Made by a program: the position numbers and the translations under genes | Shown here: positions 1-16,873 of the stretch, in pieces | How the letters are laid out: every line of letters starts with the position of its first letter | Position numbering within the stretch: position 1 is the first letter of the stretch | IMG/VR virus record: IMGVR_UViG_3300030021_000029 | Span: 1-16,873 of that record | Reading direction: 5' to 3' (one strand) | From: a virus | Taxonomy: Duplodnaviria; Heunggongvirae; Uroviricota; Caudoviricetes | DNA length: 16,873 nt | Notes under the pieces: model-generated | Told to the model about the DNA's origin: nothing | Database searches by the model: none | The model's input: the letters and a program-made list of their open reading frames with translations, nothing else

Positions 1-123
1 GGAGCTGGCCCCCGTGGCAACCAGCGAACCGTTATCCACAAACAGATGCAGTTTGTCCGGGTTATTGCGGACATAAGGCACCGCTTTATTGAGGGCGTGG
101 CGCAGGGATTGTGGTTTGTTCAC
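1..123 (-). CDS. R: Tail completion protein gpR-like, 5' part only (continues past window start)
   Basis: Minus-strand ORF running off the window edge; GTG start at 123 preceded by AGGAG; sits immediately after lysC as in the P2 late gene order. Assigned mainly by synteny. Confidence 0.55.
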   Translation of the reverse strand, partial: MNKPQSLRHALNKAVPYVRNNPDKLHLFVDNGSLVATGASS

Positions 124-376
124 TGTTTCGCTCCTGACACGCAATAATCATGTCCACTTTGTCTGCACAGACCGCCCAGGCGGCCTCCGTTTCATCCAGC
201 AACGCGTTCAGATCACCGTTAGTGCGCGGCGCTGCCTGCCCCAGCCGACACGGCGTCACTCGCGGACAACCACTGACGGTAAGCTGCACCTCCGGTGAGT
301 GTGGGGCGTTCCCGCAGCCGGATAATGTCAGCAGGCAAAGGAGTATCAGCCCAGCGGCGTAAATCCTCGTTCTCAC
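86..376 (-). CDS. lysC: LysC, Rz1-like outer-membrane spanin lipoprotein, embedded out of frame in lysB 3' end
   Basis: 96 aa; N-terminal signal with lipobox LTLSGC; Pro-rich; starts inside lysB in another frame and extends past its stop, the known P2 lysB/lysC arrangement. Confidence 0.7.
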   Translation of the reverse strand: MRTRIYAAGLILLCLLTLSGCGNAPHSPEVQLTVSGCPRVTPCRLGQAAPRTNGDLNALLDETEAAWAVCADKVDMIIACQERNSEQTTIPAPRPQ

Positions 377-647
377 GTTTCAGTTCCTCAATCCGGTGTT
401 GTCGTTGTCTCAGCAGTACACTGGTCTGTTCTGCTTCGGCATAGAGCCGCGCCTGCTCCCGGTTATTGGTTTCAGTCAGAATGGACAGGCTGATAAGCTG
501 GCTGTTGCTCTTTGCCAGTGCATGGCTTTTGCTCCGAAGCTCGTCTGCCTGCGTGCTGATGGTCTGGCTGGCATCAGCCAGCCGCCACGTCTGCCAGCCC
601 AGCGCCGCCAGTAATAACGCCAGCACAACCAGCAGCAACCGGTTCAT
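219..647 (-). CDS. lysB: LysB, Rz-like inner-membrane spanin
   Basis: 142 aa; N-terminal TMD (LLLVVLALLLAALGW) then long charged coiled-coil-like region; follows lysA in lysis cassette. Confidence 0.75.
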   Translation of the reverse strand: MNRLLLVVLALLLAALGWQTWRLADASQTISTQADELRSKSHALAKSNSQLISLSILTETNNREQARLYAEAEQTSVLLRQRQHRIEELKRENEDLRRWADTPLPADIIRLRERPTLTGGAAYRQWLSASDAVSAGAGSAAH

Positions 648-1021
648 GCTGCTACCTGTTGCGCCATCTGATTACGGGTGATCCAGAAGGCAATAACGGT
701 CAGTAGATAAAAGACCAGGGTAATAGCCCACCCCGTCCAGGCGAGACTGACGACAATCAGCAATCGCATCATCCAGCTGATAAATACGTTTTCTTTTCGG
801 GTAATTGTCTTCAGCAAAGATGCCCTCAACTCCTGCCAGAGCGGGCCGTTCTTAATTAACGCAGCCAGTGATACCGGAATTACTGCCCATGTCAGCAGAC
901 AGGCTACCCAGACACCAGATGCTGCCAGTACTGGAAAAATCCCCTGCGGATACACCATTGCGGCGATTAACAGCGCTATCCATAACATCAGAAACAGCCC
1001 GCTGATTACTTTCTTTTTCAT
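644..1021 (-). CDS. lysA: LysA-like multi-TMD lysis-timing membrane protein
   Basis: About 125 aa from ATG at 1021 (GGGAG upstream); several hydrophobic helices; the ORF track's longer start at 1093 overlaps the endolysin gene and is less likely. Confidence 0.6.
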   Translation of the reverse strand: MKKKVISGLFLMLWIALLIAAMVYPQGIFPVLAASGVWVACLLTWAVIPVSLAALIKNGPLWQELRASLLKTITRKENVFISWMMRLLIVVSLAWTGWAITLVFYLLTVIAFWITRNQMAQQVAA

Positions 1022-1022
1022 T

Positions 1023-1535
1023 TCAGTTTGCTCCCTGTAAGCACCAGGCCATCTCCCGCGCACGGCGGTTATCCAGCCCCTGATTAAACACACCTTTTAC
1101 ATACACCCAGCGCGGCAACTGTCGGCACGCATCCGCCCAGCGCCGCTGATTGAGCAATTTCACCAGCGTGGAACTGCAGGCATTGCCCGTTCCCACGTTG
1201 AAGGCAAACGACACCACCGAGTCATACACCTTTTGCGGCGGCTGTTGCTTCACACACCTTTCCAGCGCCCGCTCCACACGTAGCACGTTGGAGATCAGCC
1301 CTTCCGCTGCCTGTCGTTCCGTAATGGTTTTTCCTGGAATGACACCTGATGTATTACCAATGCCGTCGGTCCAGACACCCGCGCTACACTGATACGGCTG
1401 CAGACGACAGCCTTCGTAATCGGCAATCAGTTTCAGCCCCTCCACGGAGGTGTGAAGTTGCTGAAAACCCGGTAGCGTGGCAGCAATAGCCAGCACGGCC
1501 CCGACAAGGCAGCGTTTAACGATTGATGGATTCAT
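1023..1535 (-). CDS. K: Endolysin, T4-lysozyme-like muramidase with N-terminal SAR (signal-anchor-release) domain
   Basis: 170 aa; GGGAGG SD; weakly hydrophobic Gly/Ala-rich N-terminus (KRCLVGAVLAIAATLPG) followed by EGLKLIADYEGCRLQPYQCSAGVWTDGIGNT, which matches the E-D-T catalytic region and Cys pattern I recall for P1 Lyz / phage 21 R SAR endolysins. Confidence 0.85.
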   Translation of the reverse strand: MNPSIVKRCLVGAVLAIAATLPGFQQLHTSVEGLKLIADYEGCRLQPYQCSAGVWTDGIGNTSGVIPGKTITERQAAEGLISNVLRVERALERCVKQQPPQKVYDSVVSFAFNVGTGNACSSTLVKLLNQRRWADACRQLPRWVYVKGVFNQGLDNRRAREMAWCLQGAN

Positions 1536-1731
1536 AGTCCTCCCGCGAGATCTGCCCGTCGCGCAGAAGCTGGTAGGCTTTGTGTTTGTAGTACCAGTTG
1601 ATAGCCAGCATCAGCACACCAATCATCAGGCCGCCCAGCGTTGAGGCATCCTTGATGGACAAATCGCCCAGCCAGGCCAGCACGACGGCGATGCAATACG
1701 TGATAAAGGCGCTGATTCGCTCAAGCGTCAT
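1516..1731 (-). CDS. Y: Class II holin (two TMDs), possible pinholin
   Basis: 71 aa; two hydrophobic helices and a charged C-terminal tail; immediately upstream of the endolysin. Confidence 0.7.
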   Translation of the reverse strand: MTLERISAFITYCIAVVLAWLGDLSIKDASTLGGLMIGVLMLAINWYYKHKAYQLLRDGQISREDYESINR

Positions 1732-1734
1732 AAT

Positions 1735-1938
1735 TCAGTCCCATAGCTGGACGGTCTGCACGGTGGTGGTGGTCGGAATGTCCGGCAGCTCCACCTGCAG
1801 CCCGTGAGGTAAAAAGGGGCCGTATTCGGCAAGCCCCGGATTTGCCTTCAGTACCTGCTCCGTGACACCCTGCGTGCGCCCGTAATGACGCCAGCAAAGC
1901 GCGTCCACCGTGTCATACTGATGCGCACGCACTTTCAT
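1735..1938 (-). CDS. X: Tail protein X (LysM-like)
   Basis: 67 aa, same length as P2 gpX; ATGA overlap with L stop; position between L and holin. Confidence 0.8.
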   Translation of the reverse strand: MKVRAHQYDTVDALCWRHYGRTQGVTEQVLKANPGLAEYGPFLPHGLQVELPDIPTTTTVQTVQLWD

Positions 1939-2402
1939 CAGATAAGCTCCACTGTGCAGTGCGGCGCATCCTGCACCCGGCTGATGGCCCAGCGGGCGTC
2001 ACGCCACAAATCACCGCTTGCTTCCGCCAGTTCCTCGCCCCGCTTCACACCGGACGCCGTGGCGTCATAGTCCTGGTAACGTTCGTTGAGCATGGCGCGT
2101 GCCCAGCAGTAAACCGCGTTGAAATAGTGCTGAATGCGCTCACTTTTGCCGTCCAGCTGTTCCGCCGGAACCTCAGCCAGCGACACATACCCCAGCATCT
2201 GCTGACGTCTGCGAAACTCATACAGCTCTGCGTTGACCTCCGAAATTGCCGACAGCGCAACCTGCTTTAAACGCGGCTGCGTCACCGTGCCGTCAGTGCG
2301 CATCACGCTGCGAAACTCCGACAGGTCCACATCAGGCCAGAACGGCGTATTCCTGATGATTTCCGCCTGTTCCGGTGCCTGTTCTGGCGCAACAAACTTC
2401 AT
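1938..2402 (-). CDS. L: Head completion/stabilisation protein gpL-like
   Basis: ATG at 2402 with AGGAG SD; the ORF track's start at 2465 is a GTG codon. Position after the small terminase gene. Confidence 0.7.
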   Translation of the reverse strand: MKFVAPEQAPEQAEIIRNTPFWPDVDLSEFRSVMRTDGTVTQPRLKQVALSAISEVNAELYEFRRRQQMLGYVSLAEVPAEQLDGKSERIQHYFNAVYCWARAMLNERYQDYDATASGVKRGEELAEASGDLWRDARWAISRVQDAPHCTVELI

Positions 2403-2497
2403 GCTGCTTTCTCCTGAAATAGAGGGCGGTGGACGAGGTTTTGATGTGGCAGTGCCTTTCGCCACCCCGTGCCGCCCGTGCGCGGGGGCACGTTCTG

Positions 2498-3148
2498 TCA
2501 GCGGCTGTCATTGCGCAGTCTGCGCTCCAGCTGCTGTTTGTCTTTTTTCACGCCACAGCGAGGATCGAGCTGTAACGCATGGTTGAGATGATTAAGGGCA
2601 GACGCCGGATTTCTTTCACTCAGGACAGCGCCAATCGCTTTATGCAGACGCGCCCGTGACTGGTCCGGCATATCCAGACCGTCTGTCAGCTCCAGCGTCT
2701 GCAGCAACAGATCGGCATCAAAGCCGGTGGCGGCAAGCATAGTGCTCTGCGCCGCGTCTGCCATTTCCTCTGCCAGCACGGTCTGCACGTTGCGGTTACC
2801 CAGCGGCATCACCCAGCCATGACGCAGGGCATGACGCCCGATCTCCAGCGCCCCTGCATAATCTCCGGCATCAATGCGCCACAGCATCACGTACATCAGC
2901 ACGTCATCCTGTTGAGCGCCTCCGGCAGCCAGAACGCCCTCCGCCCAGGCGGCATATTTCGGCAGCAGCTCCACCTTGATTTCTGCTTTTTTGACCGTGG
3001 ACTGAACGCCCTTGAGACGGCGGCGGTCTTCCGCCAGTTGCAGCAGCATCAGGTCATAGCCCGACGCGTGGCGAACACTGCCACCCTCGCGAGCGGCCTG
3101 TTCAGCCTGAACGCGCAGGCGATGCTGCCGTGCGGGACTCAGGCTCAT
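2498..3148 (-). CDS. M: Terminase small (endonuclease) subunit gpM-like
   Basis: 216 aa; position between capsid N and L as in P2; start 4 nt after N stop. Confidence 0.8.
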   Translation of the reverse strand: MSLSPARQHRLRVQAEQAAREGGSVRHASGYDLMLLQLAEDRRRLKGVQSTVKKAEIKVELLPKYAAWAEGVLAAGGAQQDDVLMYVMLWRIDAGDYAGALEIGRHALRHGWVMPLGNRNVQTVLAEEMADAAQSTMLAATGFDADLLLQTLELTDGLDMPDQSRARLHKAIGAVLSERNPASALNHLNHALQLDPRCGVKKDKQQLERRLRNDSR

Positions 3149-3151
3149 GAA

Positions 3152-4210
3152 TTACGCTCCGGTTTCTGCTGCGGCGGCGCTGAAGTCACCAATCTGGATG
3201 TTTTCCACCAGTGCAGCGCAGCGATAGTCCTCAACCACATAGGCTTCGTTAACGGATTCAAAATTTTCAATCCGGTCACGTTTCGGGTTGTCGATAACTG
3301 AACGGCGGCGGGTATCTTCCTGCCAGTAGATGGACAGGTTATCCAGACGGGTGATCAGCAGCGCATTCGGCGGGAAGAACGGCGCACGCACTGCCTGCAG
3401 GCCACCCATGCGTTTCTGACTGATGATCATATCGGCAGCCAGTTTTTCACTGTTTTCCTGCTCTTTGTTGACCAGCGGGAAATACTTGTCAGACAGCAGT
3501 TCACGACCGCAAATCACCACCAGATCGTCATCGTCCTGGTAGACCACATCGATAAGCTCATTGACGGCATCCATCACTACGGCGTCCAGGTTGGCATATT
3601 CGCCACCTTTCCCGACTTTCACCGCGCCCGGAGTGGTTTCACCGCCCGTGGTGGTGCTGCCCATGACGTGATCCGGTGCATCTTCACGGATTTTCTGCAG
3701 CCAGCCTTTGTTCACATCCTGCAGCAGCGGGTTTTCGCTACGGTTGGAGGTTTTCGCACGCTTCACGCCGTTAAAGCCGATCATGATGCGGTCCAGTGCC
3801 TGACGTTTTACGATGGCGTCACGGATACGCACCTGGAAATCCTGAAACTTCGCCCACAGGTCCAGCTTCGCGTAGGTCAGCACCGTGTCAAAGTTAGTCT
3901 GCTCGCATTTGTATTCCACATCGACCATTAGCGTCGGATCGACAGGCTCACGCTCTTTAGCTGTGGTATCAGTGGTTCCGGCAATGGTGCTGCCAACACC
4001 CAGCCCCAGCAACTGACCAGACTGCTCAGTCACTGGCGTGACGTTAATCAGCGTCAGGAATGCGGCGGACTGCTGGATCTGATCTTCCAGCGTCTGCTGC
4101 ACAGACGGCTCTACAGTGAACTTGCTGGACAGTTCTTCAACGGCCACACCGTTCAGACGCGCCAGCTGCTGCAGGTAAGCGTTAAAAGCAAAGCGGGTAT
4201 TCTTCTTCAT
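3152..4210 (-). CDS. N: Major capsid protein gpN-like
   Basis: 352 aa (P2 gpN is about 357 aa); follows scaffold gene; GC-rich phage codon usage. Confidence 0.9.
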   Translation of the reverse strand: MKKNTRFAFNAYLQQLARLNGVAVEELSSKFTVEPSVQQTLEDQIQQSAAFLTLINVTPVTEQSGQLLGLGVGSTIAGTTDTTAKEREPVDPTLMVDVEYKCEQTNFDTVLTYAKLDLWAKFQDFQVRIRDAIVKRQALDRIMIGFNGVKRAKTSNRSENPLLQDVNKGWLQKIREDAPDHVMGSTTTGGETTPGAVKVGKGGEYANLDAVVMDAVNELIDVVYQDDDDLVVICGRELLSDKYFPLVNKEQENSEKLAADMIISQKRMGGLQAVRAPFFPPNALLITRLDNLSIYWQEDTRRRSVIDNPKRDRIENFESVNEAYVVEDYRCAALVENIQIGDFSAAAAETGA

Positions 4211-4226
4211 CGGGTTTTGTGCTCCA

Positions 4227-5060
4227 TCAGCAATTGGTCAGAGTGTCAGCGGGGGCGTTACCGCCTGTTGCACGCTGGCGGTAGTCCTGGCGGCTGTCTT
4301 CATGACTCAGCTTATTCACCAGTTCGTTAAAGGCGGTCTGCTGTGCCTGCAGGGCAGTCTCCAGCTCAGACAGACGTTCTTCCTGCTCAGACAGGGATTT
4401 TTCGGTGCGTGCGCTCAGGTTTTGCTGCTCAGTGGCGACCAACTCCACGGCCTTATGCACATCAGAGAACCGGGCATCGTCGGACTGCTCTTTTTTGGTG
4501 AACAGTGCCGTGACGCGGGCAAACAGAGACGGCTTGTCCTCCTGGATTTCTTCCAGTTCGATCACCGTTTCCTCTGCGGCGGTAAAGAGATTGGCGGGAT
4601 TCTGCTTGCGGTTTGCCAGCGGGTTATGGGCTGCACTGGCGCTGAATGTCAGCATTTCAGTGCCCAGACTGGCAGGGTCATCAGTGGCAGCCAGGCCGAC
4701 CAGGTAGGCTTTGCCCGTATCAGCAAACTTCGGACTGACTTCCATAGATGTGAATAATTTCTGGCCTTTTTTCACCAGTTCCACCAGGGATTCCGTTGGC
4801 TCAACGTCGGCATACAGCGCCATCTTGCCTGCCAACGGACCTTCCGTGATTTCTTCAGCAAACAGCGCCGTCACCTTGCCGTAGCGGTTAAAGGTGCTGT
4901 CCGGCAGATAAGACTTGATGTGCTCAAGGTTAATCAGCGCGGTATACACCGCCGGGTTGTAGCTGGCTGCCATCTGTTCCAGCCATTCACGCTGGATTTC
5001 GCGTCCGTCGGTGGTGGCACCTTCCACCCCGATGCGAAAACGCTTTGCTTTCACTGTCAT
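4227..5060 (-). CDS. O: Capsid scaffolding protein gpO-like
   Basis: 277 aa; acidic, coiled-coil-rich C-terminal half; first gene of leftward late operon, divergent from P. Confidence 0.85.
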   Translation of the reverse strand: MTVKAKRFRIGVEGATTDGREIQREWLEQMAASYNPAVYTALINLEHIKSYLPDSTFNRYGKVTALFAEEITEGPLAGKMALYADVEPTESLVELVKKGQKLFTSMEVSPKFADTGKAYLVGLAATDDPASLGTEMLTFSASAAHNPLANRKQNPANLFTAAEETVIELEEIQEDKPSLFARVTALFTKKEQSDDARFSDVHKAVELVATEQQNLSARTEKSLSEQEERLSELETALQAQQTAFNELVNKLSHEDSRQDYRQRATGGNAPADTLTNC

Positions 5061-5202
5061 GAGCCGTGCTCCGTTAGAAAAAACTTACTGGAGCCTTATG
5101 GTTGCGGTGATGGGGGCAGTGAAACAATGCGCGGTATTTGTACCGACAACCACACAAACCGCAGGCGGGGAAAGCCTTCATTCAAGGCTGTAGGTTTGTG
5201 CC
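5061..5202. promoter_or_regulatory. Divergent late-promoter region between O and P (expected Ogr/B-activated promoters)
   Basis: 142-bp gap between divergently transcribed late operons; contains hairpin AGCCTT-cattc-AAGGCT at 5173..5189. Exact promoter elements not resolved by eye. Confidence 0.4.
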
Positions 5203-6969
5203 ATGAACACCACACTGACACCCGCAGATCTCGATCCCCGTCGGCAGGCCATGCTGCTGTACTTTCAGGGATACCGCGTCGCCCGCATTGCTGAAATGCT
5301 GGGCGAGAAAGTTGCAACTGTTCACAGCTGGAAAAAACGCGACAAGTGGGGTGACTATGGGCCGCTGGATCAGATGCAGCTCACCACCGCCGCACGCTAC
5401 TGCCAGCTCATTATGAAGGAGCACAAAGAAGGGAAAGATTTCAAAGAGATTGACCTGCTGGCGCGCCAGTCGGAGCGCCACGCGCGGATCGGCAAGTTTA
5501 ACAATGGCGGCAACGAAGCCGATTTAAACCCTAACGTCGCCAACCGCAACAAAGGCCCACGCCGTCAGCCGGAAAAGAATGTTTTCACCGATGAACAGAT
5601 TGAGAAGCTGGAAGAAATCTTCCATTCCTCCATGTTCAACTACCAGCGCCACTGGTGGGAAGCCGGAAAAACCAACCGCATCCGCAACCTGCTGAAGTCA
5701 CGCCAGATCGGCGCAACCTTCTATTTTGCCCGTGAAGCCCTGATTGACGCCCTGCTGACCGGACGTAACCAGATTTTCCTTTCCGCCAGCAAGGCACAGG
5801 CCCACGTCTTTAAGCAGTACATCTTCGACTTCGCCAAAGAAGTGGAGGTGGAGCTGAAAGGTGATCCGATGGTGCTTCCTAACGGTGCCACGCTTTACTT
5901 CCTCGGCACCAATGCCCGCACTGCCCAGAGTTATCACGGCAACCTGTATCTGGATGAATATTTCTGGATACCGAAATTTCAGGAGCTGCGTAAAGTGGCT
6001 TCCGGTATGGCTATTCACAAAAAATGGCGACAAACCTATTTTTCCACGCCATCAAGCCTGACCCACAGTGCTTATCCGTTCTGGTCCGGTGCGCTGTTCA
6101 ACCGTGGACGCAACAAAGCCGACAAGGTGGACATCGACCTGTCCCACAGCAATCTGGCCCCCGGCCTGCTGTGCGCAGACGGGCAATACCGCCAGATAGT
6201 CACCGTGGAAGATGCGGTGCGCGGCGGCTGCAACCTGTTCGACCTTGACCAGTTGCGCATGGAGTACAGCCCGGACGAATACCAGAACCTGCTGATGTGC
6301 GAGTTTGTGGACGATCTCGCGTCCGTGTTTCCGCTCAGCGAGCTGCAGGCGTGCATGGTGGACAGTTGGGAAGTCTGGACCGACTTTCATGCACTGGCCC
6401 TTCGCCCGTTTGGGTGGCGCGAAGTGTGGATCGGTTATGACCCGGCAAAAGGTACGCAGAACGGCGACAGCGCCGGATGCGTGGTGGTGGCACCGCCAGC
6501 CGTGCCGGGCGGTAAGTTCCGTATTCTTGAGCGCCACCAGTGGCGCGGGATGGACTTCCGCGCCCAGGCGGACGCCATCAAAAAACTGACCGAACAGTAC
6601 AACGTGACATATATCGGCATCGACTCGACGGGTGTCGGTCACGGGGTTTACGAGAACGTGAAAGCGTTTTTTCCTGCCGTCCGGGAGTTTGTCTACAACC
6701 CCAACGTTAAAAATGCCCTGGTACTCAAGGCATACGACATTATCAGCCACCGCCGTCTGGAGTTTGACGCCGGGCACACCGACATTGCGCAGTCATTCAT
6801 GGCAATCCGTCGCGCCACCACCGCCAGTGGCAACCGCCCGACCTATGAAGCCAGCCGCAGCGAAGAAGCCAGCCACGCCGATCTGGCCTGGGCAACGATG
6901 CACGCACTGTTTAATGAACCGCTGCAGGGCGAGTCCGCCAATACAAGCAATATTGTGGAGATTTTTTGA
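5203..6969 (+). CDS. P: Terminase large (ATPase) subunit gpP-like
   Basis: 588 aa (P2 gpP about 590 aa); overlaps portal start by TGATG. Confidence 0.9.
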   Translation: MNTTLTPADLDPRRQAMLLYFQGYRVARIAEMLGEKVATVHSWKKRDKWGDYGPLDQMQLTTAARYCQLIMKEHKEGKDFKEIDLLARQSERHARIGKFNNGGNEADLNPNVANRNKGPRRQPEKNVFTDEQIEKLEEIFHSSMFNYQRHWWEAGKTNRIRNLLKSRQIGATFYFAREALIDALLTGRNQIFLSASKAQAHVFKQYIFDFAKEVEVELKGDPMVLPNGATLYFLGTNARTAQSYHGNLYLDEYFWIPKFQELRKVASGMAIHKKWRQTYFSTPSSLTHSAYPFWSGALFNRGRNKADKVDIDLSHSNLAPGLLCADGQYRQIVTVEDAVRGGCNLFDLDQLRMEYSPDEYQNLLMCEFVDDLASVFPLSELQACMVDSWEVWTDFHALALRPFGWREVWIGYDPAKGTQNGDSAGCVVVAPPAVPGGKFRILERHQWRGMDFRAQADAIKKLTEQYNVTYIGIDSTGVGHGVYENVKAFFPAVREFVYNPNVKNALVLKAYDIISHRRLEFDAGHTDIAQSFMAIRRATTASGNRPTYEASRSEEASHADLAWATMHALFNEPLQGESANTSNIVEIF

Positions 6970-8015
6970 TGGGAAAGAGTAAGAAAAACCGCGCTGCGGC
7001 GATGAATCACATCCAGCATAAAAGCCAGACTTCAGCCGAAGCATTCAGCTTCGGCGATCCCGTTCCTGTTCTGGACCGCCGAGAATTACTGGACTATGTG
7101 GAATGCGTACAGATGGACCGTTGGTATGAGCCGCCCGTCAGCTTTGACGGACTGGCGCGCACCTTCCGCGCCGCCGTGCATCACAGTTCCCCGATTGCAG
7201 TAAAGTGCAACATTCTGACCAGTACCTATATCCCTCATCCGCTGCTCAGCCAGCAGGCTTTTTCGCGTTTTGTGCAGGACTATCTGGTATTTGGTAACGC
7301 CTACCTGGAGAAACGCACGAACCGCTTCGGTGAAGTTATCGCCCTTGAACCGACCCTGGCAAAATACACCCGACGCGGATTAGACCTGGATACCTACTGG
7401 TTTGTGCAATACGGCATGACTACGCAGCCGTATCAGTTCACGAAAGGCAGCATTTTTCATCTGATGGAACCGGACATCAACCAGGAGATCTACGGCCTGC
7501 CCGGTTATCTTTCTGCCATTCCGTCAGCCCTGCTCAACGAGTCCGCCACGCTGTTCCGCCGCAAGTATTACATTAACGGCAGTCATGCAGGCTTCATCAT
7601 GTACATGACCGATGCAGCGCAGAACCAGGAGGATGTGAACAACCTCCGCAATGCGATGAAAAGCGCCAAAGGTCCTGGTAACTTCCGTAACCTGTTTATG
7701 TACTCGCCTAACGGTAAAAAGGACGGGCTTCAGATTATCCCGTTGTCAGAAGTGGCGGCGAAGGATGAGTTCCTGAATATCAAGAACGTGAGCCGGGACG
7801 ACATGATGGCGGCGCATCGTGTGCCGCCACAAATGATGGGGATAATGCCTAATAATGTCGGGGGGTTTGGGGATGTAGAAAAGGCAAGCCGTGTCTTTGT
7901 CCGCAACGAGTTGATACCTCTGCAGAAACGCCTACAGGAACTTAACAACTGGCTGGGCGATGAAGTTATACGTTTCGAGCCGTACACTTTAGATATTCAG
8001 AATGAAAAGAAATAA
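6969..8015 (+). CDS. Q: Portal protein gpQ-like
   Basis: 348 aa from ATG at 6969 (the track's 6966 start is TTG); directly downstream of terminase. Confidence 0.9.
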   Translation: MGKSKKNRAAAMNHIQHKSQTSAEAFSFGDPVPVLDRRELLDYVECVQMDRWYEPPVSFDGLARTFRAAVHHSSPIAVKCNILTSTYIPHPLLSQQAFSRFVQDYLVFGNAYLEKRTNRFGEVIALEPTLAKYTRRGLDLDTYWFVQYGMTTQPYQFTKGSIFHLMEPDINQEIYGLPGYLSAIPSALLNESATLFRRKYYINGSHAGFIMYMTDAAQNQEDVNNLRNAMKSAKGPGNFRNLFMYSPNGKKDGLQIIPLSEVAAKDEFLNIKNVSRDDMMAAHRVPPQMMGIMPNNVGGFGDVEKASRVFVRNELIPLQKRLQELNNWLGDEVIRFEPYTLDIQNEKK

Positions 8016-8043
8016 AAGTTAGCGAATAAAAATCATTAGCATA

Positions 8044-8062
8044 GGCCGCAAACTGAGCGGCC
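8044..8062. terminator. Bidirectional stem-loop terminator between convergent Q and the 89-aa gene
   Basis: GGCCGC-aaactga-GCGGCC hairpin, T-rich on the plus side (TTATTCATT) and U-rich on the minus side. Confidence 0.5.
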
Positions 8063-8069
8063 TTATTCA

Positions 8070-8339
8070 TTACCAATTTCTTTTTTCGGAGTTTAGCCAA
8101 TCACCGCATGGATAATATCTTGACGCCCATTCACCTTGTAAACGAGCTACAAACAGAATATCGTTACTATCGACCCTGGCTTGGAGTCCGTCACGCAGTT
8201 GAGTTGCGGTCAGCGTTGTATCTACTAACCAAAATGATTCAAGATATTTACAGTATGTAAATTGCTTTAGATAGTCAAAAACTTCATCGTAGTTTCTTCC
8301 CGGAGCCTTCAAGTCATAGGTTATACAATAAATAGCCAT
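8070..8339 (-). CDS. Hypothetical 89-aa protein, second gene of AT-rich two-gene cassette
   Basis: ATG at 8339, 3 nt after the upstream gene's TAG with GGAG inside that gene's 3' end (translational coupling); clearly AT-rich versus flanking phage genes; no family recognised. Confidence 0.55.
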   Translation of the reverse strand: MAIYCITYDLKAPGRNYDEVFDYLKQFTYCKYLESFWLVDTTLTATQLRDGLQARVDSNDILFVARLQGEWASRYYPCGDWLNSEKRNW

Positions 8340-8342
8340 TCT

Positions 8343-8525
8343 CTAAGCTCCGCATTTTTTATCATTTGGGGAACATCTTAACCTGCGACATTTGCGGCAA
8401 TACGATTGAGGGATCAGCCGCTCTCCTTCCATAGTTCTAAAACCAAACACTTCTTCAATTTTGTTCAAATCACCACTTGCAATAACCCCACAGCAGGGGC
8501 AGACAGCCTCAATTTGAAATGCCAT
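8343..8525 (-). CDS. Hypothetical small zinc-ribbon protein, first gene of AT-rich cassette
   Basis: Track ORF 8343..8588 starts at a TTG; ATG at 8525 has GGAG 8 nt upstream (alternative ATG at 8537). Cys pattern CPCC...(about 30 aa)...CRKC suggests a four-Cys zinc ribbon. Confidence 0.5.
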   Translation of the reverse strand: MAFQIEAVCPCCGVIASGDLNKIEEVFGFRTMEGERLIPQSYCRKCRRLRCSPNDKKCGA

Positions 8526-8624
8526 GTCTATCTCCATTCCACATGTTGAATGTAGGGTAATACTTCCTTTCAAGCAAAAATGAGACAAGGATCTTGAAAC
8601 CTAATTTAAACTTGCTTGCGCGCG

Positions 8625-8643
8625 CTCGTATCCCCGCCACGCC
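8625..8643. other. Candidate cos (cohesive end) site
   Basis: Reverse complement reads GGCGTGGCGGGGATACGAG; the first 13 nt equal the 186 cohesive-end sequence as I recall it (GGCGTGGCGGGGAAAGCAT). Located between replication gene A and portal Q, where cos lies in P2/186. Confidence 0.5.
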
Positions 8644-8685
8644 TGCCCGCTTTATGTAGTGGTTTTCATGCACCTGCATGATCTA

Positions 8686-8712
8686 CGCAAAAGCCCGCCA
8701 GTTCTGGCGGGC
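8686..8712 (-). terminator. Rho-independent terminator for the LexA-regulated DinI-like operon
   Basis: GCCCGCCAG-tt-CTGGCGGGC perfect inverted repeat, followed on the minus strand by TTTTGCG. Confidence 0.45.
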
Positions 8713-8847
8713 CTTAGCAAAAACGATCCTCAAACGATCATGCGATCTCATGCGGCATAGACATGCACTACAGAGCTAACGCCTCGCAAGGGCTCGTTGT
8801 TCAACCTTGCTGACGCCAGAAGCAAGTTCAGACGCCAGCAACGTTTC

Positions 8848-9081
8848 TTAATGCAGCCAGCTGTCGTCTTCCCACACCTTCTGCATAATTTTCATCACTT
8901 GTTTTCTTTCTTCGTCCAGTTGCAGTCCGGTTAGTTCCACCCCGTTAGAGCTACCTTTGCGAATGCGAATTACCGTTTTGGGATACAGGGGGCGCAGATT
9001 GCGGTAAAGCTCGGATTCAAGGGCGTCCAGGGTAGACTGGCTAATCTTCTGCTCTTTATCGATCATTATTTCAATGCGCAT
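8848..9081 (-). CDS. DinI-family protein
   Basis: 77 aa from ATG at 9081 (GAGGTG SD); MRIEIMIDKEQ...ALESEL...KIMQKVWEDDSWLH resembles E. coli DinI in length and pattern. Confidence 0.8.
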   Translation of the reverse strand: MRIEIMIDKEQKISQSTLDALESELYRNLRPLYPKTVIRIRKGSSNGVELTGLQLDEERKQVMKIMQKVWEDDSWLH

Positions 9082-9091
9082 AAAAGTCACC

Positions 9092-9280
9092 TCAGCTGAT
9101 GACATCCATTGAGCGGTTGTATTCGTGGGTTCTGATTTTTGCCATGAGTTCATCAGTCAATTCAGAAACCCACTGCAGAGCCAGCCCCTTCTCTTCATCA
9201 CTACACTCACTAGCCGCTACAAGCTTAAGAAAAAAATCAATGCGCTGGAGCTTCAAAGACTCCAAAAAATAGTCCTGCAT
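9092..9280 (-). CDS. Small hypothetical protein, first gene of SOS operon (possible Tum-like antirepressor)
   Basis: 62 aa from ATG at 9280 with strong AGGAGG SD; LexA boxes just upstream; function inferred only from the 186 tum locus position. Confidence 0.55.
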   Translation of the reverse strand: MQDYFLESLKLQRIDFFLKLVAASECSDEEKGLALQWVSELTDELMAKIRTHEYNRSMDVIS

Positions 9281-9307
9281 CTTTCCTCCTATGACACCAC
9301 ACGCAAT

Positions 9308-9341
9308 ACTGTATGTATAACCACTGTTTATATTTACAGTA
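9308..9341. promoter_or_regulatory. Tandem overlapping LexA (SOS) boxes in promoter of the DinI-like operon
   Basis: taCTGtatgtataacCAC (9307..9324, one mismatch to CTG-N10-CAG) overlapping aCTGtttatatttaCAGta (9323..9341); minus-strand -35 TTTACA and -10 TATACT candidates are adjacent. Confidence 0.65.
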
Positions 9342-9433
9342 TATAATAATCTTACTGATGTAAAACGTTTTTTTACGTTCATCAGCCTGATATGCCAGGT
9401 ATTATTAAGAGCACGAATTGTTAACCCGCGTAA

Positions 9434-11848
9434 TTAATACAGGTTCCGCCACTGATCATCTTCCTGCAAACGCTGGTTCCGATAGAAGATACGCAGGCCT
9501 GCTCCTGACGGAATACTGCCGCCGCGAAGGAGTAAATCGACCTCTTTCTCGCTGCCATCAAATCCTCTGGACTTCAGCTCATACACGAGCTGCAGTCGCT
9601 GATGGTCTGTAATTCGCTGTTTGTAGTCTTTACGCCGTTTCGGTTTCACCAGGCGTAACCTTGCTGCCAGTTCCCGGCGCTCTTTATTGCTCATACTGTG
9701 CAGGTAATCGTGCAACTCCTTGTCATCCATGCTGGTAATGTCCGTTCTGGGGTCCCCATCAGCTGATTTATCTTTCTCCTGTTGGTTCAAATTTTCAGCA
9801 AGGGGACAGTTATTGCCACGAGTCCAAGGGGCGCAAGCGCCCTGGTCGGCTGCCGCCTCCTGAACGTCAACGGCTTTACGAACCATTTTCCACTTCACTG
9901 CATGAGTGCAGATCTTGCCCTCTGCAATGGGTGACCAGATGCCATAAATACGAATGCCGTGATCGCCATAGGCGGTCGGCTCTTCGTTGATTTCATAAGC
10001 GGTTCTGATGAGGTGATATTTACGGGGAACCAGTACGCCGCCCTGCTTCATGATGTAGGTGGCAAAACAACCAGCATCAGCAGCAGCCAGAATGGCATCA
10101 AGACGCGGGTTATCCAGTACCGGCGCACCTGCTTTTTTGTCACCCTGTTGCCTTGCCGCCTGACCAGCCAGCAAGCGAAGTTCACGGTAAGCCTGACGCC
10201 CCGGAATACCAAAGAAGCGGAATTGCTGAACACGATGCAGAGACGCCCAGGCATTCACGTATTCAGCGTTATCACGCAGAGATTTACCCGTTTCCTTGCT
10301 GATCTCGCCAGCCAGACCACGCCCGTCAATGTTCTTACTGATATATTTCGCGATGTAGCTTGTCGGCGTTCCTTTGCGCGGGTTAATCAACTCAGACTTA
10401 AAGCGCGGCCCAGTGTTATTGCCCAGCTCCTCGCGGTCTTCACGGATGGCAAACTTACGCAGTAATGCAGTGATGGCACGGCGGTCTTTTTTGCGCATGA
10501 AACACAACAGGTGCCAGTGAACTGTGCCATCATGATGCGGCTCAGCCACCCGCACGCCATACCAGCGCAACCCAGCTTTGTGCATCGCCTTACGAAATGC
10601 AGCAAACATGCCGACCAGATAATCGCTGCTTTGTCTTACCGTCGCGTTTGTCCAGGTCGGGTTTGGTCTGCCGTTATTTAGCGTGGAATGGAAACGCGAC
10701 GGACAGGTGATAGTGTAGAAAACGGCGCAGTCACCGCGCATTTCCGCGATAAGCTCCAGACCTTTAACACAGGCCATCATCTCATTGCGGCGATGCGCAG
10801 GGTTGCTGCTGCTGGCGTTTACCACATCCTCCATGTCCAGCGTGTCGCCGTCTTCGTTCACCAGTTCATGAGAACGGAAAAACTCCAGCGACTTACGGCG
10901 CTGCTCACGTTTATGCATCACGGCTTCATAGCTGACATAAGGAGATGCTTTTTTGCTGACCAGGCAAACAGCGCGCAACTGCTCTTCCCGCCATTCGCAA
11001 CGCATCTTCCATAATTTCCGATACCACCAGTCGGCGCACAACATACGCGCCAGCGAACCCGGAATGAGTTCATAGGGCACGGGTTTACGGCGGTTTCTTT
11101 TCCGACGGAGTTGCTCAAACGCAGGTGGGATGACATCCAGACGCAGGGTTTCCGCTGCCACCTTTTCCCATGTCTTGCGGATTTCTTCTGGCTTAACGTC
11201 ATCGGTGGCATACAAATCACCACAAGCTGCATCAAGGCACATACTCATATGCGCAGCTACCAGGGTGGACAGGCGTTTCACCTGATCCTGACTCATTTCA
11301 GGCAGGATCAGCAGGCCGTCCAGCCCTTCATGGCTTGCCATAAAGCGAAAAGATGCAGATAGCTGACTGTCGCGTACATGCTCCAGTCGTTCCAGACATG
11401 GCTTAATCGTCTCACGTAAATAGCGGGAATAAGCCTTTGGCCTGCCCAGGCTGCTGAAGTATTCAATACGTTGCATCAGCGGCTTGCTGATATGGGAAGG
11501 CTGGGCGTTGACGTCCGCCAGAATGACCATGTCTGAATTAAAACGCTGCTGCTCATGCGCCAGCTTTGCCCGGCTAATGAGCTTATCCTGCTCCATTTCG
11601 CGCTGGACAGGATCACGTGATTCATTAAAGAAATAACGCTCCCAGACCTGATCACTCAGTGCCTCGCGGCGCAACTGTTCCTGTTCGTTATCGGCAGCGT
11701 ACAGAGTGATCAGGTTTGAAAGCGTAGAAACCGGCGCAACTTCCGCCGGGTCCAGATAAGGGTTAATGGCCTTTTTCGGGCTGTTCCATGAGAACGCTGC
11801 GGCAGCCTCGTTAAAGCCGCAGCAGTTGTTCATATCGGCATGACTCAT
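9434..11848 (-). CDS. A: Replication initiation protein gpA (rolling-circle HUH endonuclease)
   Basis: 804 aa; HUH-like motif (VHWHLL) and tyrosine pair ([12 protein letters not shown]) typical of phiX174/P2 A-type initiators. Confidence 0.9.
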
Positions 11849-12702
11849 GCACGTACTCCGTACACGGCAGAACTATCCACGCCACGCGAATAATCAAATC
11901 CCATCCAGCAGCGCGGTCCGGAAACAGCAATGATTTCTGTTGCTGATTTACCCTCGCCAGCTGCCACACCGATGCTGCGTTTTACCTTGATATAGTGGTG
12001 AGTAAAATTGCGATACAGCGAACGGATCAGGGATGTGTCACTGTTAGAAACAATGACCGGATGTCCTTCTGATGACCGATGTTCAAGAACGGATGCCAGG
12101 TGATACTGGTCATCTTCAGTGAAACCATCAGTGTGATAGCCGGAAAACGTACCGTCATATGGCGGATCGCAATACACCACATCTCCCGCCTTCAACATCG
12201 CCAGCGTTTCATCAAAGCTGGCGCAGATAAACGTTGCTCGCTGGGCTTTTTCTGCAAATGTGCGAAGTTCTTTTTCAGGGAAATACGGATTTTTATAATT
12301 ACCGTAGGGAATGTTGAAATGCCCGCTCTTGTTATAGCGACATAAACCACGGTAACCGTGACGATTGAGATACAGGAAATATACCGCTTTCATGAAATCA
12401 GTAATTTCAGTTGAGCAGTTAAACTCCTGCCTTATGTTGTAATAAGCCACCTCCCTGTTTGCGATCTCAAATAAAACTCTGGCGCGAGATATAAACGATT
12501 CACAATCAGCGGCAACCTTTTTATAGAGGTTGATTAAATCAGGATTAATATCCGCAACCAGATAGCTGGGATAATCCGTTTCCATCATCACAGCACAGGA
12601 ACCCGCGAAAGGTTCAACCAGTCGCGGGCCAGCAGGAAGGTATTTTTTCAGTTCTGGCATAATGGCGGTTTTATTTCCCGCCCATTTCAGGATAGTGCTC
12701 AT
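11845..12702 (-). CDS. dam: DNA adenine methyltransferase (Dam-like, N6-adenine)
   Basis: 285 aa from ATG at 12702 (GGAGGTG SD; ATGA overlap with upstream stop); ILKWAGNK...VEPFAGS and DPPY motifs; collinear similarity to E. coli Dam (from memory). Confidence 0.85.
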
Positions 12703-12926
12703 ACAGCACCTCCGTTGTAATGTTTGCCTTTCAGTTCTGCGATTTCCTGACAGGTAATGCAAAGCTGCACTCCCGGAATGGCGCGGCGTCGTGCTGGCGG
12801 AATTGGCGCTTCACATTCAATGCAAAGTACGCGTGACACGCCCGGTGATTTGGCACGGGCTGCACGGATATGGCGCTGGCGTTCTTCTTCAACGCGCTGC
12901 TGTACAAGATCCATTGCATCAGCCAT
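12699..12926 (-). CDS. TraR/DksA-family C4 zinc-finger protein
   Basis: 75 aa; C-x2-C...C-x2-C (CIECEAP...LCITCQE). Confidence 0.7.
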   Translation of the reverse strand: MADAMDLVQQRVEEERQRHIRAARAKSPGVSRVLCIECEAPIPPARRRAIPGVQLCITCQEIAELKGKHYNGGAV

Positions 12927-13159
12927 TAGTGGATCTCCTGCGCTTCGTTCTGGATTGCTTCAGCAGTCACGCGCAGCAGTTCTGCCGCTTCCACGTGGTT
13001 TAGCTGGCGGGATGAGATATGACACGCCAGGCTATCAAGGCGAGCAGCCATTGCTTCAGCCCTTGCCCGGCGTTCTTCCAGACGAGCCTCTGTCAGTAAA
13101 ATATTAAGCCCTGCGTCATCCGGTCCGGTTTTAGTCGTGAGGGTTTCAATATTACGCAT
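12926..13159 (-). CDS. Hypothetical early protein
   Basis: 77 aa from ATG at 13159 with AGGAG SD (the track's 13165 start is TTG); Ala/Arg-rich, helical. Confidence 0.55.
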   Translation of the reverse strand: MRNIETLTTKTGPDDAGLNILLTEARLEERRARAEAMAARLDSLACHISSRQLNHVEAAELLRVTAEAIQNEAQEIH

Positions 13160-13226
13160 AATCAATTCTCCTGAATTTAGATAAAGGGATGCCCGGCGGG
13201 TTTACGCCATTAATTTCATTAGTTGG

Positions 13227-13568
13227 TTAATTCGGCATGGTTAGCCGTCTGGGAAATAAGCTCACCACTGCACGAAAATGATTCATTGCTTTAATCAGCT
13301 CCCGCTTTTCGTCAGTGGTCAGCTCATTAATGCTGATGCTATGACGTTCAGCTGGAATTTTTGCCATAAAGAATATGGCAGCCAGTGCCCGTTTATTTTG
13401 TTCGCTATTAATATCGCGTGGATCACGCATATCTTTAATAAACCGCTCAAGCTCTGACTCAATATTCAGACCAAAAACTTTCGCCCTTAACTCCGCAATG
13501 TGATTAAGTCCATTCAGGCGTTCACCGGGGCTTAATGGAACAGTCGCCGCAGCGCCATTAATTGCCAT
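13227..13568 (-). CDS. Hypothetical early protein
   Basis: 113 aa; ATG with GGGGA upstream; in the early rightward operon. Confidence 0.55.
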   Translation of the reverse strand: MAINGAAATVPLSPGERLNGLNHIAELRAKVFGLNIESELERFIKDMRDPRDINSEQNKRALAAIFFMAKIPAERHSISINELTTDEKRELIKAMNHFRAVVSLFPRRLTMPN

Positions 13569-13590
13569 AATTCATATCCCCAAAACGCAA

Positions 13591-13815
13591 CTATCGTTCT
13601 TTGTCCTTACGGTAACGTTCAAGAGGAGATACATTTTTTCGTATCGTCTCTTTAACCTGCTCTCCCCGTAAAAACGTCCCATCCTTTAGCGTGAAAAAGT
13701 AACTGCCATCGCCCGACAACGACGGATAACAACAGAGCAAATCATCTTCAGGTACTGAATAACTCTCCCCTCTGTAACGAAACTGATAAACCACTTCACT
13801 TTCCGCTGCATACAT
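13591..13815 (-). CDS. Hypothetical early protein (74 aa)
   Basis: ATG at 13815, GGAG upstream; protein-like composition; overlaps next ORF in a different frame. Confidence 0.5.
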   Translation of the reverse strand: MYAAESEVVYQFRYRGESYSVPEDDLLCCYPSLSGDGSYFFTLKDGTFLRGEQVKETIRKNVSPLERYRKDKER

Positions 13816-13982
13816 TTTGACTTTCTCCGTTTCCTCGTGGTCAATTCAGACAACAATTCATCTTGTGAATGACATGGATGCCAGCGTTTTCCATCCTCAC
13901 CCATGATCCAGCCGTGACCGTAGTGCATTGCCGGACTTTGCTTTACCAGCAGCGATGCAAATGATGGTTCTTTCGTCAGCAT
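13686..13982 (-). CDS. Hypothetical early protein, extent uncertain
   Basis: ATG at 13982 with GAGGTG SD just after cII; its 3' 130 nt overlap ORF 13591..13815 out of frame and translate to low-quality sequence. Confidence 0.3.
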   Translation of the reverse strand: MLTKEPSFASLLVKQSPAMHYGHGWIMGEDGKRWHPCHSQDELLSELTTRKRRKSKCMQRKVKWFISFVTEGRVIQYLKMICSVVIRRCRAMAVTFSR

Positions 13983-13989
13983 AAGCACC

Positions 13990-14499
13990 TCACAGCAAAC
14001 CGAATGAAGCACCGAGGCCAGTCACGGTATCAACTGCACTCGCCATCGCAGGGTTAGCCTGTAAACGGGCCTGCAATGAAACAGCAGCCAACGCCATCAG
14101 TCGTGTTACAGAGTTAATGCTGCTGATAGCATCACGACGACCTGCACTGGTTTTTACATCGCCAGATACCGCACCTGCAGCAACACGCCCGATCTCTGCG
14201 GTTGCACTCATGACGTAATGTGGCAGTTTCTCTTTTGCCACCTCATTAATCGGTACGCATGGCAGGCAGTGAATCTGAGCCAGAAAACCATCTACCAGCG
14301 TTGAATCTTCAGTCAGATCGGTAAGCAGCCAGATTTCTGGTGCGGTTAATAAATGAGGTTGAGCTGGGTTCAGCTTGTTCCGCAGAATCTGCACATTCAT
14401 GCCAGCACGTTCTGCCAGTTGCACCAGGTTGTGGCGCAATGCGAATGCACGACAGGCTTCATCAAAATGTGGATGTTTGGAAACTTGGTAATCAAACAT
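13990..14499 (-). CDS. cII: CII-like lysogeny-establishment regulator (phage 186 type)
   Basis: 169 aa from ATG at 14499 (track start 14505 is TTG); N-terminus [19 protein letters not shown] matches my recollection of 186 CII; follows apl. Confidence 0.8.
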
Positions 14500-14531
14500 G
14501 GTCAATGCCTCTGATGTATCTCAGAATCGAA

Positions 14532-14753
14532 CTAATTAAGGTTTAGATTGCATTCTGAAAGCGCATCAACGGTCATTGCTGCTATGTTGATCATCACTTT
14601 TTCGCGTTTTTTATCTTTGCGCAGACGGTGACGGATAAGGCGTCCATCAGCCAACATGTCATTGATGGTATCGATGGATAGCCCTGTCAGCTCGCTATAG
14701 CGTTCAATAGTCACATGAGGCGTGGTAAGAGTGATTGAAATGTTAGGTCTCAT
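14532..14753 (-). CDS. apl: Apl/Cox-like excisionase and lytic-promoter repressor
   Basis: 73 aa; HTH-like ([21 protein letters not shown]); first gene of the early lytic operon, divergent from cI. Confidence 0.7.
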
Positions 14754-14825
14754 GATGCAACATTCCTCGTTTAATGATGATTAATCAGGACGAATACGGA
14801 TCGTTTGTATTTTGTGAACACCATA

Positions 14826-14854
14826 AACATACGATCGCACATTGAAATCGTCAA
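14826..14854 (-). promoter_or_regulatory. Candidate early lytic promoter (pR-like) for apl-cII
   Basis: Minus strand reads TTGACG - 17 nt - TATGTT; sits near the cI start and points toward apl. Confidence 0.45.
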
Positions 14855-14878
14855 GATAAAAGTTCACTTGGAGTGACC

Positions 14879-15448
14879 ATGAATTTGGAGAAAGGCGGAC
14901 GAGGCGCTATAGAGCGCATGGTAGAAGCTTATGGATTCAAGACTCGACAGGCGTTGTGCGATCATTTAGGAATCTCTAAAAGTACACTCGCCACACGCTA
15001 CATGCGTGACTCATTCCCAGCAGAATGGGTAATCCAGTGCGCCCTTGAAACAGGCACCTCGCTTAATTGGCTCACAACCGGGCATGGTTCAAAGCAAACT
15101 TCAGGTAATACAAATACTATGGAAGTTGCTAAATATGTATTATCTGATGGTGCCTTGCGTGAAGACGGTTTTTATATTTTTGATAAGGGATTTCTACCCT
15201 CTACGTTTAAAAAACCTTTTGTCATCACAGATAACAATTCTGAATTTATTTGTGATAAAGAATTTGATGATATACGTGATGGTAAATGGGTAATAAGTAT
15301 TGATGGCGAAATAACAATCCGCGACATTACTCGTTTACCCGGTGGAAGAATCTTCGTTGAAGGTGGAAACAGAGCCTTCGAGTGCAAGATAGAAGATGTT
15401 GAAATAATTGGAAAAATTATAAGTTTAACAATTAAGTACGTTAGGTAA
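14879..15448 (+). CDS. cI: CI-like immunity repressor (186 type, HTH N-terminal domain)
   Basis: 189 aa from ATG at 14879 (GGAG SD; the track's 14873 start is GTG); HTH (TRQALCDHLGISKSTLATRYM); size fits 186 CI (about 192 aa), not P2 C (99 aa). Confidence 0.75.
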   Translation: MNLEKGGRGAIERMVEAYGFKTRQALCDHLGISKSTLATRYMRDSFPAEWVIQCALETGTSLNWLTTGHGSKQTSGNTNTMEVAKYVLSDGALREDGFYIFDKGFLPSTFKKPFVITDNNSEFICDKEFDDIRDGKWVISIDGEITIRDITRLPGGRIFVEGGNRAFECKIEDVEIIGKIISLTIKYVR

Positions 15449-15463
15449 TACCGGGAGGAAACT

Positions 15464-15655
15464 ATGCTTGGTAAGGTATTTTTTGTGGTTTTATCATGCT
15501 CTTTGTTATTAAACCCACTAACTACCTATGCTAAAAATTATCCTTGTTCTGGGAAAAAAGGAGGTGTCTCTCACTGTACCTCCGATGGAAAGTTCGTTTG
15601 CAATGATGGAACTATTAGTAAATCAAAAAAAATCTGTACTAAAAACTCGCGATAA
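15464..15655 (+). CDS. Small secreted Cys-rich protein (moron)
   Basis: 63 aa; strong GGGAGGA SD; N-terminal signal peptide ([19 protein letters not shown]), mature about 40 aa with 4 Cys and many Lys; AT-rich. Confidence 0.55.
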
Positions 15656-15788
15656 ATTTTGCTTTTATATCTGCGCCTAATATAACAATGAGCCGCAGGC
15701 TAACCGCAAAAGTCACATGCTCACATAGCAAAAAATAGCCAACTTCATTATGGCTTCAGTGAGATGTATGGTCACAGGATTTCATACA

Positions 15789-15817
15789 TTGACACTGGTT
15801 ATACATACAGTAAAAAT
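15789..15817 (+). promoter_or_regulatory. Candidate LexA-repressed promoter upstream of int
   Basis: Perfect -35 TTGACA (15789..15794), 16-17 nt spacer holding a full CTG-N10-CAG LexA box (15795..15810), weak -10 (TAAAAA/AAAAAT), then GGAGG and int ATG at 15842. Confidence 0.4.
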
Positions 15818-15841
15818 GCTCTCCACTGGAGGGCATTTTTT

Positions 15842-16873
15842 ATGGCAGTACGAAAACTCACCACAGGAAAATGGCTTTGCGAATGTTACCCCGCCGGACG
15901 TAGTGGGCGTCGTGTGCGTAAACAATTCGCCACCAAAGGTGAAGCTCTGGCTTTTGAGCGTCACACGATGGAAGAAACCGAAGCAAAGCCCTGGCTGGGT
16001 GAATCAGTGGATCGTCGAACACTGAAAGACGTGGTTGAGCTATGGTTCAAACTACATGGTAAATCTCTGACAGCTGGGCAGCATGTCTATGACAAATTGC
16101 TGTTGATAGTTGACGCTCTGGGCAATCCCCTTGCAACCGATCTCACCTCTAAAATGTTTGCCCACTATCGAGATAAACGCCTAACAGGAGAGATCTACTT
16201 CAGCGAGAAATGGAAGAAAGGAGCAAGCCCGGTCACCATTAACCTGGAGCAAAGCTATCTAAGTAGTGTTTTTAGCGAACTATCCCGCCTGGGCGAATGG
16301 TCGTATCCAAACCCACTGGAGAACATGCGAAAATTCACCATCGCAGAAAAAGAGATGGCATGGCTTACCCATGAGCAGATTGTTGAACTGCTGGCTGATT
16401 GCAAACGTCAGGACCCAATTCTGGCTCTGGTAGTCAAAATATGCTTAAGCACAGGCGCACGCTGGCGAGAAGCCGTAAATCTTACCCGCTCACAGGTGAC
16501 CAAATACCGAATTACCTTTGTAAGAACGAAGGGGAAGAAAAACAGAAGCATCCCTATCAGTAAAGAGCTTTACGAAGAGATCATGGCGCTTGATGGGTTC
16601 AATTTCTTTACAGACTGCTATTTTCAATTTTTATCCGTGATGGAAAAAACGTCTATCGTGCTCCCTCGCGGTCAACTGACACACGTTCTGCGCCATACGT
16701 TTGCGGCGCACTTCATGATGTCGGGTGGAAATATCCTGGCCTTACAAAAAATTCTCGGGCATCACGATATAAAAATGACTATGCGTTACGCACATCTGGC
16801 ACCGGATCACCTGGAAACTGCATTACGGTTTAATCCGCTGGCAACACTACCAACATCAATAGCAAGTTTTTGA
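15842..16873 (+). CDS. int: Tyrosine integrase (P2/186 family)
   Basis: 343 aa from ATG at 15842 (MAVRKLTTGKWLCECYPAGRSGRRVRKQF); C-terminal LRHTFAAH...HHDIKMTMRYAHL recombinase motifs; stop is the last codon in the window. Confidence 0.85.
   Translation: MAVRKLTTGKWLCECYPAGRSGRRVRKQFATKGEALAFERHTMEETEAKPWLGESVDRRTLKDVVELWFKLHGKSLTAGQHVYDKLLLIVDALGNPLATDLTSKMFAHYRDKRLTGEIYFSEKWKKGASPVTINLEQSYLSSVFSELSRLGEWSYPNPLENMRKFTIAEKEMAWLTHEQIVELLADCKRQDPILALVVKICLSTGARWREAVNLTRSQVTKYRITFVRTKGKKNRSIPISKELYEEIMALDGFNFFTDCYFQFLSVMEKTSIVLPRGQLTHVLRHTFAAHFMMSGGNILALQKILGHHDIKMTMRYAHLAPDHLETALRFNPLATLPTSIASF

What the first reader, a model, noticed from the sequence alone, without database searches (positions are those of the whole stretch)
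8070..8588. AT-rich two-gene cassette (zinc-ribbon protein + 89-aa protein) wedged between cos and the portal gene
Seen: two translationally coupled small ORFs on the minus strand, convergent with Q and separated from it by a bidirectional hairpin. Their composition is clearly AT-rich against GC-rich phage genes. Gene 1 has a CPCC...CRKC four-Cys pattern. Gene 2 (MAIYCITYDL...SFWLVDT...DILFVARL) alternates hydrophobic strands and helices like a small ferredoxin-like fold; I could not assign it a family. Established, from memory: in P2 the portal gene sits almost directly next to cos, and the A-to-Q interval is where P2-like phages carry variable cargo such as old and tin. Inference: this is acquired cargo at that hotspot, a candidate toxin-antitoxin, anti-defence or defence module with no named family I can recognise.
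Basis: partly seen in the sequence, partly recalled or inferred. Interest (0 to 1): 0.8.

Follow-up and report, generated by a model that had tools for sequence, protein, structure and literature searches.

The report
Stand-alone Cas2-like gene pair beside cos
A rare two-gene insert next to the packaging site of a P2/186-like E. coli prophage encodes a small zinc-binding protein and a free-standing relative of the CRISPR protein Cas2; the Cas2 relative belongs to a very large, untested family carried by temperate phages and is a good candidate for a prophage-expressed nucleic-acid weapon.

Summary
Two real minus-strand genes lie between cos (8625-8643) and the portal gene Q, ending at a shared hairpin (8043-8063). 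Both genes are under purifying selection (dN/dS 0.04-0.2).

Only 17 of 5,426 complete E. coli genomes carry the insert, although 1,277 carry the cos segment. It is therefore accessory cargo in the known gpA-gpQ hotspot.

Gene 2 does have a family. It is a stand-alone Cas2-superfamily protein with a βαββαβ model, Cas2 as top structural hits, and the Asp at the end of β1 conserved. Its family has more than 4,000 clusters at 50% identity, without Cas1 or CRISPR nearby. In temperate phages it points against lytic transcription. In some Bacteroidota it heads Menshen-like and CBASS operons.

Each gene also occurs without the other, so an obligate toxin-antitoxin pair is unlikely.

My best reading, at about 0.4 confidence, is a lysogen-expressed nuclease-type exclusion or defence cargo with a clade-specific zinc-ribbon partner. 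No function has been tested.

The parts
8043..8063 (.). GC-rich hairpin (AGGCCGC-N7-GCGGCCT) shared by the convergent Q gene and the cassette; likely bidirectional terminator
   Evidence: Terminator scan. The stem is conserved in orthologous loci. It sits where tQ sits in P2.
8070..8339 (-). Gene 2: 89-aa stand-alone Cas2-superfamily protein (phrog_1090)
   Evidence: ORF. phrog_1090 E 4e-30. PADLOC Cas2b/Cas2 E 5e-4 and 3e-3. AF2 pLDDT 90, βαββαβ. Foldseek top hits are all Cas2. 65 of 123 family members hit Pfam CRISPR_Cas2. dN/dS 0.12-0.43, mostly 0.12-0.21.
8343..8525 (-). Gene 1: 60-aa basic zinc-ribbon protein (phrog_19700), Cys at 9, 11, 12, 43, 46, 51, 58; not annotated in RefSeq E. coli records
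   Evidence: phrog_19700 E 6e-42 over residues 22-81 of the long ORF. 45 homologous clusters of 58-60 aa. Conserved Cys. dN/dS 0.04-0.08. No CDS at this place in L001, L003 or L096. AF2 pLDDT 80.
8526..8601 (-). 76-nt conserved leader that travels with gene 1: GGAG RBS at 8535-8532, a TTGAAA -35-like hexamer, and conserved TGTCTCATTTT and TTACCCTAC blocks. Presumed own promoter, not demonstrated.
   Evidence: The same blocks sit upstream of the gene in loci where it is not next to cos on this side (L076) and in diverged orthologues. The simple sigma-70 scan found no consensus promoter here.
8625..8643 (-). cos cohesive-end homologue GGCGTGGCGGGGATACGAG; boundary of the cassette, not part of it
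   Evidence: 14 of 19 bases identical to the annotated P2 cosL GGCGAGGCGGGGAAAGCAC, followed by the same GCGCGC. This block is conserved in 1,277 E. coli genomes.
8687..8718 (-). Hairpin GCCCGCCAG/CTGGCGGGC followed by TTTTGC on the minus strand. Likely terminator of the upstream DinI-like unit, so the cassette needs its own promoter.
   Evidence: Inverted repeat I2; sequence; conserved in orthologues. The terminator function is inferred.

Best explanation
Shown:
- The region is a self-contained accessory operon: leader, 60-aa zinc-ribbon gene, 89-aa gene, terminator.
- It is inserted on the portal side of cos in a 186/P2-like prophage, inside the gpA-gpQ cargo hotspot.
- The 89-aa product is a stand-alone member of the Cas2 superfamily. 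It belongs to a very large family with no Cas1 or CRISPR nearby that rides on temperate phages and genomic islands.

Inferred:
- The protein keeps the Cas2 motifs: Tyr-Asp-Leu at the end of β1, a Ser-x-Trp in place of the Cas2 S-V-F segment at the β2/β3 turn, and an Asp-x-x-Asp before β4. It therefore probably forms a Cas2-like homodimer that binds or cuts RNA or DNA.
- The cassette is convergent with the late operon. Its homologues in other temperate phages lie antisense to the lytic operons. It is therefore probably expressed from the prophage, like old, tin and fun in P2.
- It most likely acts on foreign nucleic acid, as superinfection exclusion or anti-phage defence.
- The zinc-ribbon protein has a basic C-terminal half and a fold with faint resemblance to a histidine-less ββα-Me/HNH finger. 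It is an enterobacterial add-on, most likely a nucleic-acid-binding specificity or regulatory partner, and is not required by the Cas2-like family in general.
For: Identity:
- Cas2 assignment. Prior profile-based annotation in PMC7371120.
- Family size: 4,196 clusters at E<=1e-3 and 1,269 at <=1e-10.
- No Cas1 or CRISPR family among 148 neighbours of 46 genome loci.

Accessory status: 17 of 5,426 genomes against 1,277 with the cos segment. The location is the hotspot of PMC9122126. [quoted passage not shown]

Lysogen-type orientation:
- The cassette is convergent with P-Q.
- Homologues are lone genes antisense to the early lytic operon, in the cI/int direction, in phiFL1A, SN8, Pmp11, D4044, phi4B1 and CP51.
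- 26 of 27 IMG/VR loci have a convergent downstream neighbour.

Defence association:
- Homologues sit directly upstream of NsnB+NsnC (Menshen) with no NsnA in the locus (L057, L060).
- One sits directly upstream of Cap4 + CD-NTase/E2, a CBASS operon (L049).
- One lies next to Thoeris (L004).
- The zinc-ribbon gene alone lies in an island with Mrr-nSTAND and a KAP NTPase.

Linkage in Enterobacteria:
- All 10 viral loci with the Cas2-like gene at >=71% identity also carry the zinc-ribbon gene.
- Both genes are under purifying selection and show parallel divergence.
Against: - No experiment exists for any member.
- No hit to any PADLOC defence model other than Cas2.
- No consensus promoter was found, so expression in the lysogen is inferred from orientation only.
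- An 89-aa protein alone would be unusually small for a complete sense-and-kill system.
- The defence-operon associations are three loci from one phylum.
- In chromosomal loci the orientation relative to neighbours is mixed.
- Anti-defence genes also accumulate in phage accessory regions.
Confidence: 0.4

Rival explanations
1. Toxin-antitoxin or addiction module. In one version the Cas2-like protein is a VapD-like RNase toxin and the zinc-ribbon protein, encoded upstream, is its antitoxin. In the reverse version, as in GhoS/GhoT, the Cas2-like protein is the antitoxin.
For: - Small upstream gene plus small downstream nuclease-fold gene in a tight operon.
- VapD and GhoS appear among the structural matches (ranks 37 and 16).
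- Makarova et al. 2012 proposed an addiction role for stand-alone Cas2 homologues on mobile elements (PMC3506569).
Against: - The Cas2-like gene is intact and conserved without any zinc-ribbon gene in about 50 of 58 genome loci and 21 of 31 viral loci. This includes relatives at 64-65% identity.
- The zinc-ribbon gene is intact without the Cas2-like gene in L073, L074, L076, L078, L083 and L084-L091.
- L073 is a clean deletion of the Cas2-like gene that leaves the zinc-ribbon gene at 97% identity.
- The zinc-ribbon protein has no membrane segment, unlike GhoT.
- Cas2 proteins, not VapD, are the top structural hits.
Confidence: 0.12
2. Counter-defence. One or both proteins inhibit a host immune system. 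For example, a decoy Cas2 could poison Cas1-Cas2 spacer acquisition, or a nuclease could destroy an immune signal or guide RNA.
For: - Small, fast-moving, phage-borne genes with no partner requirement are typical of anti-defence proteins.
- Bleriot 2020 speculated on immune evasion for the Klebsiella orthologue.
- The family is widespread in temperate phages.
Against: - Orientation is against lytic transcription in every annotated phage examined. That fits prophage expression, not early-infection expression.
- Some members lie in operons with defence genes in bacterial chromosomes.
- The family is an old, separate branch of the superfamily rather than a recent copy of host cas2 (no Pfam hit for this protein). 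From my own knowledge, E. coli I-E Cas2 belongs to a different Pfam family. A dominant-negative decoy is therefore unlikely.
Confidence: 0.15
3. Two merely adjacent small genes with a housekeeping or regulatory role for the prophage. An example would be an RNA-processing or DNA-binding regulator of lysogeny or induction. Alternatively they are near-neutral selfish cargo with no effect on other phages.
For: - Each gene is independently mobile.
- In Gram-positive phages the Cas2-like gene sits in the immunity-switch region near cro, the antirepressor and cI.
- The zinc-ribbon domain is fused to a winged-helix domain in a Stx-phage protein downstream of the Q antiterminator.
- It lies beside DNA methyltransferase genes in three loci.
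Against: - A core regulator would not be present in only about 1% of P2-like prophages.
- Strong purifying selection on both genes, and conserved linkage of the pair across dS about 1.5 in enterobacterial phages, argue for a selected function of the pair.
Confidence: 0.2
4. Packaging accessory. An HNH-like finger plus a nuclease next to cos, the terminase and the portal would help cos cleavage, as HNH proteins do in HK97-like phages.
For: - Position immediately beside cos and the portal and terminase genes.
- The only structural resemblance of the zinc-ribbon model is to the ββα-Me region of Hpy99I.
Against: - Absent from about 99% of P2-like prophages, including P2 itself.
- Transcribed against the late operon.
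- AT-rich foreign composition.
- The zinc-ribbon protein contains no histidine at all, so it lacks the catalytic His of HNH (sequence).
- Both families occur far from any packaging genes.
Confidence: 0.03

Closest known systems
Cas2 of CRISPR-Cas adaptation modules (Pfam PF09827; e.g. PDB 5g4d, 2i0x, 1zpw, 4es1)
   Same: Length of about 90 aa and the βαββαβ ferredoxin fold. Y-D-[IL] at the end of β1, a Ser at the β2/β3 turn, and an acidic pair before β4. These are the top structural hits (TM 0.6-0.65). There are profile matches for this protein (PADLOC) and for 65 of 123 family members (Pfam).
   Different: No cas1, CRISPR array or other cas gene in the window or in the sampled loci. The protein falls below the Pfam threshold itself. 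It has an extra conserved C-terminal W-A-S...W-L segment. It is carried by phages and islands.
Stand-alone Cas2 homologues on mobile elements (Makarova, Anantharaman, Aravind, Koonin 2012, PMC3506569)
   Same: Cas2 homologues without an antitoxin or CRISPR, in mobile-element contexts, with unknown function.
   Different: That paper cites examples next to resolvases and relaxases in Campylobacter and Helicobacter. The family here is phage-borne, has a conserved anti-lytic orientation, and in Enterobacteria has a zinc-ribbon partner. I did not test whether the two sets are the same family.
VapD (VapXD toxin-antitoxin) and GhoS (GhoST type V antitoxin)
   Same: Cas2-like fold and small size. Both appear among the structural matches.
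   Different: They rank lower than Cas2. The partner here is unrelated to VapX or GhoT. The pair is separable in both directions.
BPSL1038 Cas2/VapD-like nuclease subfamily (PDB 7vxr; PMC10491678)
   Same: A stand-alone Cas2-fold protein with a conserved Asp pair and shown nuclease activity. It is a precedent that Cas2 relatives outside CRISPR can be nucleases.
   Different: 7% identity and Foldseek E 0.06. The motif differs: D11-X20-SST against D9...S35-x-W37.
P2 lysogenic-conversion cargo at the gpA-gpQ/cos hotspot (old, tin; Rousset 2022, PMC9122126)
   Same: Same interval, variable presence, low GC. The 89-aa protein is listed in that paper's Table S5A.
   Different: It lies on the Q side of cos. 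In this window the A side holds only the DinI-like gene and a small phrog_698 gene. In strain PigCaeca_2 a separate three-gene cargo occupies the A side while the same cassette sits on the Q side. It was not among the systems tested. There is no similarity to old, tin or any PADLOC system.
ββα-Me / HNH zinc fingers (e.g. Hpy99I, PDB 3fc3), compared with gene 1
   Different: The match is not significant. The protein has no histidine or other catalytic residues. It has three extra conserved Cys. Treat this as a lead only.

Membership tests
Cas2 superfamily (fold and sequence family) | About 90-residue βαββαβ ferredoxin-like fold superposable on solved Cas2 structures | tested here: met
   AF2 model with pLDDT 90 and strands/helices E2-9, H18-25, E28-33, E36-41, H45-53, E61-67. 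Foldseek ranks 1-15 are all Cas2 proteins, TM 0.54-0.65.
Cas2 superfamily (fold and sequence family) | Significant match of the protein itself to a curated Cas2 profile | tested here: inconclusive
   No Pfam or NCBIfam hit. PADLOC Cas2b E 5e-4 and Cas2 E 3e-3. The family profile against PDB gives Cas2 as the top two hits, but at E 0.13-0.21. By transitivity, 65 of 123 family representatives hit PF09827, best 1.7e-9.
Cas2 superfamily (fold and sequence family) | Conserved metal-binding Asp at the C-terminal end of β1 | tested here: met
   Y8-D9-L10 are at least 90% conserved over 123 diverse members. D9 ends strand E2-9 of the model. It aligns with the YD[VI] of B. halodurans and type I-C Cas2.
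Cas2 superfamily (fold and sequence family) | Homodimer and nuclease or nucleic-acid-binding activity | not testable with these tools
   Needs biochemistry or a multimer prediction.
CRISPR-Cas adaptation module | cas2 adjacent to cas1 and/or a CRISPR array | tested here: not met
   No such genes in the window. No Cas1 or other Cas family among 148 neighbours of 46 loci. No Rfam hit in the window.
Type II toxin-antitoxin pair (VapXD-like) | The two genes are mutually dependent and co-inherited; the toxin is never found without its antitoxin | tested here: not met
   The Cas2-like gene is alone in about 50 of 58 genome loci and 21 of 31 viral loci. The zinc-ribbon gene is alone in 5 of 15 viral loci and in L084-L091. 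L073 is a precise loss of the Cas2-like gene only.
Type II toxin-antitoxin pair (VapXD-like) | Toxicity of one product, neutralised by the other | not testable with these tools
   Requires expression experiments.
Type V GhoST-like pair | Partner is a small membrane-lytic peptide whose mRNA the Cas2-fold protein cleaves | tested here: not met
   The partner is a soluble, Cys-rich, basic 60-aa protein with no hydrophobic segment (sequence; model).
P2-like gpA-gpQ hotspot cargo (Rousset 2022) | Lies between gpA and gpQ next to cos and varies between otherwise related prophages | tested here: met
   Coordinates. 17 of 5,426 genomes against 1,277 with the cos segment. Listed in Table S5A of PMC9122126.
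P2-like gpA-gpQ hotspot cargo (Rousset 2022) | Confers resistance to other phages | not testable with these tools
   Not among the systems cloned in PMC9122126, as far as its text and tables show.
Known or candidate defence systems in PADLOC-DB v2 | Match to a system-specific protein model | tested here: not met
   Only the weak Cas2 hits for gene 2. Nothing for gene 1.
Menshen (NsnABC) | NsnB ABC-ATPase and NsnC effector encoded next to the gene | tested here: not met
   Absent from the window. Present only next to distant homologues in L057 and L060.
HNH / ββα-Me nucleases (gene 1) | ββα-metal fold with a catalytic His | tested here: not met

The most novel reading that the evidence does not exclude
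The phrog_1090 family would be a previously unrecognised, very widespread class of free-living Cas2 relatives that work as prophage-encoded immunity or exclusion nucleases, or as nucleic-acid sensors. They would act alone, with a zinc-ribbon adaptor (as here), or plugged into larger systems. The Flavobacteriia operons, where the gene occupies the place of the NsnA sensor of Menshen, would be an example of the last case. That would give Cas2 a functional life outside CRISPR and bear on what Cas2 did before CRISPR adaptation recruited it.
Probability: 0.25. Interest if true: 0.8.

Novelty: new variant of a known kind. Interest (0 to 1): 0.55.

Why it matters
Cas2 is universal in CRISPR systems, yet its own catalytic activity is dispensable there. 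Its evolutionary origin is usually traced to toxin-like nucleases of mobile elements.

The family found here is large (more than 4,000 clusters at 50% identity), independent of CRISPR, and borne by temperate phages. It keeps the catalytic-type residues and has a consistent lysogen-type orientation. It offers a direct handle on what such proteins do on their own.

The E. coli P2-like copy is easy to test, because it sits in a hotspot where cargo has repeatedly proved to be anti-phage.

On a practical level, gene 1 is a conserved, selected gene that RefSeq annotation of E. coli misses.

Tried and rejected
- Pfam and NCBIfam on both proteins gave nothing usable.
- PDB sequence search with the close-family profile gave only noise. 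The broad profile put Cas2 on top, but not significantly.
- The zinc-ribbon protein had no significant Pfam, PDB-sequence or Foldseek match. Weak DUF2321 and DUF5679 hits in 4 of 30 members were not pursued.
- The afdb50 fold library was unavailable.
- Rfam on the whole window gave no RNA family, so there is no sign of a known RNA antitoxin.
- The repeat search around the cassette found no flanking direct repeats that would mark a transposon-like insertion.
- The sigma-70 scan found no consensus promoter in the leader. My manual candidates (TTGAAA or TTGCTT with TACATT) are not consistently conserved, so no promoter is claimed.
- The search for a conserved neighbour of the Cas2-like gene across 58 genome loci found no recurrent partner. 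Neighbours were only generic mobile-element genes.
- Literature searches for the accessions, the PHROG numbers and 'stand-alone/solo/phage-encoded Cas2' found no experimental work on this family.
- The 'SinR' label on one Klebsiella phage record and on phiFL1A gp05 was considered and rejected as an annotation artefact. The protein has no helix-turn-helix, and its fold is Cas2-like.
- The 'hemagglutinin' name that NCBI and UniRef give some zinc-ribbon orthologues has no support in any search here.
- A packaging role was rejected on distribution and on the absence of any histidine.
Full report
**What is in the sequence**

The window is part of a P2/186-like prophage.
- On the plus strand lie the large terminase gene P (5203-6969) and the portal gene Q (6966-8015).
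- On the minus strand lie the replication gene A (9434-11848), a small phrog_698 gene, and a DinI-like gene (8848-9081).
- Between Q and the DinI-like gene lies the cos site. The 19-mer GGCGTGGCGGGGATACGAG (8643-8625, minus strand) matches the annotated P2 cosL in 14 of 19 positions and is followed by the same GCGCGC.

**Checking the observation**

All descriptive points hold, with one correction.
- **Gene 2** is 8070-8339 (89 aa).
- **Gene 1** was given as 8343-8588 (81 aa from a TTG). Its real start is almost certainly ATG 8525 (60 aa), for four reasons:
  - a GGAG lies 6 nt upstream;
  - codon-patterned conservation across orthologues begins there;
  - phrog_19700 is 60 positions long and matches residues 22-81;
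  - homologues are 58-60 aa.
- **Operon structure.** Three bases separate the stop of gene 1 from the start of gene 2, and a GGAG lies inside the end of gene 1.
- **Terminator.** A 7-bp GC-rich hairpin (8043-8063) separates the cassette from the convergent Q gene.
- **Composition.** GC is 40.5%, against 54.8% for P+Q.
- **Selection.** Against orthologues diverged to dS of about 0.2-1.5, dN/dS is 0.04-0.08 for gene 1 and mostly 0.12-0.21 for gene 2. Both are real genes.
- **Annotation gap.** RefSeq does not annotate gene 1 in any E. coli record I opened.
- **Own promoter.** A hairpin followed by a T-run at 8718-8687 (minus strand) probably ends the DinI-like unit, so the cassette should need its own promoter. 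A conserved 76-nt leader (8526-8601) travels with gene 1 even where the gene sits elsewhere. I could not identify a convincing sigma-70 promoter in it.

**Accessory status**

- A 721-bp query spanning the cassette and cos matches 1,277 of 5,426 complete E. coli genomes through the cos segment. Only 17 of them contain the cassette: eight at about 99% identity and nine at about 81%.
- Four Klebsiella phage records carry it at about 85% identity. Kluyvera and Citrobacter genomes carry it at 90% protein identity.
- The interval between gpA and gpQ is the hotspot described by Rousset et al. 2022. The 89-aa protein appears in their Table S5A as 'hypothetical' and was not among the tested systems.
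- In strain PigCaeca_2 the same cassette sits on the Q side of cos while a different three-gene cargo occupies the A side.

**Gene 2 is a stand-alone Cas2 relative**

- Pfam and NCBIfam found nothing. PADLOC gave weak Cas2b and Cas2 hits (5e-4, 3e-3). PHROGs placed it in phrog_1090, function unknown.
- An AlphaFold2 model (pLDDT 90) has the βαββαβ topology. Its 15 best Foldseek matches in the PDB are all Cas2 proteins (TM 0.54-0.65). GhoS, BPSL1038 and VapD rank lower.
- An exhaustive profile search found 4,196 clusters at 50% identity (1,269 at E<=1e-10). Nearly all are about 90 aa.
- Of 123 diverse members, 65 hit Pfam CRISPR_Cas2, best 1.7e-9.
- The positions conserved in at least 90% of the family are Y8, D9, L10, Y17, S35, W37, D57, D60, V64 and W81. 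They include the Asp at the end of β1 that is the metal ligand in Cas2 and VapD, and they align with the YD[VI] and S-V-F segments of solved Cas2 proteins.
- Bleriot et al. 2020 had already labelled the 89%-identical Klebsiella orthologue 'Cas2', reporting a profile match at E = 5e-14. RefSeq calls staphylococcal phage members Cas2.
- The family is therefore not nameless. No member has been studied experimentally in the literature I could search.

**It is not a CRISPR component**

- No cas1, other cas gene or array lies in the window.
- Among 148 neighbouring proteins from 46 genome loci spread over Bacteria, no Cas family was found (58 genome loci were retrieved in all, including one haloarchaeal locus). 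The neighbours are integrases, CI/LexA-type repressors, Bro-N/ORF6C antirepressors, DNA methylases, IS1595 transposases, RusA, a KAP NTPase and similar proteins.

**The two genes are separable**

- The zinc-ribbon gene accompanies the Cas2-like gene only in enterobacterial P2-like elements. Those are the window, L001-L003, L011, L012 and the ten viral loci at >=71% identity.
- About 50 of 58 genome loci and 21 of 31 viral loci have the Cas2-like gene alone. This includes relatives at 64-65% identity in a marine bacterium and in Alloalcanivorax.
- Conversely, the zinc-ribbon family (45 clusters, gammaproteobacterial) occurs without a Cas2-like gene in several settings:
  - in P2-like contigs L073, L074 and L078, at the same slot;
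  - in L076 and L083;
  - in Moritella-type and other islands.
- L073 is a deletion derivative. It keeps the first roughly 10 nt and last roughly 20 nt of the Cas2-like gene and an intact zinc-ribbon gene.
- A toxin cannot persist without its antitoxin, so an obligate TA pair in either polarity is unlikely.
- Within Enterobacteria the pair has nevertheless stayed together over large synonymous divergence, with both members under selection. A functional link in this clade is plausible.

**Clues to function from context**

1. **Orientation in phages.**
   - I opened six annotated temperate phages from six genera: Enterococcus phiFL1A, Staphylococcus SN8, Pasteurella Pmp11, Lactococcus D4044, Bacillus phi4B1 and Clostridium CP51.
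   - In each, the homologue is a lone gene embedded antisense in the early lytic operon. It points the same way as cI, immA and int.
   - In 26 of 27 IMG/VR loci (not de-replicated) the downstream neighbour is convergent.
   - Here the cassette is convergent with the late operon.
   - This is the layout of genes expressed from the prophage, such as lysogenic-conversion and exclusion genes. It is not the layout of early anti-defence genes.
2. **Defence neighbourhoods.**
   - In Flavobacterium (L057) and Psychroserpens (L060) the homologue lies immediately upstream of NsnB and NsnC of the Menshen system (PADLOC E 1e-91 to 2e-64). It overlaps the NsnB start by 4 nt in L057 and lies 8 nt from it in L060.
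   - Neither locus holds a ParB-DUF262 NsnA (the Menshen description is from PMC12065111).
   - In Pedobacter (L049) it lies 1 nt upstream of a Cap4 HNH-SAVED effector and a CD-NTase/E2 gene, a CBASS operon.
   - A close relative lies beside Thoeris genes.
   - These are few loci, but they point the same way.

**The zinc-ribbon protein**

- It has seven conserved Cys: a CPCC...CRKC ribbon plus C11, C51 and C58 (the second Cys of the CPCC motif and two C-terminal Cys). Its C-terminal half is strongly basic, and it has no histidine.
- The AF2 model is moderate (pLDDT 80).
- The same domain forms the C-terminus of a 197-aa Stx-phage protein whose N-terminus is a winged helix.
- The stand-alone gene lies next to DNA methyltransferase genes in three loci.

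**Most likely mechanism**

Shown:
- A self-contained accessory operon in the P2 cargo hotspot.
- Gene 2 is a CRISPR-independent Cas2-superfamily protein with catalytic-type residues conserved.
- Gene 1 is a conserved zinc-ribbon protein.
- The two are linked in Enterobacteria but are dispensable for each other.

Inferred:
- Expression from the prophage.
- A Cas2-like dimer that binds or cleaves RNA or DNA.
- Action against incoming phages or other mobile elements, with the zinc-ribbon protein as a specificity or regulatory partner.

I put about 0.4 on this. The rivals are:
- a regulatory or neutral moron pair, 0.2;
- counter-defence, 0.15;
- a TA or addiction module, 0.12;
- a packaging accessory, 0.03.

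**Novelty and interest**

- The fold family, the hotspot and the existence of stand-alone Cas2 homologues on mobile elements are all known (PMC3506569).
- Three things are not described:
  - the size and phage-borne, anti-lytic-oriented nature of this particular family;
  - its zinc-ribbon partner in P2-like phages;
  - its occurrence at the head of Menshen-like and CBASS operons.
- I rate it a new variant of a known kind, with interest 0.55. It is a cheap, well-posed experiment with a reasonable chance of showing what a Cas2 does on its own. As it stands, it is still an untested pair of small proteins in a hotspot that holds hundreds of such arrangements.

Noticed in passing
L057:4001-6332 (Flavobacterium aquatile) and L060:1319-3679 (Psychroserpens sp.): A homologue of the 89-aa Cas2-like protein sits directly upstream of NsnB and NsnC of the Menshen defence system (4-nt overlap in L057, 8-nt gap in L060). 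No ParB-DUF262 NsnA is in the locus; in L057 the next upstream long gene is carbamoyl-phosphate synthase. The Cas2-like gene thus occupies the slot of the NsnA sensor.
   Followed up: partly
L049:4001-7096 (Pedobacter sp. ok626): A Cas2-like homologue lies 1 nt upstream of a CBASS operon: a Cap4-type HNH-SAVED effector (PADLOC E 2.5e-134) followed by a CD-NTase fused to E2 (E 3.7e-145).
   Followed up: partly
window 8343-8525 (minus strand); also L001, L003, L096: The 60-aa zinc-ribbon gene is conserved and under strong purifying selection (dN/dS 0.04-0.08). It has no CDS in the RefSeq annotation of the E. coli genomes examined. Some NCBI and UniRef entries for orthologues carry the unsupported name 'hemagglutinin'.
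   Followed up: yes
L095:2096-2689 (Shigella phage 75/02 Stx, gp32): A 197-aa protein encoded between the Q antiterminator and stxA combines an N-terminal winged helix (DnaD_N/HTH_36) with a C-terminal domain homologous to the zinc-ribbon protein (48% identity over 42 residues; phrog_34160).
   Followed up: partly
L073:2938-3270 and L074 (IMG/VR P2-like contigs): These are natural deletion derivatives. The zinc-ribbon gene is intact (97% identity), but the Cas2-like gene is reduced to its first roughly 10 nt and last roughly 20 nt, directly before the terminator hairpin.
   Followed up: yes
L096:9781-11349 (E. coli PigCaeca_2 prophage): The same cassette on the Q side of cos coexists with an unrelated three-gene cargo (138, 87 and 297 aa, all hypothetical) on the A side. 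The two sides of cos therefore behave as separate insertion slots.
   Followed up: no
window 8848-9081 and about 9093-9281 (minus strand): A DinI-like gene (Pfam DinI E 1e-22; the position of tum in 186-type phages) and a 62-aa phrog_698 gene of unknown function lie between cos and gene A. The long ORFs listed from upstream ATGs probably over-extend both.
   Followed up: no
P0160 (1,507-aa metagenomic protein), residues 367-433: A Baseplate_J-family protein, probably from a contractile injection system or a phage, carries an inserted domain of the stand-alone Cas2-like family. P0033 and P0164 are tandem duplications of the domain.
   Followed up: no
L093:3276-3437 (phiFL1A gp04) and L094:3268-3429 (SN8 gp34): In these two Firmicutes phages a small gene of about 53 aa lies convergent with the 3' end of the Cas2-like gene: it overlaps that end in phiFL1A and abuts it in SN8. 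It could be a lineage-specific partner or an antisense regulator.
   Followed up: no
window 15000-15900: This is the most AT-rich stretch of the window (GC 0.34-0.39). By comparison with the related prophage in L096 it lies near the CI repressor and integrase end. I did not examine it.
   Followed up: no

Follow-up and report, generated by a model that had tools for sequence, protein, structure and literature searches.

A probable SOS induction operon, tumA-tumB, in a P2-like prophage of the Fels-2/DuoHS type

Genes and transcript end of the tum region

The DNA analyzed here, a stretch of 16,873 nucleotides that we call the window, is a P2/186-like (Peduoviridae) prophage. Its minus strand carries the replication gene A (9434-11848, 804 aa), then the tum region, a cos-like site and two small cargo ORFs, and beyond the cargo ORFs the portal and terminase genes lie on the opposite strand. 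The immunity region is found further along, with cII, an apl-like gene, cI (14879-15448) and int (from 15842). The tum operon thus occupies the same position as in phage 186, between gene A and cos. A prophage of E. coli HS is about 97% identical to the window over almost its whole length, the stretches without a match being 7884-8849 and 13569-13853. Of 5426 complete E. coli genomes, 1125 contain the 634-bp locus, BL21(DE3) and E2348/69 among them, and it is also found in 56 phage records. Comparisons across species use a set of 33 related loci, which was found from the single TumA protein and consists of TumA relatives of at least 71% identity.

The upstream gene of the operon, tumA (9092-9280, minus strand), encodes a 62-aa protein. 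The first-pass annotation had noted an ORF of this size preceded by an AGGAGG Shine-Dalgarno sequence, and both are present: the hexamer is read at 9285-9290 on the same strand, four bases upstream of the ATG, and AGGAGG or GGAGGG is kept in nearly all of the 33 loci. The conserved start is the ATG at 9280, not that of the longer ORFs drawn by gene callers. The dN/dS ratio of tumA is 0.07 in frame, compared to 1.3-1.9 off frame (30 species), and the in-frame value identifies the 62-aa ORF as a translated gene under selection. Public predictions often extend this gene to 84-101 aa by using upstream starts beyond the LexA boxes (window 9092-9382). Its product is named "hypothetical protein" in RefSeq and "levan regulatory protein" in some records.

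TumA is nearly identical (61 of 62 residues) to both Fels-2 STM2728 and E. coli HS ECHS_RS04495. It belongs to phrog_698 (E 3.6e-38) and also matches phrog_8554 and phrog_1993, two families that match the N-terminus of 186 Tum. Reciprocally, residues 7-44 of 186 Tum match phrog_698 with an E-value of 2.7e-5, and a profile built from 28 diverse family members aligns with 186 Tum from residues 5-44 to residues 5-44 (hhalign 94.5%, E 7.6e-8). This homology rests on profile methods, as pairwise BLASTP between the 62-aa protein and 186 Tum finds no similarity. Searches of Pfam and NCBIfam returned no family for the protein, and no relative of solved structure was found. AlphaFold2 predicts a two-helix hairpin in which helices 2-23 and 28-61 are joined at a conserved cysteine (pLDDT 91.6). 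The family is small, with 66 clusters at 50% identity, and its members are almost all 50-100 aa long and therefore free-standing. Because the 62-aa protein had been found as a gene separate from the DinI homolog, it had been suggested to represent a distinct antirepressor design. Its homology to residues 5-44 of 186 Tum takes away this novelty, and we regard it as a homolog of the N-terminal part of that protein.

The neighboring gene, tumB (8848-9081, minus strand), encodes a 77-aa protein of the DinI family (Pfam PF06183, E 6.6e-23), in agreement with the DinI-like ORF that had been placed 10 nt downstream. Its start lies 10 nt past the tumA stop, which is overlapped by a GAGGTG sequence. 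Over residues 71-145 of 186 Tum, TumB shows 41% identity, and its match to E. coli DinI (PDB 1ghh) has an E-value of 2.7e-6.

Directly after tumB, a stable hairpin is formed at 8803-8845 on the minus strand (dG -23.5 kcal/mol, z -4.4). The first-pass annotation had read it as a strong hairpin terminator. The hairpin itself is confirmed, but it has no U-tract, its tail being GGUUGAACA, and our terminator scan did not call it, so it is not a canonical terminator. Possible functions are partial termination or RNA stability, or it could be an element of a cargo junction. By eye, the hairpin and the block 3' of it (8770-8845, minus strand; GGTTGAACAAC...GCGAGGC.TTAG) resemble the sequence after PSP3 tumB (L004, 5555-5640), and the stems of the two hairpins appear to carry compensatory changes. 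The block 8770-8845 is missing from the E. coli HS prophage.

A canonical intrinsic terminator, probably that of the operon, lies about 130 nt beyond the tumB hairpin at about 8686-8717 on the minus strand (GGCCCGCCAG-loop-CTGGCGGGC followed by UUUU; dG -23.4 kcal/mol, z -3.9). It falls within a 151-bp block common to the window and the E. coli HS prophage. About 40 nt further on is a cos-like cohesive-end site (GGCGTGGCGGGGATACGAG, 8625-8643, minus strand), the first 13 nt of which are identical to the annotated cos of 186. The site was found by reading and alignment; a search for the P2 cos pattern found nothing. Its position means that no other transcription unit separates the tum operon from the right end of the packaged genome. 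A search of Rfam detected no RNA family in 8000-9500.

The two small cargo ORFs between cos and the portal gene (8070-8588, minus strand) are absent from the E. coli HS prophage. One of them encodes an 89-aa protein with weak Cas2-like matches in PADLOC (E 5e-4). The product of the other, of 60-81 aa, is zinc-ribbon-like, with a CxxC...CxxC arrangement, and has no family match.

LexA boxes at the tum promoter and upstream of int

We place the tum promoter at TTTACA (-35, 9359-9364) and TACTGT (-10, 9336-9341), both on the minus strand and 17 nt apart, because the two hexamers are conserved and reproduce the layout of the 186 p95 promoter, in which the -10 is the same hexamer. Among 22 distinct species sequences, the block GTTTTACA is near-invariant at a fixed distance, 17 nt before TACTGT. 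The putative -10 is part of a near-consensus LexA box, box 1 (TACTGTAAATATAAACAGTG, 9322-9341, minus strand), just as a LexA box overlaps the -10 of the annotated p95 promoter. Box 1 departs from the 20-nt LexA consensus at three positions. The window has no other such site, and shuffling yielded none (0 of 200 shuffles).

A second candidate box, box 2 (CAGTGGTTATACATACAGTA, 9307-9326, minus strand), is offset from the first by 15 nt and overlaps it by 5 nt. The two had been described from the sequence as tandem CTG-N10-CAG boxes at 9307-9341. Box 1 and the overlap are as described, but box 2 reads GTG-N10-CAG (CTG-N10-CAC on the plus strand), so that one of its half-sites is degenerate and an exact CTG-N10-CAG search of the window misses it. 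As we read the sequence, the CTG is missing because the 5-nt overlap puts the G of the box 1 CAG at the position of its C. A G at this normally invariant position of the left half counts against LexA binding there. We also scored the window with a heterology index, which is rough and does not reproduce published values, and was therefore used for ranking alone. The three best 20-mers in the window are box 1 (4.3-4.6), a site near int (4.5) and box 2 (8.1); the next-best scores 13.8, and the best of 30 shuffles 9.2. Box 2 is beyond chance.

Of the 33 species loci (the window not counted), 21 retain a second box exactly 15 nt further on, while the Pantoea, Erwinia and Tatumella loci have a single box. 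In the 22 distinct sequences with a double box, column identity averages 0.92 in box 1 and 0.91 in the part that belongs to box 2 only. It is 0.57 in the next 25 nt and 0.72 upstream. The pattern is consistent with LexA occupying both boxes.

Matches to the 55-nt operator region were also found in about 800 plasmids, with 83-86% identity across 42 nt. In the plasmid matches that we examined, the similarity lies about 40 nt upstream of the colicin E1 gene (cea) and of a klebicin gene. Like the phage operator, the ColE1 cea and klebicin operators consist of two 20-nt boxes that are offset by 15 nt and share CAGTG, and the architecture common to phage and colicin operators can be written TA(C/G)CTGT-N8-(A/C)CAGTGGTTATAT(G/A)TACAGTATT. 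The counterpart of box 2 in the alignment is the promoter-proximal box of the cea and klebicin operators, and box 2 of Fels-2 is identical to the proximal box of ColE1. Unlike the phage operator, the plasmid versions drive bacteriocin genes on Col plasmids, and they have an upstream promoter and products unrelated to those of the phage. Colicin double boxes are reported to be bound by two LexA dimers and to give very low basal expression, and the published heterology indices of the ColE1 boxes are 7.48 and 11.06 (PMC2994835).

Could box 1 be the only working LexA operator? Box 2 would then be conserved for another reason, as an initially transcribed region or as the site of a different regulator, and the operon would be a single-box SOS gene like 186 tum. 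The incomplete half-site of box 2 fits such a reading, as does the presence of just one box in 186, PSP3 and the Pantoea/Erwinia relatives; moreover, a 5-nt overlap would force two LexA dimers to share CAGTG. Against this, the 35-nt element can be aligned position by position with its counterparts at ColE1 cea and klebicin, where two bound LexA dimers have been reported. The columns of box 2 are as conserved as those of box 1, whereas the leader that follows is not, and upstream of int there is a 21-mer that is nearly the same and has its CTG intact. We therefore consider a single working box unlikely and favor a double operator of the colicin style, which by analogy with the colicin genes would most likely provide tight repression and late induction, suiting a lethal function.

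The 21-mer upstream of int (15792-15812) is an inverted near-copy of box 2, matching it at 20 of 21 positions, and contains a LexA box with an intact CTG (CACTGGTTATACATACAGTA, 15793-15812, plus strand). This box fills the 17-nt spacer of TTGACA-17-AAAAAT, the best promoter-like site in the region (15789-15842). It is followed by a terminator-like hairpin at 15812-15840 (dG -19.2 kcal/mol, z -5.1), the 3' arm of which holds the GGAGG that precedes the int ATG. Phages 813R9, KP12 and 4LV2017 have kept all three elements (box, -35 and hairpin), with compensatory changes in the hairpin, and the elements are likewise conserved in the related loci L012, L021 and L044. The arrangement occurs only with the int allele of the window (at least 92% identity), which cargo sets apart from cI. 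The 23 remaining loci with an int have this gene close after cI and lack the box.

A transcript that begins about 7 nt past this -10 would not contain the 5' arm of the hairpin. It would consequently be expected to escape termination and to expose the ribosome-binding site, and the site may thus be a promoter for int that is under SOS control and avoids the terminator. Our literature search found no description of an SOS-controlled int promoter of such design. The nearest parallel is the SOS control of integron integrases.

The usual cI-int layout is interrupted in the window by a moron, a 63-aa ORF at 15464-15655 (plus strand) that has a signal-peptide-like N-terminus, several cysteines and no family match. 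The same ORF is present in the E. coli HS prophage.

The proposed switch and its repressor target

Taken together, the features described above are very probably those of a tumA-tumB operon for SOS induction in a P2-like prophage of the Fels-2/DuoHS type. As long as the cell is undamaged, LexA would sit on the double overlapping operator, with box 1 over the -10 and box 2 just downstream, and keep the promoter shut. DNA damage would activate RecA and lead to self-cleavage of LexA, whereupon the operon would be transcribed and its two proteins made. TumA, a two-helix protein that corresponds to the N-terminal part of 186 Tum but stands alone, would then bind the 186-type CI repressor, which is not known to be cleaved by RecA, and block its binding to the operators. 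The lytic promoter would then fire. TumB would be made by coupled translation from its start 10 nt downstream. It is expected to be an accessory protein that probably tunes the SOS signal via RecA filaments and would not be needed for the switch.

The genetic evidence for this switch was obtained by others in the 97%-identical prophage of E. coli HS, where induction was shown to need both the 62-aa gene and a cleavable LexA. The gene deleted as "tum" from this P2-like prophage in the Phollow study (Nat Microbiol 2025) is ECHS_RS04495, a 189-bp gene immediately upstream of a DinI-like gene, and its product differs from TumA at 1 of 62 residues. After mitomycin C, neither the delta-tum strain nor a lexA(Ind-) strain showed lysis or viral foci (Phollow, Nat Microbiol 2025). 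Together with the location between gene A and cos and the LexA box over the -10, these phenotypes support the first-pass proposal that an SOS operon repressed by LexA occupies the place of 186 tum. Direct contact between TumA and CI is presumed by analogy with 186, whose Tum binds CI and prevents it from binding its operator (work cited in PMC3121763). The part assigned to TumB is likewise a prediction.

Alternatively, the DinI-like TumB could be the real inducer, acting via RecA, with the 62-aa ORF serving as a leader peptide or accessory factor. Proteins of the DinI family do bind RecA filaments, and the 186 record annotates DinI-only Tum products as modulators of SOS induction. Yet deletion of the 62-aa gene alone abolishes induction of the HS prophage, and in PSP3 it is the upstream gene that carries antirepressor activity, according to PMC3121763. 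The strong purifying selection on tumA also speaks against a subsidiary role. Furthermore, tumB is absent beside tumA in 13 of the 33 species loci, which keep tumA and its LexA box, and non-polar dinI deletions in Gifsy prophages leave induction unaffected. Because of these last two observations TumB looks dispensable or accessory, and we rate it as the inducer with very low probability. Less credible still is decay, in which a nonsense or frameshift mutation would have broken a 186-type tum into the two ORFs and left the prophage defective. Against it, each ORF has its own ribosome-binding site, and the split form is kept in Escherichia, Salmonella, Klebsiella, Citrobacter, Enterobacter, Serratia and Pantoea (dN/dS 0.07), in 1125 complete E. 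coli genomes, and in the inducible, infectious phages DuoHS and Fels-2/PSP3.

For TumA as the antirepressor, the presumed target is the 186-type immunity repressor encoded by cI (14879-15448, plus strand), which has the Pfam domains Phage_CI_repr (E 2.7e-33) and Phage_CI_C (E 2e-28). The window CI is 32% identical to 186 CI and 41% identical to Fels-2 CI. A 186-type CI was detected in 27 of the 33 related loci, and we looked for co-variation between TumA and CI in 27 sequences, namely 26 loci and the window. In this set, the median pairwise identity is 82% for TumA, 62% for the N-terminal domain of CI and 33% for its C-terminal domain. TumA showed no co-variation with either the N-terminal or the C-terminal domain (Mantel r -0.03 and -0.09, respectively, 27 sequences). 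Pairs of TumA proteins that are at least 85% identical can have CI C-terminal domains that are just 23% identical, and the partner CI diverges to 23-38% identity where TumA is conserved.

The lack of correlation implies that TumA does not track immunity type and, because it extends to both CI domains, co-variation does not locate the TumA binding site. Such a result is unexpected for a strictly cognate antirepressor-repressor pair, and a conserved target surface would explain it. The N-terminal domain of CI has about 30 nearly invariant positions, and the C-terminal domain very few. The simplest reading of these alignments is that TumA recognizes a conserved surface of CI. If so, cross-induction between heteroimmune P2-like prophages is predicted, as has been shown for the Gifsy antirepressors (PMC3121763).

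These observations can be joined with the LexA box upstream of int into a broader and tentative hypothesis, which we hold to be possible though on balance improbable: that the prophage has an SOS regulon with two nodes, a generic TumA and a LexA-controlled int promoter. At the first node, TumA may recognize a scaffold that all 186-type CI proteins conserve in their N-terminal DNA-binding domain, in which case the TumA of one prophage would induce heteroimmune P2-like prophages in the same cell. At the second, which concerns only this int allele with cargo between it and cI, a LexA-controlled promoter may start transcription inside the upstream terminator hairpin, bypassing it and freeing the ribosome-binding site of int. 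Integrase would then be made only on DNA damage.

Relation to known phage and prophage systems

The separation of the antirepressor gene from the DinI gene, read in the first-pass annotation as a possibly distinct design, has precedents. Lemire 2011 (PMC3121763), citing Bunny 2002, describes tum as split into an antirepressor gene and a DinI gene in Fels-2 and PSP3, and the GenBank record of PSP3 annotates the two as tumA ("UV induction of prophage") and tumB (DinI-like). The operon carries little weight as a discovery, its key gene having already been tested genetically. A very common family of P2-like prophages uses it as its standard switch for induction, and about one fifth of complete E. 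coli genomes contain it. The value of the analysis for annotation is that the 62-aa gene should be named TumA (antirepressor) and its neighbor TumB.

Among the systems compared, the Gifsy dinI-gfoA/gftA operons of Salmonella resemble the window in function: a DinI homolog under LexA control is paired with a small antirepressor that acts on a non-cleavable repressor. Unlike the window, they have dinI first and occur in lambdoid phages, and neither their antirepressors nor their repressors are of the same family as those here.

The p95 operon of 186 shares with the window a LexA-repressed promoter, with the -10 TACTGT inside the LexA box, and a position between gene A and cos. The 146-aa 186 Tum is homologous to TumA in its N-terminal part and to TumB in its C-terminal half, and it acts on a 186-type CI. 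In contrast to the window, 186 has both parts fused in one polypeptide, from which internal starts give DinI-only products; these truncated products are the ones annotated in its record as modulators of SOS induction. There is also a single LexA box in 186, and the next gene is orf97.

In PSP3, tumA and tumB are split at the same genome position behind a LexA box, as they are here. The two TumB proteins are closely similar, whereas PSP3 TumA is very divergent from that of the window (hhalign E 0.004), with only a Cys...LAL..IA.L core in common. PSP3 further differs in its single LexA box and in an intergenic gap of 3 nt.

The closest relatives are Fels-2 and the E. coli HS prophage DuoHS. STM2728 and STM2726.1 of Fels-2 match the window in genes, order, spacing and operator, but in Fels-2 tumB is followed by an orf97-like gene, and the CI is a different one (41% identical). 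The corresponding pair of DuoHS, ECHS_RS04495 and ECHS_RS04500, agrees with the window in the same four respects, and DuoHS and the window differ only in the cargo that lies between tumB/cos and the portal gene (window 7884-8849). We conclude that the operon is the already known tumA-tumB form of the 186 tum operon.

Follow-up and report, generated by a model that had tools for sequence, protein, structure and literature searches.

A putative orphan Dam methylase as accessory cargo of the early lytic operon in a 186/Fels-2-type prophage

What purpose does a DNA adenine methylase gene serve in the early lytic operon of a P2-family phage, where it follows a TraR-like zinc-finger gene and precedes replication gene A? 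The question is raised by a Caudoviricetes record (IMGVR_UViG_3300030021_000029), analysed here as a stretch of 16,873 nucleotides, hereafter the window. A preliminary description had suggested that the methylase could protect phage DNA from restriction or modulate GATC-dependent processes of the host. As read from the sequence, the gene probably encodes a functional orphan Dam, most likely directed at the adenine of GATC and carried as accessory cargo between the TraR-like gene and gene A of the early lytic operon, and comparative data favour a role directed at GATC sites in the phage's own DNA while it replicates lytically.

The locus and its gene junctions

The genes and control elements of the operon, in window coordinates, are as follows.

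9434-11848, minus strand: replication initiator gene A, 804 aa, a rolling-circle nickase of the P2 gpA family
11845-12702 (stop codon included), minus strand: dam, 285 aa, a Dam-family (D12 class, alpha-type) N6-adenine DNA methyltransferase
12699-12926, minus strand: TraR/DksA-family C4 zinc-finger gene, 75 aa, homologue of P2 orf82
12926-13165, minus strand: DUF2732 gene (PF10809, E=4e-29), homologue of P2 orf80 and 186 orf79
14826-14854, minus strand: pR-like early lytic promoter, TTGACG-17-TATGTT, a consensus-scan match with a presumptive promoter function
14873-15448, plus strand: cI repressor gene, faced by the pR-like promoter

Sequence reading thus gave the minus-strand gene order DUF2732, TraR-like, dam and A. 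The interval 11845-12926, which the preliminary description had assigned to the methylase, does contain dam but spans two genes, the TraR-like gene plus dam, and not dam alone. The TraR-like protein matched PF01258 (43.5 bits against a threshold of 24.9, E=3e-11), TIGR02419 (66.2 bits against a cut-off of 59.7) and phrog_54, and its translation retains all four zinc-binding cysteines (CxxC...CxxC; C35, C38, C56 and C59); profile and cysteines together place the predicted product in the TraR/DksA C4 zinc-finger family. The gene A protein matched PF05840 with 427 bits against a threshold of 31.4 (E=6e-128, profile positions 1-321) and shared 30-32% identity with the A proteins of P2 and 186, including conserved HHD and YISKN blocks; its equivalent in relatives is labelled "replication endonuclease gpA". 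The host element is a 186/Fels-2-type P2-family (Peduoviridae) prophage, which is very common in E. coli.

The junctions between these genes were read directly from the sequence, all on the minus strand.

12924-12928: TAATG overlap of the DUF2732 stop with the TraR-like start
12709-12713: Shine-Dalgarno-like GGAGG, 6 nt before the dam ATG and within the TraR-like gene
12699-12702: ATGA overlap of the TraR-like TGA (12701-12699) with the dam ATG
11856-11859: Shine-Dalgarno-like GGAG, 7 nt before the gene A ATG
11845-11848: ATGA overlap of the dam TGA (11847-11845) with the gene A ATG (11848-11846)

The ATGA overlaps previously described at both ends of dam are therefore present, and the TAATG overlap is an addition to them. 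Among 70 related loci that bear Dam, the 4-nt TraR/dam overlap occurred in 53, whereas the dam/A junction showed a 4-nt overlap in 41, other overlaps (1-31 nt) in 15 and an intervening gene in 14, which makes 56 loci with overlapping dam and A; in four Peduoviridae genera, gene A directly follows dam. Since co-directional genes of bacteria and phages are most often arranged with 4-nt overlaps, this pattern is unremarkable. Nevertheless, the overlaps suggest that TraR, dam and A may be translationally coupled. The record of phage 186 states that [quoted passage not shown], and the variable cargo slot that dam fills, with the TraR-like gene on one side and gene A on the other, matches the position of 186 orf84. 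Close relatives with no gene between TraR and A exist, indicating that Dam is dispensable both for the phage and for expression of A.

Profile and defence-system scans of the window neighbours found no restriction endonuclease gene near dam. Most of the neighbours are phage genes (TraR, DUF2732, DUF5347, CII, Cox, gpA and DinI), and the few remaining ORFs gave no nuclease match. The best PADLOC model for dam was "oMTase", orphan methyltransferase. Given that no restriction enzyme is nearby, dam is an orphan methylase and not the methylase of a type II restriction-modification system. Profiles, neighbours and PADLOC thus agree with the original proposal of an orphan Dam-like N6-adenine methyltransferase located in the early operon between a TraR-like zinc finger and gene A.

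The Dam protein and its predicted target

The dam open reading frame (11845-12762, minus strand) opens at a TTG, and homology favours the ATG at 12702-12700, which yields the 285-aa protein. This protein matched PF02086 (254 bits against 22, E=2e-75, profile positions 1-253) and TIGR00571 (318 bits against a cut-off of 114.85). In a PDB sequence search, residues 4-263 aligned with the E. coli Dam (EcoDam) structures 2g1p and 4gol at E=3e-73. The motif order is that of the alpha type, namely motif I, target-recognition region and motif IV, and is colinear with EcoDam residues 7-270. Two motifs were mapped by alignment.

12595-12612, minus strand: AdoMet-binding motif I, PFAGSC (aa 31-36), a variant of FxGxG
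12157-12168, minus strand: catalytic motif IV, DPPY (aa 179-182), aligned with EcoDam D181-Y184

DPPY was unchanged across seven aligned Dam proteins and kept in 67 of 67 intact homologues. In motif I, the last Gly of FxGxG is replaced by Cys (C36), which is invariant in the phage clade; T4 Dam likewise lacks this Gly. F32, G34 and the acidic D51, equivalent to the cofactor ribose-binding D54 of EcoDam, were invariant across the seven proteins. Hence the Dam motifs pointed out earlier can be read in the sequence, as DPPY and motif I, with the agreement of PF02086 and TIGR00571, and the catalytic motifs, whose loss on alignment had been named as an outcome that would speak against a methyltransferase, survive alignment to Dam relatives.

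The GATC-recognition roles of EcoDam K9, Y119, N120, L122, R124, P134 and Y138 have been described (PMC4417163). Six of these seven contact residues are identical in the window protein, where K6, Y117, L120, R122, P132 and Y136 correspond to EcoDam K9, Y119, L122, R124, P134 and Y138, respectively; the seventh, base-contacting N120, is Arg (R118) here and in the whole clade. K6, L120, R122, Y136 and D51 were kept in 67 of 67 intact homologues, and Y117 and P132 in 66 of 67. The contact residues predict GATC as the target. Homologue comparison gave a dN/dS of 0.10-0.29 for dam, which is under purifying selection.

GATC frequency and the role of Dam

The window contains 61 GATC sites versus 58.6 expected from shuffles, so GATC is not depleted within it. 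Across the P2 family, the observed/expected ratio (O/E) of the methylase-carrying lineages was 0.80 for the window-like lineage, 0.87 for the ev129-like lineage, 0.63 for HP1 and 0.58 for K139, whereas the methylase-free P2-like, 186-like and PSP3 lineages had ratios of 0.25, 0.34 and 0.22. Lineages with Dam therefore have a near-normal GATC frequency (0.58-0.87), while the Dam-less P2, 186 and PSP3 are 3- to 4-fold depleted (0.22-0.34), a contrast drawn from about seven lineages and thus from few independent comparisons. The other 4-mer palindromes had ratios of about 0.6-1.2 in every lineage group, and the lineage-level relaxation was specific to GATC among the 16 palindromes. The split was also found in orthologous gene A alone, which holds 9 GATCs (O/E 0.89-0.93) versus 0-2 (0.03-0.31) in Dam-less phages; the P2-type gene has none, against 9 in the orthologue of this phage. 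Dam-less members within Dam-rich lineages were undepleted (O/E 0.79 and 0.92), which fits recent loss of the gene and equally fits the lack of a causal link.

Host Dam leaves phage DNA under-methylated, and GATC is counter-selected by MutH in enterobacteriophages (PMC5014478). The contrast fits the idea that phage DNA is self-methylated as it replicates, which would relieve the counter-selection against GATC. We tentatively suggest, at somewhat less than even confidence, that methylase carriage explains the GATC split of the P2 family, with the phage Dam serving as an escape of its own replicating DNA from MutH/Dam-based counter-selection. The within-family contrast is a tidy natural experiment on why enterobacterial phages avoid GATC.

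How Dam might act can be outlined as follows. In the lysogen, CI would hold off the pR-like promoter and the operon would be silent. Upon induction or infection, one polycistronic mRNA would be made, on which ribosomes ending TraR would restart on dam and those ending dam would restart on A; through this shared restart chain Dam would be produced together with the rolling-circle initiator. Dam could then methylate the fast-replicating phage DNA, which would otherwise stay under-methylated because host Dam is scarce, and so protect it from cleavage by MutH at unmethylated GATC and probably from being bound by SeqA. The progeny DNA would then depart with its GATC sites fully methylated, and over evolutionary time the selection against GATC sites would have been removed, unlike in Dam-less relatives. 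Methylase dosage at induction could also affect mismatch repair. A second GATC methylase of this kind cannot be seen by methylome surveys of Dam-positive hosts. Furthermore, phage and host Dam enzymes can set off retron toxin/antitoxin defence (bioRxiv 10.1101/2020.06.22.160242).

The same enzyme might instead serve anti-restriction, pre-methylating progeny against MboI/DpnII-type enzymes or widening the range to hosts that are Dam-negative or restriction-bearing. An orphan methylase of predicted GATC specificity suits this role; the PDB match to the DpnII methylase DpnM (E=2e-34) indicates that the family does serve restriction-modification systems, and the GATC contrast is also compatible with Dam-less phages avoiding GATC-cutting enzymes. 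The relatives, however, come from E. coli, Klebsiella, Salmonella and Yersinia, all of which carry their own Dam. Phage DNA from such hosts should thus already be largely protected, making classical anti-restriction less compelling, and methylated GATC also exposes DNA to DpnI-type enzymes. We consider anti-restriction rather unlikely. It is compatible with the self-methylation of phage DNA proposed above.

A dam gene active in the lysogen could shift host GATC methylation and thereby alter gene expression, mismatch repair or virulence. Dam dosage does affect mutation rate and gene regulation in enterobacteria (PMC5014478, PMC7380047), and a K. pneumoniae study raised the speculative possibility that resistance is influenced by the methylase carried on an amplified Fels-2-like prophage (PMC7826664). 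Such lysogenic conversion is nonetheless improbable, as dam is located far into the early lytic operon and downstream of the pR-like promoter that faces cI. This promoter is the only sigma-70-like site found upstream of the operon on the dam strand, and its arrangement with cI matches pR/pL/cI of phage 186. A search for a separate dam promoter gave no sigma-70-like site on the dam strand from pR to dam, a weak negative given that the scans report consensus matches only. That the sole upstream promoter-like site is repressor-controlled argues against a role in lysogens. In addition, P2-type conversion genes occupy other slots (old/tin in P2).

Clade-specific substitutions, such as the Arg at EcoDam N120, might have changed or relaxed the target so that it is not strictly GATC. 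R118 replaces a base-contacting residue and is invariant in 67 clade members, while Asn occupies this position in E. coli Dam, P1 Dmt and ev129; moreover, EcoDam recognises the first G:C pair less accurately (PMC4417163). Against this, the equivalents of R124, L122, P134, Y119, K9 and Y138 are all kept, the solved-structure relatives listed are all GATC enzymes, and the lineage-level relaxation singles out GATC. A changed target is thus very unlikely. If Dam serves as the escape from counter-selection suggested above, the clade-invariant Arg might additionally tune its kinetics or flank preference.

Finally, GATC sites close to cos brought to mind the packaging of P1, which uses methylated GATCs in pac.

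8625-8643, minus strand: cos, GGCGTGGCGGGGATACGAG, of the 186 type; the SEN8 record ends exactly there
8680, 8725, 8736 and 8744: four GATC sites no more than 125 bp from cos, with GCATG-type repeats interleaved among them

A search for the exact P2 cos with up to 3 mismatches gave no match. The cargo adjoining cos in the window comprises two small ORFs (8070-8588). Fels-2 has the same four GATCs whereas the last 300 bp of P2 and of 186 contain none, as would be expected if Dam methylated the cluster to license terminase cutting; yet 7 of 9 Dam-less close relatives retain two of the cos-adjoining GATCs, and in 19 of 22 equally distant Dam-bearing loci there are likewise only two. Similar counts with and without Dam leave no association beyond relatedness, and the general difference in GATC frequency explains the contrast with P2 and 186. 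P1-like packaging control, the least probable of these roles, was rejected because cluster size across 74 related loci tracked relatedness and not Dam presence.

Comparison with known systems

The gene is already known. Of 5426 complete E. coli genomes, 1240 contain the same 1082 bp, which span the TraR-like gene and dam, as do 56 deposited phage records; the annotated records among those listed (phage and E. coli) name the gene "DNA adenine methylase". It is an ordinary annotation, carried by roughly one in four complete E. coli genomes. Hsu, Inouye and Inouye (1990, PNAS 87:9454) reportedly described the Dam methylase of the 186-related retron-Ec67 prophage, and PMC7826664 cites them for a Dam on this kind of prophage.

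Besides these annotations, the 97% identity of the window Dam to the protein named "retron EC67 DNA adenine methylase" by NCBI marks the gene as known; both fall into one 90%-identity cluster, which holds 4038 sequences, and the retron-Ec67 Dam likewise has 285 aa. Both are located on a 186/Fels-2-like prophage of about 34 kb (PMC7826664). Unlike the retron-Ec67 prophage, the window has no retron. A prophage "Dam homolog" of E. coli ST131 EC958, M.EcoMIV, was reported as untranscribed (PMC4659465); it was absent from the two 50-kb EC958 regions examined, and its link to the window dam is unproven. Those EC958 regions showed the end of a Mu-like prophage.

Compared with EcoDam (PDB 2G1P), the window Dam is 46% identical to the K-12 protein over almost the full length with the same motif order, and the two share DPPY, the AdoMet-binding residues and six of the seven GATC-contact residues. 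They differ by N120 to Arg and G39 to Cys, and by a 22-aa C-terminal tail of the window Dam without an EcoDam counterpart. The window Dam scored below the housekeeping equivalog cut-off of NCBIfam NF008152 (287 versus 441 bits) and is not classed as an orthologue of the housekeeping chromosomal Dam. Its gene lies in a repressor-controlled lytic operon, whereas chromosomal dam is in the damX-dam-rpe operon.

Phage-encoded adenine methylases are also known from P1 (Dmt), T4 (Dam), HP1 and K139. P1 Dmt is a fused bifunctional protein whose Dam domain is 36% identical to the window Dam; T4 Dam is a distant PDB match (E=3e-18), and the HP1 and K139 methylases are short (173 and 205 aa) and sited elsewhere relative to rep. 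Closer counterparts are the annotated Peduoviridae dam genes of vB_EcoM-813R9, Cartapus, Klebsiella KP12/4LV2017, Salmonella SEN8 and ST13-OXA48phi12.1, which, as in the window, lie immediately upstream of gene A. The closest of them reach a DNA identity of 96-99.8%, and the Dam proteins of SEN8 and ST13-OXA48phi12.1 are 67-73% identical to the window Dam. The neighbours vary: dam/A overlaps of 10 or 20 nt occur in place of the 4 nt of the window, and in SEN8, unlike the window, an exonuclease gene separates TraR from dam. In phage 186, orf84 shares with the window dam the slot of last gene before A and the 4-nt overlap with A; it encodes a PAPS-reductase-like protein, not a methylase, and 186, without Dam, is strongly GATC-depleted.

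The dam gene and its product

A single tightly packed run of genes occupies positions 9434-14753 of the minus strand of the window, and its layout is that of the early lytic operon of phage 186, with the repressor and integrase genes on the opposite strand.

Early operon and switch region of the window phage
14873-15448, plus: 186-type CI repressor gene, opposite the early operon
plus strand, opposite the early operon: integrase gene
14854-14826: promoter-like site TTGACG-17-TATGTT (pR-like), directed into the early operon
14532-14753, minus: Cox/Apl-like gene
13990-14505, minus: CII gene
13591-13815, minus: small phrog_4312 gene
13227-13568, minus: DUF5347 gene
12926-13165, minus: DUF2732 gene
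12928-12924: TAATG, DUF2732 TAA/TraR ATG junction
12699-12926, minus: TraR/DksA C4 zinc-finger gene, 75 aa
12702-12699: ATGA, TraR TGA/dam ATG junction
11845-12702, minus: Dam-family methyltransferase gene (dam)
11848-11845: ATGA, dam TGA/A ATG junction
9434-11848, minus: replication gene A (rolling-circle initiator gpA)

The interval 11845-12926, which the preliminary description assigned to the methyltransferase, does hold dam, but it also includes the TraR gene. Called mechanically, the dam ORF starts at a TTG at 12762; homology places the start at the ATG at 12702, giving 285 aa, a length equal to that of annotated relatives. The ATGA overlaps claimed on both sides of dam were read directly in the bases. 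Furthermore, a Shine-Dalgarno-like GGAGG lies 6 nt before the dam start codon and a GGAG lies 7 nt before that of A.

The protein matched Pfam PF02086 over the full profile (E=2e-75) and the "Dam family" model TIGR00571 at 318 bits (cut-off 115), and fell under the housekeeping-Dam equivalog cut-off (287 versus 441 bits). Its best solved-structure match was E. coli Dam (E=3e-73, residues 4-263 aligned), followed by DpnM and T4 Dam, and it is 46% identical to K-12 Dam. Alignment located the Dam motifs, with DPPY at aa 179-182 and motif I as F32-A-G34-S-C36, and placed D51 opposite D54 of the E. coli chromosomal enzyme (EcoDam). In EcoDam, K9 and Y138 recognize the first base pair; the third is contacted through L122 and P134 and the fourth-position G through R124, Y119 is intercalated, and N120 forms a base hydrogen bond (PMC4417163). 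Six of these seven GATC-contact residues are identical in the window protein, N120 being replaced by Arg. Across 67 intact IMG/VR homologues K6, L120, R122, Y136, and DPPY were invariant, and Y117 and P132 were kept in 66; Arg118 and Cys36 were invariant within the clade. Pairwise dN/dS of dam was 0.10-0.29 against relatives of 60-93% identity. No restriction enzyme gene was found near dam, and the best PADLOC model was an orphan methyltransferase. Judged by its motifs and contact residues, its dN/dS, and the absence of a nearby restriction gene, dam is an intact orphan gene under selection, encoding a Dam-family enzyme with GATC as the strongly predicted target; the identity first proposed for it was correct.

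The gene is already known and routinely annotated, and hence of low interest in itself, as shown by phage and E. coli records and by the retron-Ec67 literature. Identity of the 1082-bp segment is 99.8% with Escherichia phage vB_EcoM-813R9 and 96-97% with phage Cartapus and numerous Klebsiella phages; their records label the gene "DNA adenine methylase" and show it between a zinc-finger protein and gpA. Of 5426 complete E. coli genomes, 1240 contain the segment, and RefSeq annotation among the records listed reads DNA adenine methylase, TraR/DksA family transcriptional regulator, and replication endonuclease. The exact protein occurs in at least 1000 contigs. It belongs to a 90% cluster of 4038 sequences, and one of these, "retron EC67 DNA adenine methylase," is 97% identical to it. 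According to PMC7826664, publication of a Dam methylase ORF in the 34-kb retron-Ec67 element dates from 1990 (Hsu, Inouye & Inouye), and the element was afterwards recognized as a 186-related prophage (Dodd & Egan 1996). The same paper tabulates an identical gene order for a Klebsiella Fels-2-like prophage: DUF2732, TraR/DksA, 858-bp DNA adenine methylase, and 2415-bp replication endonuclease.

GATC frequency and the role of dam

The one result here that goes beyond existing annotation is an association between methylase carriage and GATC frequency. Observed/expected GATC frequency (O/E, second-order Markov expectation) was determined in 80 loci per lineage, of ~4-22 kb (mostly 13-18 kb) around gene A (L096-L255 versus L016-L095 and L256-L335), and in three whole genomes (L336-L338).

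Methylase carriage and GATC O/E in the P2 family
Window-like lineage: Dam in 69/80; 0.80
ev129-like lineage: Dam-like in 72/80; 0.87
P2-like lineage: methylase in 0/80; 0.25
186-like lineage: methylase in 0/80; 0.34
HP1, whole genome: short methylase; 0.63
K139, whole genome: short methylase; 0.58
PSP3, whole genome: no methylase; 0.22

The split within the Peduoviridae was strong and GATC-specific, with 0.22-0.34 in P2-like, 186-like, and PSP3 versus 0.58-0.87 in Dam-carrying lineages, although it covers only about seven lineages and amounts to an association. The fifteen other 4-bp palindromes had O/E of ~0.6-1.2 in every group. Gene A alone held a median of 9 GATCs in the window-like (O/E 0.89) and ev129-like (O/E 0.93) lineages, 2 in the 186-like (O/E 0.31), and 0 in the P2-like (O/E 0.03). 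Dam-less members of the Dam-rich lineages were not depleted (O/E 0.79 and 0.92), as expected after recent loss but equally compatible with no causal link.

This contrast fits the classical picture, as discussed in PMC5014478, in which host Dam is limiting, so that fast-replicating phage DNA is under-methylated, and MutH acts on unmethylated GATC, so that GATC is selected against in enterobacterial phages (McClelland 1984; Deschavanne & Radman 1991). A phage with its own Dam would escape this selection. Methylase carriage goes with relaxed GATC avoidance in the P2 family, supporting a GATC-directed role in vivo.

Since the pR-like site facing cI is the only promoter-like site found upstream on the dam strand, dam would be silent in lysogens, and its product would be made together with gpA when rolling-circle replication begins. 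An anti-restriction role is possible but less compelling, because known hosts are Dam+. Lysogenic conversion by dam is disfavored by its placement within the repressed lytic operon, and a changed target is disfavored by both the conserved contact residues and the GATC-specific frequency signal. A retron toxin/antitoxin system can be triggered by phage and host Dam enzymes (bioRxiv 10.1101/2020.06.22.160242), which would be a cost of dam, not its purpose.

The switch region itself contains GATC at 14833-14836, in the pR-like promoter's spacer immediately before the -10, and at 14799-14802, ~25 nt downstream of that promoter.

The slot upstream of gene A

Comparison of relatives revealed a variable slot, bounded by the TraR gene and gene A.

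Slot contents
P2: orf83 (DUF5405)
186: exonuclease, DUF5405, PAPS-reductase-like orf84
SEN8: exonuclease and Dam
ev129: exonuclease, RNA-binding protein, two methylases
Eight close IMG/VR relatives of the window phage: empty
L091, a close relative: PAPS-reductase-like gene (296-1342)
L082: 157-aa ORF

Because slot content varies, and is nil in close relatives, Dam is dispensable cargo. DNA-modification-type genes recur at the slot position directly before gene A in different lineages: in phage ESSI2_ev129 a second methyltransferase (L005 4343-5353) follows the Dam-like gene, and PAPS-reductase-like genes occur in L091 and 186 (orf84, L015 4244-5248).

Whichever gene comes last usually overlaps the A start; of 70 Dam-bearing loci, 41 had an overlap of 4 nt, 15 had one of 1-31 nt, and 14 had an intervening gene. 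According to the 186 GenBank record, A translation appears to need translation through the orf84 end, and a terminator early in A would act if A were untranslated. The 186 orf84/A junction is an experimental precedent for the translational coupling suggested in the preliminary description; in the window phage, the overlaps and Shine-Dalgarno-like sequences suggest such coupling.

The cos region, cargo, and putative SOS genes

The 186-type cohesive-end site, cos (GGCGTGGCGGGGATACGAG, 8625-8643, minus strand), was located from its 186-type overhang sequence and from the SEN8 genome record, whose end falls exactly at window 8644. GCATG-type repeats adjoin it, and four GATCs (8680-8747) lie within 125 bp on its right-end side; Fels-2 has the same four, whereas P2 and 186 have none. 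Packaging of P1 is Dam-dependent. Such packaging via the cos-side cluster was rejected here, as site number across 74 related loci tracked relatedness, not Dam presence. A GC-rich hairpin beside cos (8693-8718, minus strand), followed by a T-run, probably terminates the SOS/early transcripts, as t95b does in 186.

Two small cargo ORFs (8070-8339 and 8343-8588, minus) lie between portal gene Q, which ends at 8015, and cos. One encodes 89 aa (phrog_1090) with a weak Cas2-like PADLOC match (E=5e-4), the other a Cys-rich protein of 60-81 aa (phrog_19700), and the two may form a toxin-antitoxin or defense pair. Relatives carry other cargo in this slot, such as a Hypoth_Ymh protein in vB_EcoM-813R9, and the insertion site of the Ec67 and Ec86 retrons adjoins cos. 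A candidate lysogenic-conversion gene lies in the cI-int slot: an ORF of 63 aa (15464-15655, plus; phrog_6000) whose product has a hydrophobic, signal-like N-terminal segment along with several cysteines. Relatives carry other cargo there; K139 has glo, PSP3 has DUF2511, and 813R9 has a 1.7-kb ATPase gene.

A perfect LexA-box core (CTG-N10-CAG, ACTGTTTATATTTACAGTA) at 9324-9339 precedes minus-strand ORFs 9092-9280 and 8848-9153, a 62-aa phrog_698 gene and then a DinI-family gene. This arrangement resembles PSP3 tumA/tumB and the LexA-controlled p95-tum operon of 186, and the window prophage is probably SOS-inducible via an antirepressor.

Follow-up and report, generated by a model that had tools for sequence, protein, structure and literature searches.

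The window, by which we mean the whole stretch of 16,873 nucleotides analyzed here, covers the regulatory and early half of a P2/186-like E. coli prophage (Peduoviridae), together with some of its head genes, and at least 80% of it is present in approximately 900 complete E. coli genomes at 90–99% identity. A 186-type CI repressor gene (14879–15448; Pfam Phage_CI_repr, E 3e-33; Phage_CI_C, E 2e-28), whose identical DNA is named “phage repressor protein CI” in RefSeq, is followed by an ORF of 63 amino acids with an ATG start (15464–15655) and then by a tyrosine integrase gene (15842–16873; Pfam Int_N and Phage_integrase; phrog_1; “phage integrase” in RefSeq). These genes and all features located below lie on the plus strand; the minus strand, diverging from cI, carries apl/cox-like, cII, fil and more early genes. 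The start of cI is placed at a GTG at 14873 by the ORF finder and at an ATG at 14879 in RefSeq. The cI stop codon, TAA at 15446–15448, is separated from the 63-codon ORF by a 15-nt gap that contains a Shine-Dalgarno sequence, GGGAGGA (15453–15459, read in the sequence), with an ideal spacing of 5 nt between GGAGG and the ATG, and the TAA stop codon of the ORF (15653–15655) is separated from int by a spacer of 186 nt. The GC fraction is approximately 0.33–0.36 over the ORF vs. 0.45–0.52 in int, and the low-GC tract extends from approximately 15065 to 15824, taking in the 3′ half of cI. The initial annotation had described an AT-rich 63-residue ORF with a strong Shine-Dalgarno sequence, and both points hold, with the addition that the AT-rich tract already begins in cI. 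A scan of positions 14300–16873 against Rfam at E ≤ 1 gave no match.

The encoded protein begins with a predicted Sec-type signal peptide (residues 1–23, 15464–15532) composed of an n-region, MLGK, a hydrophobic core from V5 to L16 with a nine-residue Kyte-Doolittle mean of up to 2.7, and a c-region, NPLTTYA, with T at −3 and A at −1. Cleavage by signal peptidase I is predicted between A23 and K24; this site is a rule-based reading from hydropathy and the −3/−1 rule, and the same reading recovers the signal peptide claimed in the initial annotation (MLGK, the V5–L16 core, and TYA before K). The mature YdcA domain of 40 residues (15533–15652), supported by the NF007463 match, by PF27300 on the cluster representative and by the conserved cysteines, runs from KNYPC to NSR and contains eight Lys, one Arg, two Asp and four Cys (C28, C38, C46, and C58), with a calculated pI of 9.6 and a mass of 4.26 kDa; the four-cysteine, Lys-rich mature part of roughly 40 residues described from the sequence alone is thus found as claimed. 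A fifth cysteine, C12, lies inside the leader and is absent from the leaders of other lineages. A lipoprotein reading was rejected, because C12 (VLSC) is the only leader cysteine, is positioned well before the end of the hydrophobic core and is not conserved; a lipobox of the Cor/Llp/Ltp type was likewise rejected, as the leaders in other lineages lack cysteine and terminate in A-x-A-like sites. Throughout the lineages, the conserved domain begins approximately 25–30 residues into the precursor, behind a hydrophobic leader of unrelated sequence with such an ending. An AF2 model built from a 45-sequence alignment shows a small beta-rich core (pLDDT 84–91 at residues 31–60). The four cysteines of the mature domain probably form two disulfides, and there is good support for predicting a periplasmic mature protein that is exported, cut after A23 and oxidized to two disulfides.

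No terminator-like element was found between cI and the ORF, and the 15-nt gap is too short for one, so that co-transcription with cI in the lysogen is very likely. The lysogenic operon of phage 186 expresses CI and Int and is read from cI towards int (PMC8538670), and the K139 record gives the order PL, cI, orf2, glo, and int; since both operons run in this direction, cI-ydcA co-transcription is a sound expectation. From this layout, there is good support for the view that ydcA would be transcribed with cI from the lysogenic promoter and that the lysogen would thus make its product continuously. In the spacer before int, RNAfold predicts a 13-bp hairpin (15812–15840; dG −19.2 kcal/mol; z −5.95; 0 of 200 shuffles as stable), which is positioned between an A-run and a U-run, like a bidirectional intrinsic terminator. 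Its 3′ arm holds the Shine-Dalgarno sequence of int, GGAGGG (15828–15833), and 1 nt separates the end of the hairpin from the int ATG. The left arm carries a one-sided C-to-U change in two diverged E. coli alleles, and pairing is kept there as G-U. The hairpin resembles an intrinsic terminator, a block to translation, or both, and with a terminator-like element before int the maintenance transcript may be cI-ydcA rather than cI-ydcA-int; in the lysogen, cI may then be paired with the YdcA gene instead of int. A promoter-like site (TTGACA, a 17-nt spacer, and AAAAAT; 15789–15817) was identified by a consensus scan with 10 of 12 matches, and its −10 hexamer overlaps the left arm of the hairpin. 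Promoter-like sites in the region are no more numerous than in shuffles; it is speculative that transcription from this candidate would begin within the left arm and thereby avoid the hairpin.

The YdcA family and the cI-int interval

The ORF is a member of the YdcA family, which is already catalogued and annotated; the initial annotation had not recognized this family. The phage-type subfamily model NF007463 (NCBIfam, PRK10040.1-2) is the best-matching YdcA model, with 116.1 bits against a cutoff of 93 and all model positions covered (1–58 of 58), whereas the chromosomal-ydcA model NF007462 gave 68 bits against a cutoff of 118, which is below threshold. The ORF also matches phrog_6000 (E 4.6e-34), and the identical protein in RefSeq, WP_001321204.1, is named “YdcA family protein.” PF27300, named “YdcA,” carries a precomputed assignment to the 97%-identical cluster representative (P0001) and not to the ORF directly; a local Pfam-A search with the ORF gave no significant match, PF27300 being later than that copy of Pfam. 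The family pattern, a signal peptide followed by PCSGxKGG[IV]xxC-x(6-8)-C-x(10-12)-C, is present. The cluster of the protein comprises 355 member sequences from more than 1000 contigs, the prophage-type gene occurs at ≥80% DNA identity in approximately 641 of 5426 complete E. coli genomes (12%), and the ORF is intact in approximately 640 of them. A profile search of 1.84 billion representative proteins yielded 444 YdcA clusters, mostly of 55–130 amino acids. Copies outside phages are carried by Gamma-, Beta- and Alphaproteobacteria, on plasmids as well as chromosomes, and include E. coli K-12 ydcA, whose product shares the signal peptide and a basic four-cysteine domain of approximately 35 residues, PCSGxKGG[IV]SHC...F[VI]CxDGxxSxSKK.C; the K-12 gene is, however, chromosomal, whereas the gene in the window is prophage-borne and lies directly behind cI, and the DNA of the two is only approximately 74% identical over approximately 100 nt. 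The UniRef cluster name “Conjugal transfer protein” (E. coli) was not adopted, because annotations in the plasmid search read only “hypothetical protein” and none referred to conjugation. A literature search with “YdcA family,” PF27300 and PRK10040 found no functional study other than work on chromosomal ydcA, which reports that an E. coli W ydcA deletion is sensitive to 300 mM 3-hydroxypropionate and that the gene is acid-induced through YdcI (PMC7642389).

At least six diverged lineages of P2-like prophages have the YdcA gene in the cI-int interval. The order CI, YdcA, in some cases other cargo, and Int was found in E. coli, Klebsiella, Yersinia-like, HP2-like and other IMG/VR lineages whose CI proteins are 25–43% identical to that of the window; it is kept in the L201 group (CI 43% and Int 53% identical to those of the window), in the Yersinia-like L224, L140, and L150 (CI 25–35%) and in the L219 group. 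In E. coli and Klebsiella prophages with other cI alleles, YdcA is followed by a KAP NTPase that matches the candidate defense system PDC-S20 (PADLOC, E 1e-171). In Haemophilus phages HP2 and S2, a 60-codon YdcA gene, unannotated in GenBank, overlaps the cI stop codon, and the HP2 interval also carries the secreted orf1(S). The interval of vB_EcoM-813R9 holds a 558-residue ATPase instead, with a match to PD-Lambda-1 (E 3e-120), and the cI-int interval of K139-like Vibrio phages is a defense hotspot (Rousset et al., 2022; PMC9122126). A search of PADLOC-DB v2 with the YdcA ORF gave no defense-protein family at E ≤ 0.01. Cargo genes beside YdcA often encode other envelope proteins. In a paper on P2-like regulatory regions (PMC3448106), the passages matching a term search do not mention a gene between cI and int.

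Because the interval is variable and holds other cargo in relatives, the YdcA gene is cargo (a moron) and not a core phage gene. The initial annotation had proposed a lysogenic-conversion moron expressed together with cI; the variable cargo slot, the 15-nt gap and the lack of a terminator-like element within it support this proposal, in which co-transcription would follow from the layout. It had also named the cI-int intervals of related prophages as a comparison to make, and that comparison reveals YdcA recurring in the lineages described above and other cargo elsewhere. The association with cI has its bounds. In Moraxella and Acinetobacter siphophages, the YdcA gene lies outside the lysogeny module, among late structural genes; it either adjoins a HicB-like moron and a tail assembly chaperone or lies between an exonuclease and a late activator. 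A phage collection contains 140 isolates with a 186-type CI, and the gene is present in 0 of the 137 outside Haemophilus and in none of the enterobacterial isolate phages of that collection. A conserved downstream partner gene was considered and rejected: a homologous membrane-anchored partner is limited to Moraxella lineages, none is present in the window, and HP2 orf1(S) and the neighbors of YdcA in Chromobacterium and elsewhere are unrelated to it.

Extreme purifying selection on the mature domain

Comparison with two E. coli alleles of approximately 92% DNA identity identified 12 synonymous and 1–2 non-synonymous codon changes, the latter confined to the leader or the first mature residue. 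Between lineages whose CI proteins are 35–43% identical to that of the window, the 32-residue core from P27 to C58 retains 94–97% protein identity, with synonymous differences at saturation (pS 0.82–0.92), non-synonymous differences close to zero (pN 0.013–0.034) and unrelated signal peptides. The initial annotation had looked to conservation as a sign of function, and in the core it is found in this form. The mature peptide is near-identical in Escherichia, Yersinia, Haemophilus, Moraxella and Acinetobacter hosts; recent horizontal spread is ruled out as the cause, because the synonymous sites are saturated. In family alignments, P27, C28, S29, K32, G33, G34, C38, F44, C46, G49, S52, S54, K55 and C58 are invariant or nearly so, and 11 of these (C28, C38, C46, C58, G33, G34, F44, G49, S52, S54, and K55) are invariant or at least 90% conserved in three alignments. 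The mature YdcA domain is thus under extreme purifying selection, and the combination of a free-running leader with a frozen mature domain is that of an exported protein under very strong constraint.

Relatives of the domain and candidate functions

[quoted passage not shown] Dis2 has two similar lobes and five disulfides; a dispensable structural component at the periphery of the Dot/Icm outer-membrane cap, it contacts lipoproteins close to the outer membrane and has been called Legionella-specific and without homologues (PMC8486379, PMC12716638), and its contacts are DotK, DotC and DotD (PMC12716638). Both Dis2 and the protein in the window are exported, disulfide-stapled mini-domains, but Dis2 is a chromosomally encoded tandem of two lobes with extra cysteines that forms part of a T4SS cap, whereas the prophage protein has one lobe and four cysteines. 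The window and the identical E. coli locus contain only prophage genes and no T4SS; with a single lobe and no T4SS nearby, the protein is a homologous domain and not a Dis2 orthologue. Sequence matches in the PDB to plant proteinase inhibitors and lectins (E 0.2–6) and Foldseek matches to TFIIB zinc ribbons (probability ≤0.06) were discarded as noise.

Elsewhere, the YdcA domain forms the N-terminal module, located right after the signal peptide, of secreted nucleases of several unrelated folds. The best 120 clusters around P0197 all combine PF27300 with PF01223 (Endonuclease_NS); a Methylobacter example annotated as “DNA/RNA non-specific endonuclease” carries the PF27300 domain directly behind its signal peptide, as the prophage protein does, but the YdcA-Endonuclease_NS protein is an enzyme of approximately 300 residues with the domain as one module, whereas the prophage protein stands alone with no catalytic partner. 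Fusions with SNase and PLDc_2 were each found in one representative, and a weak HNH-like match falls below threshold (E 0.009; 16.5 bits, with the cutoff at 21.4). Two to three tandem copies of the domain also occur, as does a pairing with the basic PBCV_basic_adap motif, and in one family member the domain is joined to a VasL-type domain of the type VI secretion system (T6SS). YdcA cores are cationic, with a mean net charge of +3.4 and 186 of 194 positive.

A near-invariant mature peptide in distant hosts speaks for a ligand that is the same in all of them, and the cationic core and the nuclease fusions, taken together with this invariance, point to a polyanionic ligand, for which DNA is the most economical guess. 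The mature domain would accordingly be a binder of an invariant polyanion in the cell envelope, most likely DNA; the alternative would be a phosphate-rich envelope lipid or LPS, in which case the domain would serve as an anchoring module. In the lysogen, free periplasmic YdcA would alter what passes the envelope, and the most plausible benefit to the prophage would be interference with incoming DNA of superinfecting phages, of conjugation or of transformation, in analogy to Glo. Taken as a whole, a periplasmic polyanion (probably DNA) binder that alters envelope passage is offered as a tentative reading, which we consider possible but short of an even prospect; exclusion at the step of DNA entry is, on its own, an unlikely outcome.

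The analogy with Glo of Vibrio cholerae phage K139, also of the Peduoviridae, is one of position and compartment only. Glo occupies the same cI-int slot in the lysogenic operon of a P2-related phage; it carries a signal peptide, is soluble and periplasmic, and is annotated for phage exclusion (K139 GenBank record; PMC3952083). Homology between YdcA and Glo was rejected, since hhalign gave a probability of 4.3% and the signal peptides alone align. Glo has 137 residues and is not Cys-rich, and an exclusion phenotype is documented for it in the same sources, whereas YdcA is a candidate by position. With Glo in the same slot and with defense and exclusion genes among the cargo of that slot, superinfection exclusion by YdcA would be plausible. 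Other small exported envelope proteins made by prophages, known as superinfection-exclusion proteins or morons, include T5 Llp, phi80/N15 Cor, and lambda Bor and Lom. TP-J34 Ltp (PMC3952083) belongs with them. Llp, Cor, Ltp, Bor, and Lom are lipoproteins or membrane proteins, whereas the protein in the window has no conserved lipobox, and no homology to them was detected.

Several observations weaken the mechanism. The contacts of Dis2 are lipoproteins and not DNA, and a nuclease fusion could equally mean an envelope-anchoring module; both points count against DNA as the ligand. Phage DNA is normally shielded in a conduit while crossing the periplasm, so that a free periplasmic DNA binder may not reach it. 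The absence of a PADLOC match, the siphophage copies outside the lysogeny module and the 0 of 137 non-Haemophilus isolates also lower the probability of the proposed mechanism, and the reported phenotype of chromosomal ydcA (PMC7642389) points to envelope or stress physiology and so weakens the case for exclusion.

That phenotype is the starting point of a different explanation, in which YdcA is an envelope or stress-fitness moron that helps the lysogen bear acid, organic acid or other envelope stress and has no anti-phage or DNA-related role. Chromosomal ydcA is the sole family member with a phenotype (reported 3-hydroxypropionate sensitivity and acid induction; PMC7642389), the family is widespread outside phages, and neighboring cargo often encodes envelope proteins. 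The phenotype, however, comes from a single study, passages of which report its suppression by a second mutation and do not exclude polar effects on the adjacent rydC (PMC7642389); moreover, this explanation leaves the nuclease fusions and the defense/exclusion slot unaccounted for, and E. coli already has a chromosomal copy, to which a second would add little unless it were regulated differently. We consider a pure stress role rather unlikely. The location of Dis2 at the periphery of an outer-membrane complex, in contact with DotK, DotC and DotD (PMC12716638), is one reason to consider instead that YdcA docks as a subunit, from the periplasmic side, onto a conserved outer-membrane machine (for example a secretin, a pilus or secretion system, an OmpA- or Pal-like protein or a phage receptor) and modifies or blocks it; the T6SS VasL-type fusion (one member) and the membrane-anchored partner gene after YdcA in Moraxella lineages agree with this idea. 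A peptide that is near-invariant across hosts would be unexpected if it co-evolved with a host protein surface, the only structural relative is highly diverged (38% over 39 columns), duplicated in tandem and provided with extra cysteines, and the window has no partner gene, which together make a docking role improbable.

A small, cationic, four-cysteine mature peptide of 40 residues also has the outward appearance of a secreted antimicrobial or toxin-like, defensin-like peptide directed against competitors or host cells, and some resemblance to Cys-rich plant proteinase inhibitors is present at E 0.2–2, which is not significant. The toxin-like alternative suggested in the initial annotation has no support: Sec export alone leaves the peptide in the periplasm, and the family also appears as tandem repeats, as N-terminal domains of nucleases and as a secretion-system subunit; such a role is very unlikely. 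AT-rich DNA often contains ORFs of this length by chance, but a chance ORF of 63 codons or a decaying hitchhiker without function is effectively refuted here by a curated HMM match above its cutoff, the 444 clusters of the family, the extreme purifying selection and an ORF kept intact in approximately 640 E. coli genomes.

Significance for the family and for the lysogen

As a sequence feature, the gene is ordinary: it is annotated, belongs to a catalogued family and is present in about one in eight complete E. coli genomes. Rarer is the combination of predicted constitutive co-expression with the repressor, a fixed place in a defense/exclusion slot, retention across lineages whose CI proteins are 25–43% identical to that of the window, and near-absolute conservation of a 32-residue core in the face of saturated synonymous sites. 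New here are the linkage to cI across lineages, the unannotated HP2 copy, the contrast in constraint between leader and core, the identification of the slot cargo, and the links to Dis2 and to nucleases. Dis2, treated in the literature as a Legionella-specific orphan, is now linked to the YdcA family, and its homology, together with the recurrent nuclease fusions and a 40-residue peptide that can be synthesized, makes the family tractable for a first functional study. A more general proposal is that the YdcA domain would be an unrecognized periplasmic DNA- or polyanion-binding mini-fold, which in bacteria would tether secreted nucleases, would be duplicated as Dis2 on a DNA-capable T4SS and, in the free form spread by temperate phages of many Proteobacteria, would be a factor linked to the repressor that intercepts incoming DNA in the periplasm; we assign this proposal a low probability. 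If it were true, the prophage protein would represent a so far undescribed class of proteins that exclude superinfecting phages, transformation or conjugation, and its resemblance to Glo of K139 would be one of functional convergence.

Relatives and partners of YdcA

The YdcA family is widespread, and each of the two lobes of Dis2 (Lpg0823; PDB 7MUC/7MUD chain AN), an outer-membrane-cap subunit of the Legionella Dot/Icm T4SS, matches it (E 3e-5; Foldseek probability 0.99). Dis2 has been described in the literature as Legionella-specific and as lacking structural or sequence relatives. The YdcA domain also recurs as the N-terminal module of secreted nucleases (protein cluster representatives P0197, P0176, P0205, P0127, P0200 and P0224, as well as P0318-P0436). 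The combination with Endonuclease_NS was found in at least 120 clusters, whereas fusions to SNase and to a PLD-like domain were each found in one representative; the HNH match in P0224 is weak and sub-threshold (E 0.009; 16.5 bits vs a cutoff of 21.4). This YdcA-nuclease architecture seems not to have been discussed in the literature that was searched.

In the Moraxella chromosome and in Mcat-type phages, a membrane-protein gene lies 8-15 nt after the YdcA gene (L253 4186-4884, L188 4189-4827 and L004 4126-4578 among the loci compared). These partners are mutually homologous, single-pass membrane proteins with a coiled-coil-like region, and together with YdcA they may constitute a lineage-specific two-gene module in Moraxella; the window has no equivalent.

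The cI-int slot and a possible control of int

In related 186-type prophages of E. coli and Klebsiella, the slot between cI and int holds PD-Lambda-1 or a KAP NTPase (PDC-S20), as at the loci L003 1822-3498, L009 2712-4043 and L010 5198-6529; on the basis of this occupancy, the slot behaves as a small defence hotspot. The sole P2 hotspot entry in a 2026 survey is a minor one, located "between integrase and primase." In the window, GC content is 0.33-0.39 across 15065-15824, a tract that comprises the C-terminal half of cI, the ydcA ORF and the spacer as far as the start of homology to Klebsiella-phage int modules (about 15764-15784). This extent points to joint transfer of ydcA and the 3′ portion of cI as a single module.

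Directly before the int ATG, a very stable hairpin with A-run and U-run flanks (15812-15841; dG -19.2, z -5.95) sequesters the int SD, and the -10 hexamer of a promoter-like site, TTGACA-17-AAAAAT (15789-15817), falls within its left arm. This arrangement suggests that int is shut off on cI-ydcA read-through transcripts and can be translated when transcription starts at a promoter close by.

Distribution among isolate phages and prophage remnants

A search of the phage collection identified 186-type CI in 140 isolate phages, only three of which, all of them Haemophilus HP2/S2 records, also have YdcA. The gene is absent from every enterobacterial isolate in the collection, whereas roughly 12% of the complete genomes of E. 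coli contain it; isolation bias could possibly explain this discrepancy, as could poor inducibility of these prophages. Two degraded P2-like prophage remnants, L002 13645-18402 (E. coli D97-1) and L012, have lost most of their late genes and retain an intact apl-cI-ydcA-int block, which in L012 also includes a KAP NTPase. Such remnants would fit selection that maintains the immunity and cargo module once the phage has died.
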